NCBI GenBank assembly: GCA_035649355.1
Contig: DASRJS010000009.1
Span: forward strand, 4,906 to 68,905
Direction: 5' to 3'
DNA length: 64,000 nucleotides
DNA from: Candidatus Polarisedimenticolia bacterium
GTDB lineage: Bacteria > Chloroflexota > Limnocylindria > Limnocylindrales > CSP1-4
Shown: piece after piece, positions 1 through 64,000 of the stretch
How the letters are laid out: the number at the start of each line of letters is the position of its first letter
Numbering within the stretch: position 1 is the stretch's first letter
Notes under the pieces: model-generated
Told to the model about the DNA's origin: nothing
Seen by the model: only the letters and a program-made list of their open reading frames with translations
Database searches by the model: none
Made by a program: the position numbers and the translations under genes

Positions 1-179
1 ATCGCGTAGCGGGCACCCTCGCGGGCGGCGTTGTTCAGCATCTGGATCGTGTAGACGGCCCGGCCGAACTCGATGATCGCGAACATCGTGAAAAAGAAGA
101 TCGGCGCGATCAGCGCGAACTCCGTGAGCGCCTGGCCGCGACTTCGGGTCCGGCGACCGGGGCGAAGCAGCCTGCTCAC
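1..179 (-). CDS. TadE/TadG-like pilus assembly protein (3' end cut by window edge)
   Basis: Hand translation of the minus strand gives [59 protein letters not shown], a TadE-type N-terminal hydrophobic helix. The GTG start at 179 overlaps the stop of the upstream gene (GTGA). It is absent from the ORF track because it runs off the window. Confidence 0.6.
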
Positions 180-709
180 GGCGTGTCCACCAGGTCCGAC
201 ACGGCGAACCACGCCTCGCGCTTGATCGTCAGGCTGTCCGGAACCGGCGGCAGCGGCACGATCGGGTGGAACGTGTACGTCACGGTGACGTGGACGACGC
301 ACGGGTCGACGAGGCCGGTGCGGCCTGCGCACTCCTCGGACGCCGGGTTGATCACGTGATCCGGCTTCTTGGTGCCGCTGTTGACGTCCCAGATCTCCCA
401 GGTCACGACCGGGTTGTCCGAGCACGTCCCGGCCGTGTTGTCGTAGTCGCCGAGCTGTGAGACGGCCGTACATGCGCGGCGCTTCATCTCGGTCTCGTTG
501 CCTGGCCACGGCGAGGCGCTCGAGGCCCACGCGTCGGAGCCGAGGAACGCCCCGTAGTCGGCCGCCTCGCGCGCCGCGGACTCCACGGCGATCATCGCGG
601 TGAAAAGGCGACCGAAGTCGCCGATCGCGACCGCGAGGATGAACATGAGCGGGATGACGAGGGCAAACTCGGCCAGGCCCTGGCCTGATTCGCGTGGTCG
701 GCGAAGCAA
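176..709 (-). CDS. TadE/TadG-like (Flp/Tad pilus) protein
   Basis: ORF track 176..784(-). It contains the TadE-type helix [29 protein letters not shown] prefer the in-frame TTG at 709, which has GGGGAG 7 nt upstream, over the ATG at 784. Either start is possible. Confidence 0.6.
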
Positions 710-889
710 CCTGTAACTCCCCCGGCGGTGATTTCGGTCCCCGAGATGGACGATGGCAGGCCGATCTTTCGCACGGACTCCCACCTTTGGTCAATGGGCC
801 GCAGTACTTAGGTACCGGGTCCGGTGGGGTCAGGTGCGAAGAAGTTGTCGACGACTCGCAACACCGGCCGCCGCGGCTAGGCTTGAGGG

Positions 890-1489
890 GTGATCGTCGT
901 CGTCGGCGTGCCGCGGCTGGGCGGCTCAGCACCACCGCGCGCTGCCGGCCTCGCCGCGGAGATCGCGCGGGGCGCGGCTGGGGCCGGGTCCGCGGTCCAG
1001 CTGATGGGTAAGCTCGGCGACGATCCGGAGGGCGACCTCGTCCTTCTCCAACTTGCTGGCGCCGGCGTCGGCCATCCGGCGATGCTCCGCGATCCTGCCC
1101 GTCGGACGCCGGTCGGGACCGCCCGCGCGGCCGCGGAACGTGGACCTGCGCCGACCCTCGAGCCCGCGGATCTCGAGCTGGGCCTGCGCTACGTGCCCGA
1201 CTTCCGGGTCCTCGTCGTGGCGGTCCCGAGTCAGCCTGAGCTGATCGGCGTTGCCGCCGAGGCCGCTTCGTTCGCGGGCGCGCACCTCATCGTCATCACG
1301 AACGCACGCGGGCACGTCGAAACGCTTCCTGAGCGTTCGACGGTGCTGACAGCGCCTCGGGGAGAGGCGGGGGAGAGCGCCCTCGCGGGGCTCGTCGCGA
1401 CCTACGCGGTCGCGCTCGATGCCGGGGACGACTCGACGGCGGCGTGGCGAACGGCAATGGCTGCGGCCGGAGCCGAGAACTTGCCGTAG
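890..1489 (+). CDS. hypothetical protein (weak PfkB/ribokinase-like resemblance)
   Basis: 199-aa ORF with a GTG start. The pattern VVGVP..AA.IA..AA..G..V.L.GKLGDD..GD is reminiscent of carbohydrate-kinase folds, but the protein is short and degenerate. Confidence 0.4.
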
Positions 1490-1644
1490 ACGACGCCGAG
1501 CGGATCACCGCCCCAGAAGGCTGCCATGGCAACCCCGAGGAGCGGGCCGACGATGCGGGGCAGGTCGGCGAACTGACTGGCCAGCTCCCAGCCGGTCCAG
1601 GTGGCGAAGAACCAGAGTGCGGCGATCAGGGTTCGCTTGCGCAT
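1402..1644 (-). CDS. small hypothetical membrane protein
   Basis: 80-aa ORF with two hydrophobic segments (MRKRTLIAALWFFATWTGW..., IVGPLLGVAMAAFWGG). Its 3' end overlaps the convergent ORF 890..1489 by 88 nt, so one of the two ends is doubtful. Confidence 0.3.
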   Translation of the reverse strand: MRKRTLIAALWFFATWTGWELASQFADLPRIVGPLLGVAMAAFWGGDPLGVVYGKFSAPAAAIAVRHAAVESSPASSATA

Positions 1645-1741
1645 GCCGCCACGTTGCGGCCGGCCACGCGTCGCGCGTATCCCCGATTCGTACTAACGAC
1701 CGAGGAACCTGGTGCGGCGACGCCCCGCCGCGGCCCAGGGC

Positions 1742-2416
1742 TCAGGCCGTCAGGCGCTCGATCAGGTCGGGCCCATCGTTGCGGACGTTGTTCACGAGCC
1801 GGCTGACCTCGTACGCCTCGAGGTGGTCATCCTCGATCGGCTGGAGGAGGCCCTGCAGCTGGGCGGGGTTCGAGAGTGACGGGTCCAGCCAGCGCTCCCA
1901 CGCCTCGGGCGGCACGACGACGGGCATCCGGTTATGGATCGGCCGCATCAGGCTGTTCGGGCCGCTGGTGACGATCGTGAACGTGCGCCGGATCTCGCCC
2001 GTGTCGTCGTCACGCCAGCCGGCCCACAGGCCCGCCAGGGTCAGCGGCCGGCCGTCGTCGCGGACGACCCGGAACGGCACCCGCAGGTTGCCCTCGCGGC
2101 GCCACTCGTAGAAGGAATCCACGGGTACGAGGCAGCGCTTTCGGGCGAAGGCGTCGCGGAAGGCCGGGCTGCGGGCGAGCGTCTCGGCACGGGCGTTGAA
2201 CATCTTCGAGCCGATCCGCGGGTCGTCCGCCCAGTGCGGGATCAGGCCCCAGCGGTAGCGCGTGACGGCGCGCCGCTCGGAGCGCTGGACGATGACGTTC
2301 GCCTCGTCCGTCGGGGCAACGTTGAAGCGGTCGCCTTCGAGCTCCGCGAGGTCCTCGGCTTCGAAGATCTCGGCCAGCTCGGATGACGAGCGTTCCTGCG
2401 TAAACCGGCCGCACAT
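1742..2416 (-). CDS. SOS response-associated peptidase (SRAP/YedK family, abasic-site processing)
   Basis: The N-terminus is MCGRF with the catalytic Cys2. It also has WGLIPHWA, FNARAET, RCLVPVDSFYEW and NRMPVV motifs. The true start is the ATG at 2416, and the 574-aa ORF in the track is an upstream extension. Confidence 0.9.
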   Translation of the reverse strand: MCGRFTQERSSSELAEIFEAEDLAELEGDRFNVAPTDEANVIVQRSERRAVTRYRWGLIPHWADDPRIGSKMFNARAETLARSPAFRDAFARKRCLVPVDSFYEWRREGNLRVPFRVVRDDGRPLTLAGLWAGWRDDDTGEIRRTFTIVTSGPNSLMRPIHNRMPVVVPPEAWERWLDPSLSNPAQLQGLLQPIEDDHLEAYEVSRLVNNVRNDGPDLIERLTA

Positions 2417-2443
2417 GGTTCGAAGTCTAGTATCGTCGCGCCG

Positions 2444-3673
2444 ATGGACCACCCGCCGGAGCCGACCGGCGCCCCGGCAGGGTCGAACGCAATCCCTGAC
2501 GCGAAGACGCTCGCAGACGCGGTCGCGGCCGAGGGACCCCTGACCCGAGATGTCGCGCTCGCGCTGCTCGATCGAGGCGCCGCCGCGGTTGCGGCCGGCG
2601 AGTACCCGTTCGCGGCCGCCTACTACCAGCGCGTCGTCGGGTTCGATGACCCGGCGGTCACCGGCGCGGCCCTGCTCGGCCTCGGCGAGTCGCTCTATCG
2701 GATGGACCGCGAGCCAGATGCGGTCGCGACGTGGGAGTCGATCCTCCAGCTGCCCGAGAACCCGAGCACCTACGGAGCCTGGCGGAACGTCGCCGCGGCG
2801 CGCGTCCGAGCCGGCGAGCTGAACGGCGCGCTCGCGGCCTACCGTCAGGCCGACCGGCGCGCGCCGGCCGCCGACAAGGCCGAGATCGCGAGCCGCCTGG
2901 GCTGGCTCTCGAAGGAGACGGGCAGCCAGGGCGACGCCCGGCGCTACTTCTCTCGCAGTCGGGGCGACGGTCCCGCGCTGCCGCTGACCTGGCTCGTCAT
3001 CGGGCTGACCGTCATCGTCTCGTTCATCGCCGACTCGAGCGGGGGCGGACAGGTCCTCGACACGCTCGCGCTCGACAAGCGCGCAGTTGCCGACGGCGAG
3101 TGGTATCGCCTGCTCAGCGTCGTCCTCGTCCACGGCGGCGTCCTGCATCTGTTCTTCAACATGTACGCCCTGTGGATCCTCGGCCCCCTCGTCGAGGGCA
3201 TCTGGGGGACGAAATCGTTCGCGGTCTTCTACGTCCTCGCCGCGCTCGCCGGCTCGACGGCGAGCTTCCTGACGAACCCGATCCCGGCGGTCGGAGCGTC
3301 GGGCGCGATCTTCGGCTTGATCGGCGTCGTCTTCGCGGGCACGCGGGCTCACCACCCGATCCTCGACGTCCGAGCCAGGGCGATCGTCCGGCAGCTCGGC
3401 ACGCTCATCGTCCTGAACCTCGCGATCGGCTTCCTCGCCGCGGGTCAGATCGACAACGCGGCACACATCGGCGGCTTCATCGCCGGGCTATGGCTCGGCT
3501 TCGTCGTGCCGCCCGGTCGGGCCCCCACGTTGAGCAGCCTCTGGCAACGGACCGAGGGCGCACAGCCCCGCGACGCGCGACCGATGCCGCTCGTCATCGC
3601 CGGCGTGCTGTTGCTCGTCGCCGTCATCGGCATCGCCATCGCGATCGGACCGCTGACCTGGAGCGCCGGCTAG
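2444..3673 (+). CDS. rhomboid family intramembrane serine protease with N-terminal TPR-like domain
   Basis: WYRLLSVVLVHGGVLHLFFNMYAL, the GASGAIFGLIG catalytic GxSG and the NAAHIGGFIAG catalytic His are present. The N-terminal 150 aa are TPR-like. Confidence 0.9.
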   Translation: MDHPPEPTGAPAGSNAIPDAKTLADAVAAEGPLTRDVALALLDRGAAAVAAGEYPFAAAYYQRVVGFDDPAVTGAALLGLGESLYRMDREPDAVATWESILQLPENPSTYGAWRNVAAARVRAGELNGALAAYRQADRRAPAADKAEIASRLGWLSKETGSQGDARRYFSRSRGDGPALPLTWLVIGLTVIVSFIADSSGGGQVLDTLALDKRAVADGEWYRLLSVVLVHGGVLHLFFNMYALWILGPLVEGIWGTKSFAVFYVLAALAGSTASFLTNPIPAVGASGAIFGLIGVVFAGTRAHHPILDVRARAIVRQLGTLIVLNLAIGFLAAGQIDNAAHIGGFIAGLWLGFVVPPGRAPTLSSLWQRTEGAQPRDARPMPLVIAGVLLLVAVIGIAIAIGPLTWSAG

Positions 3674-3705
3674 GCGCCGGTCCGGCGCCGTTCTGCCGCC
3701 AGGGT

Positions 3706-5115
3706 CTAGAGTCGAGGCACCACCGGCAGGACGACCGAAACCCGCGCGCCATGCGGCGCGACGTTCTCCGCGTGCGCGGTGCCACCGTGGGCCTCCGCCA
3801 GCTCGCGCACGATCGCCAGGCCGAGGCCGGCGCCCGCTCCGCTTCGAGCGGCGTCCGCGCGGTAGAAGCGCTCGAACACGCGCGCGCCGGCGCCGGGTGG
3901 GAAGCCGGGTCCGTCATCGGTGACCGAGAGCGCGATCGCGGGTCTGCCCTCGCCCTCCAGCGTGACTGCCTGGGCGGCCAGCCAGACGTGGCCGCCCTCC
4001 GGGGTAGCGGCCAGGGCGTTCGCGACGAGGTTGCCGAGGATCCGCTCCACGGCCAGGCGGTCGGCGGCGAAGCCAAGGGTCGCGGTCGTGGAGCCGCCCG
4101 AGACCTCGAGGCTCGCGCCGGCGGCTGCCGCCGAGGCCGCGAACCTCTCTTGGGTTGACGCGAGCACGGCGCCGGCGTTGAGCTGCTCCGGGCGCAGGCC
4201 GGCGCTGCCCTCGCGCAGGCGCTCGAGGGCGCCGAGCTCGCCGACGAGGCGTTCCAGCCGGGCCGCCTCTTCTTCGATCGCCCGCGCCGCTCGCGCCGCG
4301 TCATCGCCAATCGCCGTTCCATCCGCGAGCGCCGCGGCGAACCCACCGATCACAGTCAGCGGCGTCCGGAGATCGTGGCGCAGGTCGGCGAGGAGCTCGC
4401 TCTCGCGCTTGCGCAGCGCGGCCAGCTCATCGGCCATCGCGTTGAACGTCCCGATGAGCCGCCGGATCTCCTCGGGACCTTCGAGCGGCAGTGGTTCAAC
4501 GGTTCCGGCCGGCAGGCCGGCTGCCGCGCTCGCGACCCGCGCGAGCGGTTTCGTGACCGAGCTGGCCAACAGCCAGGCGAGGATCGCGCCCACGAGGCCG
4601 CCGATGAGGAGCACTGCTGGCTGCCGGCGGACGACATCGGCGAGCGCCTGCGCGCCCGAGCGATCGAGGGTGACGAATGCGACGGCCTTGCCGGCGAGGG
4701 CCCGCTGTCGGAGGACGGTCGCGGCGTAGAGGTAGCGCTCGCCATCGATCGTCGTAGCGCCGCTGATCGTTGCATTCGGCGCCGTGTCAGCGGGAATGAC
4801 GATCGTGCCCGGCGGCGCCGAGCCGTCGAGGCCGCGGAGCTGCCCGGCGACGCCCACGATGTACGTCTCGATCGGCGGATCGCCGGACGCGAGTCGGTCG
4901 CGGATCTCGAGGACGGTGCCGCGGAAGTCGCCGCTCGCGATGCTCTCGCGAACCTGCGGCAGGACGCTGGCCGCGATGCCGCGGAGGCCGGATTCCGTCT
5001 CATCCGCGTGCAGGCTGCGAAGGACGACGAACAGCGCACCACCGACGGTCAGCAGGATCGCGAGCGCAAGGAGCAGGAACGCGCCGAGGAGCCGGCCGCG
5101 GAGCGAGCGGGGCAT
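3706..5115 (-). CDS. sensor histidine kinase (TM-HAMP-HisKA-HATPase_c)
   Basis: Contains the H-box LRHDLRTPLTVIGGFAAAL and the C-terminal G-boxes DDGPGFP and GAGLGLAIV. The start MPRSLRGRLLGAF (ATG 5115) lies just after the response-regulator stop at 5126. Confidence 0.9.
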   Translation of the reverse strand: MPRSLRGRLLGAFLLLALAILLTVGGALFVVLRSLHADETESGLRGIAASVLPQVRESIASGDFRGTVLEIRDRLASGDPPIETYIVGVAGQLRGLDGSAPPGTIVIPADTAPNATISGATTIDGERYLYAATVLRQRALAGKAVAFVTLDRSGAQALADVVRRQPAVLLIGGLVGAILAWLLASSVTKPLARVASAAAGLPAGTVEPLPLEGPEEIRRLIGTFNAMADELAALRKRESELLADLRHDLRTPLTVIGGFAAALADGTAIGDDAARAARAIEEEAARLERLVGELGALERLREGSAGLRPEQLNAGAVLASTQERFAASAAAAGASLEVSGGSTTATLGFAADRLAVERILGNLVANALAATPEGGHVWLAAQAVTLEGEGRPAIALSVTDDGPGFPPGAGARVFERFYRADAARSGAGAGLGLAIVRELAEAHGGTAHAENVAPHGARVSVVLPVVPRL

Positions 5116-5125
5116 GAGGTTGTGC

Positions 5126-5827
5126 TCAGGAACCTGCGGACGGCGCCGGTTCGCGCGGTGGTGGCACGAGCCGGTAGCCGAAGCCGCGAACGGTTTCGAT
5201 CGGCGGCCCGTCGGCACCGAGCTTCTTCCGGAGCTCCGCGACGTGGACGTCGATCGTCCGGGTCTCGCCCGGGAAATCGGTGCCCCAGACGTCCTCGAGG
5301 AGCGCGTCGCGCGTCAGGACGACGCCGGGGTCGCGGGCGAGGGCGGCGAGCAGGTCGAACTCACGGGCCCGGAGCTCGAGGCGGTGCTCGCGGACGTAGG
5401 CCTCGCGACGGCGCGGGTCGATGCGCAGGCCGCCGACCTCGAACGGACGCGCCCCGCGGGCGGTCGCCTCGGTGCGGCGGAGGATCGCCTTGACCCGGGC
5501 GACGAGCGCCCGCGGGTTGAATGGCTTCGTGACGTAATCGTCGGCGCCGAGCTCGAGCCCGACGATCGCGTCGATGTCGTCCGCCCGCGCGGTCAGCATC
5601 AGGACGGGCGTCTCGCCGCGCTTGCGGATCTCGCGGCAGATCTCGAAGCCGTCGCGGCCGGGGAGCATGAGGTCGAGGATCACGAGGTCCGGGTCGTGGC
5701 GGAGGTGGAGGGCCAGCGCCTCGTCGCCGTTACCGGCCGACACGACGGCGAAGCCCTCCTTCTCGAGGTACAGCCGCACGAGCTCGACGATGTTGCGCTC
5801 GTCGTCGACGACGAGGACGGTCTTCAC
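5126..5827 (-). CDS. OmpR/PhoB-family response regulator
   Basis: Receiver domain MKTVLVVDDE...DLVILDLMLPGRDG...TARADDIDAIVGLELGADDYVTKPF, plus a winged-helix C-terminus (TIDVHVAELRKKL, ETVRGFGYRL). Confidence 0.95.
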   Translation of the reverse strand: MKTVLVVDDERNIVELVRLYLEKEGFAVVSAGNGDEALALHLRHDPDLVILDLMLPGRDGFEICREIRKRGETPVLMLTARADDIDAIVGLELGADDYVTKPFNPRALVARVKAILRRTEATARGARPFEVGGLRIDPRRREAYVREHRLELRAREFDLLAALARDPGVVLTRDALLEDVWGTDFPGETRTIDVHVAELRKKLGADGPPIETVRGFGYRLVPPPREPAPSAGS

Positions 5828-6188
5828 GAGCCGCAGGATAGGGCGACCGATCGGCCCATCGGGGTCGGATTGTCAGCGCCGTGTAAAGCGGCTCGATGCT
5901 GAAGCAGTCGATCCCTCGTACGAAGGGGTTTCTTGCAAATACGACCGGGAGTCGTGCTATGTACAGGCCCACCACGCAGTGCGGCATTCGAAGGCGCCCA
6001 GCGGACGACTCTGAACAGGGACCCCGAGCTGACCGGCGGACCAAGACCGGGACCAGCCTTCGGGGGCCACGATTCCATTCGCTAGTACGACCACGGATCG
6101 TATTTGCGAGCGAATCAGCCATCTCGGGCGATTAGCACGAGCGCGAGTCGTAATCGGTGGAAACAGCCCTCGGCTACGCTCGAACCCG

Positions 6189-7064
6189 ATGTTTGCCACG
6201 GTGCTCGGCGGCCTGCCATGGCCGCCTCTCGCAGATGACGCGCCGCCCGACGAGGCCGTCCGGATGGCGATCGCCGCCCAGGAGGCGGCCGGGATCGAAC
6301 CGCTGACCGACGGCGGGCTGGCGTGGGCGCTTGACGACGCGCTCGAACAGGACGTCGTGGCGAGCTGGAGCCGTGCTGCCGCGCTCACCGCGCAGCCGAT
6401 GAAGCAAGCGCTGCCGGGGCCGTACAGCCTTGCCCACCGAACTGGCGCGTTGGCGATTGAGGTCGCGCGCGAGCTTCGAGCGCAGGTCCTCGCGCTGGCC
6501 GCCGCTGGCTGCCCGCTCGTCGAGATCGAGGAGACCGAAGCTCACCAAATCGGCACCGACGCCGCCGAGCGCCGCGCCTATCGCGACGCGCACCTCGCGC
6601 TCACGGACGGCGTGACCGGCACGCACCTCTCCCTTGCGGTCGTCGGCGGAAACGCGGACACGGCGGGCGTCGAGACGATCCTCGCGCCGGGCTATGCCAG
6701 CCTCGCCATCGACCTCATCGCAGGGCCCGACAACTGGCGGCTCGTGACCGCGGCGCCGCAGGGCGTCGGGATCGTGCTGGGCGCGATGTCATCGGCAGTG
6801 GATGGCGGTGAGGGACCCGAGATGGTCCTCTGGGCCGCTCGATACGCGGCGTCCGGGGGCCGCGGATCGGCTCGCATCGGTGTTGCGCTGGTGCCCGGGC
6901 TGGAACGGCTCCCTTGGGACGTCGCAGTCCGCAAGCTCAACGCCCTCGGCAACGCCGCACGGATCGCCGCGTTGCCGCCGGGCGAAGAGCTCGCAGCCTC
7001 GCTCGACCCGCGCGCGATCGATATTCGGTCCGCGGCGCTCGGCCGCCACGAACGGCGCCGATGA
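6189..7064 (+). CDS. cobalamin-independent methionine synthase (MetE C-terminal/UROD-like) family protein, apparently degenerate
   Basis: KQALPGPYSL and AAGCPLVEIEE resemble the Meth_synt_2 pattern. The expected H-x-C Zn ligand region reads THLSLAVVGGN, with no Cys. Confidence 0.5.
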   Translation: MFATVLGGLPWPPLADDAPPDEAVRMAIAAQEAAGIEPLTDGGLAWALDDALEQDVVASWSRAAALTAQPMKQALPGPYSLAHRTGALAIEVARELRAQVLALAAAGCPLVEIEETEAHQIGTDAAERRAYRDAHLALTDGVTGTHLSLAVVGGNADTAGVETILAPGYASLAIDLIAGPDNWRLVTAAPQGVGIVLGAMSSAVDGGEGPEMVLWAARYAASGGRGSARIGVALVPGLERLPWDVAVRKLNALGNAARIAALPPGEELAASLDPRAIDIRSAALGRHERRR

Positions 7065-7243
7065 GGACCACGGTCGGCCTCATCCTCGCGTTCGCAGTCG
7101 TCGGCTCGATCTCGCTATTCATCGTGGCTGACCAGGGCTCACACTCGGTCTCGGACACCCTGTACGCCTGGGTCGAACGGGCGTTGATGCTGTGGGTTGC
7201 GACCGGTGCGGCCATCTGGCTCGTTCGCCGTCGGGAGCGCTGA
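7061..7243 (+). CDS. small membrane protein
   Basis: MRTTVGLILAFAVVGSISLFIV...LMLWVATGAAIWLV has two TM segments. Its ATG overlaps the upstream stop (ATGA). It is the internal part of the 6914..7243 track ORF. Confidence 0.4.
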   Translation: MRTTVGLILAFAVVGSISLFIVADQGSHSVSDTLYAWVERALMLWVATGAAIWLVRRRER

Positions 7244-7363
7244 GCGGGCGGACCTTGCCTCCCGCGCGCGCGAGGCGCAGAATCACTGTCCGCGCAAGAC
7301 ATCGCGCCCAGCGACTCGACCACCTCATCCAGTCATCTGTGCCCGACGGAAGGAGGTCGCTCC

Positions 7364-7867
7364 GTGACCGTACCGGTCTCGTTAGTCGTCAACGGAGTTC
7401 GAAGGGAGCTGAGCGTCGAGCCAAGACGCTTGCTCGTCCAGGTGCTCAGAGAAGACCTGGACCTGACTGGGACGCACGTTGGCTGCGACACCTCGCAGTG
7501 CGGCACGTGCACCGTTCACATGGACGGCAAGGCGGTCAAGTCGTGCACGGTCCTGGCCGTCCAGGCAGACGGTTCGGAGGTCACGACGATCGAAGGCATG
7601 GCGTCGAGCGACGCCCTCCATCCCATCCAGACCGCGTTCTGGGAGAACCACGGCCTGCAATGCGGCTTCTGCACGCCGGGGATGATCATGTCGGCCGCCG
7701 ATCTCCTCGCCCGCAACAACAACCCGAGCGACGGCGAGATCCGGCACGCGATCGAAGGCAACTTCTGTCGCTGCACCGGCTACCAGAACATCGTCACCTC
7801 GATCCGCGAGGCCGGGAAGGTCATGCGCGAAGGCGCCGCCGCCCCGACCTCCACCACCCCGGCCTGA
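7364..7867 (+). CDS. coxS: CO dehydrogenase/xanthine dehydrogenase-family small subunit, (2Fe-2S)-binding
   Basis: Both [2Fe-2S] motifs are present: [12 protein letters not shown] and [10 protein letters not shown]...[20 protein letters not shown] lies upstream of the start. Confidence 0.9.
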
Positions 7868-7881
7868 GAGGAGGCAGCACG

Positions 7882-10280
<2,399 letters not shown>

Positions 10281-10284
<4 letters not shown>

Positions 10285-11147
10285 TCCCGGCCGCATTCGA
10301 ATACTCCCGCGCCACGTCGGTCGATGAGGCGATCTCGCTCCTCGCCGCGTCCGACGGAAGCGCCAAGGTCCTGGCGGGCGGGCATTCGCTGCTCCCGCTC
10401 ATGAAGCTCCGGCTCGCACGACCGGAGCGGCTCATCGACATCGGCCGGCTCGACGAGCTTCGCGGCGTCCGCCAGCTCTCGTCGGGTCGCGTCGCGATCG
10501 GCGCGTTGACGACGTACGACGAGCTGATGCGGAGCGAGGTCATCGGCCACTACGGGCTGATGAACGATGCGCTGCCGAACATCGGCGACGTCCAGGTTCG
10601 AAACCGGGGCACGATCGGCGGCTCGGTCGTCCACGTCGATCCGGCGTCCGACATGCCGGCGGTGTTGCTGGCGCTCGGCGCAGACCTGCTCACACGCTCG
10701 CCACGTGGCGAGCGGACGATTCCGATCGGCGAGTTCATGACCGGCCCGTTCACGAGCGTCCTCGAGCCGGATGAGCTCCTGCTCGAGATCCAGATCCCGG
10801 GCGGCATGCCCGGCTTCGGCTCGGCGTACCGCAACATCGAGCAGCCGGCGTCCGGCTATTCGATCGCCGGCGCAGCCGCGATCGTCGGGCGCGAGCCCGG
10901 GCGTTCGGGGCCGTGGGACGTCATCTCGATCGCGATCACCGGCGTGGGGGAGATCCCGTACCGGGCGACCGCGGTGGAGGAGGCCTTGCGCGGTGGCGCG
11001 TCGCCGGCCGAGGCGTCGGCCCACGCCTCTGACGGCCAGACCGTGAACTCCGACATCCACGCCGATGCGATCTACCGGGCCCACGTCGCGACCGTCCAGG
11101 TCCGGCGTGCCCTCGAGACGGCCATCGAACGAGCCAGTGAGGGCTGA
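10281..11147 (+). CDS. coxM: CO dehydrogenase-like medium subunit, FAD-binding
   Basis: MIPAAFEYSRATSVDEAISLL...KVLAGGHSLLPLMKLRLA and RNRGTIGGS match the FAD_binding_5/CO_deh_flav_C pattern. Its ATG overlaps the coxL stop (ATGA). Confidence 0.9.
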
Positions 11148-12165
11148 GCGGGTCCAACCCGGATCACCCATTTCGAAAGAGCTCACCGGCGCGATCCTGA
11201 CCCGCGACCTCGTGGTCGCGGGTCAGCGCTGGTCAAAGGGCCGAATCCTCCGCGCGGCAGACCTGGAGGCGCTCGAAGGCGAGTCCGGTCGACCGATCAC
11301 CGTCCTCATGCCTGACGCCGACGATGTCCACGAGGATGACGCGGGTCGGCGGCTGGCGGCTGCGGTCGCGGGCCCAAACCTGGCGGCGAGCGAACCCGCC
11401 CAGAGTCGAGTCGACCTGCGTTCGACGGTCGATGGCGTGCTCCACGTTCGAACGTCGGCCGTGGATCGCCTGAATCGGATCGATGCGATCGAAGTCTTCA
11501 CCGCTCTCGACGGGCGCGTCGTTTCGAAGGGCGACCTGGTAGCGAGCGTGAAGGTGGCGCCGCACCTCGTGCCGGAGGCCGTTATCGCGTCGGCGGAAGC
11601 GCTCGCCACGCAGCTCGGCCCGGTCGTTCGAATCGCCGGGTTTCGGCCGTCGCGCGTCGCTGTCGTCGTCAAGGAGACCGTCCGAGGCGTCGCGCGCGAA
11701 CGCTTCGAAGCGAGCGTCCGCTCTCGGGTCGAAGGCCTCGGTTCGACGCTCGTCGGCATCGACTACGTCGCGGACGACGAGACGGCAGTCGAGGCGGCGC
11801 TCGGGCGGAGGCGACGCGGTGCGGACGTGATCCTCACGGCGGGCTCCGCCAGCACCGATCCTGGCGACGCGTTCTTCGTCGCCATCGAACGCCTTGGCGG
11901 CCGGATGATCCGCCACGGTGTCCCGGCCCACCCCGGCTCGATGCTGTGGCTCGCGCGCGTCGGCCATGTGCCCGTTCTCGGATTGCCGTCGTGCGGCGCC
12001 TACTCGAAGGCGACTGCAGCGGACCTGCTCCTCCCGCGCCTTCTCAGCGGCGAACCAGCGTCAGCCCGGACGGTCGCGAAGCTCGGCCACGGCGGCCTCC
12101 TCACCCGCGACCAGCGCTTCCGCTTCCCGCCGTACGCCCGCGAGATGGACGCGCCCGATGGGTGA
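11137..12165 (+). CDS. molybdopterin-binding (MoCF_biosynth/MoeA-like) domain protein
   Basis: VILTAGSASTDPGD...GVPAHPGSMLWLARVGHVPVLGLPSCG resembles the MoeA/CinA MoCF-binding domain. The start is uncertain. I chose the in-frame GTG at 11137 near the coxM stop. Confidence 0.6.
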   Translation: MRAERVQPGSPISKELTGAILTRDLVVAGQRWSKGRILRAADLEALEGESGRPITVLMPDADDVHEDDAGRRLAAAVAGPNLAASEPAQSRVDLRSTVDGVLHVRTSAVDRLNRIDAIEVFTALDGRVVSKGDLVASVKVAPHLVPEAVIASAEALATQLGPVVRIAGFRPSRVAVVVKETVRGVARERFEASVRSRVEGLGSTLVGIDYVADDETAVEAALGRRRRGADVILTAGSASTDPGDAFFVAIERLGGRMIRHGVPAHPGSMLWLARVGHVPVLGLPSCGAYSKATAADLLLPRLLSGEPASARTVAKLGHGGLLTRDQRFRFPPYAREMDAPDG

Positions 12166-12493
12166 GCGACCGGACGCGTCGAAGCGACTCGCACGCCTCG
12201 TTGAAGCATTCGGCGTCCTGTGGATCGTCCTCGTCGTCCTTGACATCGCTTCAATCGTTGTTAGCTCACGCATCCAGCCGGCACTCGCCATCGCAACGGT
12301 GATGTCAGGAGGGCTGTATCTCCTCGGCGGGATCCGTCTGTGGGCGACTTCACACCGTGGAGATCGACCGGTCACCCCAACCGACGGAGTTGCCGCCCGA
12401 ATAGCGCGTAGCTCCAAGCGGGTGTATCTCCTGGGCCTGGGGCTATTCGTCCTACTCGTGGCCGCCGTGGCATATGGCGCGAGCGGTCCCTGA
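12158..12493 (+). CDS. hypothetical membrane protein (atypical codon usage)
   Basis: MGERPDASKRLARLVEAFGVLWIVLVVLDIASIVV... has three hydrophobic segments. Its ATG overlaps the upstream gene end. It has noticeably more A/T-ending codons than its neighbours. Confidence 0.45.
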   Translation: MGERPDASKRLARLVEAFGVLWIVLVVLDIASIVVSSRIQPALAIATVMSGGLYLLGGIRLWATSHRGDRPVTPTDGVAARIARSSKRVYLLGLGLFVLLVAAVAYGASGP

Positions 12494-12545
12494 CCACCGT
12501 GTTGCTGTCAACGGCTCTAACCATGGCGTCGTGTAGAGTCGCCTC

Positions 12546-13466
12546 GTGAACGACGAGGCAAAGGGCGCGAACCTGCTGGGCTCCACAGAGGCCATCCAGG
12601 CTGCGTTTCGCGAGCGTGGGTACATCACGGATCGCAGCATCGCGACGGCGGTCTTCCTCGCGCTGCAGCTCGAGCGGCCGCTCCTCCTAGAGGGCGAGGC
12701 CGGCGTCGGCAAGACCGAGCTCGCGAAGGTCCTCGCGGCCAGCCTCGGCACGAAGCTCATCCGGCTCCAGTGCTACGAGGGCCTCGACGTCAACACGGCG
12801 GTCTACGAGTGGAACTACCCGCGCCAGATGCTCGAGATCCGGCTGCTCGAAGCGAAGGGCCAGGCCGAGCACGCGAGCGCGCACGACATCTTCGGACCGG
12901 CCTTCCTCATCCGACGGCCGCTCCTGCAGGCGCTCGAGGCGAGCGCCGACGGCGAGCCGCCCGTCCTGCTCATCGACGAGATCGACCGCGCGGACGAGGA
13001 GTTCGAGGCGTACCTCCTCGAGATCCTGTCCGACTTCCAGGTCACCGTCCCCGAGATCGGCACGATCACGGCCGAACGCCCGCCGCGCGTCATCCTGACC
13101 TCGAACCGGACGCGCGAGGTCCACGACGCCCTCAAACGCCGCTGCCTCTACCACTGGATCGACTACCCGACGGCCGAGAAGGAATACGAGATCGTCCTCG
13201 CCCGCGTGCCAGGGACGCCATCGAAGCTCGCGCACGCGGTCGTCGGCTTCATCCACCGCCTGCGTGGCGCAGACCTGACGAAGGTGCCGGGGATCGCCGA
13301 GACGCTCGACTGGGCGGCCGCGCTCCTCGCGCTCGGCGCGAACGACCTCAACGCCGCGGTCGTCGACGAGACGCTCGGCGTGGTCCTCAAGTACGAGGAG
13401 GACATCCGCCTCGTCCGGGGCGACGCGACGAAGCGCTACCTGGCCGAGGTGGCGGCCGGGTCCTGA
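12546..13466 (+). CDS. coxD: MoxR-type AAA+ ATPase (CoxD-like maturation factor)
   Basis: Walker A is LLLEGEAGVGKTELAK and Walker B is VLLIDEIDRADEE. The gene sits in the cox cluster. Confidence 0.85.
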   Translation: MNDEAKGANLLGSTEAIQAAFRERGYITDRSIATAVFLALQLERPLLLEGEAGVGKTELAKVLAASLGTKLIRLQCYEGLDVNTAVYEWNYPRQMLEIRLLEAKGQAEHASAHDIFGPAFLIRRPLLQALEASADGEPPVLLIDEIDRADEEFEAYLLEILSDFQVTVPEIGTITAERPPRVILTSNRTREVHDALKRRCLYHWIDYPTAEKEYEIVLARVPGTPSKLAHAVVGFIHRLRGADLTKVPGIAETLDWAAALLALGANDLNAAVVDETLGVVLKYEEDIRLVRGDATKRYLAEVAAGS

Positions 13467-13468
13467 CG

Positions 13469-14872
13469 ATGCGCGACCCGGCGATCGCGGCAACGCCGCG
13501 CGGCGAGGAGATCAACGGCCGGCGACTGCTCGGCGAGGCGGTCCTGTTCGGGCGGGAGCTTCGAAACGCTGGCCTGGCGGTCGACCTGGGCGCGGCCGTG
13601 GACTTCGGACGGGCCCTGGCGATCGTCGATGTGGGCGAGCGCGAGCAGGTTCGAGCCGCCGGTGAGGCCGTCTTCACGCGCCGGCGCGACGACATCGACG
13701 TCTACAACGCGGTCTTCGATCGGTTCTGGCGGGCGCGCCGTGGCGGTTGGGTCGACGAGCGGATCACCGCCGAGAAGCGCGATGAGACGGCCGCTCCGGA
13801 CGACACGCCGGGTGAGGCTGAGCCGACGCCGGGCGACGAGCGGCTCACCGCCGACCAGGATCGCTCGGGGATCCCGATCCCGTCCGAGGGCGAGGACGAT
13901 GCCGGGCCTGAGGACACGCCGGACGCGCTGACGATCTCGCCGGACGCGTATTCGAAGTTCGAGACGCTGCGCCATCGCGACTTCGACCGGATGACGCCGG
14001 CCGAGCTGCGGGACGCCGAGCGGCTCGTGGACCTGCTCGAGCCGCGGCTGGAGCGGCGGCGAACGCGCCGCTACGAGCTTCATGCGCATGGCCGCCGGCT
14101 GGCGCCGAGGGCGATGTTCCGGCGAAACCTCGGCTACGGCGGAAACCTGCTGGAGTGGGTCTGGCGGCGCCAGATCAAGCGGCCGCGGCCGCTCGTCGTC
14201 CTGTGCGATATCTCGGGCTCGATGGAGCGCCATTCGCGGCTGCTGCTGCGGTTCATCCAGGCCCTCTCGGCCGCATCGACGGTGCGGACGGAGTCGTTCG
14301 TGTTCGGGACGCGGCTGACGCGCGTCACACGACTGCTTCGGGACAAGGATCGCGACCGCGCGCTGCTGAAGATCTCGGACGCCGTCACAGACTGGGCCGG
14401 CGGAACGCGGATTGGCGAGAGCTTCCGCGACTTCAACCTGCGCTGGGCCCGACGGACGCTGCGCTCGAGCGGCGTCGTGATCGTCGTTTCGGACGGTTGG
14501 GACCGCGGCGATCCTCGGCTCGTCGCCGTTGAAACCGCGCGGTTGCGGCGGAACTGCCACCGGCTCGTCTGGCTGAATCCCCTGGCGGGAACCCCTGGCT
14601 ACCAGCCGCTGGCAGCAGGGATGAAGGCGGCGTTCCCGTTCGTCGATGACTTCCTGCCGGCCGGGACCGTGGCATCCCTCGAGCGTCTGGGCGAGATCCT
14701 TGCCGGCGTTCGAACGGAGGACACGCGGCGGGGGAGCGAGGCCGCGGCTCACGTCCGAGGACTCAACGGCGATGCGGACGATGCCGCCCCGCCGGCCGAC
14801 TGGCCCCCGAAGGCCGCCCGAGTCCCGAACCCGGACCCGACGATGGCCCAGCCGCTGGAGCCTCGGAAGTGA
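13469..14872 (+). CDS. coxE: VWA domain-containing CoxE-like protein
   Basis: The MIDAS motif LVVLCDISGSMERHS is present, with the C-terminus VWLNPLAG. It follows the MoxR ATPase. The ATG is at 13469, inside the 12770..14872 track ORF. Confidence 0.85.
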   Translation: MRDPAIAATPRGEEINGRRLLGEAVLFGRELRNAGLAVDLGAAVDFGRALAIVDVGEREQVRAAGEAVFTRRRDDIDVYNAVFDRFWRARRGGWVDERITAEKRDETAAPDDTPGEAEPTPGDERLTADQDRSGIPIPSEGEDDAGPEDTPDALTISPDAYSKFETLRHRDFDRMTPAELRDAERLVDLLEPRLERRRTRRYELHAHGRRLAPRAMFRRNLGYGGNLLEWVWRRQIKRPRPLVVLCDISGSMERHSRLLLRFIQALSAASTVRTESFVFGTRLTRVTRLLRDKDRDRALLKISDAVTDWAGGTRIGESFRDFNLRWARRTLRSSGVVIVVSDGWDRGDPRLVAVETARLRRNCHRLVWLNPLAGTPGYQPLAAGMKAAFPFVDDFLPAGTVASLERLGEILAGVRTEDTRRGSEAAAHVRGLNGDADDAAPPADWPPKAARVPNPDPTMAQPLEPRK

Positions 14873-15984
14873 AAGACCTCCTGCCAATCCTCGACGCCTG
14901 GACGGCTGACGGCGTCGCGGCGGGCCGGGCGGTCGTGATCCGGACGTTCGGGTCGGCGCCGCGTTCGACCGGTGCCGTTCTGCTGGTCTCGGCCGATGGG
15001 CGGCTGGCTGGTTCCGTCTCCGGTGGCTGCGTCGAGGGCGCCGCTGCGACCGAGATCGAGCAAGCTCGCGAGACTGGTCACGCGCGCGTGATCCGCTATG
15101 GCATCAGCGATGAAGAGGCCTGGGACGTCGGGCTCGCGTGTGGCGGCACGATCGACGTGCTCGTCCAGCCAGTCGTCCCGGCTGCGGTGACGGAGGCAGC
15201 CCGAGACGCGCTCGGGGTGACGGCCCGCGGCGCAGCGGTGATCACGCCACTCCCCGCGGACGCCCCGCCGCCCGAGTTCGGGGAGCACCGGCCGGGTACG
15301 GGTGCGCCGCCGGAGGACCCGTTGCTGATCGACGACGAGGGCCGCGTCTCGGGCGTGGCGCCGGACGCCGCGACCCTCGAAGCCCTGCGCGAAGCGGCGC
15401 GAGACGTCCTGCTGCGCGACCGTTCGAAGACCGTCGAAGCCGGCGGCCGGCAGTGGTTCGTCGAGGGCTTCCCGGTTCGGCCGCGTCTCGTCGTGATCGG
15501 CGCCGTCGAGGTCGGGCGGCACCTCGTGCGGTACGCCCATGAGCTCGGCTACGAGACGGTCGTCGTCGACGGTCGCCCGGCGTTTGCGACGTCAGAGCGC
15601 TTCCCGGACGTCGATCGGCTCGTCGTCGGCTGGCCCGACGAGGTCGCCGACGACATCGCCCTCGGACCGAATGACGCGGTCGCGATCCTGACCCACGACC
15701 CGAAGTTCGACGAGCCGGCGATCCGCGAGTCACTTGCTCGTGGCTGCCGCTACGTCGGCGCCGTGGGTTCGCGCAAGACGCAGGCGGATCGACGCACTCG
15801 GCTGCTCGAGGCCGGCGTTCCGCCCGATGATCTGGCGCGCCTGCGCGGCCCGATCGGTCTCGACCTCGGCGGCAAGGAGCCCGCCGAGACGGCGCTCGCG
15901 ATCATGGCCGAAGTCGTCGCGACGCGGTTCGGCGGCAGCGGTGCCCCGATGAGGGAGAGGCAGCTCGCGGCGACCGCCGGCTGA
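14869..15984 (+). CDS. coxF: XdhC/CoxF-family molybdenum cofactor insertion/sulfuration accessory protein
   Basis: The XdhC_CoxI N-domain is RAVVIRTFGSAPRSTGAVLLVSADGRLAGSVSGGCVEG. The C-terminal Rossmann part is RLVVIGAVEVG...ILTHDPKFDEPA. The start forms a GTGA overlap. Confidence 0.85.
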   Translation: MKDLLPILDAWTADGVAAGRAVVIRTFGSAPRSTGAVLLVSADGRLAGSVSGGCVEGAAATEIEQARETGHARVIRYGISDEEAWDVGLACGGTIDVLVQPVVPAAVTEAARDALGVTARGAAVITPLPADAPPPEFGEHRPGTGAPPEDPLLIDDEGRVSGVAPDAATLEALREAARDVLLRDRSKTVEAGGRQWFVEGFPVRPRLVVIGAVEVGRHLVRYAHELGYETVVVDGRPAFATSERFPDVDRLVVGWPDEVADDIALGPNDAVAILTHDPKFDEPAIRESLARGCRYVGAVGSRKTQADRRTRLLEAGVPPDDLARLRGPIGLDLGGKEPAETALAIMAEVVATRFGGSGAPMRERQLAATAG

Positions 15985-16015
15985 CGCTTGCCCGCCTAGC
16001 CCCCATGATGGTCGC

Positions 16016-17452
16016 GTGACAACGACCTCCACGACGCCCCGCCCGGGCTCCCATCAGTCGAGAGCCGCCGCGGTCATCCTCGCAGCGGGCTCCGGCAAGC
16101 GGTTCGGCGGCGGCAAGCTCCTCGCCCGAATCGACGGAGCGCCGATCCTCGCGCACGTCGTCGCGGCGGCACGTGGAGCCGGCCTCGGGCCGCTGATCGC
16201 CGTCGTTGGCTCAGACCTCGCCGACAGCTGGGCCGCGTTCGGCCTCGAACCCGACGAGATCGTCGTGAACGGTGAGCCGGGTCGCGGGCAGGCGAGCTCG
16301 CTGCAGCTCGGGCTTGCCGCCGCCGCCGCCGCGGATCCGCCGGTCGACGCCGCCGTCATCCTCCTCGGCGACCAGCCGCTGGTTCGCCCCGAGACGATCC
16401 GAACGCTCGTGGCCCGGCTCGGCTCGTCCACGCGACGGATCGTCATGCCGTCATACGCCCGCGGCGGCGGTTCGAACCCGGTCGTGCTTCGCCGTTCGGC
16501 CTTCGACATCGCCGGGCAGACCTCGGGTGATCGAGGTCTCGGGCGGATCCTGGATGCCAACGCGGGCCTCGCTGAGCGAGTGATGATCCCGGGGACGAGC
16601 CCGGACGTCGATACCGCCGACGACCTCGCGCGTGTGGCCGAGCAGGCCTGGGCCGACCGCGTCCGGCGCAACCGCGAGCAGGTCGAACGCCTGCGCGAGG
16701 CACCGGATGGCAAGGACTTCTACGCGTCGGTCAGCTCGATCTTCCGCGACGACCCGGACCGGACCGGCGACCCTGTGCTCGATGCCCTGCGACGCCATGC
16801 CCAACCCGGCGACATCTGGCTCGACATCGGTGCTGGCGCGGGCCGATACGCACTGCCGCTGGCGCGAACCGTCAGCGAGGTTGTCGCGCTCGATCCGTCC
16901 GCGTCGATGCTCGATGTGCTCCGCGAATCGATGGACGAGCACGCGATCCAGAACGTCCGGGTCATCGAAGGGCGCTGGCCGGCCGATCCGGAGGCCGCCG
17001 GAGGCGCCGATGTCGCGCTCATCGCCCACGTCGGCTATGACGTCGAGGGGATCGGGCCGTTCATCGACGCGATGGAGCGGGCCGCCCGGCGGGAATGCGT
17101 CGCGGTCCTCATGGAGCGCAGCCCGGCGACCCAGGCGGCGCCATTCTGGCCGCCGGTTCATGGCGAGGAGCGGGTCCAGCTGCCGGCGCTGCCGGCGTTC
17201 GTCGACCTGCTGATCGCTCGGGGTCGCAAGCCGAGCGTCGAGATGGTCGAGAGCACGCGGCGCCGATGGTCCAGCCGGGACGAGCTCGAGCGCTTTGTCC
17301 GCCGCCAGACGTGGACCCAGCCAGGATCGGCAAAGGACGCCGTGATGCTCGACCGCCTCGGGGCCTGGACGACGACGTTCGATGACGGTTCGATCGAGCT
17401 CTCGCTCGGTGAGCCGCTGACCGTCGGGATCGCTTCCTGGTCGCCGCGCTAG
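16016..17452 (+). CDS. fusion protein: MobA/MocA-like molybdenum cofactor nucleotidyltransferase + class I SAM-dependent methyltransferase
   Basis: The N-terminus AAVILAAGSGKRFGGGKLLARIDGAPIL...ILLGDQPLV is the MobA-like NTP-transferase signature. The C-terminus WLDIGAGAGRYALPLARTVSEVVALDPSASML is SAM-binding motif I. Confidence 0.75.
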   Translation: MTTTSTTPRPGSHQSRAAAVILAAGSGKRFGGGKLLARIDGAPILAHVVAAARGAGLGPLIAVVGSDLADSWAAFGLEPDEIVVNGEPGRGQASSLQLGLAAAAAADPPVDAAVILLGDQPLVRPETIRTLVARLGSSTRRIVMPSYARGGGSNPVVLRRSAFDIAGQTSGDRGLGRILDANAGLAERVMIPGTSPDVDTADDLARVAEQAWADRVRRNREQVERLREAPDGKDFYASVSSIFRDDPDRTGDPVLDALRRHAQPGDIWLDIGAGAGRYALPLARTVSEVVALDPSASMLDVLRESMDEHAIQNVRVIEGRWPADPEAAGGADVALIAHVGYDVEGIGPFIDAMERAARRECVAVLMERSPATQAAPFWPPVHGEERVQLPALPAFVDLLIARGRKPSVEMVESTRRRWSSRDELERFVRRQTWTQPGSAKDAVMLDRLGAWTTTFDDGSIELSLGEPLTVGIASWSPR

Positions 17453-17461
17453 GCTAGGGTC

Positions 17462-17911
17462 GTGGAGTTCTCGGGCGCCGTCGACATCCCCGCGTCCCGG
17501 GAGAAGGTCTTTGCCTGGGTCACCGACCCGAACAAGGTCAGCCAGTGCGGGCCGGGGGTCGAGTCGGTCGAGGTCGTCGATCCGACCCACTTCAAGGCAT
17601 CCGCCAAGGTCGGCGTCGGGTTCATCAGTGCCCGCTTCACGGTTGACCTGGTGATCGAGGAGGCCGTCGCCCCGGATCACGCCGTCATCCGGGCCCACGG
17701 CCAGGCGCCGGGCAGCGCGGTCGACGCGGTCGGGCGGATGAACCTCGTGGACGGCCCCGAAGCGGGAACGACGACGATGCTCTGGGCGGCCGAGGTTCAC
17801 ATCGCCGGCACGCTCGCTAGCGTCGGCTCGCGGCTCATCGAGGGGACGGCGAACAAGATGATCGGCCAGACCTTCGACTGCATGCGGACGAAGATCGCGG
17901 CCGAGGTCTGA
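17462..17911 (+). CDS. coxG: CoxG-like SRPBCC family protein
   Basis: MEFSGAVDIPASREKVFAWVTDPNKVSQCGPGVESVEVVD...KVGVGFISARF matches the CoxG/SRPBCC pattern. It is the last gene of the cox cluster. Confidence 0.85.
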   Translation: MEFSGAVDIPASREKVFAWVTDPNKVSQCGPGVESVEVVDPTHFKASAKVGVGFISARFTVDLVIEEAVAPDHAVIRAHGQAPGSAVDAVGRMNLVDGPEAGTTTMLWAAEVHIAGTLASVGSRLIEGTANKMIGQTFDCMRTKIAAEV

Positions 17912-17960
17912 CCTGGAGCGGATCAGCCGCGTCGTCGGGCCGATCGCGACGAACGTCCAC

Positions 17961-18551
17961 GTGCTTGCTGACGAGCGCTCGAAGGAAGCCATCGCGATCG
18001 ACACCGCGATCCCGTCACTGGCGTGGATCAGCGAGGAGCTCGAGGCGCGCGGCTGGACGCTGAAGCTCATCGTGTCGACCCACGGCCATTGGGACCATAT
18101 CGGCGACAACGCGGCGGTCGCGAAGCAGACCGGTGCGCAGATCGCGGTCCACGCTCTCGATGCTCATCGCCTGACGAACCCCCAGCCGATCTGGGCGCCG
18201 TTCGAGATCCCGCCGTCCGTCCCGGCGGTCGAGCTGGCCGAAGGCGGAGATATCCGCTTCGGGTCGATCCGGCTCACCGTCCTTCACACGCCCGGCCACA
18301 CCGAGGGCTCGGTCTGCCTGTACTCAGCCGATGACGGCCAGCTGTTCAGCGGCGACACGCTGTTCGCCGCTGGCTGGGGCCGCACTGACCTCGCCGGCGG
18401 CTCCGACGAGCAGATGGTCGAGTCGCTGACTCGCCTCGCATCGTTCGACGATGCGACGACCGTCCTGCCCGGCCACGGCCGCGAGACGACAATCGGCCGG
18501 GAGCGTGCCTGGCTCGAGCTCGTCGCGCGCCAGCGACGCCTGCTCGCCTAG
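17961..18551 (+). CDS. MBL-fold metallo-hydrolase (glyoxalase II-like)
   Basis: STHGHWDHIGDN and HTPGHTEGSV motifs are present. Coordinates use the first canonical start, GTG 17961. The conserved N-terminal strand (VGPIATNVHVLAD) is encoded upstream from about 17913. Confidence 0.85.
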   Translation: MLADERSKEAIAIDTAIPSLAWISEELEARGWTLKLIVSTHGHWDHIGDNAAVAKQTGAQIAVHALDAHRLTNPQPIWAPFEIPPSVPAVELAEGGDIRFGSIRLTVLHTPGHTEGSVCLYSADDGQLFSGDTLFAAGWGRTDLAGGSDEQMVESLTRLASFDDATTVLPGHGRETTIGRERAWLELVARQRRLLA

Positions 18552-19558
18552 GTTCGGCGAGGCTGTCCGTCGGCGAGGTCCTTCCGCCAGAGGACCCAGC
18601 GCTTGTGGATCGCGAACCCGGCGCGCTCGTAGACGCCGACCGCGCCGGTCGGATTCTCGCCGTGGACGCCGAGGACGGCGTCTTCCATGCCCATCGCCTG
18701 GAGCATCCGGAGCGTATCGGCGATCAGCGCGCTCGCAAGGCCAATCCGCCGCCACGGCCGGCGAACCGAGACATGCTCCAGCCACGCACGCCTGATGCCC
18801 ATGGCCTCGTTCTCCTCGGGCCAGATGAACGTCATGACGCTGCCCGCGACCTCGTCGCCGGCCCAGGCGACCCGCCACAGCGACGTGTCGAGGTGGGTCA
18901 TTCCGAACCACTTCTGGTAGTCCGATTCGAGCCGCTCGGCCGGTTCGTCATGATCCAGGAAGGCCTCCGTGTCGGCGTCCCAGATCACGCGGTGCTGATC
19001 CGGCGTGACCGCTCGGACCTCGAGGCCGGCGGGCAGCGGAGCGTCGGCGACCGGCGCGTCGAGCTGCCGGCGCATGAGGAAGCCGTAGGTGTGCGGCCGA
19101 TAGCCCGCCATTGTGGCAAACGCCTCTGCGCCTGGCACCGCAGGCTCGAAGAACGTCGTCAGCCGGTGCTCGAGGCCGTCCGTTCGAGCGAGCGTGCGAG
19201 CCACGCGGCCCGCGTGCGACTCGATCTCGCCGAGCAGGCGGCGCCCGATGCCACGGCGACGCCAGGTCGGATGGACGACAACGTGGACTTCGTGCGTCAC
19301 CGCCTCGCCGCGCTTCCGCCAGTCGGCTTCGGCCAGGCCAACGAGCGTGTCGCCCGACCAGGCCAGGATGACGTCGACCGCCGGGTCGAACCGCGGCGAC
19401 GGCTGCCATTCATCGGCGAGCGTCGCTTCGGTCGGTCGCCAGTCCACCTCGTCGTGCTCGTTGACAGTGAAGAGGAGCCCCGCGGCCGCGGCCATGTCCA
19501 CGGCCGGGTCGAACGGCCGGAGCGTGATGTCGGTCATCGTTGAGCCGGATGTTGACAT
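18548..19558 (-). CDS. two-domain GNAT N-acetyltransferase (MshD/Eis-like architecture)
   Basis: The start is MSTSGSTMTDITLRPF. GNAT cores are HPTWRRRGIGRRLL and VRRPWRRIGLASAL. Its ATG overlaps the rsgA stop (TGATG). The 689-aa track ORF is an artefactual extension. Confidence 0.8.
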   Translation of the reverse strand: MSTSGSTMTDITLRPFDPAVDMAAAAGLLFTVNEHDEVDWRPTEATLADEWQPSPRFDPAVDVILAWSGDTLVGLAEADWRKRGEAVTHEVHVVVHPTWRRRGIGRRLLGEIESHAGRVARTLARTDGLEHRLTTFFEPAVPGAEAFATMAGYRPHTYGFLMRRQLDAPVADAPLPAGLEVRAVTPDQHRVIWDADTEAFLDHDEPAERLESDYQKWFGMTHLDTSLWRVAWAGDEVAGSVMTFIWPEENEAMGIRRAWLEHVSVRRPWRRIGLASALIADTLRMLQAMGMEDAVLGVHGENPTGAVGVYERAGFAIHKRWVLWRKDLADGQPRRT

Positions 19559-20652
19559 CACGCCCAGCCTCGCTCGAGCGCCTTGTTCCGGGCGCGGTTG
19601 TTCTTGGCGATGGACTTCCAGCGGCGCTCCGCAACGATCCGGGTCGCCGCGCTCGTCCGCCGTTCGGCCGAGCGGGCCTCGCGCTCGAGACGTTCGAAGC
19701 TCGCAAACCGGGCGCCTTCGAGCTCGCCCGACGCGATGGCCGCGCGGATCGCGCAGCCGGGCTCGGCCCGATGGGCGCAGTCGCGGAACCGGCAGCCCTC
19801 GGCGAGCTTGCCGATATCCGAGAAGGCGATGTCCAGGCCGTCGCCGTCGGCCAGGCCGAGCTCGCGCAGGCCCGGTGTGTCGAGCACGACGCCGTCGGCG
19901 ATGAGCAGGAGCTGGCGCCGCGACGTCGTGTGCCGCCCGCGCGCGTCGTCCTCGCGGATGGACGCGGTGGCCATGAGCTCGCCACCGGCAAGCGCGTTGA
20001 CGAGCGTCGACTTGCCCACGCCGGACGAACCGACGAAGGCCGCCGTTCGACCCGGCCCGAGTCGCTCCCGCACGGCCTCGAGGCCAGCACCCGTGACCGC
20101 CGAAACGGGCATGACCGGAACACCCGGCGCGACGGAGCGAGCCGCGTCGATGAAGCCGCTGATGTCGACTGCGAGATCCGCCTTCGAGAGCAGGATCACG
20201 GGCTCGGCCCGCGACTCCCAGGCGACGACGACGTAGCGCTCGAGCCGGCGCACGTTGAACTCGCGGTTCATCGACGCGACGATGAAGAGCACGTCGACAT
20301 TGGCCGCAAGAAGCTGCGCGTTTGCGCCGCGATTCCCCGGCGGGCGCCGAACGATCGATGTTCGACGAGGCAGCCGGTCGATGATCGGCAGGCCCTCGGC
20401 GGCGCCCTCGATGACGACCCAGTCGCCGACGCCGGGGTAGGCGAGGGGATCGTCGACGTGCTCGTGGCGGAACCGACCGGCGAGGCCGGTTGAGCGCTCG
20501 CCGGCCGGCGTCATCACGACATAGGCACCGGACTCCTCGACGATGACCCGGCCGGGCATGCCGCCGGCCGCCAGGTGTGGAGCCAGCGACGCCGCCAGCT
20601 CCGCGTTCCAGCCCCACGCCGCGAGGCCGCCGAGGTCGAGCTCGGCGGTCAT
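19558..20652 (-). CDS. rsgA: ribosome small-subunit-dependent GTPase A
   Basis: Circularly permuted GTPase motifs are LLSKADL, GSSGVGKSTLVNAL and LDTPG. The C-terminal Zn cluster is CRFRDCAHRAEPGCA. The start MTAELDLGG at 20652 overlaps the upstream stop (ATGA). Confidence 0.9.
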   Translation of the reverse strand: MTAELDLGGLAAWGWNAELAASLAPHLAAGGMPGRVIVEESGAYVVMTPAGERSTGLAGRFRHEHVDDPLAYPGVGDWVVIEGAAEGLPIIDRLPRRTSIVRRPPGNRGANAQLLAANVDVLFIVASMNREFNVRRLERYVVVAWESRAEPVILLSKADLAVDISGFIDAARSVAPGVPVMPVSAVTGAGLEAVRERLGPGRTAAFVGSSGVGKSTLVNALAGGELMATASIREDDARGRHTTSRRQLLLIADGVVLDTPGLRELGLADGDGLDIAFSDIGKLAEGCRFRDCAHRAEPGCAIRAAIASGELEGARFASFERLEREARSAERRTSAATRIVAERRWKSIAKNNRARNKALERGWA

Positions 20653-21650
20653 CGCGACACCGCTGGTTCGATCGTCAGCGCGTATTCGAAGCTTTCGGAC
20701 GTGATCCGGAAGCCCATCGACTCGTAGAGCGTCTGGGCCTGTCTCGGGTTCTGGGTGTCGACGCCAAGCCCGGCGCACGTCGCACCGGCATCGCGAACGG
20801 TTCGCAGGCTCAGCGCCAGGAGCGCACGAGCCAGGCCACGGCGGCGGTACTCCGGCTGGGTGGAAATGCTCTCGGTCCAGCCGATGATGCTGCCGTCGGA
20901 CTCGACAGGCCCGAGGTAGTTGAGGATCTGGCCGGCAACCCGGTCGCCATCGAAGGCGACTCGCCACAGCTCCGGCTGGAACTCCTCGCCGGCCACCCAC
21001 TCGTCATACATCGCCTCGGTCGGCGCCTCCTCGCCATGCGTGTCGGCGAATGCGCGGTAGGCGGCGTCCCAAAGCCGTCGGTGCATGGCGTGGTCGTCCG
21101 GATCGATCGGTCGCACCTCAAACGGACTGGGCAGCGGAACGTCCGGGATGTCGTCGAAGTTCGGCCGGATGAGCCCGGCGTGACGGCGCTGGAGACGGAA
21201 GCCACGGGCGGCGAGGACCTCGCGCTGCCTGTGGTCACGGCCCTCCGCGTAGACGATGAGGTCCGTGGCCTCACCCGACGCGTGCTGGGCGACGAGATCG
21301 TGCGCGCGCTTGACGGCGTGCTCGACCATGCGCTCCTCGACGCCGATGCCCCGGGCCTCCGGGTGGATGTTCAGGACGCCCTCGACCTTGGCACTGCCGT
21401 TGACGAGGGGCCGCCACGACGCGCGGCCATACGCGACCGGACGCCCGTCGATCTCGACGAGTGCGCAGTCGAGGGGCAGTGCCTCCTGGTCCATGTGGCG
21501 GTAGTGGTTGGCGAGGCCTTCCACCGTTCCGAGATCGCGGTCACCGTTGTCGGCGCGAACGGCGGCCGCGATCTCGGCCATGGCCGGATGGTCCGGCTCG
21601 CCGCGATAGGCGCGCAGGACCAGCTTCGGGGCGACGACGACGCGGGCCAT
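20649..21650 (-). CDS. two-domain GNAT N-acetyltransferase (paralogue of 18548..19558)
   Basis: The start is MARVVVAPKLVLRAY. GNAT cores are HPEARGIGVEERMV and QPEYRRRGLARALL. It shares LW(R)VA..GD.VAG and NP..A..LYE..GF with the other double-GNAT. It has a 1-nt overlap with the permease stop. Confidence 0.8.
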   Translation of the reverse strand: MARVVVAPKLVLRAYRGEPDHPAMAEIAAAVRADNGDRDLGTVEGLANHYRHMDQEALPLDCALVEIDGRPVAYGRASWRPLVNGSAKVEGVLNIHPEARGIGVEERMVEHAVKRAHDLVAQHASGEATDLIVYAEGRDHRQREVLAARGFRLQRRHAGLIRPNFDDIPDVPLPSPFEVRPIDPDDHAMHRRLWDAAYRAFADTHGEEAPTEAMYDEWVAGEEFQPELWRVAFDGDRVAGQILNYLGPVESDGSIIGWTESISTQPEYRRRGLARALLALSLRTVRDAGATCAGLGVDTQNPRQAQTLYESMGFRITSESFEYALTIEPAVSR

Positions 21651-22453
21651 CAGCCGACCCTCTTGAGCCGGCCGGTCCGCTTCGCGAACCGCTCGGCCTT
21701 TTCGAACGCCCACAGCCCGAACGGGATGAGGACTGTGCCCATCACGAGGAGCGGCCAGATGTCGCCAACGAGGGCCGACACCGGGACGCCGTCGATCAGG
21801 CCGGCTCGGACGCCGTCGAGGACGTACGTCGCGGGCGACAGGTGCGAGATGACCTGCATCCAGCCGGGCAGGATCGAGATCGGGTAGTAGACGCCCGACA
21901 CGAGCAGCAGCACCGACTGGAGCACGAACGCCATCTGGGCGCCGCGCTCGATGTACAGCAGCGGCAGGATCGCCGCGAGCATCGCGATGCCGACGAAGCT
22001 GAACGAGCCGAGGGCCATGAACGTCACGACCGTGAGCGCGTTCGCGTTCGCCGCCGCGAGGCCGGGGAAGAACAGCACCATCGCGACGAGGATCGCGGCG
22101 GTGTGGATCAGCCCGTAGGCCATCGCGTAGAGCGTCGAACCGAGGAGCTGCGTCGCTCGCCTGACCGGCGCCATCATCGTGTACTCGAGCGTGCCTTCCC
22201 AGCGCTCCACCGCGATCGTCTCGGCGATCCAGCTGAAGACCACCGAGAGGTAGTTCCAGAAGACCGCGCCAACGATGAGCGTGAGGAGCAGCCGGTCGTC
22301 GCCCTGGCTTGCGCCGATCAGCGAGATCGACAGCGCGCCCGCGGCGGAATAGACCAGGAAGGCGATCTCCCAGGCCCAGTAGCGCCGCGTCAGGAAGAAG
22401 TTGCGCTCGATGAAGGCGTACGAGGCCTTCAATTCGTGCGCGAGGGTGGTCAT
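21650..22453 (-). CDS. ABC-2 type transporter permease
   Basis: MTTLAHELKASYAFIERNFFLTRRYWAWE... has six predicted TM segments, as in ABC-2/DrrB-like exporters. The start is the ATG at 22453. Confidence 0.85.
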   Translation of the reverse strand: MTTLAHELKASYAFIERNFFLTRRYWAWEIAFLVYSAAGALSISLIGASQGDDRLLLTLIVGAVFWNYLSVVFSWIAETIAVERWEGTLEYTMMAPVRRATQLLGSTLYAMAYGLIHTAAILVAMVLFFPGLAAANANALTVVTFMALGSFSFVGIAMLAAILPLLYIERGAQMAFVLQSVLLLVSGVYYPISILPGWMQVISHLSPATYVLDGVRAGLIDGVPVSALVGDIWPLLVMGTVLIPFGLWAFEKAERFAKRTGRLKRVG

Positions 22454-22490
22454 CGGAGTGTCCCCTTCGGGTTGGCGCCCGCCCGGGCGC

Positions 22491-22694
22491 TCAACGTGCC
22501 CGGGCGGGTTCGAAGCCGCGCTCCGCCGCCAGCCGCTCGCCGATCGCGATGATCGAGCGACCGAGCTGACGCCGAAGCGATGGTCGGTGATGCTGCCGCG
22601 CCCACTGGGCACGGCGGTCGTCGGCGGCTTGGCGATGCAGTTGAGCGATGCGCTCATTCGCAAGGCGGAGCCGCAGATGCGGGTTCGCGTTCAT
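22491..22694 (-). CDS. small Arg/Gln-rich hypothetical protein
   Basis: MNANPHLRLRLANERIAQLHRQAADDRRAQWARQ... (67 aa) sits between the ABC ATPase and the permease. I recognise no domain. Coding status is uncertain. Confidence 0.35.
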   Translation of the reverse strand: MNANPHLRLRLANERIAQLHRQAADDRRAQWARQHHRPSLRRQLGRSIIAIGERLAAERGFEPARAR

Positions 22695-22710
22695 CTGAGG
22701 TTCCTTTCTG

Positions 22711-23631
22711 TCAGTCATTGGTTGGTTCGTCGTCCGCGTCGTCGACGTCCTCGGCCGGCTCCTCGTCGTCATCGAGCGAGCGGCCGGTGTACGTCATGAA
22801 CGCGGCCTGAAGGGTCGGTGCCTGGCCGTCGCGCTCCGAAACGAGGCGCTTCAGCCCGGCGGGCGTGTCCTCGACGACGACTCGGCCGCCGTCGATGATC
22901 GAAATCCGGTCACACAGTCGCTCGGCCTCATCGAGGTCGTGCGTCGTCAGGACGATCGATGCGTCGTGGCTCTCCCGGACCTCCTCGAGGAAGGTCTGGA
23001 CGTCGAGCTTCGAGCGGGGATCGAGCCCCGTCGTCGGCTCATCCAGGAGGAGCAGCGCCGGGCTCGTCAGCAGGGCTCGCGCGATCGCGACCTTCTGCTG
23101 CATCCCTCGGCTCATCTGCTCGACCGGGCGGCCGACACGCTTCCTCGAGATGCCCAGGCGACCGAGGATGTCGATCACGTTCGACTTCGCCAGCTTCGCG
23201 TCCAGGCCGTAGAGCCGGGCCGCGAAGATCAGGTTCTCCATCGGGCTGAGCTTCTTGAAGAACGCCGCATCGACACTGACGCGGTTGATGAGTCGCTTGA
23301 CGGCCATCTCCTCGCGCCCGACGTCATGCCCGAAGACCTCGACTCGACCGGTGTCGAGCGTGAGGAGGCCGGACACGAGCCGGATGAGCGTCGACTTGCC
23401 GGAGCCGTTCGCGCCCAGGATGCCGACGACGCCGCCCCGCTCGAGCGTGAGCGAAACGTTGTCGATGGCGAGGACGCGGCGACCCTTGCCCACGTCGAAG
23501 TGCTTGGTGACACCCTCGACGAGGAGCGCCGGCGCATCGAGGTCGATCGCGATGGACCGAAACGGAACCGCAGCGGTCCCGAGCCGATCCGGCGTGAACG
23601 TCGTATTCGGTTGGCGGGTCAAGGTCGTCAT
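22711..23631 (-). CDS. ABC transporter ATP-binding protein (ABC-2/DrrA-like) with acidic C-terminal tail
   Basis: Walker A is GANGSGKST, the signature is MSRGMQQKV and Walker B is LLLLDEPTTGLD. AAAGGAGG lies upstream of the ATG at 23631. The C-terminus is DDDEEPAEDVDDADDEPTND. Confidence 0.9.
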   Translation of the reverse strand: MTTLTRQPNTTFTPDRLGTAAVPFRSIAIDLDAPALLVEGVTKHFDVGKGRRVLAIDNVSLTLERGGVVGILGANGSGKSTLIRLVSGLLTLDTGRVEVFGHDVGREEMAVKRLINRVSVDAAFFKKLSPMENLIFAARLYGLDAKLAKSNVIDILGRLGISRKRVGRPVEQMSRGMQQKVAIARALLTSPALLLLDEPTTGLDPRSKLDVQTFLEEVRESHDASIVLTTHDLDEAERLCDRISIIDGGRVVVEDTPAGLKRLVSERDGQAPTLQAAFMTYTGRSLDDDEEPAEDVDDADDEPTND

Positions 23632-23805
23632 GTCGGTCGACCTCCTTTCTTCGCTGCGGCGGCCCCGGTGGGGTCGCGGGTTGTTGGGTCGTTCGGTGGC
23701 TGGAATCACGAGAGCCGCGGGTCCCGGCTCCTTCGCTTTCGCGTCGGGTGGGCCTCGCGGCTCCTGGATCGTCCTCGGCTGCCGAGCTGGCAGTCCGAGG
23801 CAATC

Positions 23806-23836
23806 AAAAAACCGTGGGCCCGATCCTTGCCCACGG
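23806..23836 (-). terminator. rho-independent terminator
   Basis: The minus strand reads CCGTGGGC-aaggatcgg-GCCCACGG followed by TTTTTT, giving an 8-bp GC-rich stem, a 9-nt loop and a 6-U tail. Confidence 0.7.
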
Positions 23837-24010
23837 CTCCTGGTTCCTTCGGAAGGGCGGCCCTGCCGCCCGGTCCTCACCTAAGAGGTAGGCAAAAATC
23901 TCCCGCCGTCGGCGGCGCCGAAAGGCGCGACCGTGCGATTGGAGAGGAAGTTCGAACTCATCTGGTTGAGCCGCCTCCGTTAGGTGGGATGACTGGACGC
24001 GAACGTCCGG
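23806..24010 (-). ncRNA. unclassified structured RNA, about 205 nt (leader/attenuator of the ABC operon or stand-alone sRNA)
   Basis: It is bounded by a sigma70-like promoter and an intrinsic terminator. It has several GC-rich hairpins and a long-range helix, CACCTAA(cg)GAGG / CCTCTTAGGTG. The 5' end is estimated from the -10 box. Confidence 0.5.
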
Positions 24011-24016
24011 CGGCGG

Positions 24017-24046
24017 ATGGTACGGGGCCGCGGAGCGCCGCGTCAA
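24017..24046 (-). promoter_or_regulatory. candidate sigma70/SigA-type promoter
   Basis: On the minus strand, TTGACG (24046-24041), an 18-nt spacer and TACCAT (24022-24017). It lies 25 nt downstream of the GNAT stop. Confidence 0.45.
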
Positions 24047-24070
24047 GCCAGATGTCCACAACCTTTGGGA

Positions 24071-24667
24071 CTAGAGCTCGAGGCGGACGATCGGGCGGGC
24101 GTGCTTGCTCTGCGGTGCCTGCCGGATGGCGACCACCTCGAAGCCGGCCTTCTCGAACATCGAGAGCGTGCCGTGATAGGCGTTCGCGGCGGGGATCTTG
24201 TGTCCGGCGGTGTCTGCTGGGTAGGCCTCGAGCATCGTCGCACCGCTCGCCCGGGCGAAGTCGACGGCGGCGGCGAGGAGCGCGGCCGCCACCCCGGCAC
24301 CGCGATGCTTCCGCGAGACGACGAAGCAGACGATCGACCAGACCGGATGGTCGTCGACCTTCGCGAGGACCTTGGCGGTCGTGAGTCGGTCGTAGCGCTC
24401 GCGCTCAGCGAGGCTGACCCAGCCGACCGCCCGTTCACCCAGGTAGGCGACCAGGCCTGGAGGTGGACCGTCGCGGGTCAGCGCTTCGAGGCGGCCGCGG
24501 TTGACTGCCGCCCTGGACGTCCAATCGAGCCCGCGGACGCGATAGAACTGGCACCAGCACCACTTCGGGTCGCCGCCCTCTTCGAAGAGCGCCGCGAGGT
24601 CGGCGAAGCGATCCGGCGTCAGCGGGTGGACGACAACCGGCGCGGTCTCGGCGGGCGCCTTCGTCAT
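24071..24667 (-). CDS. GNAT family N-acetyltransferase (CWCQ-motif subfamily)
   Basis: The start is MTKAPAETAPVVVHPLTPDRF. It contains GGDPKWCWCQFYR and the GNAT core SRKHRGAGVAAALL. The true start is the ATG at 24667, inside the 438-aa track ORF. It is a paralogue of 40974..41588. Confidence 0.85.
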   Translation of the reverse strand: MTKAPAETAPVVVHPLTPDRFADLAALFEEGGDPKWCWCQFYRVRGLDWTSRAAVNRGRLEALTRDGPPPGLVAYLGERAVGWVSLAERERYDRLTTAKVLAKVDDHPVWSIVCFVVSRKHRGAGVAAALLAAAVDFARASGATMLEAYPADTAGHKIPAANAYHGTLSMFEKAGFEVVAIRQAPQSKHARPIVRLEL

Positions 24668-24768
24668 CGCTCGATGATGCCGGATGGTCGTGTCGTCTAC
24701 TGGCATGAATACAAAGCTGCCCGGTCCGGAGACCGGGCAGCAGTACGGGTCGCGTAACGGCAGAGCCG

Positions 24769-25191
24769 TCAGGCCATCGAGGGCTCTGACTTCCAGCCGG
24801 CCAGGAATGCCCAGGCGGCGACGACGAGGTGGAGGATGTTGTCGGCGGGGCTTTCGAGGTTGGCCAGGCCGAACGTGTTCGGGTCCGTCGACGAGCCCGC
24901 CGGCACGACGAAGCCGTAGATGCCGAAGAAGAGCGCGATGACGCCGACGAGCAGGACGATCCAGCGGTAGTACGGCGCGAGCGCGCTGTTCAGGCCGGGG
25001 ACGTAGAGCGCCGCGAGCGCGACGACTCCAAGTGCGATGTGGGCGACGTTCTCGCCGTTGTCCAGCCAGAACGCCGGATAGGCGGATTCGCTGAAGATGC
25101 CGAGGTAGCCGACGACTCCCAGCAGCACGAGGACGATGCCCCCGGCCATCAGGAAGCCCTTCGGCGAGAAGATGCCTTGACCCATGGTCAT
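24769..25191 (-). CDS. DUF4383-like membrane protein
   Basis: Four hydrophobic segments are present, with NGENVAHIALG and DNILHLVVA resembling the repeated N..H motif of DUF4383. GGGAG precedes the ATG. Confidence 0.7.
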   Translation of the reverse strand: MTMGQGIFSPKGFLMAGGIVLVLLGVVGYLGIFSESAYPAFWLDNGENVAHIALGVVALAALYVPGLNSALAPYYRWIVLLVGVIALFFGIYGFVVPAGSSTDPNTFGLANLESPADNILHLVVAAWAFLAGWKSEPSMA

Positions 25192-25443
25192 CCGGATTCA
25201 CTCCCTCAGATTCGGATGCGTGGAGGCCCGGACGGCGGCAGTCGATGAGCGCGCGCCGAAACGGGCCCGACGGCGCCGCGTCCTGCGGCACCGGTGCCGT
25301 TAGGCGATGCGTTCTCCTCCCTGCGTCCCCACGCCGGCCCATTGGGCGAGCCGCGTCCAATGGCGCGATTGTGGCGCCGCCTGTCAAGCGCGAGATGGGC
25401 GCGCTAGAGTCCTACCGTCGTTACGTGGGGGTCGGAGGAGCAG

Positions 25444-25911
25444 ATGAATCTCGTCCCGTGGTTGCTCTTTGCGCACATCCTGGGCGCCATCCTGGCGTTC
25501 GGACCGACGTTCGCGTTCCCGATCATCGGCGCTGCCGCCGGACGTGAGCCGCAGCATGCGAACTTCACGCTCCGGGCGCTCGAGGTCGTCACCACCCGCC
25601 TCGTGATTCCTCTCGCGATCTTGCAGGGCGTGACGGGCGTCGGGTTGATCCTTGCCACCGGCATCGACCTGTTCGCGGCGCGCTGGCTGCTCGTCGCGAT
25701 CGTTCTCTATGCCGCGGCGCTCTACATCGGGATCGGGATCAACCTGCCGAACACGAAGCGGCTGATCGAGCTGTCATCGACGCCACCGGGTCCGGGTGGC
25801 CCGCCGCCCGAGCTCGTTTCGCGCCTCGCCCGGGGCCGTCAATTCGGCATGGTCCTGTCCGCTCTGATCGTCACGATCGTCTTGCTGATGGTCGTGAAGC
25901 CGACGTTCTAG
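25444..25911 (+). CDS. DUF2269-like membrane protein
   Basis: MNLVPWLLFAHILGAILAFGPTFAFPII... has four TM segments. GGAGGAG precedes the ATG. Confidence 0.7.
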   Translation: MNLVPWLLFAHILGAILAFGPTFAFPIIGAAAGREPQHANFTLRALEVVTTRLVIPLAILQGVTGVGLILATGIDLFAARWLLVAIVLYAAALYIGIGINLPNTKRLIELSSTPPGPGGPPPELVSRLARGRQFGMVLSALIVTIVLLMVVKPTF

Positions 25912-26042
25912 GCAGCCAGCCAGGCGACCACCGCGGTGCCGATCACGGGCTGACCGGCGACGGCCGCTGTGCTCCAGAGCGCGATCAGCAGCGAAGCCGC
26001 AAGGACGAGGAGCAAGGCTCTGCGTCGTGCTGGGTGTGTCAT
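25908..26042 (-). CDS. very small hypothetical membrane peptide
   Basis: MTHPARRRALLLVLAASLLIALWSTAAVAGQPVIGTAVVAWLAA (44 aa) is supported only by hydrophobicity and a stop overlapping the convergent gene. Confidence 0.25.
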   Translation of the reverse strand: MTHPARRRALLLVLAASLLIALWSTAAVAGQPVIGTAVVAWLAA

Positions 26043-26198
26043 TTCGGTGCCATCACATTCAGCTTCCCCCCGGCAGCAGCGGCAGCGTGCCATTGCGCGG
26101 CTGTAGGAGCGCTAACGGCGCGCTCGCGGCCATTGCAATCGGCTCACAGGACATGGTCGCCCAACCCGGTCGCGGCTGGGAACCCCGATAATCTCCCT

Positions 26199-27599
26199 AT
26201 GCCATTTGTCGCCGGGTCCGTCGCCGAGCTCCTCGATCGAATCTCGACCGCCGCCCACGTCGAGGCCGGCCGACTGGTCGTCGACGACGCCGCGCGTTTC
26301 CGAGGCGAGCCGATCCGGGATCTTGCCTGGACCGCGGCATTCTCGGAGGAAGCGGCCGCGGTCGAGGTCGCGCGCTGGATCGTCTGGGAGGCGAGCCAGG
26401 CGCTCGGCGCCCGGTCGGCGAGCATTCACGAGCTGTACGTGGCGCGGGCCCGCGGGGAGATCGAGCCGTTCACGGTCCCGGCGATCAACATCCGCGCCCA
26501 GACGTTCGACATGGCCCGGATCGTCTACGAATCGGCCGCGGCCGATGACGCCGGCGCTGTCATCCTCGAGCTCGCCCGGAGCGAGCAGACCTACACGTAC
26601 CAACGTCCGATCGACTACGCGACGGCGTGTCTCGCCGGCGCAATCGCGGCCGGCTGGCAGGGCCCGGTTTTCCTGCAGGGCGACCACTACCAGTTCAACG
26701 CCAAGAAGTACGCCGCCGATCCCGAGGCGATGACCGAGGAGATCCGGCGCGCCTGCAACCTCGCGGTCGATGCCGGCTATCGCAACATCGACATCGACGC
26801 CTCGACGCTCGTCGATCTCTCGAAGCCGAACGTCGACGAGGAGCAGCGCGAGAACTACGTTCGAACGGCCGAGCTCGTCGCCCACATTCGCGGCCTCGAG
26901 GCCGACGGCGTGACGATCAGCATCGGTGGCGAGATCGGCGAGGTCGGCAAGTCGAACTCGACCGAGGAGGAGCTGCGGGCCTACCTCGACGGGCTCAACC
27001 GCGAGCTGACGATCCGGGCTCCGGGCGCGATCGGAATCAGCAAGGTCAGCGTGCAGACGGGGACCTCGCATGGCGGCATGGTTCTGCCCGATGGCACCGT
27101 CGCAAGCGTGGCCGTGGACTTTGGCGTCCACGAGCGGCTCGGCGTGGTAGCCCGTGAGGAGTACGGCCTCGCGGGGACCGTCCAGCATGGCGCATCGACG
27201 CTGCCGGACGAGATGTTCCACCGGTTCCGCGACGTCGGGACCGCGGAGATCCATCTCGCGACCGGCTTCCAGAACACGCTCTACGATCACCCCGCCTTCC
27301 CGGCCGAGCTCCACGAACAGATCGAACGCTGGTGCTCGGAGAACGCGCTCGACGAGCGCAAGTCCGAGCAGACCGACCAGCAGTTCGTCTATACGACCCG
27401 CAAGAAGGCGCTCGGCCCGTTCAAGCGCGAGCTGTGGGACCTCGAGACGAAGGACGAGATCCTCGCCGAGCAAGCCCGCAAGATCCGGTTCCTGTACCGC
27501 GAGCTCGGTGTCGTCGGTTCGCGTGGAGCGGTCGAGCGGTGGGTGACACCCGTCCCGGTTTCTCGGCCGGCACCAGAGGCGCTCGCCAACCGGGTCTGA
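26199..27599 (+). CDS. class II (metal-dependent) fructose/ketose-bisphosphate aldolase family protein, long form
   Basis: FTVPAINIR, LQGDH, GGEIGEVG, TGTSHGG and VQHGAST match the PF01116-type pattern. I chose the ATG at 26199 (MPFVAGSVAELL) inside the 26034..27599 ORF. Confidence 0.8.
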   Translation: MPFVAGSVAELLDRISTAAHVEAGRLVVDDAARFRGEPIRDLAWTAAFSEEAAAVEVARWIVWEASQALGARSASIHELYVARARGEIEPFTVPAINIRAQTFDMARIVYESAAADDAGAVILELARSEQTYTYQRPIDYATACLAGAIAAGWQGPVFLQGDHYQFNAKKYAADPEAMTEEIRRACNLAVDAGYRNIDIDASTLVDLSKPNVDEEQRENYVRTAELVAHIRGLEADGVTISIGGEIGEVGKSNSTEEELRAYLDGLNRELTIRAPGAIGISKVSVQTGTSHGGMVLPDGTVASVAVDFGVHERLGVVAREEYGLAGTVQHGASTLPDEMFHRFRDVGTAEIHLATGFQNTLYDHPAFPAELHEQIERWCSENALDERKSEQTDQQFVYTTRKKALGPFKRELWDLETKDEILAEQARKIRFLYRELGVVGSRGAVERWVTPVPVSRPAPEALANRV

Positions 27600-27685
27600 G
27601 GACGAGACTTGGCCACGCTGTCCGTGACCCTCCTGATCGAGCTCGATCCCGTTCCGAATCTGGCGACTGGACCCCTGATTCCGTC

Positions 27686-27713
27686 TTGACCCGCCTCGGC
27701 GGCGGCGTATCCT
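27686..27713 (+). promoter_or_regulatory. candidate promoter for the APC permease
   Basis: TTGACC (27686-27691), a 16-nt spacer and TATCCT (27708-27713). This would give a structured 5' UTR of about 110 nt. Confidence 0.3.
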
Positions 27714-27829
27714 GCGAGCCGGGCTTCGCGTCTGGAGGGATCGCGAACGCCCGATCGCGTCATCTCCGAAGAGGTAGGTCTCGCGCGTCGGGACGTCCCC
27801 GAGACGCGCGGAGGTAGAGGAGGGTAGGC

Positions 27830-29452
27830 GTGTCCGGTCCGATGGAAAGCCATGCCGAAGTCGCTGCGCGCGATGACGCGCACCTGCGCTCGCTCGGCAT
27901 CAAGCCCGAGCTAAGACGATCGCTCGGCTTCCTCGCGAACTTCGCGGTCGCGTTCAGCTACATCTCGGTCGCTACTGGGACATTCACCAACCAATCCGTG
28001 GCGTTCGGTGTTGGGGGTCCCGCGATCTTCTGGGCGTGGCCCCTCGTCATCCTCGGCCAGACGTTCGTGGCCCTGAACTTCGCCGAGCTGGCCAGTCATT
28101 TCCCGGTCGCGGGGTCGATCTACCAGTGGTCCAAGCGTCTCTCGAACCGAACGCTCGGCTGGTTCACGGGCTGGATCTACTTCTGGGCGGGCGTGGTCAC
28201 GGTCACCGCGGTCGCCGCCACCGTCCCGCTCGTGCTGTCGACCGTGACTGGCTTCGACCTCGCCGGGGCGTCGCCGATTCCCGGCCTCGACCTGTGGCAG
28301 TTCACCGCGCTCGCGGCGCTCGTGACGACGACTGCGATCAACGTCATCGGCGTTCGCCTGCTCGCGTTCATCAACAACATCGGAGTCGCGGCCGAGATCA
28401 TCGGCATGCTCTTCTTCGCGCTGATCCTGCTGTTCTTCTTCAACCACCAGCCGATCTCAATCATCTTCGACACCTCGTACACGAGCGGGCTGTCGGAGGG
28501 TGGCTACTTCCCGGTCTTCCTGGTCGGCGCGTTCATGGCGCTCTTCGTGGTCTACGGCTTCGATACGGCCGGGACGTTCGGCGAGGAGACACTCGACGCG
28601 AGCCGCCAGGCGCCGCGTGGCGTCCTCTCGGCGATCTGGCTGTCGGGCATCGTCGGCGCGATCTTCCTGCTCGCCGTTACCCTCTCGTTCAAGGACGTCG
28701 GCAAGGCGGTCGAGACCGGACAGGCATTCCTGTTCCCGATCGCAGACACGATCCTCGAGAACCTGAACGGGACGCTGTTCGGCACCTTCACGCTCGGCCA
28801 GCTCTACCTGGTCGTGATCCTCGTCGCGGTCTATGTCTGCACGCTGGCGATCCAGGGCGCCACGGTCCGCCTGATGTTCTCGATGGGTCGAGACCGCCGC
28901 CTGCCGTTCGGCAACCTGTGGGCGCACGTCAGCCCGACGCTCAAGACGCCCTCGTACGCCTCGCTGGCGGTTGGCGTTCTCGCGGCGGTGCCGATCATCC
29001 TGACCGGCGCGCTCGGCTCGATCTACCTCGCAATCGCGGCGACCGGCACGATCTACCTCAGCTACTTCCTCTGCAACCTCGGTGTCCTCGCCGCTCGCCG
29101 CCGTGGCTGGCCGCACAAGGGCGCCTGGTTCAAGCTCGGCAGCTGGGGCACGATCCTGAACATCCTGGCCCTCGTCTGGGGCGGCGCGATGATCATCAAC
29201 ATCGGCCTCTGGGCGGACCCGATGTTCGGGGTCTTCGGCTCCTCGCTACGGTCGGACTGGTCGAACCCGTTCATCGACGCGTTCATCACGTTCGGCGGGA
29301 ACCCGATCGAGGGCCTGCCGCACTGGCCGGTCTTCGAATCGCTCGTCGGCGCGATCATCCTCGTCGGAGCGATCTACTACGTCGTGGCACAGCGCGGCCG
29401 CGAGGATCGGGTCGAGGCTGACATCGCCACCGGCGAGGCCGTCATCGGCTAG
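27830..29452 (+). CDS. APC-superfamily amino acid/amine permease
   Basis: It has about 12 TM segments and the motif FPVAGSIYQWSKRL. GGAGGG precedes the GTG at 27830. Confidence 0.9.
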   Translation: MSGPMESHAEVAARDDAHLRSLGIKPELRRSLGFLANFAVAFSYISVATGTFTNQSVAFGVGGPAIFWAWPLVILGQTFVALNFAELASHFPVAGSIYQWSKRLSNRTLGWFTGWIYFWAGVVTVTAVAATVPLVLSTVTGFDLAGASPIPGLDLWQFTALAALVTTTAINVIGVRLLAFINNIGVAAEIIGMLFFALILLFFFNHQPISIIFDTSYTSGLSEGGYFPVFLVGAFMALFVVYGFDTAGTFGEETLDASRQAPRGVLSAIWLSGIVGAIFLLAVTLSFKDVGKAVETGQAFLFPIADTILENLNGTLFGTFTLGQLYLVVILVAVYVCTLAIQGATVRLMFSMGRDRRLPFGNLWAHVSPTLKTPSYASLAVGVLAAVPIILTGALGSIYLAIAATGTIYLSYFLCNLGVLAARRRGWPHKGAWFKLGSWGTILNILALVWGGAMIINIGLWADPMFGVFGSSLRSDWSNPFIDAFITFGGNPIEGLPHWPVFESLVGAIILVGAIYYVVAQRGREDRVEADIATGEAVIG

Positions 29453-29523
29453 CTCAGCACCTCACCCGTTCGAAGCGGACGGCGCGGCGGGAGCCCTCCT
29501 GCCGCGCCGTACCATGTCCGGCG

Positions 29524-30498
29524 ATGTCCAGCCCGGTGGCCGACGCGGACGCACCCGGCGCGATTGACGACGAACTTCGTGGTGAGCTGCGCGACGAGCT
29601 CGCTCGTGCGCTCGGCAGATTGCCCGAGCTCGCCGGTCGAGAGCTGAGGTTCAGCGCGCTCTCCGGCGGGATCACGAATCGCAACTTCCTCGTTCGAGCC
29701 AGCGGCGGCGATGATCGCTACGTCGTCCGCCTGGCCGGCAACGACACGCACCTGCTCGGCATCAGCCGCGAGGTCGAGCATGCGGCCACGGTGGCCGCGG
29801 CCGGCGTCGGCGTGGGTCCGGAAGTCGTCGCCTTCATCCGGCCGGAGGGCTACCTCGTCACGCGTTTCATCGTCGGCGAACCCGTCTCCGACGATGTCGT
29901 CCATCGGCCCGAGACCCTCCGCGCCGTCGCCGACTCGATCCGCCGGATTCATGACGGTCCGGCAATCCCCGGCCTGTTCATCCCGTTCCGCATCGTCGAG
30001 GCGTACCGCGCCCTCGCCTTGGCCCGCGGTGTCCGGATCCCCGCGGAGTACGACCTGGCTCATGCCGTGAGTCGCAGGATCGAGCTCGCGCTCCTCACCG
30101 CTCCGATGGAGCTGCGGCCCTGTCACAACGACCTGCTGAACGCCAACTTCATCGATGACGGGCAGCGGATCCGGATCGTCGATTGGGAGTACGCGGGCAT
30201 GGGCGACCCGTTCTTCGACCTCGGCAACTTCTCGGTCAACCACTCGCTCACTGCGGACGAGGATGCGATCCTCCTCCAGGCCTACGACGGCGACGTCCGA
30301 CCGGCCCGCGCGGCGCGTCTCACGCTCATGCGCGTCGTCTCGGACTTCCGCGAGGCGATGTGGGGCGTGCTCCAGCAGGGCATCAGCACGCTCGATGTCG
30401 ACTTCGTCGCGTACGCCGCCGAGCACTTCGAACGCCTGCTCGCGAACGCGTCGACACCCGCTTTCGAACGGGCGCTCCGCGACGCGGCCGAGGGCTGA
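29524..30498 (+). CDS. choline/ethanolamine kinase-like phosphotransferase (APH/ChoK fold)
   Basis: LSGGITNRNFLV is the nucleotide loop, CHNDLLNANFI is the Brenner motif and IVDWEYAGMGDPFFDLGNF is the choline-kinase motif. Confidence 0.85.
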   Translation: MSSPVADADAPGAIDDELRGELRDELARALGRLPELAGRELRFSALSGGITNRNFLVRASGGDDRYVVRLAGNDTHLLGISREVEHAATVAAAGVGVGPEVVAFIRPEGYLVTRFIVGEPVSDDVVHRPETLRAVADSIRRIHDGPAIPGLFIPFRIVEAYRALALARGVRIPAEYDLAHAVSRRIELALLTAPMELRPCHNDLLNANFIDDGQRIRIVDWEYAGMGDPFFDLGNFSVNHSLTADEDAILLQAYDGDVRPARAARLTLMRVVSDFREAMWGVLQQGISTLDVDFVAYAAEHFERLLANASTPAFERALRDAAEG

Positions 30499-30516
30499 GG
30501 CGGCACGCTGACCGGG

Positions 30517-31548
30517 GTGCGCCGTTCGGGGGGCCTGCTCATCGCTGCCACGATCGGCTGGCTCACGGTCCTCGCCGGACTTGCGGCGTTTGTCGGCAGC
30601 ATTGGCAGTGAACCGACGGGCTCGGTTACGCCGAGCGGCTCGTCAGACCTCGGCTCGCCGATCGCGAGCTCCGGACCGAGCTCGGCGGCTGCTTCGGCAC
30701 CCGCCAGCCCCTCCGATGGCAGCCCGGCACCATCCGCCAGCTCGGCCGAGCAGACGGCGACGCTCGTCGGCGCGGGTGACGTCGCGTCCTGCGGACTCGA
30801 AGCGGATTCAGCGACTGCGGCGCTCGTCATCACGATCCCTGGGACCGTCTTCACGGCGGGCGACAACGCCTACGACAGCGGCACGGCCGACGAGTTCGCC
30901 ACCTGTTTCGAACCGACGTGGGGCGCTTTCAAGTCGCGAATCCGGCCGGCCGCCGGGAACCACGACTGGAATACGGCCGATGCCGCCGGCTACCTCGGGT
31001 ACTTCGGTGACGCCGCCGTCAACGCCGACGGCCGGACCTGGTATTCGTACGACCTCGGCGGGTGGCACATCATCGTGCTCGATTCGGACTGCGTGAAGGT
31101 CGGCGGCTGCGAGCCGGACTCTGAGCAGGGCTCGTGGCTGGCCGCTGACCTTGCCGCGTCCGACGCGCGCTGCTCGCTCGCCATCTGGCACCATCCGCTG
31201 TTTTCGTCCGGGTTCCACGGCGGAATCACGACGAGCGCGCCGCTGTGGCAGGCGGTCGCGTCCGCGGGCGTGGACGTCGTCCTGAACGGCCACGATCACG
31301 ACTACGAGCGGTTCGCGCCGCAGGACGAGGCCGGCAGGGCCGCCGCGGACGGCACGCGCGAGTTCGTGGTCGGAACCGGCGGTGCCGCGCTCCGGCCGTT
31401 CCCGGGCGGAAACGTCCCGAACAGCCTCGTCCGCTCTGCGATTGCTCACGGCGTCATCGAGCTGACCCTGCAGCCGAGCGGCTACGTGTGGCGCTTCCGC
31501 TCGACCGACGACACGTTCTCGGACCAGGGCAGCGCTGCGTGCCACTAG
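30517..31548 (+). CDS. secreted/membrane-anchored metallophosphoesterase (calcineurin-like)
   Basis: An N-terminal TM anchor is followed by a Ser/Pro/Ala linker, then GDNAYDSG, AAGNHDW, WHHPLFSS and LNGHDHDYERF. Confidence 0.85.
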   Translation: MRRSGGLLIAATIGWLTVLAGLAAFVGSIGSEPTGSVTPSGSSDLGSPIASSGPSSAAASAPASPSDGSPAPSASSAEQTATLVGAGDVASCGLEADSATAALVITIPGTVFTAGDNAYDSGTADEFATCFEPTWGAFKSRIRPAAGNHDWNTADAAGYLGYFGDAAVNADGRTWYSYDLGGWHIIVLDSDCVKVGGCEPDSEQGSWLAADLAASDARCSLAIWHHPLFSSGFHGGITTSAPLWQAVASAGVDVVLNGHDHDYERFAPQDEAGRAAADGTREFVVGTGGAALRPFPGGNVPNSLVRSAIAHGVIELTLQPSGYVWRFRSTDDTFSDQGSAACH

Positions 31549-33977
31549 TCGATCAGGCGCGGATCGTCGTCATCGGTGGCGGGATCACCGGCGTCAGCGT
31601 CGCCTATCACCTCGCGCTGGCCGGCGAGACCGACGTCCTGCTCATCGAGAAGTCGCAGCTCACGGGCGGCGCCACGGCCCACGCGGCCGGGCTCGTCACC
31701 GCGTTCAACCCCTCCGCGACGATGATGGGCTTCCGGCGCTACAGCATCGCGCTCTACGAGCAGCTCGGCGTCTTCGAACGCTCGGGCAGCCTCCGGATCG
31801 CGTCGAGCCCGGACCAGCTCCGCGAGCTGCAGCGGACGGCCAGCCGGGCGCGCGGGATCGGCCTCGACGTCGAGCTGATCCCGCCGGAAGAGGCAGTGCG
31901 CCTCCTACCGACCATGTCCGGCGAGGAGCTCTACGGCGCCGTGTACCTGCCCGGCGACGGCAGCCTCGACCCGCACGCGACGACCCACGCGATCGCGGCC
32001 GCGGCGAGGCGCCTCGGCGTTCGAATCCAGACCGGTGTCCGCGTGACCGGCATCGAGCTGTCCGATCGCCGGGTCGTTCAGGCCGTCGTCACCGAGCGCG
32101 GCCGGATCAAGACCGAGATCGTCGTCAACGCTGCGGGCCTGTGGGGACCGCGGATCGCGGAGATGGTCGGCGGGTTCGCGCCATCGACCCCGGTCGACCA
32201 CCAGCACATCGCCCTTCGCGCGGTGCCGGGCCACGAGATGCCGGCCGGCTCACCGTGCTTCCGTGATCCCGACAACCTCGTCTACGGCAAGGCCGAAGCG
32301 GGCGGCGTGCTCTTCGGCGGCTACGAGACCAACCCGGTGTCGCGCTGGGAGGACGGCGTGCCGTGGGACCACGCGGCTCGCTCGCTCGCGCCGGATTACG
32401 AACGCTTCGAGCCGCTGATGGCCGGCGCGATCCGGCGGTTCCCGTTCCTTGCGGACGCCGAGGTCGTTCGCCTCGTCTGCCACCCGGATGCGATGACTCC
32501 GGACGCGAACCCGCTCCTCGGCCCGATGCCGGGCGCCCGTGGCTTCTGGCTGGCCGCCGGCCTCTCACTCAACGGCTTCGGCGCGGCCGGGGGCATCGGC
32601 CAGGCGATCGCGGCCTGGATCACGACCGGCGACCCGGGCGTGGATATCGGGCCGTACCGCGCCTGGCGGTTCGCTCCGACCTACCGCGACCCGTCGTACG
32701 CGGCGGCCTGCGCCCGCGAGACGTACGCGGACTACTACCGCCAGCGCTACCCGTTCGATGCCGACGAGGCCGGCCGGCCACGTCGCCTCTCCGCGGTCCA
32801 TGGCCGGCTCCAAGAGGCCGGCGCCGTCTTCGGGACGAAAGCCGGCTGGGAACGCGCCGATCACCTCGAGCCGGGCGCGGGGTCACACCGCAGCGGTCGC
32901 GACCAGCGGGCCTACGGCTTCACGAAGCCGCCGTGGCTGGACCGCGTCGGCGCGGAGCATCGCGCCGTTCGTGAGCGCGTCGGGCTCATCGACCTGTCCT
33001 CGTTCGGACGGATTCGAATCGTCGGTCCGGGGGCATTCGAAAACCTCCAGTACGTCTCGGCAAACGACATCGACCGGCCGGTCGGCACGATCACGTACAC
33101 GCAGTGGCTCAACGACCGCGCCGGGATCGTGGCCGACGTGACGGTCACGCGCGACGCGGCCGACCGGTTCACGGTCGTGACCGGCGCCGGGTACGTCGGC
33201 GGGGATATGGGCTGGCTCGAGCTCAACGGGCGCGTCAGCGACGAACCGATGTACCTCATTGAGCTCAGCGACTCCTTCGCCACGTTCGGCCTCTGGGGGC
33301 CAAACGCCCGCCGAGTCCTGGAGGCCGTCACCGACGACGACGTTTCGAATGCCGGGCTGCCCCTGCGCCAGGCCCCCGAGATCCACGTCGGCGGAGCGCC
33401 GGTGCAGGCGGGCCGGATCAGCTATGCCGGCGAGCTGGGCTGGGAGCTGGCGATGACCCGAAATTGGGCGGTCAGCGTGTGGGATCGGCTCGTCGCCGCC
33501 GGGTCGAAGCACGGCCTCGAGGTCGTCGGCTACCGGGCCCTGGAGTCACTCCGGCTCGAGAAGGGCTACCGCTACTTCGGCACCGACCTGACGACGACGG
33601 ACACGCCGGATGAGGCCGGGCTGTCCGCCTTTGTCCACCCCGATCGCAAGGAGTTCCGTGGCCGCTCGGCGCTCCTCGCCCGACGCGAGGCCGAGCCTGA
33701 CGGCCCGGTGCGCCGCCTCCGCACCGTCCGCTTCGAAGGCCCGGAGTACGTGCCGGTCTACGGCGGCGAGGCCGTTCGCGTGAACGGCGAGGTGGTGAGT
33801 CGGCTGCGTTCCGCCGGTTACGTCTTCACGACGCCGGGCAGCGTCGGCACCGTCTACCTGCCGCGCGGCGTGGAGACCGGAGGCGCGGTGGAAGTCGACG
33901 TCTTCGATGCACGGCTTGTCGCGACGGTCGTCGATGATCCGATGGTCGACCCATCTGGCTCGAAGATGCGGGCCTGA
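31539..33977 (+). CDS. FAD-dependent oxidoreductase fused to GcvT-like folate-binding domain (dimethylglycine oxidase/sarcosine dehydrogenase family), copy 1
   Basis: IVVIGGGITGVSVAYHLA is the dinucleotide fold, with GGATAHAAGLV. The C-terminus has SFGRIRIVGPGA and ISYAGELGWEL (aminomethyltransferase fold). The start is GTG 31539. Confidence 0.85.
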   Translation: MPLVDQARIVVIGGGITGVSVAYHLALAGETDVLLIEKSQLTGGATAHAAGLVTAFNPSATMMGFRRYSIALYEQLGVFERSGSLRIASSPDQLRELQRTASRARGIGLDVELIPPEEAVRLLPTMSGEELYGAVYLPGDGSLDPHATTHAIAAAARRLGVRIQTGVRVTGIELSDRRVVQAVVTERGRIKTEIVVNAAGLWGPRIAEMVGGFAPSTPVDHQHIALRAVPGHEMPAGSPCFRDPDNLVYGKAEAGGVLFGGYETNPVSRWEDGVPWDHAARSLAPDYERFEPLMAGAIRRFPFLADAEVVRLVCHPDAMTPDANPLLGPMPGARGFWLAAGLSLNGFGAAGGIGQAIAAWITTGDPGVDIGPYRAWRFAPTYRDPSYAAACARETYADYYRQRYPFDADEAGRPRRLSAVHGRLQEAGAVFGTKAGWERADHLEPGAGSHRSGRDQRAYGFTKPPWLDRVGAEHRAVRERVGLIDLSSFGRIRIVGPGAFENLQYVSANDIDRPVGTITYTQWLNDRAGIVADVTVTRDAADRFTVVTGAGYVGGDMGWLELNGRVSDEPMYLIELSDSFATFGLWGPNARRVLEAVTDDDVSNAGLPLRQAPEIHVGGAPVQAGRISYAGELGWELAMTRNWAVSVWDRLVAAGSKHGLEVVGYRALESLRLEKGYRYFGTDLTTTDTPDEAGLSAFVHPDRKEFRGRSALLARREAEPDGPVRRLRTVRFEGPEYVPVYGGEAVRVNGEVVSRLRSAGYVFTTPGSVGTVYLPRGVETGGAVEVDVFDARLVATVVDDPMVDPSGSKMRA

Positions 33978-33978
33978 G

Positions 33979-34889
33979 TCAGCCCGAGACAGCGCAGAGC
34001 CAGCCCTCGAGGTCGGGCGAGGAGAGCTTCTCGCGGGCTCGAGCCCAGCGTTCTTCGGCCCAGCCGAAGAAGTCGTATTCGATCGGCGAGATCCGGGCCT
34101 GGATCGCCGCCCACAGCGTCCAGCCAACGTCCGACATCAGCATCTGGACCCTGCAGCGGGCCACGACAGCGGCCGTGACCTCGCCGAAGTAGGCGGCGCA
34201 CAGCTCGCGCAGACGATCATCGTCGAAGCCGAGCTCCTGGGCCGTGTTCCCGAGCTCGAAGGTCGGGTCGTTGTTGCCGCTGTACTCGTAGTCGACGATC
34301 CACAGCCGTTCGCCATCGTCGAGGTAGTTCTCGGCGAGCAGATCGTTGTGACAAGGCACGCTCGCGAGCGGCCGCACCCGCATCGCCGCCTCGACCCTCG
34401 GCAGCGCCGCAATCCCATCGCGGTAGCCCGCGGGGCGGGGATGGCCCGTTCGTCGACCAGGCGAAGGTAGCGCTCGGTCAGCCGGAACATGTCGAAGTCG
34501 TCGCGGAACCGCGGGCCTGCGTGCAGCCGTCGCAGCGCATCGGCAATTCGAACGGGCATGCCGGGTGGCCGGAAGGCATCGTTCGACATCGTCCGGGCGT
34601 CGAGCCAGGCGAGCACGATGACGTTAAGGGCCGGCAGGTGGTCGACGACGGCCGGCCCGGCGCCAGCCGCCGCGGCGGCACGCGTGTTGTGGAGCTCGTT
34701 GCCGCGGTCCACCGCAAGGAGCTCGGTCGCCTCGCCCGGGATCCGGAGGAAGTACGGCGTGCCGTCGACAGTGACCCGGTAGTTGCGGTTCGTCAGCCCG
34801 CCGCTGATCGGTACGGCGGAGACCTCCCGACCATGCCACGCGGTCATGGCGGCGAGGACCTCGTCGATTGTCGGGGTCGGCGCGGGCAT
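33979..34889 (-). pseudogene. choline/ethanolamine kinase-like phosphotransferase, frameshifted (paralogue of 29524..30498)
   Basis: The N-terminal part (MPAPTPTIDEV...ISGGLTNRNYRV...RYLRLVDERAIP) is in the frame of ORF 34137..34964. The C-terminal part (PAGYRDGIAAL...PCHNDLLAENYL...IVDYEYSGNNDPTFELGN) is in the frame of ORF 33979..34383. The total length of 911 nt is not a multiple of 3. Confidence 0.75.
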
Positions 34890-34948
34890 GGCCACAGTCT
34901 GGCAAACACGGCCCGCGCCGTGGCAGCGGCGGCGGCTAGGCTTCAGCC

Positions 34949-37405
34949 GTGACGGATCACGCACGGGCAGTGGTCATCGGCGGCGGCGTCGGCGGGACGT
35001 CCATCGCCTATCACCTGGCCCAGCTCGGTTGGTCCGAGGTCATCCTCGTGGATCGCGCGGAGCTCACCTCCGGCTCGACGTTCCATTCGGCCGGCCTCGT
35101 CGGGCAGCTTCGCTCGAGCGTGACCCTGACCCGGATGATGATGTACGGCGCCGACCTGTACCGGCGCCTGACGGCCGAGACCGGCGTGGACGTGAGCTGG
35201 CATGAGGTCGGCTCGCTGCGCCTCGCGTCGACGGAGGCACGCTACGAGGAGCTCCAGCGCCAGGCCGGCTGGGCGAAGACATTCGGGTTGCCGCTCGAGC
35301 TGATCTCGGCCGCCGAGGCCCAGGAGCGCTTCCCGCTCATGACAGCGGATGGCGTCCTCGGCGCGGTCTGGCTGCCGACCGATGGCTGGCTCGATCCGTC
35401 CGGCCTCGCCCAGGCGCTCGCGGCGGGCGCCCGCGCGAAGGGCGTCCAGGTTCGCCAGCACACACGCGTGGTCGGCATCGCGGTGGAGCGCGGCCGGGTG
35501 ACCGGCGTGGAGGTCGAAGGACGCGACGGCAGAACAACGATCGCCACCGACGTCGTCGTCAACGCCGGCGGCATGTTCGCGCCCGAGATCGGGAGACTCG
35601 CGGGCGTCACGGTCCCGATCATCCCGATGGCGCACCAGTACCTGTTCACGAACGCCGTGGACGGTGTCCACCCAGGGCTGCCGACGATGCGCGACCCCGA
35701 CAATCTCTGCTACTTCCGCGAGGAGGTCGGCGGGCTGTGCATGGGCGGCTACGAACGCGACCCGATGCCCTGGTCGCTCGACGGGATCCCGCCGGACTTC
35801 AACCACCGGCTGCTCGACCCGGACTGGCCGCGCTTCGATTCGATCATGGCCGGCGCCATCCGGCGCGTTCCCGCCATCGCCGACGCCGGGGTGACGCGGA
35901 TGATCAACGGGCCGGAGGCCTTCACCCCGGACAATGAGTTCATCCTCGGTGAGAGCGAGGTCCGGGGCTTCTTCGTCGCGGCGGGGTTCTGCGCCCACGG
36001 CATCGCCGGCACCGGCGGCATCGGCCAGCAGATGGCCCAGTGGATCGTCGGCGGCGAGCCGGAGCTCGATCTCTGGAAGATGGACATCCGCCGATTCGGC
36101 GGCCAGTACCGCTCGCAGGCCCTGACGCTCGCTCGGACGTACGAGACGTACGCGACGTACTACGACATCCATTACCCGAACGAGGAGCGGCTCGCGGCGC
36201 GCCCGCTGCGGCTCTCGCCGGCCTACGACGAAGTCGCCGCGCTTGGCGCCGTCTTCGGCGAGAAGTCGATGTGGGAGCGGCCGAACTGGTTCACCCCGAA
36301 TGAAGACGGCGCCGGCGTCTCCTCGCGCGCTGCCCTCGAGGCGCTGCGGCCGCGGGGCTGGGCCGGCGAGCATTGGTCGCCGGCGATCGGCGCGGAGGCG
36401 CTCGCGACCCGACAGACGGCCGCACTGTTCGACGAATCGAGCTTTGCGAAGATCGAGGTTGAGGGCGAGGGCGCGCTCGACTACCTGCAATACCTCTGCG
36501 ACAACGACATCGACCGGCCCGTGGGTTCGATCGTCTACACGCAGATGCTCAACCGCCGCGGCGGCATCGAGTGCGACTTCACGGTCACGCGGCTCGCCGA
36601 GGACCGCTTCCTCATCGTCACCGGGACGGCGTTCGGGAACCACGACCTCGGCTGGATCCGGAGCCACCTGCCAGAGGACGTCCGGGTTCGAATTCGCGAT
36701 GTGACGTCTGCCCGGGCGTGCTTCGGGCTCTGGGGGCCGATGGCGCGCGACATCCTTGCGCCGCTGACGAAGGACGACGTTTCGAACGACGGCTTCCCGT
36801 ACCTCACCGCGCGCGAGATCTCGATTGCCGAGATCCCGGTTCTCGCGCTGCGGGTGACGTACACCGGCGAGCTGGGTTGGGAGCTCTATCCGCCGGCCGA
36901 ATATGGTCGCGCGCTGTGGGACCGCGTCTGGGTCGCGGGCCGCGAGCACGGTCTCGTCGCCGCCGGTTACCGCGCCATCGACGCGCTGCGACTCGAGAAG
37001 GGCTACCGCGTCTGGTCGAGCGACATCACCCCGGAGGAGACCCCGTACGAGGCCGGTCTCGGCTTCGCCGTCCGGCTCGACAAGGGCGTCGACTTCCTGG
37101 GTCGCGACGCTCTCGTTGCGGCCAAGGCCGCAGGCCCACGGAAGCGCCTGCGTTGCCTCGTCCTCGATGATCCGCGCTCGGTCGCGCTGGGCAACGAGCC
37201 GGTCCGGGTCGACGGCCAGATCGTGGGCCGGGTCACGAGCGGCGGCTACGGCTTCGCGGTCGAGCGCTCGATCGCCTATGCGTACTTGCCGCCGGACGTT
37301 GCCGTCGGGACGAGCGGCGAGGTTGAGGTGTTCGGCGAGTGGGTCGGGTGCGCGGTCGCGCGGGAGCCGCTCTGGGACCCCGATGGTGCGAGGATCCGCT
37401 CGTGA
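34949..37405 (+). CDS. FAD-dependent oxidoreductase fused to GcvT-like folate-binding domain (dimethylglycine/sarcosine dehydrogenase family), copy 2
   Basis: AVVIGGGVGGTSIAYHLA and SGSTFHSAGLVGQL are present, with the C-terminus VTYTGELGWELY and RLEKGYR. It is divergent from the frameshifted kinase. Confidence 0.9.
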   Translation: MTDHARAVVIGGGVGGTSIAYHLAQLGWSEVILVDRAELTSGSTFHSAGLVGQLRSSVTLTRMMMYGADLYRRLTAETGVDVSWHEVGSLRLASTEARYEELQRQAGWAKTFGLPLELISAAEAQERFPLMTADGVLGAVWLPTDGWLDPSGLAQALAAGARAKGVQVRQHTRVVGIAVERGRVTGVEVEGRDGRTTIATDVVVNAGGMFAPEIGRLAGVTVPIIPMAHQYLFTNAVDGVHPGLPTMRDPDNLCYFREEVGGLCMGGYERDPMPWSLDGIPPDFNHRLLDPDWPRFDSIMAGAIRRVPAIADAGVTRMINGPEAFTPDNEFILGESEVRGFFVAAGFCAHGIAGTGGIGQQMAQWIVGGEPELDLWKMDIRRFGGQYRSQALTLARTYETYATYYDIHYPNEERLAARPLRLSPAYDEVAALGAVFGEKSMWERPNWFTPNEDGAGVSSRAALEALRPRGWAGEHWSPAIGAEALATRQTAALFDESSFAKIEVEGEGALDYLQYLCDNDIDRPVGSIVYTQMLNRRGGIECDFTVTRLAEDRFLIVTGTAFGNHDLGWIRSHLPEDVRVRIRDVTSARACFGLWGPMARDILAPLTKDDVSNDGFPYLTAREISIAEIPVLALRVTYTGELGWELYPPAEYGRALWDRVWVAGREHGLVAAGYRAIDALRLEKGYRVWSSDITPEETPYEAGLGFAVRLDKGVDFLGRDALVAAKAAGPRKRLRCLVLDDPRSVALGNEPVRVDGQIVGRVTSGGYGFAVERSIAYAYLPPDVAVGTSGEVEVFGEWVGCAVAREPLWDPDGARIRS

Positions 37406-38274
37406 GCGGCGCACCGGAGTTCGGCGCCGAGTGGAGCGCCTCGCTGCGACGGGGCAGCGACGCCGAGCTCCGCGGCTGGGTGATGGCCGCCCTCGGGTGG
37501 GCCGAGGAGGCCGACGCGATCGCGCTCGAGCACTTCCGCCAGGACGTCGAGGTCAAGCGCAAGCCGGATCGCAGCTTCGTCACCGCCGCCGACATGGCCA
37601 TCGAGCGCCTGGTCCGCGACCGCGTCGCAACTACGTTTCCGGAGCATGGCGTCATCGGCGAGGAGTACGGCACCGACCGAGCTGGCGCGGCAGTCCGCTG
37701 GATCGTCGACCCGATCGATGGCACGCACAACTACCTCCGCGGCGTTCCGGTGTTCGCGACCCTGCTGGCGGTCGAGCGCGACGGCGAGCTCCAGGCCGGC
37801 GTGCTCTCGGCGCCCGCCCTCAACAGGCGGTGGCATGCCTGGCGGGGCGGGGGAGCGTGGGCGACCTGGTCGGGTGGCACCGCCGCTGCACCGCGCCGGA
37901 TCCGCGTCTCAGGGATCGGAAGCCTTGATGAGGCGCAGGTTCTCTACGCGGGGACGCGCGACGTGGTGGGATCGGGCCATGCGCCAGGCTTCGAGACCGT
38001 CCTCGACGCCGCCTGGCGGGAACGCGGTCTTGGTGACTTCTGGGGGTACACGCTGATCGGGGAAGGTGCGGCGGAGGCGATGATCGAGGTCGATTTGTCG
38101 ATCTGGGACACCGCGGCGCCGGCCGTGCTCGTCGAGGAAGCTGGCGGCAGGGTCACGACCTTTGATGGGCGTCGCGATGTCAGCGGCGCGACGTTCCTGG
38201 CCACGAATGGCACGATCCACGAGACCGTACGTTCGATGCTCATCACCGCGCCCGAAGGAGGGGAGTCCCGATGA
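37402..38274 (+). CDS. inositol monophosphatase family protein (HisN/IMPase-like phosphatase)
   Basis: GEEYG, WIVDPIDGTHNY and WDTAAPAVLVEEAGG are present. The GTG at 37402 overlaps the upstream stop (GTGA). Confidence 0.85.
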   Translation: MSGAPEFGAEWSASLRRGSDAELRGWVMAALGWAEEADAIALEHFRQDVEVKRKPDRSFVTAADMAIERLVRDRVATTFPEHGVIGEEYGTDRAGAAVRWIVDPIDGTHNYLRGVPVFATLLAVERDGELQAGVLSAPALNRRWHAWRGGGAWATWSGGTAAAPRRIRVSGIGSLDEAQVLYAGTRDVVGSGHAPGFETVLDAAWRERGLGDFWGYTLIGEGAAEAMIEVDLSIWDTAAPAVLVEEAGGRVTTFDGRRDVSGATFLATNGTIHETVRSMLITAPEGGESR

Positions 38275-38978
38275 CCGCCGAGGGAATGCCCAGCCCGTCC
38301 GAGTCCTCCGCCCGCCGGGCGCAGTTCCTGGCCACGGAGCACTGGAGCCTGCTCGCGACTCGCTCAATGAGCTGGAACGAGTCGTTCTCGCGGACGTCGA
38401 TGTTCCTTACGTCACTGTCGACCGCGACGGTGGCCCTGGCGCTCGTCGGTTCCGCGACAGGGTTCGGCCCGGAGTTTGTCGTGTTCGCCGTCGTCGTCCT
38501 GTCGATCACCTTGTTCCTGGGCGTCGCCACATTCGTCCGGCTCACGCAGGTCAACAACGAGGACTTCTACTGGGTCGCCGGGATGAACCGGTTGCGCGGC
38601 GTCTATGCCCGCCTCGAGCCTGGCATCGAGGACGAGTTCGTCACCGGGACGACCCTCGATGTGCCCGGATTCGCGCTGTCGTACGCGGCGATGCAGGTCA
38701 CCGGCTGGTCGCCGCTCCACTTCTTCGTCACGACACCCGGCGTCGTCGGCGTGATCTGCTCGGTCCTCGCCGGTGTCGTCGCCGGACTCTTCACGCTCCA
38801 GGTCGCGCCCGCGATGACGCCCGCGCTCGGGATCGGCGTCGTGGTGTCGATCATCTCGTCGGTGCTGCTGGTGACATACGCGAGGCGCGATGCCACGGCC
38901 TATATCGCGCGGATGATCCGCTTCCAGGGCGACCCCGAAGCGCCGACTCCGGCCGCCGGGTCGGAGGCTGACCGATGA
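38271..38978 (+). CDS. uncharacterised membrane protein, tandem paralogue A
   Basis: A cytoplasmic N-terminus with AQFLATEHWSLLATRSMSWNESFSRTSMFLTSLS is followed by TM helices. Its ATG overlaps the upstream stop. Confidence 0.65.
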   Translation: MTAEGMPSPSESSARRAQFLATEHWSLLATRSMSWNESFSRTSMFLTSLSTATVALALVGSATGFGPEFVVFAVVVLSITLFLGVATFVRLTQVNNEDFYWVAGMNRLRGVYARLEPGIEDEFVTGTTLDVPGFALSYAAMQVTGWSPLHFFVTTPGVVGVICSVLAGVVAGLFTLQVAPAMTPALGIGVVVSIISSVLLVTYARRDATAYIARMIRFQGDPEAPTPAAGSEADR

Positions 38979-39697
38979 CCGCCGAGACCCCGCCACCCGC
39001 GGGACCACCGTCGACGCCGGACGAAGGACAGGCTCGACCGGTCGACGATCCGCGGGCGGCCCAGATCCTTGCAACGGAGCATTGGAGCTTGATCGCCGGA
39101 CGCTCGCTGGCCTACAACGAGGCGTTCACCCGGGCAGGCATGTTCCTGACGTTCCTGTCGGCGAGCCTCATCGTCGTCGGCTTCCTCGTCGCTTCGGATC
39201 GCTTCGCCGAGGCGGTGATCCCGATCGTGATCCTCCTGCTGGCGGTCAACCTGTTCGTCGGCATGGCAACGCTCGGTCGGATCTTCGACAGTGGCATCGA
39301 GGAGCTTGCCGCGGTGCGCGGGATGAACCGCATTCGGCACGCCTACACCGAGATGATCCCGGGGATCCAGCACTACTTCATCGCCTCGATCCACGACGAC
39401 CGCATCGGCGTCACTTCCGCATACGGCGGGGGGCGCCGACGCCTGTCCCCCGTGGTCGGAATTCTCCATGGATTGACCACCACGGGCGGGATGGTCGGCT
39501 CGATCAATTGCGTGCTCTTCGCCGCCCTCATCGCCGTCATCTCGCTCGGTCTTGATGCGCCGGTCGGCCTCGCGCTCGGACTCAGCGTCGGGGCATTCTT
39601 CGCCGGCCTCGTCGTCTTCACGGTATGGGGCTATCGGACCATTGCCCGGTTGACCCTGTTCGAGAACCCGATGTTCCCGTCGCCGCCGGAGTCATAG
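38975..39697 (+). CDS. uncharacterised membrane protein, tandem paralogue B
   Basis: It shares AQILATEHWSLIAGRSLAYNEAFTRAGMFLTFLS and GMNRIRHAY (GMNRLRGVY in A) with the preceding gene. The junction is an ATGA overlap. Confidence 0.65.
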   Translation: MTAETPPPAGPPSTPDEGQARPVDDPRAAQILATEHWSLIAGRSLAYNEAFTRAGMFLTFLSASLIVVGFLVASDRFAEAVIPIVILLLAVNLFVGMATLGRIFDSGIEELAAVRGMNRIRHAYTEMIPGIQHYFIASIHDDRIGVTSAYGGGRRRLSPVVGILHGLTTTGGMVGSINCVLFAALIAVISLGLDAPVGLALGLSVGAFFAGLVVFTVWGYRTIARLTLFENPMFPSPPES

Positions 39698-39755
39698 CCC
39701 GGCCGGACGATCGGGCCGCTCGCCCTGACGAGGCCGCCCGCCTAGGCTGGGCCGC

Positions 39756-40970
39756 ATGTCGGATCGGGGGACCCGCGTGGCCGCGCTGCTCTTCGGCCTC
39801 GCCGGGGCCGTAACGCTCGCGCTCCTCTTTGGGCAGGCTCGGCTTCCCGCGAACCCCGACGTCAGCCTTCCGACTGAGACGAGCGGTGCCCTCGCGCTCG
39901 AGCCGGACGCACGCACCACGGGCTCCGCCGCGCCCGGGCAGACCTCCACCGCCGGACCGAACGCGCCGTCGAGCGCCGCCGCGTCGCCGTCGATCGCCGC
40001 GCTTGCCACCACCCATCCTGCTGCGAGCCAGGCGCCGGCACCAACGAAGAAGCCGAACCCGACCGCTCCGCCGACCCCCGCTCCCACGCCGGCGCCAACG
40101 CCCGGGCCGACTCTCGCCCCAACGCCACCGCCGGCTCCGCCGCCATCGCTCGCGAGCTGCGACATCTTCCCGGCGTCGAACGTCTGGAACCGGCCGGTGA
40201 ACGGCCTCCCGGTCGCCTCGAACTCGGACGCGATGGTCGCGGCGATCGGGCTCGGCGCGGGGCTGCATCCCGACTTCAGCGACGGCGGCTGGTACGGCAT
40301 CCCGTTCAACGTCGTCGGCACGGCGACGCCGCGCTCGACCGTCAGCTTCCAGTACGACGACGAGTCCGATCACGTCGGCTACCCGATCCCGGCGAGCCCG
40401 GCGATCGAGGGTGGTTCGGACCGTCACATCCTCATGGTCGAGACGAACGAGTGCCGGCTGTACGAGCTGTTCGCGGCGCAGAAGTCGGGCAGCTCGTGGT
40501 CGGCCGGTTCAGGCGCGACGTGGGATCTCGGCTCGAACGCGCTCCGCACTGCGGGCTGGACGAGCGCGGACGCCGCCGGGCTGCCGATCTTCCCGGGTCT
40601 CGTCCGCTACGAGGAGGTCGCCGCGGGCGCCATCCACCACGCGATTCGGTTCACGGCACCATCGACCTGCAACGGCTACATCTACCCGGCCCGCCACCAG
40701 GCCGGCAGCGGCTCGTGTGCGGTCAACCCGCCGATGGGCCTGCGCGTTCGGTTGAAGGCATCGGTCGACATCTCGGGCTTCGGCCCGCAGGCGCGGATCG
40801 TCCTCCAGGCGTTGAAGACGTACGGGATGCTGCTCGCCGACAACGGTTCGCCGTGGTACATCACCGGCGCGCCGAGCCACGGCTGGGACGACGACGACCT
40901 CCACGACCTCGGCCAGGTCCACGGCGATGCGTTCGAGGTCGTCGACACGGCCGGCTTCGTCAACGGCTAG
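39756..40970 (+). CDS. secreted hypothetical protein with Pro/Ala/Thr-rich linker
   Basis: A signal-like N-terminus (RVAALLFGLAGAVTLALLFGQA) is followed by a long PAPTP-type linker. The conserved-looking C-terminal domain of about 270 aa contains HHAIRFT, YPARHQAG and MLLADNGSPWYITG. Confidence 0.7.
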   Translation: MSDRGTRVAALLFGLAGAVTLALLFGQARLPANPDVSLPTETSGALALEPDARTTGSAAPGQTSTAGPNAPSSAAASPSIAALATTHPAASQAPAPTKKPNPTAPPTPAPTPAPTPGPTLAPTPPPAPPPSLASCDIFPASNVWNRPVNGLPVASNSDAMVAAIGLGAGLHPDFSDGGWYGIPFNVVGTATPRSTVSFQYDDESDHVGYPIPASPAIEGGSDRHILMVETNECRLYELFAAQKSGSSWSAGSGATWDLGSNALRTAGWTSADAAGLPIFPGLVRYEEVAAGAIHHAIRFTAPSTCNGYIYPARHQAGSGSCAVNPPMGLRVRLKASVDISGFGPQARIVLQALKTYGMLLADNGSPWYITGAPSHGWDDDDLHDLGQVHGDAFEVVDTAGFVNG

Positions 40971-40973
40971 GCC

Positions 40974-41588
40974 TCAGGCCAGGTCCTTCCGCATCAGCCA
41001 GCGCGGCCTTCCGGCGCTGTGCGCGTCGGTCAGCAGGACGCGCCGGAACCCGGCGGCCTCGAACATCGGCGTGAAGCCAACGAACCCGAACCCGACGTCG
41101 ACCCGCGTCCCCTCCGGATCGATCGGGTAGGCCTCGAGCGCCGGCGCACCCTGCGCACGGACATGTTCGATCGCGGCGTCGAGGAGCGCCTTTGCAACGC
41201 CACGACGCCTGAAGCCCACCCTGATGTTGAAGCAGCCGAGCGACCAGACCGGCAGGTCGTCGACCGTCGGGATCGTTCGCGAGTTGACCATCCGCGGCAA
41301 CGCCGCGCGCGGTCCGATGCCGCACCAGCCGACCGGCTCGCCGTCGAGATAGGCGATCAGCCCGGGTGCAAACGCGCCGCTCTCGATTTGAGACTCCAGC
41401 AGCATCCGATTGCGGCCGGGGTCGCCGCGACCGAACGCCGAATCGACGCCGCGCCAAGCCTGGCACCAGCAACCCCGATCGCTGTTCCCGCCAAGGAGCG
41501 TCACGACGTCCGGCCAGCGCTCGGCCGTCGCGGGCACCACGGTCAGTCGCTCGGGTTCGATCGATTCGGGTTTCGGGCGCGGGCTCAC
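40974..41588 (-). CDS. GNAT family N-acetyltransferase (CWCQ-motif subfamily)
   Basis: GGNSDRGCWCQAWR and FRRRGVAKALLDAAIEH are present. It is a paralogue of 24071..24667. Its start overlaps the aminotransferase stop. Confidence 0.85.
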   Translation of the reverse strand: MSPRPKPESIEPERLTVVPATAERWPDVVTLLGGNSDRGCWCQAWRGVDSAFGRGDPGRNRMLLESQIESGAFAPGLIAYLDGEPVGWCGIGPRAALPRMVNSRTIPTVDDLPVWSLGCFNIRVGFRRRGVAKALLDAAIEHVRAQGAPALEAYPIDPEGTRVDVGFGFVGFTPMFEAAGFRRVLLTDAHSAGRPRWLMRKDLA

Positions 41589-42889
41589 GACTCCGCGGCG
41601 GTCAGGCTGTCCTCGAGGATCGAGAGTGCGCGGTCGACCTCGTCGGCCGTCGTGACGAGCGGCGGGATGATCCGCGAGACGTTGCCGTACGAGCCGGCCG
41701 AGAGGACGATAAGCTTCCGTTCGAGCGCACCCGCGATCACGCGCTTCGCGAGATCCGCGTCCGGCCGCCGGCCGTCGCCCACGCCTGGCTTGACGAACTC
41801 CATCGCGACCATGCAGCCCAGGCCGCGGACGTCGCCGATCGCCGGATGATCCGAGGCCAGCTCGCGAAGCCCGCCGACGAGCTGCGCGCCGCGCGCTCGG
41901 GCGTTCGCGATGAGGTCCTCATCCTCGATGACGTCGAGCGTCGCGTTCGCCGCCGCGCAGGCAACGACGTTGCCGCCGTACGTCCCGCCATGGGTGCCGG
42001 GCTTCCACTTCGCCATCAGCTCGGCTCGCGCGAGGATCCCCGAGAGCGGCAACCCGGAAGCGATGCCCTTCGCCATCACGAGGATGTCCGGCTCCACGCC
42101 CCAGTGCTGGACCGCGAACATCTCGCCGGTCCGCCCGAAGCCGGTCTGGACCTCGTCGGCGATCAGCAGAATCCCGTGCTGGCGCGTGATCTCGCGGAGG
42201 CGCGGCAGGAACGTCGGCGGCGGGACGATGTAGCCGCCCTCGCCGAGGACCGGCTCGACGATGATCGCCGCGACCCGCTCCGGGTAGATGACCTGGTGGA
42301 ACAGAAGGTCCAGCTGGGCCTCCCAGTCACAGCGGCAGTTCGCGTCCGGCGCGTGCGACCCGCCGACGAACCCGTAGCAGTTCGGGAAGCCTGTGTGGTA
42401 GACGGAGCCCGGGAGCGGTTCGAAGGCGGCACGGTAGACGTCCTTCGCCGTCGTCATTGCCATCGTCTGCGCGGTTCGCCCGTGGAAGCCGCCGCGGAAC
42501 GCGATGATCACCGGCCGGCCCGTCGCGACGCGCGCCAGCTTCACGGCCGCCTCGACCGCCTCCGCGCCCGAGTTCGACAGGAAGGCCTGCCACGGCCCGC
42601 CCGGCAGGAGGCCCTGGAGCCGCTCGTACAGCCGCAGCCCGGGCTCGTGGTAGACGATGTTCTGCTGGCCGTGGAGGAGCTTCGCGGCTTGGGCCTGGAC
42701 CGCCGCGACGACCCGGGGATGGGCGTGGCCGGTGTTCGTGACGCCGATCCCGGACGAGTAGTCGAGGTAGCGCTCGCCGTCGGTCGTGATCAGCCACGAA
42801 CCCTCGCCCCGATCGACGGTGAGGTTCGTGATCCGGCTCCAGACCGCCGGGACGACCGAGCGGTCCACGGCCGCGCCGGTCACGGTCAC
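41585..42889 (-). CDS. class III pyridoxal-phosphate aminotransferase (4-aminobutyrate/putrescine aminotransferase-like)
   Basis: SGIGVTNTGHAHP, LSNSGAEAVE, LIADEVQTGFGRTG and VMAKGIASG (PLP Lys) are present. The GTG at 42889 overlaps the permease stop. The 753-aa track ORF is over-extended. Confidence 0.9.
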   Translation of the reverse strand: MTVTGAAVDRSVVPAVWSRITNLTVDRGEGSWLITTDGERYLDYSSGIGVTNTGHAHPRVVAAVQAQAAKLLHGQQNIVYHEPGLRLYERLQGLLPGGPWQAFLSNSGAEAVEAAVKLARVATGRPVIIAFRGGFHGRTAQTMAMTTAKDVYRAAFEPLPGSVYHTGFPNCYGFVGGSHAPDANCRCDWEAQLDLLFHQVIYPERVAAIIVEPVLGEGGYIVPPPTFLPRLREITRQHGILLIADEVQTGFGRTGEMFAVQHWGVEPDILVMAKGIASGLPLSGILARAELMAKWKPGTHGGTYGGNVVACAAANATLDVIEDEDLIANARARGAQLVGGLRELASDHPAIGDVRGLGCMVAMEFVKPGVGDGRRPDADLAKRVIAGALERKLIVLSAGSYGNVSRIIPPLVTTADEVDRALSILEDSLTAAES

Positions 42890-43785
42890 TTCTCGATCGT
42901 CCGCAGCGGCGCGAAGTCTCGGACGGCCTGCCGCCGCTGCCAGAGCGTCGTGAGGATCACGAGAAGGACGGCGCTCCCGAAGATGATCGTGCCGATGACG
43001 TTGACCTGGACCGGGATGCCGCGCTGCTGCGCGCCGTAGATGTAGAGCGGGAACGTTTGGGCGTTGCCAGCGGTGAACGCCGTGATCACGTAGTCGTCGA
43101 TCGAGAGGCTGAACGCGAGCAGGGCTGCCGCGACGACGCCCGGCAGGATGAGCGGGAAGGTCACCCGCCAGAACGTCACCCACTCGTTCGCGCCGAGATC
43201 CATCGCCGCTTCCTCGAGATGACGCGGGAAGCCCTGGAGCCGCGCCTTCACGGTGACGACGACGTAGCTGATGTTGAACATCACGTGGGCGATGAAGATC
43301 GTCCGGATGCTGAGCGGGTAGAGGAGCCCTTCGGGGATGAACGGCAGTTTCGTGCTGGCGATGAACATCGTCAGGAGCGACGAGCCGAGCACGATCTCGG
43401 GCGTCGACATCGGCAGGAAGATCAGCATGTTCGTCGTGTTCCGGCCGCGGAAGCTGTAGCGCACGAGTGCGAGTGCGATCAGCGTTCCGAGGATCGTCGC
43501 GACGAGCGTCGAGCCGAACGCCACGATCAGGCTGTTCCGCACGGCATCCCCGAGCCCGATTCGACCGAGCGGATCCAGCCAGGCGTCGAACGAGAACTTC
43601 TTGAAGATGAGGTTCGACCGGCCGGTCGGGTCGTTGAAGCTGAACAGGATCATGACCGCGACGGGCAGGATCAGGTAGAGCGTGACGCCGATCGTGTAGA
43701 GCGGCAGCAGGAAGCGCTCGATGGCGACGCCGAACCGCTGGAGCGGGCTTGGCCGGCGCGAGGCGCTGATCGCCGCGGCAGACAT
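42886..43785 (-). CDS. ABC transporter permease (spermidine/putrescine PotC-like)
   Basis: It has six TM segments, a BPD_transp_1-type EAA loop (HLEEAAMDLGANEW) and polyamine-importer operon context. Confidence 0.9.
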   Translation of the reverse strand: MSAAAISASRRPSPLQRFGVAIERFLLPLYTIGVTLYLILPVAVMILFSFNDPTGRSNLIFKKFSFDAWLDPLGRIGLGDAVRNSLIVAFGSTLVATILGTLIALALVRYSFRGRNTTNMLIFLPMSTPEIVLGSSLLTMFIASTKLPFIPEGLLYPLSIRTIFIAHVMFNISYVVVTVKARLQGFPRHLEEAAMDLGANEWVTFWRVTFPLILPGVVAAALLAFSLSIDDYVITAFTAGNAQTFPLYIYGAQQRGIPVQVNVIGTIIFGSAVLLVILTTLWQRRQAVRDFAPLRTIEK

Positions 43786-44792
43786 CAGGTGGCGCCGCCC
43801 GTGAGCTCCTCGGTGCCGAGGAGGCGGGCATAGATGAGGACGCCAACGATGATCGCCGCCATGAGGATGAATGAGAGCGCAGCAGCCGTCGGATAGTCGG
43901 TGACCTTGAGGAAGCGGCCCTGGATCACGTTGCCGATCATCTGCGACTTCGGGTCGCCGAGGAGCTCGGCGTTGATGAAGTCGCCGACCGCGGGGATGAA
44001 CGTCAGCAGCGAGCCGGCGAAGATCCCCGGCAGCGACAGCGGCAGCACGACTCGGACGAAGGCCTCACTGATCAGGAACGTCCCGATCAGCCCGCCGACG
44101 ATCGCGCCGGCGATCCCGGGGATGAGCGGGTTGGCCCCGAGGATCGCGGTGACAACCGCGACGAGCAGGCCGCCGACCGCCCCGCCGACGATCGCACCTC
44201 CGGGCCGCCACGGGCCGGCGTAGAGGTCGCGGGCGGCCTCGATCAGCCGGAAGTCGATCTTCTCGAGGGCGACGTACAGCGGCAGCGTCATGAACGGCAG
44301 GAAGTTGTACGTGATCCCGGCGACCACAGCCGCGGGCGTTGCCAGGAGCCGGAAGTCGTCCGGCAGGAACCCGGCGTCCTTCAGCGGGCCGAGGACGATC
44401 CCGCTATCGGCCAGGATGATCTTCCAGGACAACGTTCGAAGCAGGAAGCTCGTGAAGAACGGGGCGATGACGAGGAACAGCAGCACGTTCTTGTACGCGC
44501 CGCCCTTGAACGCGATCGTGTATGCGAGCGGGAAGCCGAGGACGAACGCGAAGAGTGTCGCCAGGCCGCCGTACTCCGCGGATCGGAGGATCCAGGGCCA
44601 GTACTCCGACAGGCTCTCGCCGTAGATGCTCCAGTTGAACGTCTGCCGGAAGCCCTCGGTGATGTTGCCCGTCCAGAGCGAGACGAGGAACATCTGGATC
44701 GCGGGATAGACGTAGAACACGACGAGCCACGCCAGCCCCGGGACCAGCAGGAAGTACGGCGCGCTGGCCCGAGACAGGCGGAGACGCTTCAT
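43785..44792 (-). CDS. ABC transporter permease (spermidine/putrescine PotB-like)
   Basis: The TM-rich protein carries the EAA loop LIEAARDLYAGPW. It overlaps the next permease by 1 nt. Confidence 0.9.
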   Translation of the reverse strand: MKRLRLSRASAPYFLLVPGLAWLVVFYVYPAIQMFLVSLWTGNITEGFRQTFNWSIYGESLSEYWPWILRSAEYGGLATLFAFVLGFPLAYTIAFKGGAYKNVLLFLVIAPFFTSFLLRTLSWKIILADSGIVLGPLKDAGFLPDDFRLLATPAAVVAGITYNFLPFMTLPLYVALEKIDFRLIEAARDLYAGPWRPGGAIVGGAVGGLLVAVVTAILGANPLIPGIAGAIVGGLIGTFLISEAFVRVVLPLSLPGIFAGSLLTFIPAVGDFINAELLGDPKSQMIGNVIQGRFLKVTDYPTAAALSFILMAAIIVGVLIYARLLGTEELTGGAT

Positions 44793-44829
44793 GCGCTTGT
44801 CCGTTGCCGGGACGAACGGACGCGAGCGA

Positions 44830-46050
44830 TCAGAGGCCCAGCACTCGCGAGAAGTCCTCGCTCCAGGCCTGCTCCTCTTCGGCGGTGACGGATCGGAACT
44901 GATGGAGGCGGGCGACGTAGTCGTCGGGCGGGAAGATCAGCGGGTTGTCGCCGATCTCGGGATCCTCGGCCACGAGAACCTCCCGGGCGCCCTTCACCGG
45001 GCAGACGTAGTTCACCCACGCCTCGACGGCGGCCGCGTTGACCGGCTCGTAATAGAAGTTGATCCAGGCTTCCGCCTGGGCCTTGTTGACGACCCCCTTG
45101 GGCATGACCATGTTGTCCGTCCAGAGCATCCCGCCCTCCTTGGGGAGGGCCCACTGGAAGTCCTGCTCCGGGGTCTGGTCCGGGACGAGCAGGCCGCTGA
45201 CGTCGCCCGACCAGGCGATCGCCACGATCGCGTCTCCTGAGGCCATGACATCGACGTACGAGTTCCCGGTGAGCTGACGAACGAGGCCCGCCTTCACGGC
45301 GTTGTCGACCTCGGTGAGGGCCTGCTGGAACTGGTCCTCGGTGAGCTCCTCGGGCTTGAAGCCGAGCTTGATCGCGGCCAGGCCGACCGTGTCGCGCATC
45401 TCGGTGAGGTACGTGAGCTTGCCCTTGTACGTCTCGTCCCAGAAGACCTCGAGCGAGTCGAGGTCGCCGGTCTGGGCCTTGTCGAAGCCGATGCCTGTCA
45501 TCCCGGACTGCCAAGGCGCGGCCAGGTTCGTATCAGGGTCGAACGAGCGGCCGTGGTATTGGTCGAGCAGGTTGGTCGGGAAGTTCGGCGTGTTCGCGGT
45601 GTCGATCTTCTCGAGCCAGCCAAGGCGCGCGAGGCGGGCGACCATCCAGTCGGTCACGACGAAGATGTCCCACTGCGTCGCGAGGCCCTGGCTCAGCGGA
45701 CCCTGGAGATCGCGGGTGAAGAACGTCTCGTTGTCGTCGACGGCCTCGACGTAGTTGACGGTCACGCCCGTCTCGTCGGTGAACTTGTCGAGCGTCGGGT
45801 GCGTCGTGTTGTCGTCGTCGACGTCGATGTAGCCGATCCAGTTCGCGAAGTTCACGGTCCCGCCGAGCTCGCCTGGGCTCGCCGATGCGCCCGCGGATGC
45901 TTCGGTGGACGCAGCCGCCGAGGGGCTGCCGCCCGTGCCGTCCGTGCCGCACGCCGCGAGGAACGCGGCGAAGCCCGCCAGGGCCGAGCCCTGGAGGAAC
46001 GTGCGGCGGTCCAGCGGTGTGGCGATCGGGCTGCGATCGTGCTCGGTCAT
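44830..46050 (-). CDS. extracellular solute-binding lipoprotein (polyamine PotD/PotF-like), Tat signal
   Basis: The twin-arginine motif DRRTFLQGSALAGFAAFLAACG carries a lipobox Cys. The body is a periplasmic binding protein. Confidence 0.9.
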   Translation of the reverse strand: MTEHDRSPIATPLDRRTFLQGSALAGFAAFLAACGTDGTGGSPSAAASTEASAGASASPGELGGTVNFANWIGYIDVDDDNTTHPTLDKFTDETGVTVNYVEAVDDNETFFTRDLQGPLSQGLATQWDIFVVTDWMVARLARLGWLEKIDTANTPNFPTNLLDQYHGRSFDPDTNLAAPWQSGMTGIGFDKAQTGDLDSLEVFWDETYKGKLTYLTEMRDTVGLAAIKLGFKPEELTEDQFQQALTEVDNAVKAGLVRQLTGNSYVDVMASGDAIVAIAWSGDVSGLLVPDQTPEQDFQWALPKEGGMLWTDNMVMPKGVVNKAQAEAWINFYYEPVNAAAVEAWVNYVCPVKGAREVLVAEDPEIGDNPLIFPPDDYVARLHQFRSVTAEEEQAWSEDFSRVLGL

Positions 46051-46065
46051 CGTGGTGACTCCTTC

Positions 46066-47214
46066 CTAGCCTGAGGCCGCGGCGGCCTGTGGTTCTGCGG
46101 CCGACGCCCCATCGTCGGCAACGGCGAACGTGTGATCGGGTGACCAGCTCAGGAACACGTCGTCGCCCGGGCGGTGGAGCGAGCCGTGCGACGTGCGCTC
46201 GACGTTCTGCTCGTAGACCGTCAGGCGCGACCCGGACAGCGCCTCGACGATATAGCTCGTCGAGACACCGAGGTACGACGCATCCACGACGCGTCCGGCG
46301 AGGCGATTCATGGCGCCAGCGCCATCGCCATCGGCCTGGAGGCGGATCTTCTCAGGCCGGACGCCGACCCGGATGGCGGTCTTGCCATCGACCGCCGACG
46401 CGGGCACCCGGACCCGGGTGCCATCCGCGAGCGTGCACCAGATGCGCTCCCCGTCGCGCTCGCCGAGCTTCGCCGGCAGGAGGTTGCTGACGCCGAGGAA
46501 GCCCGCGACGAACGGCGTCGCCGGGCGCTCGTAGAGCGTCTCCGGATCGCCCAGCTGCTGGTACCGGCCGCGCTCCATGACCGCGATCCGGTCCGACATC
46601 GTCATCGCTTCTTCCTGGTCGTGGGTCACGTAAATGAACGTGATCCCGACTTCCTGCTGGATCCGCTTGAGCTCGACCTGCATCTGCTTTCGAAGCTTCA
46701 GATCGAGGGCGCCGAGCGGCTCGTCGAGGAGGAGCACGGCCGGCTTGTTCACGAGCGCCCGCGCGAGAGCGACGCGCTGCGCCTGGCCGCCCGAGATCTG
46801 GCTCGGCTTGCGGCGCCCGAAGCCGGGCAGCTCGACGAGCTCGAGCATTTCGCCGACGCGCGTTCGCACGTCCTTTTCGGGCAGCTTCTTGCGACGCAGG
46901 CCGAACGCGACGTTGTCGTAGATCGTCAGGTGCGGGAACAGCGCGTAGTTCTGGAAGACCGTGTTGACGTCACGCTTGTAGGGCGGGAGCCACGTGACGT
47001 CCTGGCCGTTGAGCTCGATCTTGCCGGACGTGGGCTGCTCGAAGCCGCCGATCATCCGGAGGGTCGTCGTCTTGCCACAACCCGACGGACCGAGGAGCGA
47101 GAAGAACTCGCCGTCCATGACCTCGAGGTCGATGCCGGCGACGGCGACAACGTCGCCGTACGACTTCGAGACTCCGATCAGCGTGACCTCGACTTCGGGC
47201 ACGGGCGGCTGCAA
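46066..47214 (-). CDS. potA: ABC transporter ATP-binding protein (spermidine/putrescine import PotA-like)
   Basis: GPSGCGKTT, LSGGQAQRVALARAL and LLLDEPLGALD are present, plus a C-terminal TOBE-like domain. Confidence 0.9.
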   Translation of the reverse strand: MQPPVPEVEVTLIGVSKSYGDVVAVAGIDLEVMDGEFFSLLGPSGCGKTTTLRMIGGFEQPTSGKIELNGQDVTWLPPYKRDVNTVFQNYALFPHLTIYDNVAFGLRRKKLPEKDVRTRVGEMLELVELPGFGRRKPSQISGGQAQRVALARALVNKPAVLLLDEPLGALDLKLRKQMQVELKRIQQEVGITFIYVTHDQEEAMTMSDRIAVMERGRYQQLGDPETLYERPATPFVAGFLGVSNLLPAKLGERDGERIWCTLADGTRVRVPASAVDGKTAIRVGVRPEKIRLQADGDGAGAMNRLAGRVVDASYLGVSTSYIVEALSGSRLTVYEQNVERTSHGSLHRPGDDVFLSWSPDHTFAVADDGASAAEPQAAAASG

Positions 47215-47333
47215 GCTCCTCCTTCGGGGTGGCGGTGACGATAGGTTCGGCCCGTTCGGGGTGTCAAACCGGAGGCCCGAGTACGATATCGACGCACCGA
47301 GTGTCGGAATTGGAGGGAGCGTCGAAGCCGGCC

Positions 47334-48413
47334 ATGTCGAGCGTCACCGAAGCCTCTGTCACCGCCGCGCTTGCGACCGTCCAGGAGCCCGAGCTGGGCG
47401 GCGACCTGATCACCCGAAACATGGTCAAGGACCTCAAGATCGACGGGACGGCGGTGGCGTTCACGATCGAGCTGACGACGCCGGCGTGTCCGCTGAAGGA
47501 CGAGATCGAGACCCGAGTCCATACCGCGCTTGATCCGATCGGCGTGACCTCGGTCGAGCTCACGTGGGGTGCCGTCGTTCGGCGGGCCGCGCCGCGGACG
47601 CCTGAGCAGCTGCTGCCCGGCGTGAAGAATGTCATCGCCGTCGCGTCCGGCAAGGGCGGTGTCGGTAAGAGCACGGTCGCGGTCAACCTCGCGGTTGCGC
47701 TCGCGCAGGACGGGGCGACGGTCGGCCTTTTGGACGCGGACATCACCGGCCCGAACGTGCCCCTGATGCTCGGCGTCGACGGCCAGCCGCAGGCCGGCGC
47801 CGACAACAAGATCCAGCCCCTCGAGCGGCACGGCGTCAAGGTCATCTCGATCCAGTTCTTCGTGCCCGAGGGCCAGCCGATCGTCTGGCGCGGGCCGCTC
47901 GTCGGCGGCGCAATCCAGCAGTTCCTGCGTGACGTCGACTGGGGCGAGCTCGACTACCTCGTCATCGACCTGCCGCCCGGCACGTCGGATGCGCAGCTGA
48001 CGCTGGCCCAGGCCGTCCCGATCAGCGGCTCGGTGCTCGTCACGACGCCCCAGGAAGTCTCGCTCGCGGACGTCACGAAGGCGCTCGCGATGTTCAAGCG
48101 GATGAGCGTCCCCGTCATCGGCCTCGTCGAGAACATGACCGCGTTCGTCTGCCCGCACTGCGGCGAGGCGACGGAGATCTTCGGTCGCGGCGGTGGCGAG
48201 CGCTTCGCGGCCCAGCACGCGCTCGAGTACCTCGGCGGCATCCCGCTTGACATCACGGTTCGCCAGGGCGGCGACGTCGGCGTGCCGGCGGTCGCGCAGC
48301 GGGAACCGGGTCCCGCGGCGGCGGCGCTGAAGAATCTGGCCCGGATCGTGGCCGCGCGGATGAGCGTCCGCGCCGCCGAAGCCGCGGCTCAGCCGGTGCT
48401 GACGATCTCCTGA
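47334..48413 (+). CDS. mrp: Mrp/ApbC-family Fe-S cluster carrier ATPase
   Basis: An N-terminal DUF59-like part (TPACPLKDEI) is followed by the deviant Walker A VASGKGGVGKST and the CPHCG motif. I chose the ATG at 47334. An upstream GTG is possible. Confidence 0.85.
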   Translation: MSSVTEASVTAALATVQEPELGGDLITRNMVKDLKIDGTAVAFTIELTTPACPLKDEIETRVHTALDPIGVTSVELTWGAVVRRAAPRTPEQLLPGVKNVIAVASGKGGVGKSTVAVNLAVALAQDGATVGLLDADITGPNVPLMLGVDGQPQAGADNKIQPLERHGVKVISIQFFVPEGQPIVWRGPLVGGAIQQFLRDVDWGELDYLVIDLPPGTSDAQLTLAQAVPISGSVLVTTPQEVSLADVTKALAMFKRMSVPVIGLVENMTAFVCPHCGEATEIFGRGGGERFAAQHALEYLGGIPLDITVRQGGDVGVPAVAQREPGPAAAALKNLARIVAARMSVRAAEAAAQPVLTIS

Positions 48414-48414
48414 G

Positions 48415-49230
48415 TCAGGAGGCGGCGGCGGCCCGGCTGCCGCCCAATCCGGCGGCACCCGCGCGGATCACGTCCACGACCTGGCCGACGAATGCCGGCG
48501 CCACCGGCGCTCCGGAGCTCGCGCAGCGTTGGACCATCTCGGCGCGACGCTCCGACGGATAGTGGACGAGCAGCGCCCGCGGCACGCCCGAGCGGACGAC
48601 ATGCTCGATCGCCTCGTCGGTCGTCAGGTGGCCACGCTTGAGGTCGTCGAAGGCGGCTGACTCGAGGGTTGCCTCGAGGATGAGCAGGTCGGCGCCACGC
48701 GCCAGCTCCACGACTTCGTCCGAGGGGCCCATGTCGCCGGCGTAGACGATCCGCGTGCCGTCCGTCGCGACGATCTCCATCGAGAACGCGGGCACGTAGT
48801 GGCCGACGGACATCGGCCGGAATCGGAGGTCACCGGCCTCCAGCCACTCGCCGGATTGGTACTCGCGGACTTCGAATGCGTCGTCGAAGAAGTGCGGGCG
48901 CTCGGCCATCGCTGCGGCCAGGTGCTCCAGCTTCTCGGCTCCGCCTGGCGGGAGATGGACGGGCAATCGCCGCGGCGCTCGTTCGCCCCACGGGAAGCGG
49001 TAGCGCAGCGGCGCGAGGTCGATCCAGTGGTCGGCGTGGAAATGGCCGACGACGAGGGCCGTGAGGTTCTCGGCGGACATCTTCGTCTGGAGCTGGGACG
49101 CAATGCCGCTGCCACAGTCGAACAGGACGGCCGTCGAACCGGACTCCACGAGGATCCCGGAAGCCGACGTGTCCGCGACGGGACGCGCGGTGCCGGTTCC
49201 AAGAACGGTCAGGCGCACCAGGTCCTCCAA
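48415..49230 (-). CDS. MBL-fold metallo-hydrolase
   Basis: LTVLGTGTARP and the VVGHFHADHWID (HxHxDH) motif are present. Confidence 0.8.
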   Translation of the reverse strand: MEDLVRLTVLGTGTARPVADTSASGILVESGSTAVLFDCGSGIASQLQTKMSAENLTALVVGHFHADHWIDLAPLRYRFPWGERAPRRLPVHLPPGGAEKLEHLAAAMAERPHFFDDAFEVREYQSGEWLEAGDLRFRPMSVGHYVPAFSMEIVATDGTRIVYAGDMGPSDEVVELARGADLLILEATLESAAFDDLKRGHLTTDEAIEHVVRSGVPRALLVHYPSERRAEMVQRCASSGAPVAPAFVGQVVDVIRAGAAGLGGSRAAAAS

Positions 49231-49320
49231 CGTTGTCTCGCGGCTCGGCGCGGATCGTCGCGGCCCGGGACCGGGGCAGCGTAGCGTTCGGCGGACCCGG
49301 CGGCTGTCCGCTGCGCGACA

Positions 49321-50502
49321 TCAGCCATCGCGGCGGAGCTGCCGCAACAGGACATCTGCGGCAGCAAGGGCGGCGCGGGTTCGGCCGGCGGCGCCGTCGA
49401 GGAAGACGACGCGCCGCTCGCGGTGAACGCCGCTCGGGGTCGCGACCGCGATCGAGGCGCCCGTATCGCCGCCGCGCGTCCGGATCCGGACGGCAAGGCC
49501 GACCTCGGCGTCGTGCCCGATCTGGCGAAACCGGTTGGCAAGGTCCTCCGGTCGGTCGAGACCGTCGGGCGGGTGCGGCAGGGACTCGATGAACGAGAGG
49601 CGCGCGACGCTCTCGCCAAGCAGGGCTCCCACCGAGCCGCGCGTCGCAATCTCGACGACTGCGAGCCGCCAGTCGAGGCGTTCGAGCTCCGCTTCGATCG
49701 CCCCGCCCCAGGTCGTGTCGCCGGTCGACCAGATGTGCTCGTCGAGGGCCGCGCGGACGTGCGCCTCCATCTCTTCGACCAGGGCCTCGGCCGTGCGCCC
49801 CGCGGTCGAGACGGCCGAAATCCGGACGTCCACGGCGTCGGCACGGGCGTACGTCGCGACGATCGGGTTGGTCGCCCGGAGGATTCCTTCGCCGATCCGT
49901 TCCGCGATCAGCGACTCACCGATCCCGGCCAGGCGCAGGACGCGAACGGCCATCCCCTGACCCAGGCCGCGTTCGCGGAGACGCGGCAGGACCCACTCGG
50001 CCCACATCGGGCGCATCTCGCGCGGCGGACCGGGCAGCGCAACGATGACCCGACCATCGGGCCCATCCACCCACCAGCCCGGCGCCGTGCCGTTGGCGTT
50101 CGGAATCGCGGTCGCTGACTGGATCAACCAGGCCTGCTTGAGGTTCGTCTCGGGAAATGGGATCGAGCGCCGGTCGAACAAACCCCGGAGCCAGCGCTCC
50201 AGCGCAGCGTCGACGTACGGCTCCTGCCCGACGGCCGCCGAGATCGCCTCGCGCGTGAGGTCGTCCGGCGTCGGGCCGAGGCCACCGGTCGAAACGACGA
50301 CATCCGCGCGCTCGAGCGCGGCCACGAAAGCGGCGGTCACCGACGCGAGCTCGTCGGGAAGGGCCGTGAGCCGTCCGACGCGGACCCCGAGGCCGCTCAG
50401 CTCGCGAGCCAGCTCCCCGGCATTGGTGTCGCGCGTCTCGCCGACCGTCAGCTCGGAACCGATCGAGAGGATCTCCGCGGCGACGAGCGCGCGATCTGGC
50501 AT
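49321..50502 (-). CDS. cinA: CinA-family protein (MoCF-binding domain + nicotinamide-nucleotide amidase PncC domain)
   Basis: AEILSIGSELTVGETRDTNAGELAREL, VVVSTGGLGPTPDDLTRE and ALPGPPREM are present. The start is the ATG at 50502, inside the 534-aa track ORF. Confidence 0.85.
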   Translation of the reverse strand: MPDRALVAAEILSIGSELTVGETRDTNAGELARELSGLGVRVGRLTALPDELASVTAAFVAALERADVVVSTGGLGPTPDDLTREAISAAVGQEPYVDAALERWLRGLFDRRSIPFPETNLKQAWLIQSATAIPNANGTAPGWWVDGPDGRVIVALPGPPREMRPMWAEWVLPRLRERGLGQGMAVRVLRLAGIGESLIAERIGEGILRATNPIVATYARADAVDVRISAVSTAGRTAEALVEEMEAHVRAALDEHIWSTGDTTWGGAIEAELERLDWRLAVVEIATRGSVGALLGESVARLSFIESLPHPPDGLDRPEDLANRFRQIGHDAEVGLAVRIRTRGGDTGASIAVATPSGVHRERRVVFLDGAAGRTRAALAAADVLLRQLRRDG

Positions 50503-50532
50503 CCCGGGAGGGTAACGCCGGGTTGCGCTCGG

Positions 50533-51477
50533 ATGCGCTGGTATCATCGGCCGCCGCTGCGGCACCGCCGCAGACCGAAGCTGCCGATCGGGGAGCAAGC
50601 CCTGGACGAGACGTACCCGCCTCCGCCGCCGCCCGAGCCCGGGACTGAACCGCGGCCCGGCCGCCGCGCCGACGCCGACGAGGCGCCCGGCGGCCTGCGT
50701 GAAGCCATCGCGTCCGTTCGCGCCGCCGCCGAGCGGCTCCTCCGCGCCCACGTCGAGCTCGTCAAGACCGAGATCGGCGAGATCGCCGGCGAGATCGGCA
50801 GGCTCGTCGGCCTGCTCGCGCTCTCGATGGGCTGCCTGTTCGTCCTCGGCATCTTCCTGCCGATCGGGCTGTTCCTGTTCCTCGGCGACTGGCTGTTCGG
50901 CTCGCTCGGCTGGGGCGTCCTCCACGGCACGCTGCTGCTCATCGCGATCGCGATCCAGTCCGCGTTCCTGGCGATCGGCATCCCCGGCCGCCGCGTTGGC
51001 CGCGACCTCGCGCTCGCAGCGCTCCTCGGCATCTTCACTGGGCTCGCGCTCGCGCTGGACCTGACGAATCGTGGCTGGACCGAGGTCGGCGCGCGGCTCC
51101 TGCCTGAGCTCGACCCGGTCAGCCGGCCGTTGCTCGTCGCAGTGATCGCGATCGCGATCCTGGGCGGCGTGATCGGCTTCATCCTCGGCTGGCCACGCGG
51201 CGGTGGGGCCACGGCCGCGGGCCTGCTCGGTGGTGTCCTCCTGGGCGCCCTCCTCGGCGCCCTGACGGCGGTGGCGCTCGGACCGCGCGTGGGTTCGGCG
51301 GTTGGCGTGACGGTCGGCCTGATCGCCTGGCCGACCCTGACCGCGATCACCGTGGCCCGGCAGGGCATCGACGTCGACGGCCTGAAGGCGCGCTTCTATC
51401 CTGAAGCCAGCATCGAAACAGCGAAGGAGACGATCGCGTGGCTGCGCGAACGGATGCCGCTCGGGCCGAAGTCCTAG
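50533..51477 (+). CDS. membrane protein with holin-X/DUF1469-like N-terminal segment
   Basis: A Pro-rich N-terminus is followed by LRAHVELVKTEIGEIAGEIGRLVGLLALSMGCLFV and further TM helices. The start is uncertain. Confidence 0.55.
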   Translation: MRWYHRPPLRHRRRPKLPIGEQALDETYPPPPPPEPGTEPRPGRRADADEAPGGLREAIASVRAAAERLLRAHVELVKTEIGEIAGEIGRLVGLLALSMGCLFVLGIFLPIGLFLFLGDWLFGSLGWGVLHGTLLLIAIAIQSAFLAIGIPGRRVGRDLALAALLGIFTGLALALDLTNRGWTEVGARLLPELDPVSRPLLVAVIAIAILGGVIGFILGWPRGGGATAAGLLGGVLLGALLGALTAVALGPRVGSAVGVTVGLIAWPTLTAITVARQGIDVDGLKARFYPEASIETAKETIAWLRERMPLGPKS

Positions 51478-51977
51478 CCGCCCGCGAGGGCCTGGCCGCC
51501 GAGGTCGACCGCCTGGAGGCGGCCGGCCGAGCTGCCGTCGACATCCCGGCCCGGATCCGGCGCGAACCGGCGAAGGTCCTCGGAGCGGCAGGCGGGGCGG
51601 CGTTCCTGCTTGCCGGCGGCCCGGGCCGCCTGCTCCGCCGCCTGACAGGCCGCGGCGACAAGGACGCCGGTTCGATCCTGCCCGACGAGGTCCTCAAGAG
51701 CCTCCGGAAGCGCGGCGCCGACGGCGAGCGCACGAAGAAGGACCTCGAGAAGGACTTCGCTCGCTACCTCGAGAAGAAGGACCCGACGAAGGCGAAGGAT
51801 GTTGCCCTCGGCGCGACCGCGGCCGCCTTGATCGCGAACGTCCTGCGGCCGGTCACCCAACGCGCGGGCAAGCGCCTCGCCGAGGAGCTCTTCGACGCCG
51901 ACCGCGAGACGGCCAGCGAGTCGCTGCGCAAGGTTCGAGGCGAGCGAGCGTCCGGCGGGAAGGGTGGCGGCCGCTAG
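51438..51977 (+). CDS. DUF3618-like protein
   Basis: MAARTDAARAEVLAAREGLAAEVDRLEAAGRAAVD is a coiled coil, followed by one hydrophobic segment and a Lys-rich tail. The GTG start overlaps the previous gene by 40 nt. Confidence 0.6.
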   Translation: MAARTDAARAEVLAAREGLAAEVDRLEAAGRAAVDIPARIRREPAKVLGAAGGAAFLLAGGPGRLLRRLTGRGDKDAGSILPDEVLKSLRKRGADGERTKKDLEKDFARYLEKKDPTKAKDVALGATAAALIANVLRPVTQRAGKRLAEELFDADRETASESLRKVRGERASGGKGGGR

Positions 51978-51986
51978 ACTCGCCGC

Positions 51987-52074
51987 GGGCGAGTGGCGGA
52001 ATGGCAGACGCGCCAGCCTTAGGAGCTGGTGCCGCGTGAGCGGCGTGTCGGTTCGACCCCGACCTCGCCCACCA
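51987..52074 (+). tRNA. tRNA-Leu (anticodon UAG)
   Basis: The acceptor stem is GGGCGAG/CTCGCCC and the D-arm is GCGGAATGGCAGACGCGC. The anticodon stem-loop CCAGC-CTTAGGA-GCTGG reads TAG. It has a long variable arm, T-arm GTCGGTTCGACCCCGAC, discriminator A and an encoded CCA. Confidence 0.95.
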
Positions 52075-52148
52075 CTCAAGCGCGGCTGACGGCCGTCGAA
52101 CGCGAGCGGCGGCCTCCGAACGCGAGCGCCGCCTATACTCCCCGTCCG

Positions 52149-53594
52149 ATGAAGGTCACCGCGACACCGGCGCCAAAGAGCTCCGTCCAGCTCGAGATCG
52201 AGGTCCCGGCCGAGAAGCTCAGCGCCGCGATCGGCGAGGCCGTTCGGCACGTCTCCCAGCGGACCCGGATCGCCGGCTTCCGGCAGGGCAAGGCGCCGCG
52301 CCAGGTCGTCGAGCGGGTCGTCGGCCCGACCGCCGTCCTCGACGAGGCGGTCGAGCATCTCGTCGACCGCTCCTACCGGGCGGCCATCCTCGAGAGCGAC
52401 ATCATCCCGCTGACGAACGCCCGGATCGACGTCGTCCAGGCCGAGGAAGGCAAGCCGCTGATCTTCAAGGCGACGGTCCCGGTCCGGCCGGAGATCACGC
52501 TCGGCGACTACCGCAACTTCCGGTTCGAGCCCGAGATCGAGACGATCGACGAGCCGAAGGTCGACAAGGTCATCGATGAGCTGCGCGACCAGCACGCTTC
52601 GCTCGTCGCCGTGGAGGATCGCGCTGCCCAGGCCGGCGACTACGCGGTCATCGGCTACGTCGGCACGCGCGACGGCGTCCCGTTCGATGGTGGCTCCGCC
52701 GAGCGGATGCCGCTCATCCTCGGCGACAGCCGCCTGATCCCAGGCTTCGAGGAGAACGTCCTCGGCCATCGACCCGGCGAAACGTTCGAGTTCGACATCA
52801 CGTTCCCGGCGGACTACGGCGAGGAGTCGCTCGCCGGGCAAGTCGCTCATTTCAGCGTGACGCTCCGAGAGCTCCGCTCGAAGGTCCTGCCCGAGGCCGA
52901 CGACACGTTCGCGTCGTCGCTCGGGGCGTTCGACGACCTCGTTGCCCTGCGAAAGGACGTCCGCGAGCGCCTTGGCCGGAACTCGCTGGACCGGGCTCGG
53001 CACAAGTTTGCCGACGCGATCATCGAGTACGCCGTCGCGAATTCGACGGTCGAGCTGCCCGAGGTCCTCGTCGACCAGGAGGTCGAGGTCATCCACGACG
53101 AGCTGCGCAGCTCGCTCGCACGCCAGGGCATCACCGAGGAGGCCTACCTGAAGGTCATCGAGAAGACCGAGGCGGATCTCCACGCCGACTTCCGGCCGAA
53201 CGCCGAGAAGCGCGTCAAGGTCCTGCTCGTGCTTTCGAAGATCGCCGAGGTCGAGGGCACCGACGTGCCCGAGGCGGACGTGGAGGCCGAGGTGGCCCGC
53301 GGCCGCGAGCGGTTCGCCCGCGAGCGCAAGCTCGCCGAGTACTACGACTCGGACCGCGGTCGTTCGTTCATCCGCTCGTCGATGCGCCGCAGCCGGGTCG
53401 TCGAGCGGCTGGTCGACGAGTGGCTCACGGCCCACCCCGAACACCCGCCGCTGCCCCATCTCGAGGACGACGCTCCGCCCGTCGACACCGCCGCCGATGC
53501 GGCGGCCGCAACGGGCGACGCGACCCCAGCGACCCCAGCCGCTGCCGAGCCCGGTTCGCCCGATGAGGCGAACCTCAGCCCGACCAGCGCGTAG
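52149..53594 (+). CDS. tig: trigger factor
   Basis: [24 protein letters not shown]...GFRQGKAPR is the ribosome-binding signature. A central FKBP-type PPIase region follows. It lies upstream of clpP-clpX. The ATG is at 52149. Confidence 0.9.
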
Positions 53595-53620
53595 GCTCAG
53601 GACCCACAGGAGAACCCCGA

Positions 53621-54325
53621 ATGCTCGTGCCGATGGTGATCGAATCCTCCAGCCGTGGAGAGCGCGCCTACGACATCTACTCGCGCCTGCTGAAGGAACG
53701 CATCATCTTCCTCGGCGACCAGATCGAGGATCACCTCGCGAATCTCGTGATCGCGCAGCTCCTGTTCCTCGAGAGCGAGGATCCCGAAAAGGACATCAGC
53801 CTGTACATCAACTCGCCGGGCGGGGTGGTGACAGCAGGCCTCGCGATCTACGACACGATGCAGTACCTGCGAGCGCCGGTCAGCACGATCTGCATCGGCC
53901 AGGCAGCGTCCCAGGCCGCCGTCCTGCTGGCCGCGGGGGCGAAGGGCAAGCGCTACGCCCTGCCGCACAGCCGGATCATGATCCACCAGGGCTCAGGCGG
54001 CTTCCGCGGCAACGCCCCGGACGCGGTCATCCAGATGAAGGAGTGGGAGCACCTCGTCAACCTGAACCACGAGATCCTCGCTCGCCACACCGGTCAGGAC
54101 CTCGCAAAGGTGACGCAGGACACGGACCGGGACCATTTCATGTCTCCCGAAGAGGCAAAGGACTATGGCATCATCGATGCGGTCTACTCGGTCGAGAGCG
54201 CGTCGCTGATCGCCCAGGCCCACGCTGCGGGGCTTGCCGGCGGTGAGGGTGCGAAGGTGGCCGAGGAGACGGCGAGCGATGCGCCGGCGCCCGAGCCGGC
54301 GAAGAAGTCCAAAGACCAGGCGTGA
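53621..54325 (+). CDS. clpP: ATP-dependent Clp protease proteolytic subunit
   Basis: [30 protein letters not shown], the active-site Ser in [11 protein letters not shown] and RIMIHQ are present. It has a C-terminal Ala/Glu/Pro-rich extension of about 40 aa. Confidence 0.95.
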
Positions 54326-54353
54326 CGGGACGAGACGGGAGACAGGCGGGCAC

Positions 54354-55664
<1,311 letters not shown>

Positions 55665-55860
55665 CAGTCCCGCAATGCGCTGGGCCAGTCCCGCCTAGCC
55701 CGTGCTTGTGATCGTCACATGCACATCTCCTGGCTAAGGGGTGGGTCAAGGGTCGTCTGAGGCCTCGGCGCACGCACGAACGGGCTCGTTCACGGGGGCT
55801 CGTGCGGCGATGGAGTCAGACTCGCCGCGTAATCGCGGGTGAAGCCCCCAGAATGATCAT

Positions 55861-56618
55861 GTGACGACCATGGTCAGGGTCAAGCGGACGAGCTTGGGCA
55901 TCGACGCGGACCGCCGGAACCGGGAGCAGCTCGCTCGTGCCGGAGGCCAGCTCAAGTTGCGCCGCGTTCGAAAGCGCAAGACCCAAGCGCAGACTGCCGA
56001 CGAAGCGGGCGTGAGCCGCTTCATGGTCGGACGAATGGAGCGTGGTCTGGGCGGCGGCGCGACGATGGACGCCTGGCAGCGGGTGGCACTCGCCGTCGAT
56101 TCACCGCTGGTCATCAGCCTCCAACGGGATTTGGGCGGAGACACCCGTGATGCCGCCCACCTCGCCATCCAGGAGCTTGTCCTCCGCGCGGGCCGACGGG
56201 GCGGCCACCTCGGCTCCTTCGAGCTCGCCACACGGCCGATGGAGCCCTCGCGGTCGGCTGACGTCGGGCTCAGGAATGATCGGCGGCGGCGGCTGATCGT
56301 CGTCGAGTGTTGGAACGCATTCGGTGACGTAGGCGCGAGCGCCCGGAGCAGCACCCGGAAGCTTGCTGAAGCCAGAGATCTCTCGGTTGCCGTGTGGGGC
56401 GACGGATCGGCCTCCGTTGGATTGGTCTGGGTGGTTCGGGCGAGTCGTCGGAACCGGGCGCTTGTTGCCCGCTACCCGGAGCTGTTCGCGAGCCGATTTC
56501 CCGGATCGTCCCGCGCCTGGCTGCGGGCGATCACCGAAGGAACTGAGCCGCCGGCCGAGCCCGGGCTGATCTGGTGCGACGTTCACGCCACCAGGCTCTT
56601 TGCGTGGCGAAAGCCCGC

Positions 56619-56622
<4 letters not shown>
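55861..56622 (+). CDS. XRE-family HTH protein with C-terminal PD-(D/E)xK-like domain
   Basis: The N-terminal Cro/C1-type HTH is LRRVRKRKTQAQTADEAGVSRFMVGRMERG. The C-terminus has AHLAIQELV...SADVGL...LIVVECWN in a nuclease-fold-like spacing. Its stop overlaps the glpD ATG. Confidence 0.7.
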
Positions 56623-58253
<1,631 letters not shown>

Positions 58254-58299
58254 GGGAGGGCGGATCGCGAGCGATCGCGTGCTACACTCCCGCCCTTCA

Positions 58300-58530
58300 C
58301 GGCGCTGACCGAGAGGAGTAGCGCCGGAACCGCTCCTCAGCGAGCGCGGGCTGGTGCGAGCCGCGCGGGCAGGCCGGCGTGAACGTCACTCGCGAGCCGT
58401 GCGGCCGGCGACCGATAGCGCGCCAAGAGGAGGTTCGAAACCAGCGCCGTCGCGATGAGCGAAGGCCACGAACCTCGAACCAGCAGGTGGTACCACGACC
58501 CCGTTCGTCCGCTGGACGAGCGGGGTTTTC
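58300..58530 (+). promoter_or_regulatory. T-box riboswitch leader, valine specifier (GUC)
   Basis: Stem I GA/AGAGA-type sequence TGACCGAGAGGAGTA is present. The distal loop is GGTGCGA (58353-59). The specifier GAAC-GTC-A has GTC at 58385-87. The T-box sequence is CAGGTGGTACCACGA (about 58483-58498). A terminator follows, upstream of valS. Confidence 0.85.
58499..58529 (+). terminator. T-box expression-platform terminator
   Basis: CCCCGTTCGTCC-gct-GGACGAGCGGGG followed by TTTT. The 5' strand is contiguous with the T-box antiterminator sequence. Confidence 0.75.
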
Positions 58531-58552
58531 GAGTTCGAAGGACGGCGAAACG

Positions 58553-61261
58553 GTGACAACGAAGGAGCTCGCGAAGGCGTACACGCCCTCCGAGTTCGAG
58601 GCCGAGATCTACGAGCGCTGGCTGGCGGCGGACGTCTTCGCGCCCGACGGCAAGGGCTCGCGCGCCGACGCCTCGAAGCCGCCGTTCGTGATCATCCAGC
58701 CGCCGCCGAACATCACCGGCGCCCTGCATCTCGGTCACGCGCTCACGTCGACGCTCGAGGACGTCATGATCCGGCACGCCCGGATGACCGGCCGCCCGAC
58801 GCTCTGGCTGCCCGGCCTCGACCACGCCTCGATCGCCGCCCAATACGTCCTCGACAAGATCATCGCGGACGAAGGTGAGAGCCGCGAGTCGCTCGGCCGC
58901 GAGCGCTACCTCGAGCGGATGTGGCAGTTCATCAACGCGACGCGCGAGGTCATGCTCGGCCAGCAGCGCCGGATCGGGGCGTCACTCGACTGGGGCCGCC
59001 TCCGCTTCACCATGGACGAAGGCTCCGCGAAGGCCGTCCGTGTCTCGTTCAACCGGCTCTACCGCGACGGCCTCGCGTACCGGACCGAGGCGCTGATCAA
59101 CTGGTGCCCCGGCTGCCGGACGAGCGTGAGCGACCTCGAAGTGATCCCGACCGAGGAGACCGGCACGCTCTGGACGGTGCGCTATCACCTGCTTGATCCG
59201 GCGACGGGCGAGCCGGACCCGAACCGGACGATCAGCGTCGCAACGACGCGGCCGGAGACGATCCTCGGCGACACAGCCGTCGCCGTGCACCCCGAGGACG
59301 CCCGGTACGGCGACCTCGTCGGCTCGACCGTTCGAATCCCGTTCGTCGAGCGCGACGTTCCGATCATCACGGACGACGTCGTCGATCCGAAGTTCGGGAC
59401 CGGCGCGGTGAAGGTGACGCCGGCCCACGACAAGACGGACAACGAGATCGGCCGCCGGCACGATCTCCGGTCGATCAACGTGCTCAACGACGACGCGACG
59501 ATCAACGAGAACGGCGCGTCGTATGCCGGCCTCGATCGTTACGCGGCGCGGGCAGCGGTCGTGCGCGATCTCGAGGCGCGCGGGGACCTCGCTGCGACGA
59601 CGCCGCACGCGATGCTCATCGGTCGCTGCCAGCGTTCGAACGACGTCATCGAACCGCGCCTGAAGACGCAGTGGTTCATCCGCACAGCGCCGCTGGCCGA
59701 GGCCGCGCTCGCGGCGACGCGTTCCGGCGAGACGCGGATCGTGCCGTCGCGGTTCGAGAAGGTCTGGGAGCACTGGATGACGTCAATCCACGACTGGAAC
59801 GTCAGTCGCCAGCTGTGGTGGGGCCATCGGATCCCGGCGTGGTACTGCCCGGACGGCCACGTCACGGTGTCCGATCTCGAGGGCGGCCCCTCGGCCTGCG
59901 AGGTCTGCGGCCGGGGCGCTGCCGAGCTGACCCAGGACCCCGACATCTTCGACACCTGGTACAGCTCGGGCCTGTGGCCGTTCTCGACGCTCGGCTGGCC
60001 CGACCAGACCGAGGATCTCCGGCGCTACTACCCGGGCTCGGTCATGGAGACCGGCTACGACATCATCTTCTTCTGGGTCGCCCGGATGATGATGCTCGGC
60101 ATCCACATGACCGACGCGGCGCCGTTCGAGACCGTGTACCTCCACGGACTCGTGAAGGATCCGTACGGCCAGCGGATGTCGAAGACGAAAGGCAACGTCG
60201 TCGACCCGCTCCAGGCAATCGACACCGCTGGCGCCGACTCGCTGCGGTTCGCCCTCATCCACGGCACCTCGCCCGGCAACGACCAGAAGTTCCGCGACGA
60301 GCGCCTCGAGGCGGGGCGCAACTTCGCAAACAAGCTCTGGAATGCGACACGGTTCGTCGTTGGTGCGCGGCCCGCGTCCATCCCGGCGGGCGCCGCTCAG
60401 CAAGCACCGGATGCGGCCCGGCTCGGGCCGGCCGAGCGCTGGATTCGGTCGCGCGCCGCGGCCACGGTCGCAGGCGTTGACCGCGCCATGGCGGCATTCG
60501 AGTTCGCAGAGGTGACGCGCCTCATCTACGACGCCATCTGGTCCGAGTACTGCGACTGGGGCCTCGAGATGGCGAAGGTCCGGCTGGCGGACGCTTCGCT
60601 CGGCGAGGCGGAGCGCGAGGCGACGTGGTGGACGCTCGTCGAGGCGCTCGATACGTACCTGCGGCTGCTCCATCCGGTCATGCCGTTCGTGACCGAGGAG
60701 CTGTGGGCCGCCCTGCCGCACGCCGTCGACGACCCGGAGCTGCTCATCGTGGCGACCTGGCCGGCGGCGGGGGAGCGGGACGAGGCGGTCGAGCGCGAGG
60801 TCGAGGCCGTGCTCGATCTCGTGCGCGGCATCAGGAATGCCCGCGCCGAGGCGAAAGTCGAACCCGCGGCCTGGCTGCCGGTGCGTGTCTACGTGCCGAT
60901 GGAGCTCGGCGTGACGTTCGAGGCGCTGCAGCCGGCGGTCGCGCGGCTGGCCCGCGCGCGTCCGCTGGAGGTCGTCGCCGACCGAGTCGCGTCAATCGGT
61001 GCCGCCGGCGGCCTCGCCGTCGTGGCCGGCGACCTCGAGGCGATCGTCGGTGGTGGCGCTGAGGCGACTTCCGCCGGTGATCGCGCCCGGCTCGATCGGG
61101 AGCTCGCTGACGCGGAGCGCCTACTCGCCGCCGCCCGCGCCCGGCTCGCGAACGAGGAGTTCGTCTCGAAGGCGCCGCCGGCCGTGGTCGACGGCGCCCG
61201 TGCCCGCGAGGTCGAGCTCGCCGAGACGGTGGCGCGACTGGGGAGCCGCCTCGGGCGATGA
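58553..61261 (+). CDS. valS: valine--tRNA ligase
   Basis: PPPNITGALHLGHAL is the HIGH motif and RMSKTKGN is KMSKS. A C-terminal coiled coil is present. The start is GTG 58553 (VTTKELAKAYTPSEFE). The track ORF begins too early, inside the leader. Confidence 0.95.
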   Translation: MTTKELAKAYTPSEFEAEIYERWLAADVFAPDGKGSRADASKPPFVIIQPPPNITGALHLGHALTSTLEDVMIRHARMTGRPTLWLPGLDHASIAAQYVLDKIIADEGESRESLGRERYLERMWQFINATREVMLGQQRRIGASLDWGRLRFTMDEGSAKAVRVSFNRLYRDGLAYRTEALINWCPGCRTSVSDLEVIPTEETGTLWTVRYHLLDPATGEPDPNRTISVATTRPETILGDTAVAVHPEDARYGDLVGSTVRIPFVERDVPIITDDVVDPKFGTGAVKVTPAHDKTDNEIGRRHDLRSINVLNDDATINENGASYAGLDRYAARAAVVRDLEARGDLAATTPHAMLIGRCQRSNDVIEPRLKTQWFIRTAPLAEAALAATRSGETRIVPSRFEKVWEHWMTSIHDWNVSRQLWWGHRIPAWYCPDGHVTVSDLEGGPSACEVCGRGAAELTQDPDIFDTWYSSGLWPFSTLGWPDQTEDLRRYYPGSVMETGYDIIFFWVARMMMLGIHMTDAAPFETVYLHGLVKDPYGQRMSKTKGNVVDPLQAIDTAGADSLRFALIHGTSPGNDQKFRDERLEAGRNFANKLWNATRFVVGARPASIPAGAAQQAPDAARLGPAERWIRSRAAATVAGVDRAMAAFEFAEVTRLIYDAIWSEYCDWGLEMAKVRLADASLGEAEREATWWTLVEALDTYLRLLHPVMPFVTEELWAALPHAVDDPELLIVATWPAAGERDEAVEREVEAVLDLVRGIRNARAEAKVEPAAWLPVRVYVPMELGVTFEALQPAVARLARARPLEVVADRVASIGAAGGLAVVAGDLEAIVGGGAEATSAGDRARLDRELADAERLLAAARARLANEEFVSKAPPAVVDGARAREVELAETVARLGSRLGR

Positions 61262-62295
61262 GCCTCCTCGAGGAGATCCGCGAGCAGCCTGACACCCTGG
61301 CTCGCGTCGTCGAGCGTGGACGCGCAGCGGTCGAGGCGGCCGCGGCCGAGATCCGCGCCGCCGAACCCGAGTTCATCGTGATCGCCGCGCGCGGCACGTC
61401 CGACCACGCTGCCACGTATGCCCAATACGTCTTCGGGATCCGGCACGGCCTCGCGACCGCGCTTGCGTCGCCGTCGATCGTGTCGCTCCACGGCGCGGAC
61501 CTGCGCGTCGAGCGGGCCCTTGTCGTCGGGATCAGCCAGTCCGGCGCGTCGCCGGACGTCGCAGCGGTCGTGGAGTCCGCGCGCCGGCGCGGCGCGGTGA
61601 CCCTCGCAATCACGGGCGACCCCGGTTCGGCGCTTGGCCGGTCGGCCGGGCGTGTCCTCGAGCTGCACGCCGGCGCCGAGACTGCGGTCGCGGCGACGAA
61701 GACCTACACGGCCGAGCTCACGCTGATCGCCATGCTGTCCGCGGCCCTGAACGGTTCGGCCGCCGACTGGCTCGCGCTTGGCACCCTCGGGGCAGCCGCC
61801 GCAACGGCGCTTGGCGAGGAACGGGAGGCGGCCCGGATTGCCGCCGACCAGGCGGCGCTGCCGCGAGCCTTCGTCCTCGGCCGCTCCTACGGCTATGCAA
61901 CCGCGAAGGAGTGGGCGTTGAAGCTCAAGGAGCTGACGTACCTGCCGGCCGACCCGTATTCGACCGCGGACTTCATGCACGGTCCGCTGGCGCTCGTCAG
62001 CCGCGAGGACGTCGTGTTCGCGGCCGCAACCGCGGGCGAAGGCGGCGTCGACGTCCGCCTGACCGTCGAGAAGCTGGTTCGGGACCACGGCGTTCGCGTG
62101 TTGCTGCTGTCCGACGATGCCGAGCACGGGGCGAGCGCGACCTGGTCGCTCCGAGCGCCGGCGGGACTGCCCGAATGGCTTGCACCGATCCCGGCGATCG
62201 TGCCCGCGCAGCTCCACGCCTACCACCTTGCCCGGGCGCGCGGTCTCGACCCCGACGCCCCGCGCTCGATCTCGAAGGTGACCCTGACGCGCTGA
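61258..62295 (+). CDS. SIS-domain sugar-phosphate isomerase/aminotransferase-like protein (GlmS C-terminal/AgaS/FrlB type)
   Basis: IAARGTSDHAA, GISQSGASPD and VAATKTYT are present in a double-SIS architecture. Its ATG overlaps the valS stop. Confidence 0.85.
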   Translation: MSLLEEIREQPDTLARVVERGRAAVEAAAAEIRAAEPEFIVIAARGTSDHAATYAQYVFGIRHGLATALASPSIVSLHGADLRVERALVVGISQSGASPDVAAVVESARRRGAVTLAITGDPGSALGRSAGRVLELHAGAETAVAATKTYTAELTLIAMLSAALNGSAADWLALGTLGAAAATALGEEREAARIAADQAALPRAFVLGRSYGYATAKEWALKLKELTYLPADPYSTADFMHGPLALVSREDVVFAAATAGEGGVDVRLTVEKLVRDHGVRVLLLSDDAEHGASATWSLRAPAGLPEWLAPIPAIVPAQLHAYHLARARGLDPDAPRSISKVTLTR

Positions 62296-62329
62296 CCGGT
62301 GGCCGGCGCGGCGCCCATAATCAGCGGCG

Positions 62330-63298
62330 ATGAAGCTCGGGGTGTTCACCGTCCTGTTCGCCAATCTGCCGCTCGAGGGAGCGCTCGATCGGGCCGTAGC
62401 CGCCGGTCTCGACTGCGTCGAGATCGGCACCGGCAACTACCCCGGGGACGCGCACTGCAAGCCGGCGGAGCTGCTCGCCGACGACGCAAAGGCCCAGCAG
62501 TTCAAGGCCGCGGTCGAATCGCGGGGACTCCAGATCAGTGCCCTGTCCTGCCACGGCAACCCGCTCCATCCGAACGCCGATGTCGCGAAATCCAGCCATG
62601 ACACGTTCGTCAAGACGGTCGATCTGGCCGCGAAGATCGGCGTCGATCGGATCAACCTCTTCAGTGGCTGCCCCGGCGAGTCGGACACGTCGACCTATCC
62701 GAACTGGGTGACCTGCGCCTGGCCCACCGAGTTCGGCGAGCTCCTCGAATGGCAGTGGCGCGAGAAGGTCATCCCGTACTGGAAGGACGCGGCTGCCTAC
62801 GCGACCCGGCACTCGATCAAGCTCGGCTTCGAGATGCACCCGGGCTTCGTCGTCTACAACCCGCGGACGCTGCTCCAGCTCCGCGAGGCGTGCGGCGAAG
62901 CGATCGGCGCGAACCTCGATCCGAGCCACCTGTTCTGGCAGGGCATCGACGTCGAGGCCGCGATCGCCGAGCTCGGGCGGGCGGGCGCGATCTTCCATGT
63001 CCACGCCAAGGACACCGCGCTCCTGCCAGGCGCCGCGGTCAACGGCGTCCTCGATACCGTCCCCTTCACGGACATCGGCCATCGGAGCTGGATCTTCCGA
63101 ACCGTGGGCTACGGCCACAGCGAGCTCGACTGGCGGCGGATCGTCTCGGCCCTGAGCCTCGCCGGCTACGACGGCGCGCTGTCGATCGAGCACGAGGACG
63201 CGCTCCTCGGCATCGACGACGGGTTCGAGAAGGGTGTCGCGTTCCTGCGTTCGATCATGCCGACCGGACCGCGGATCGCGGACGCCTGGTGGACGTGA
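62330..63298 (+). CDS. sugar phosphate isomerase/epimerase (xylose isomerase-like TIM barrel)
   Basis: MKLGVFTVLF...LDCVEIGTGNYPG...FEMHPG...VHAKD...LSIEHED matches the AP_endonuc_2 pattern. Confidence 0.85.
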   Translation: MKLGVFTVLFANLPLEGALDRAVAAGLDCVEIGTGNYPGDAHCKPAELLADDAKAQQFKAAVESRGLQISALSCHGNPLHPNADVAKSSHDTFVKTVDLAAKIGVDRINLFSGCPGESDTSTYPNWVTCAWPTEFGELLEWQWREKVIPYWKDAAAYATRHSIKLGFEMHPGFVVYNPRTLLQLREACGEAIGANLDPSHLFWQGIDVEAAIAELGRAGAIFHVHAKDTALLPGAAVNGVLDTVPFTDIGHRSWIFRTVGYGHSELDWRRIVSALSLAGYDGALSIEHEDALLGIDDGFEKGVAFLRSIMPTGPRIADAWWT

Positions 63299-64000
63299 GC
63301 CTTCGAGTCGCGGTCGTCGGGACCGGGTTCGTCGGGCCCCACCACATCGATGCCGCCCGCCGGACCGGCGACGCCGACGTCGTCCTCATCGTCGGCACGA
63401 ATCGGGAGCGAACGGCGGCCCGAGCCGATGCCCTCGGCGTCGCCCGTCACTCGACCGATCTTGCCGACGCGCTCGCGGACGACATCGACGTCGTCCACGT
63501 CTGCACGCCGAACCGCAGCCACGTCGAGATCGGCCTCGCGGCGCTCGGGGCGGGCAAGCACGTCGTCATCGAGAAGCCGGTCGCGCTCGACGGCGACTCC
63601 GGGGAGCGGCTCGCCGCCGAGGCCCGTCGGCGTGGCCTTCACGGCCTCGTCGCGTTCACGTACCGCGGCTACCCGATGGTCCGCCGCGCGCGCGCGCTCG
63701 TCGCCGGCGGCGAGCTCGGCGCCGCGCGCCTCATCCACGGCGCCTACCTCCAGGACTGGCTGGCGTACGAGAGCGACTTCAACTGGCGGGTGATCGAGGC
63801 CGAAGGCGGCGCGTCGCGCGCGGTCGCGGACATTGGCTCGCACTGGTTCGACACGGCCGAGTTCGTCTCTGGCGAGCGGGTCTCGGCCGTCTTCGCGGAC
63901 TTCAGCCGCTTCATCGACACGAGGAACCGACCCGGGCCCGGCGTCGAGACGTTCGCGGCCGCCGGGCCGGGCGGCGAGCCGGTCGCGATCACGACCGAGG
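63295..64000 (+). CDS. Gfo/Idh/MocA-family NAD(P)-dependent oxidoreductase (3' end cut by window edge)
   Basis: Hand translation gives VSLRVAVVGTGFVGPHHIDAARR...VHVCTPNRSHVEIGLAALGAGKHVVIEKPVAL. The start is a GTGA overlap. It is absent from the ORF track because no stop lies inside the window. Confidence 0.8.
   Translation, partial: MSLRVAVVGTGFVGPHHIDAARRTGDADVVLIVGTNRERTAARADALGVARHSTDLADALADDIDVVHVCTPNRSHVEIGLAALGAGKHVVIEKPVALDGDSGERLAAEARRRGLHGLVAFTYRGYPMVRRARALVAGGELGAARLIHGAYLQDWLAYESDFNWRVIEAEGGASRAVADIGSHWFDTAEFVSGERVSAVFADFSRFIDTRNRPGPGVETFAAAGPGGEPVAITTE

Follow-up and report, generated by a model that had tools for sequence, protein, structure and literature searches.

In the whiB7 leader of mycobacteria and other actinobacteria, efficient translation of a short upstream ORF (uORF) leads to formation of a terminator, and poor translation, caused by antibiotics or amino-acid shortage, leads to formation of an antiterminator and to read-through (PMC10274678). 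In the rli80-hflXr (lmo0762) leader of Listeria monocytogenes, read-through is caused by stalling of the ribosome on a small ORF (PMC6310831). The related antibiotic-responsive leaders lmo0919, vmlR, bmrB-bmrCD, and ermK are reported to share this small-ORF attenuation logic (PMC9226507).

We found a leader of this general design on the minus strand of the window (the whole 64,000-nt stretch of DNA that was analyzed), upstream of an operon for an ABC exporter, acetyltransferases, and RsgA. Its features were read directly from the window (Table 1). The predicted RNA extends ~205 nt from promoter to intrinsic terminator, and the terminator is ~170 nt ahead of the ABC ATPase start. The leader has the features of the attenuator class: a leader ORF with a Shine-Dalgarno (SD) sequence below the promoter, a terminator ahead of the gene, and a covarying antiterminator that cannot coexist with the terminator. 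Based on this in silico evidence, we conclude with a probability of roughly 0.8 that the leader is a ribosome-mediated (leader-peptide) transcription attenuator. Use of the promoter, a transcript 3' end at 23806, and translation of the uORF are predictions. The leader would be a new family of a known kind of attenuator, found in uncultured soil Chloroflexota. Neither the literature that we searched nor Rfam had a description of uORF-dependent transcription attenuation in Ca. Limnocylindria, and the leader provides a comparatively validated case in this widespread lineage.

Table 1. Features of the leader and the downstream operon (window coordinates; gene starts are approximate).
Feature	Coordinates	Strand	Details
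Sigma-70-type promoter	24017..24046	-	-35 TTGACG 24046-24041; 18-nt spacer; -10 TACCAT 24022-24017
Predicted TSS	~24010	-	From promoter position
P0, 5'-proximal hairpin	23995..24008	-	GGACG-uucg-CGUCC; MFE folds
P1, 5' strand	23971..23988	-	Includes uORF SD GGAGG; MFE folds; in untranslated RNA pairs with stop-codon region and 3' part of region 2
uORF SD	23978-23974	-	GGAGG, read directly
uORF	23881..23961	-	ATG at 23961; TAG 23883-23881; 26 codons; MSSNFLSNRTVAPFGAADGGRFLPTS
H2, hairpin within uORF	23906..23938	-	Core GCGCC-uuuc-GGCGC 23928-23915
Region 2, antiterminator 5' strand	23886..23904	-	Inside uORF codons G20-T25 (codons -8 to -3); window core GAUUUUUGCCU 23900-23890; family consensus GAGAUCUG(U)GCCCAU
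uORF stop codon within P1 3' strand	23878..23888	-	TAG 23883-23881 embedded in CCUCUUAGGUG
H3	23855..23871	-	GGGCGGC-agg-GCCGCCC; between uORF stop and terminator; enclosed by antiterminator
Intrinsic terminator	23806..23840	-	5' arm CCGTGGGC 23836-23829; 9-nt loop 23828-23820; 3' arm GCCCACGG 23819-23812; T6 23811-23806
Region 3, antiterminator 3' strand	23832-23822	-	Terminator 5' arm and loop; GUGGGCCAGAUC; window GGGCAAGGAUC
H4	23767..23805	-	GAUUGCCUCGGaCUGCC-agcuc-GGCAGCCGAGGaCGAUC; starts directly past T-tract
T2, second conserved extended hairpin	23712..23763	-	GAGCCGCG...CGCGGCUC
ABC ATPase SD and start codon	23629..23646	-	AGGAGG 23646-23641; ATG 23631-23629
Regulated operon	18548..23631	-	Pfam and NCBIfam matches
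DrrA-type ABC ATPase	23631-22711	-	
67-aa small ORF	22694-22491	-	Conserved, arginine-rich
ABC-2 permease	22456-21650	-	
Two-domain GNAT	~21653-20649	-	
RsgA GTPase	~20622-19558	-	
Two-domain GNAT	~19537-18548	-	

The strongest evidence that the leader is more than a chance arrangement is its conservation. Of 80 related loci, all from Chloroflexota (Ca. Limnocylindria-like) metagenome-assembled genomes (MAGs), 79 had a match to a profile of the leader ahead of the orthologous ABC ATPase, and most of the 80 have the same gene set downstream. In metagenome contigs with the leader core and enough downstream sequence (n=102), an ABC ATPase was 100-500 nt downstream in 97 and at 94 nt in one; one contig had the small ORF and RsgA directly downstream. 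The first-pass annotation of this DNA had proposed such a comparison of orthologous regions, which also revealed compensatory changes in the antiterminator. It had matched the leader to no RNA family, and this was borne out when we searched Rfam 15: the only match at gathering level in the 64-kb window was a tRNA elsewhere, and matches to 23400-24300 at E≤10 were at chance level, the best (E=0.87) being far below the gathering score.

The promoter and terminator are both conserved and are exactly where the first-pass annotation had placed them (24046-24017 and 23836-23806). TTGACG/TACCAT was the only promoter-like site found between 22500 and 25500 (mean of 0.1 in shuffled sequences), and TTGAC[AG]-N18(17)-TAnnnT was present at the homologous place in 69 of the 69 leaders with enough upstream sequence. 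No further promoter-like site was found between the terminator and the ABC ATPase start in the scan of the window. The absence of a TA dinucleotide after the T-tract had been used as an argument against an internal promoter; the 174 nt past the T-tract indeed have no TA, but only ~1.5 would be expected at 70% GC, so this argument says little and had been overweighted. The terminator hairpin in the window, an 8-bp GC stem with a 9-nt loop followed by T6, has a folding energy of -19.9 kcal/mol. Its CCGTGGG is invariant in 64 of 64 aligned leaders, its 11 pairs are formed in 92.6% of the cells of the 64-sequence alignment, and its loop is conserved in sequence and covaries with region 2. Our terminator scan skipped the site in the window solely because of the 8-nt loop limit of the scan; in one relative (L003) the same scan detected a promoter and a terminator at the homologous places. 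The folding z-score of the whole RNA was only -2.2.

The uORF is conserved in position and frame much more than in the peptide that it encodes. An SD and ATG followed by 26-31 codons were kept in 75 of 76 leaders, in agreement with the 26-codon ORF that had been annotated after GGAGG at 23961..23881. The GGAGG is 8-12 nt ahead of the ATG in most leaders, and the spacing of 12 nt in the window is long. The stop codon is at a fixed 38-44 nt upstream of the CCGTGGG of the terminator in 70 of 73 leaders, and insertions and deletions in the loop inside the uORF are multiples of three. The peptide is poorly conserved except for its C-terminus (G-R-x-x-P-x-S-(S/R)-stop), and the N-terminal half is variable. 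There was no third-position periodicity (codon-position entropy) in the uORF outside region 2; high GC bias and RNA constraints swamp this signal. Direct sequence evidence that the uORF would be translated therefore comes only from its SD and start codon, its open frame, and the position of the stop codon.

Some of the most strongly conserved codons in the uORF are rarely used elsewhere. The codons for the conserved G-R-S are GGG in 65 of 69 leaders, AGA in 64 of 69, and TCT in 42 of the 44 Ser codons at that position. In marked contrast, AGA is used for one of 165 Arg codons and TCT for none of 82 Ser codons in the window's own genes. Third codon positions in region 2 are nearly invariant among leaders. 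The rare codons GGG-AGA-UCU appear to be frozen because they double as the antiterminator strand, a case of dual coding that holds six codons to forms avoided elsewhere.

The antiterminator (region 2 paired with region 3, or 2:3) overlaps the uORF and is mutually exclusive with the terminator helix. This element had been overlooked in the first-pass annotation. Its 12 pairs are formed in 92.7% of cells, compared to the 92.6% for the terminator, and sliding the partner strand by 1-3 columns reduced this to 24-53%. A duplex of -15 to -24 kcal/mol was predicted in every leader sequence (-19.3 kcal/mol in the window). The two strands occur as compensatory haplotypes, including GAUCCG/CGGAUC, GGUG/CACC, CAGUG/CACUG, and GAUUUUUGCCU/GGGCAAGGAUC in the window, and in the anchored register four positions have several pair types (for example, CG 48, GC 13, and UG 7; or UA 50, GC 11, and AU 3). 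In 92% of leaders, a strand paired better with its own partner than with a swapped one (p=4e-10, a value that overstates independence, as many of the sequences are related), and negative-control pairs of regions gave no such signal. Terminator position U218 has an A or G as its partner in the antiterminator in 46 of 64 sequences, and is mismatched within the terminator in 33 of 64. When RNAalifold was applied to the 64-sequence MAFFT alignment, the terminator, H3, and a 3-bp stem were the only helices to emerge. Poor alignment of the 5' half hid the long-range helices, and we therefore used per-sequence folding, duplex tests, and the anchored register.

In predicted structures, a ribosome near the end of the uORF prevents formation of the antiterminator. 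We folded 72 leaders as transcripts ending before the 3' arm of the terminator and masked the ribosome at different positions. The median probability of 2:3 pairing, P(2:3), was 0.9-1.0 when no ribosome was present or when the P-site had yet to reach codon -10, and 0 with the P-site in the last ~8 codons of the uORF. In the window, the minimum free energy (MFE) structure of the truncated RNA has the antiterminator and that of the full-length RNA has the terminator (-94.7 kcal/mol versus -87.1 kcal/mol with 2:3 forced). Full-length leaders at equilibrium adopted the terminator form wherever the ribosome was masked (P at least 0.74). Since the terminator wins in every full-length equilibrium fold, the switch would have to be kinetic, and masking at equilibrium cannot discriminate.

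We propose that the order of events during transcription would set the outcome. With region 2 still unoccupied as region 3 emerges from RNA polymerase, 2:3 would form first and transcription would read through into the operon. Where a ribosome has already come as far as the last ~8 codons, or sits at the stop codon, it would cover region 2, the terminator (3:4) would form, and transcription would end at the T-tract. Efficient translation of the uORF would then turn the operon off, and slow, stalled, or absent translation would turn it on, a direction of switching that we infer from the model. The rare AGA-UCU codons and the context of the stop codon may prolong the dwell of the ribosome on region 2, and P1, which hides the SD, may limit re-initiation on finished RNAs. 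Read-through of the terminator had already been suggested as the simplest way for the operon to be expressed; the covarying antiterminator, the uORF kept in nearly all leaders, and the fixed distance from stop codon to terminator all support that view.

The signal could be general translation stress, for example from ribosome-targeting antibiotics or from amino-acid or tRNA shortage. Such a signal would suit genes for an exporter, for acetyltransferases, and for RsgA, a GTPase that associates with the 30S subunit, and we believe that the leader most likely induces this ABC-2 exporter/GNAT/RsgA operon under translation stress. This would tie an exporter, GNATs, a new small protein, and a GTPase of 30S biogenesis to a translation-sensing switch, and hints at a response of the operon to ribosome-directed stress. 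The 67-aa small ORF had no Pfam match. A PDB sequence search with the GNATs returned only uncharacterized two-domain GNATs with faint similarity to AAC(2'), which does not decide the substrate. We also asked whether an in-frame ORF of 389 aa (GTG at 23880) extends the ABC ATPase at its N-terminus, and rejected this: homology among relatives begins at residues 1-3 of the 306-aa protein in many loci, the SD and start codon are conserved, and the region upstream consists of hairpins of variable length.

The leader is similar to the described attenuators in logic and differs from each of them in its parts. Like the whiB7 leader, it has a distal promoter, a short uORF, and a rho-independent terminator before the regulated ORF. 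The whiB7 regulon includes efflux, GNAT acetyltransferase, and ribosome-associated functions, and so does the output of the leader described here. However, the two have no relationship in sequence or in Rfam and are not homologous, the gene downstream is a DrrA-type ABC ATPase, and the uORF of 26-31 codons is much shorter than that of whiB7, with Ala, at 10%, below Ser and Arg rather than at the top. The Chloroflexota leader also controls an effector operon directly, not through a transcription factor, and its antiterminator strand is inside the last codons of the uORF. As in rli80-hflXr and the related leaders, a small ORF and mutually exclusive terminator and antiterminator control a ribosome-associated GTPase or an ABC protein, but here RsgA stands in the place of HflX and a DrrA/ABC-2 exporter in that of ABC-F, and the sequences are unrelated. 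Macrolide-type leaders (Erm/Msr/HflXr) are marked by arrest motifs of the RLR, +x+, or IFVI type; most of the peptides here lack RLR, which was present in three of 74 uORF peptides, with [RK]x[RK] in 27 of 74, neither at a conserved position, and the peptide in the window has none. With the trp, his, leu, and thr attenuators the leader shares a leader peptide, an intrinsic terminator, and an antiterminator that depends on ribosome position, and H2 could keep transcription in step with translation, the part played in trp by the 1:2 pause hairpin. In contrast to these attenuators, there are no tandem regulatory codons for one amino acid (runs of three or more identical residues were sporadic among the 74 peptides), and the operon is not biosynthetic. 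Nor is there co-evolution of a region 1:2 anti-antiterminator as in the trp type; the leader behaves as a three-region (2/3/4) switch.

We weighed other explanations for these features. The first-pass annotation had left the choice between a riboswitch and a leader-peptide attenuator, and the leader-peptide branch is the one that holds up, on the uORF, the stop-codon distance, and the covarying antiterminator. In a riboswitch, a ligand-binding aptamer and not the ribosome would choose between terminator and antiterminator, and the uORF would be incidental. That the leader is structured and conserved, and that its terminator competes with another pairing, would suit this, the leader is known here from sequence alone, and equilibrium folding itself needs no ribosome. 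Still, we consider a riboswitch quite unlikely: besides the lack of a credible Rfam match even at E≤10, every column conserved in at least 90% of the 64 sequences belongs to a helix, to the ATG or the stop region, to region 2, or to the terminator, leaving no conserved single-stranded core or junction, and a riboswitch would not need an SD, ATG, frame, and fixed stop codon that are kept despite widely varying enclosed sequence, or loop indels in multiples of three. An independent sRNA, with the terminated ~205-nt transcript acting in trans and the operon expressed from elsewhere, is less probable again. It would account for a strong conserved promoter and terminator of its own, and in other bacteria RNAs derived from attenuators can have trans functions, rnTrpL being an example (PMC6614838). 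But the leader is always in the sense direction and right upstream of the same operon (79 of 80 genomes and 98 of 102 informative metagenome contigs), the window has no other promoter-like site from which the operon could be expressed between terminator and ABC start, and a covarying antiterminator makes sense only for control in cis. A role in trans may be added to that in cis.

It is also unlikely, if slightly less so than a riboswitch, that the uORF peptide itself is what matters, either as an arrest peptide specific for a drug or metabolite or as an exported or modified RiPP-like precursor on which the ABC exporter and the GNATs would act, in which case the terminator would do no more than set stoichiometry. 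The peptides do have conserved residues (A-P-x(1-2)-G in 53 of 74 and G-[RK]-x-x-P-x(2-3)-stop in 72 of 74), the RLR and [RK]x[RK] occurrences noted above could be counted in favor, and an arrangement of small ORF, terminator, and ABC exporter is common in peptide gene clusters. However, the residues that are conserved fall where the RNA forms helices, A-P/G-A at the GCGCC/GGCGC hairpin and G-R-S-V-P at region 2, and synonymous sites there are held with otherwise avoided codons, which indicates constraint on the RNA rather than on the peptide. The remainder of the peptide is highly variable, without general RLR or runs of a single residue, and the operon has no RiPP maturation enzyme. RAPP, RAPG, or RAGP is the defining motif of RAPP/RAPG or SecM-like intrinsic arrest peptides, and RAP[PG] was found in none of the 74 uORF peptides. 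The arrest-peptide version is compatible with the attenuator model and is not a true rival to it. Least probable of all, in our judgment, is that an RNA-binding protein on H3, H4, or T2, perhaps the 67-aa protein of the operon or a ribosomal protein, sets the choice of the terminator. H3 and T2 are conserved hairpins free of an assigned role and the small protein is conserved and arginine-rich, but a protein with this function is hypothetical, the compensatory changes in H3 suggest that its structure outweighs its sequence, and the overlap of uORF and antiterminator already gives a complete mechanism.

Within the ribosome-mediated attenuator model, a more specific and rather doubtful possibility is that the leader senses a particular drug or metabolite rather than translation stress in general, with a specific compound or tRNA shortage altering ribosome dwell at the C-terminal G-R-x-x-P-x-S-S/R-stop and AGA-UCU, and also that these abundant, uncultured soil Chloroflexota have in the operon an unrecognized inducible module for ribosome protection or antibiotic resistance, in which RsgA would have a role like that of HflXr. 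The leader can be used as a covariance model for annotating the regulation of this operon in MAGs and soil metatranscriptomes.

Several other elements are predicted in the leader. The annotated GCGCC-tttc-GGCGC and GGGCGGC-agg-GCCGCCC hairpins are both present, as H2 and H3. H2 is the most consistently predicted helix of the 5' half across the 64 sequences, has synonymous compensatory variants (GCACC...GGUGC) and, in one clade, a 3-nt loop insertion, and is a possible pause or timing hairpin. H3 was predicted by RNAalifold, and four of its six pairs have changed on both sides (for example, CG 55 and GC 9). Matched strands of P1 paired better than swapped strands (-20.2 versus -17.9 kcal/mol, p=1e-5, with relatedness of the sequences again making p overstate their independence). 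Two other proposed pairings fared less well. The annotated long-range helix is in the MFE fold but is only part of the untranslated, or off, state and not the structure of the leader as such. The TCTCC/GGAGA pairing (region 1:2) is likewise in the MFE fold but gave no co-evolution signal in the matched versus swapped test, so the structure of the untranslated state is uncertain; we rejected region 1:2 as an anti-antiterminator, and at most it may contribute to the off state.

The strong hairpins that had been noted past the T-tract, H4 (-22.8 kcal/mol in the window) and T2 (-32.2 kcal/mol), have no part in the attenuator model. Relatives have a hairpin of different sequence at the place of H4 (median ~-9 kcal/mol), and the arm motifs of T2 are present in 53 of 76 leaders (median -29.7 kcal/mol). 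The tail of T2 is not U-rich (GUUCCAUGUC-like, with 3-4 U in 8 nt), and T2 might act in back-up termination, in processing, or in stabilization. A 4:5 pairing that would tie T2 to the switch was considered and set aside: it would be outcompeted by the T2 hairpin (~-30 kcal/mol), and the arms may resemble each other simply through duplication. At the other end of the RNA, a hairpin of differing sequence is predicted at the place of P0 in most relatives, and in one clade the P0 loop, GCAGAUC, is complementary to region 2.

The leader RNA of about 205 nt upstream of the ABC ATPase/permease/GNAT/RsgA operon was confirmed as first observed. The promoter, hairpins, small ORF (uORF) and terminator described in the first-pass annotation could all be read on the minus strand (see the table), and the leader promoter was the sole promoter-like site in a scan of 3 kb. 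A search of the leader against Rfam 15 returned nothing at gathering score or at E<=10, in agreement with the claim that no RNA family matches. The terminator scan missed the window terminator solely because of its loop limit of 8 nt; with the same scan tool, both promoter and terminator were detected at the homologous places in the related locus L003. The annotation had also pointed to the lack of a TA dinucleotide after the T-tract. This is true over 174 nt, but only ~1.5 are expected at 70% GC.

Features of the leader and of the region up to the ABC ATPase start
Feature	Position	Strand	Detail	Basis
Promoter -35	24046-24041	minus	TTGACG, followed by an 18-nt spacer	read from sequence
Promoter -10	24022-24017	minus	TACCAT	read from sequence
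P0, 5' hairpin	24008-23995	minus		read from sequence
uORF Shine-Dalgarno	23978-23974	minus	GGAGG	read from sequence
uORF	23961-23881	minus	26 codons, MSSNFLSNRTVAPFGAADGGRFLPTS, stop TAG	read from sequence
Hairpin inside uORF		minus	core GCGCC/GGCGC	read from sequence
Conserved uORF codons	23893-23904	minus	GGG-AGA-UCU; also homologous codons in related loci L001-L080	codon counts
H3, hairpin between uORF stop and terminator	23871-23855	minus	GGGCGGC-agg-GCCGCCC	read from sequence
Terminator	23836-23806	minus	CCGTGGGC / 9-nt loop / GCCCACGG / T6	read from sequence
H4 hairpin	23805-23767	minus	begins 1-2 nt after terminator T-tract	
T2, second conserved extended hairpin	23763-23712	minus	arms GAGCCGCG/CGCGGCUC; ~-32 kcal/mol in the window	
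ABC ATPase start	23646-23629	minus	AGGAGG + ATG	read from sequence

The leader is conserved and lies in cis to the ABC ATPase. With the window intergenic region as nhmmer query, we found matches upstream of the ATPase in 64/80 loci, and a profile from the resulting alignment matched the leader in 79 of the 80, the exception being cut at a contig end. The same profile found exactly one copy in the window (23999-23799). The promoter TTGAC[AG]-N18(17)-TAnnnT was present in 69/69 leaders with enough upstream sequence, and 75/76 leaders had a Shine-Dalgarno sequence (SD) and an ATG uORF of 26-31 codons, with the stop 38-44 nt before an invariant CCGTGGG. In the variant L093, the uORF continues across H3 and stops inside the terminator 5' arm plus loop. 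An exact-pattern scan of metagenome contigs gave 102 contigs with enough downstream sequence; the ABC ATPase was 100-500 nt downstream in 97 and at 94 nt in one more.

The alignment of relatives revealed an antiterminator. The hairpins and terminator of the first-pass annotation stood, but this pairing had been overlooked. Conservation within the leader is highest at GCGGGAGAUCUGUGCCC in the uORF and at the terminator with its loop; terminators rarely have a conserved loop. Across the family, GAUCUG(U)GCCCAU in the uORF (region 2) is complementary to GUGGGC-CAGAUC in the terminator 5' arm and loop (region 3). Because region 3 is common to both structures, terminator and antiterminator are mutually exclusive. 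In the window, GAUUUUUGCCU (23900-23890) pairs with GGGCAAGGAUC (23832-23822) through 11 contiguous pairs (-19.3 kcal/mol), and the predicted duplex is -15 to -24 kcal/mol in every leader. Scored over the cells of a 64-sequence alignment, the 12 antiterminator pairs were 92.7% paired, as compared to 24-53% with the partner slid by 1-3 columns and 92.6% for the terminator.

Regions 2 and 3 co-vary. Divergent leaders had matched changes (GAUCCG/CGGAUC; GGUG/CACC in ~12 leaders; CAGUG/CACUG; the window's own variant), and when the register was fixed by the invariant GCCC:GGGC core, several Watson-Crick types occurred at four positions (for example, CG 48, GC 13 and UG 7; UA 50, GC 11 and AU 3). 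Region 2 paired better with its own region 3 than with those of other leaders in 92% of cases (-21.9 vs -19.3 kcal/mol, p=4e-10, although p-values here overstate independence, many sequences being related), and control region pairs had no effect in the same test. The invariant U of CCGUGGG was paired in the antiterminator in 46/64 sequences and mismatched in the terminator in 33/64.

The conserved residues of the uORF peptide largely reflect RNA constraints. The peptide is variable except for A-P-x(1-2)-G (53/74) and a C-terminal G-[RK]-x-x-P-x(2-3)-stop (72/74). Region 2, read in frame as G-R-S-V-P, uses GGG (65/69), AGA (64/69) and UCU (42/44 Ser codons at this position). Among six neighbouring window genes, AGA accounts for 1/165 Arg codons and UCU for 0/82 Ser codons. 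Since third positions in region 2 are almost invariant and these codons are otherwise nearly unused, conservation of the C-terminus is largely an RNA constraint. At GGG-AGA-UCU, RNA structure clearly takes precedence over codon preference; the site may also be a programmed slow spot. The A-P...G-A conservation is likewise largely due to the GCGCC/GGCGC hairpin, in which compensatory changes that are synonymous (GCACC/GGUGC) and a loop insertion of 3 nt are both consistent with a uORF read in frame.

The best-supported model is that the leader is an attenuator switched by uORF translation, in support of one of the readings in the first-pass annotation; the feature is real and conserved. Equilibrium folding of full-length leaders predicted the terminator under every ribosome mask (in the window, -94.7 vs -87.1 kcal/mol for the antiterminator), so the choice must be kinetic, as in other attenuators. 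We therefore folded 72 leaders cut just before the terminator 3' arm (region 4), masking a 30-nt ribosome footprint. The median probability of the 2:3 pairing was 0.9-1.0 without a ribosome or with the footprint centre at any point between the start codon and ~10 codons short of the end, and it was 0 when the P-site lay in the final ~8 codons or the stop codon occupied the A site. These results point to a translation-sensing switch. Upon prompt translation, a ribosome would cover region 2 as region 3 emerges, the terminator would form, and the operon would be off. If translation were delayed, stalled or absent, region 2 would be free, the antiterminator would form, and polymerase would read through. 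The pair of rare codons, together with the stop context, would lengthen ribosome occupancy of region 2, and the hairpin inside the uORF may serve as a pause hairpin. P1, a long-range helix between the SD and stop regions whose strands co-evolve (p=1e-5), would close the SD on finished RNAs. The TCTCC/GGAGA pairing gave no signal in the co-evolution test.

Other readings fit less well. A riboswitch is unlikely: we found no conserved unpaired core in the leader alignment, and the SD, ATG, frame and stop of the uORF are all maintained. The strict linkage of leader to operon makes a purely trans-acting sRNA unlikely as well, and the terminated leader could have a secondary role besides cis control. 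It is possible that the uORF encodes a functional or arrest peptide, but its conserved residues are explained by RNA constraints. Protein-mediated control has no direct support.

Attenuation by uORF translation follows the logic of two known systems. The whiB7 leader forms its terminator when the uORF is translated efficiently and its antiterminator under translation stress (PMC10274678), and rli80-hflXr places a ribosome-associated GTPase under a small-ORF attenuator (PMC6310831). The present leader belongs to neither family: it precedes a different gene, has no sequence or Rfam relationship to either, and lacks alanine enrichment, and a search of the uORF peptides found no conserved RLR or RAPP motifs or one-amino-acid runs. 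We consider it a new family, although its mechanistic class is well known.

The minus-strand operon encodes a DrrA-type ABC ATPase, an ABC-2 permease, a two-domain GNAT, an RsgA GTPase (TIGR00157 match above cut-off) and a second two-domain GNAT. Most of the 80 loci have the same gene set after the ATPase, in two gene orders. The closest ATPase relatives (67-80% identity) were all in Chloroflexota MAGs labelled Limnocylindria/Limnocylindrales, a few of which are probably mis-binned. The combination of exporter, GNATs and RsgA resembles translation-stress or intrinsic-resistance regulons, and the operon may have such a function. Another GNAT gene (24628-24071), a neighbour of the leader in just 27/80 relatives, ends 25 nt before the leader promoter and has a terminator-like hairpin upstream (24716-24741, minus strand). 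There is no terminator between its stop and the leader promoter (24047-24071), so its transcripts would also enter the attenuator.

The interval from the ATPase stop (22711) to the permease ATG (22456), at first sight a 255-nt gap, contains an arginine-rich ORF of 67 aa (22491-22694, minus strand) with an SD of its own. It had no Pfam match, is in the same place in at least 34/80 related loci, and has the C-terminal motif RRxxGRxxIxIGERLAAEPxLxPARSR. A homologue is present in metagenome contig L149 (Ga0066652_100370296, oriented 413-1296), where a complete leader (promoter, uORF, terminator and T2) directly precedes it and an RsgA-like gene comes next, the ABC genes being absent. This layout suggests that RsgA belongs to the core of the regulated genes. 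In the leader variants of metagenome contigs L117 and L162 (about 40-330), an RsgA G-domain fragment (…GSSGVGKSTLLNRLAG…) comes directly after the terminator and then breaks off; both appear to be rearranged or decayed versions of the locus.

Two conserved hairpins, neither of which takes part in the switch model, follow the terminator. H4 is kept in relatives with differing sequences. T2 is ~-30 kcal/mol across leaders, its tail is not U-rich, and its arms are similar to those of the terminator, a resemblance suggesting a duplicated terminator minus its U-tract.
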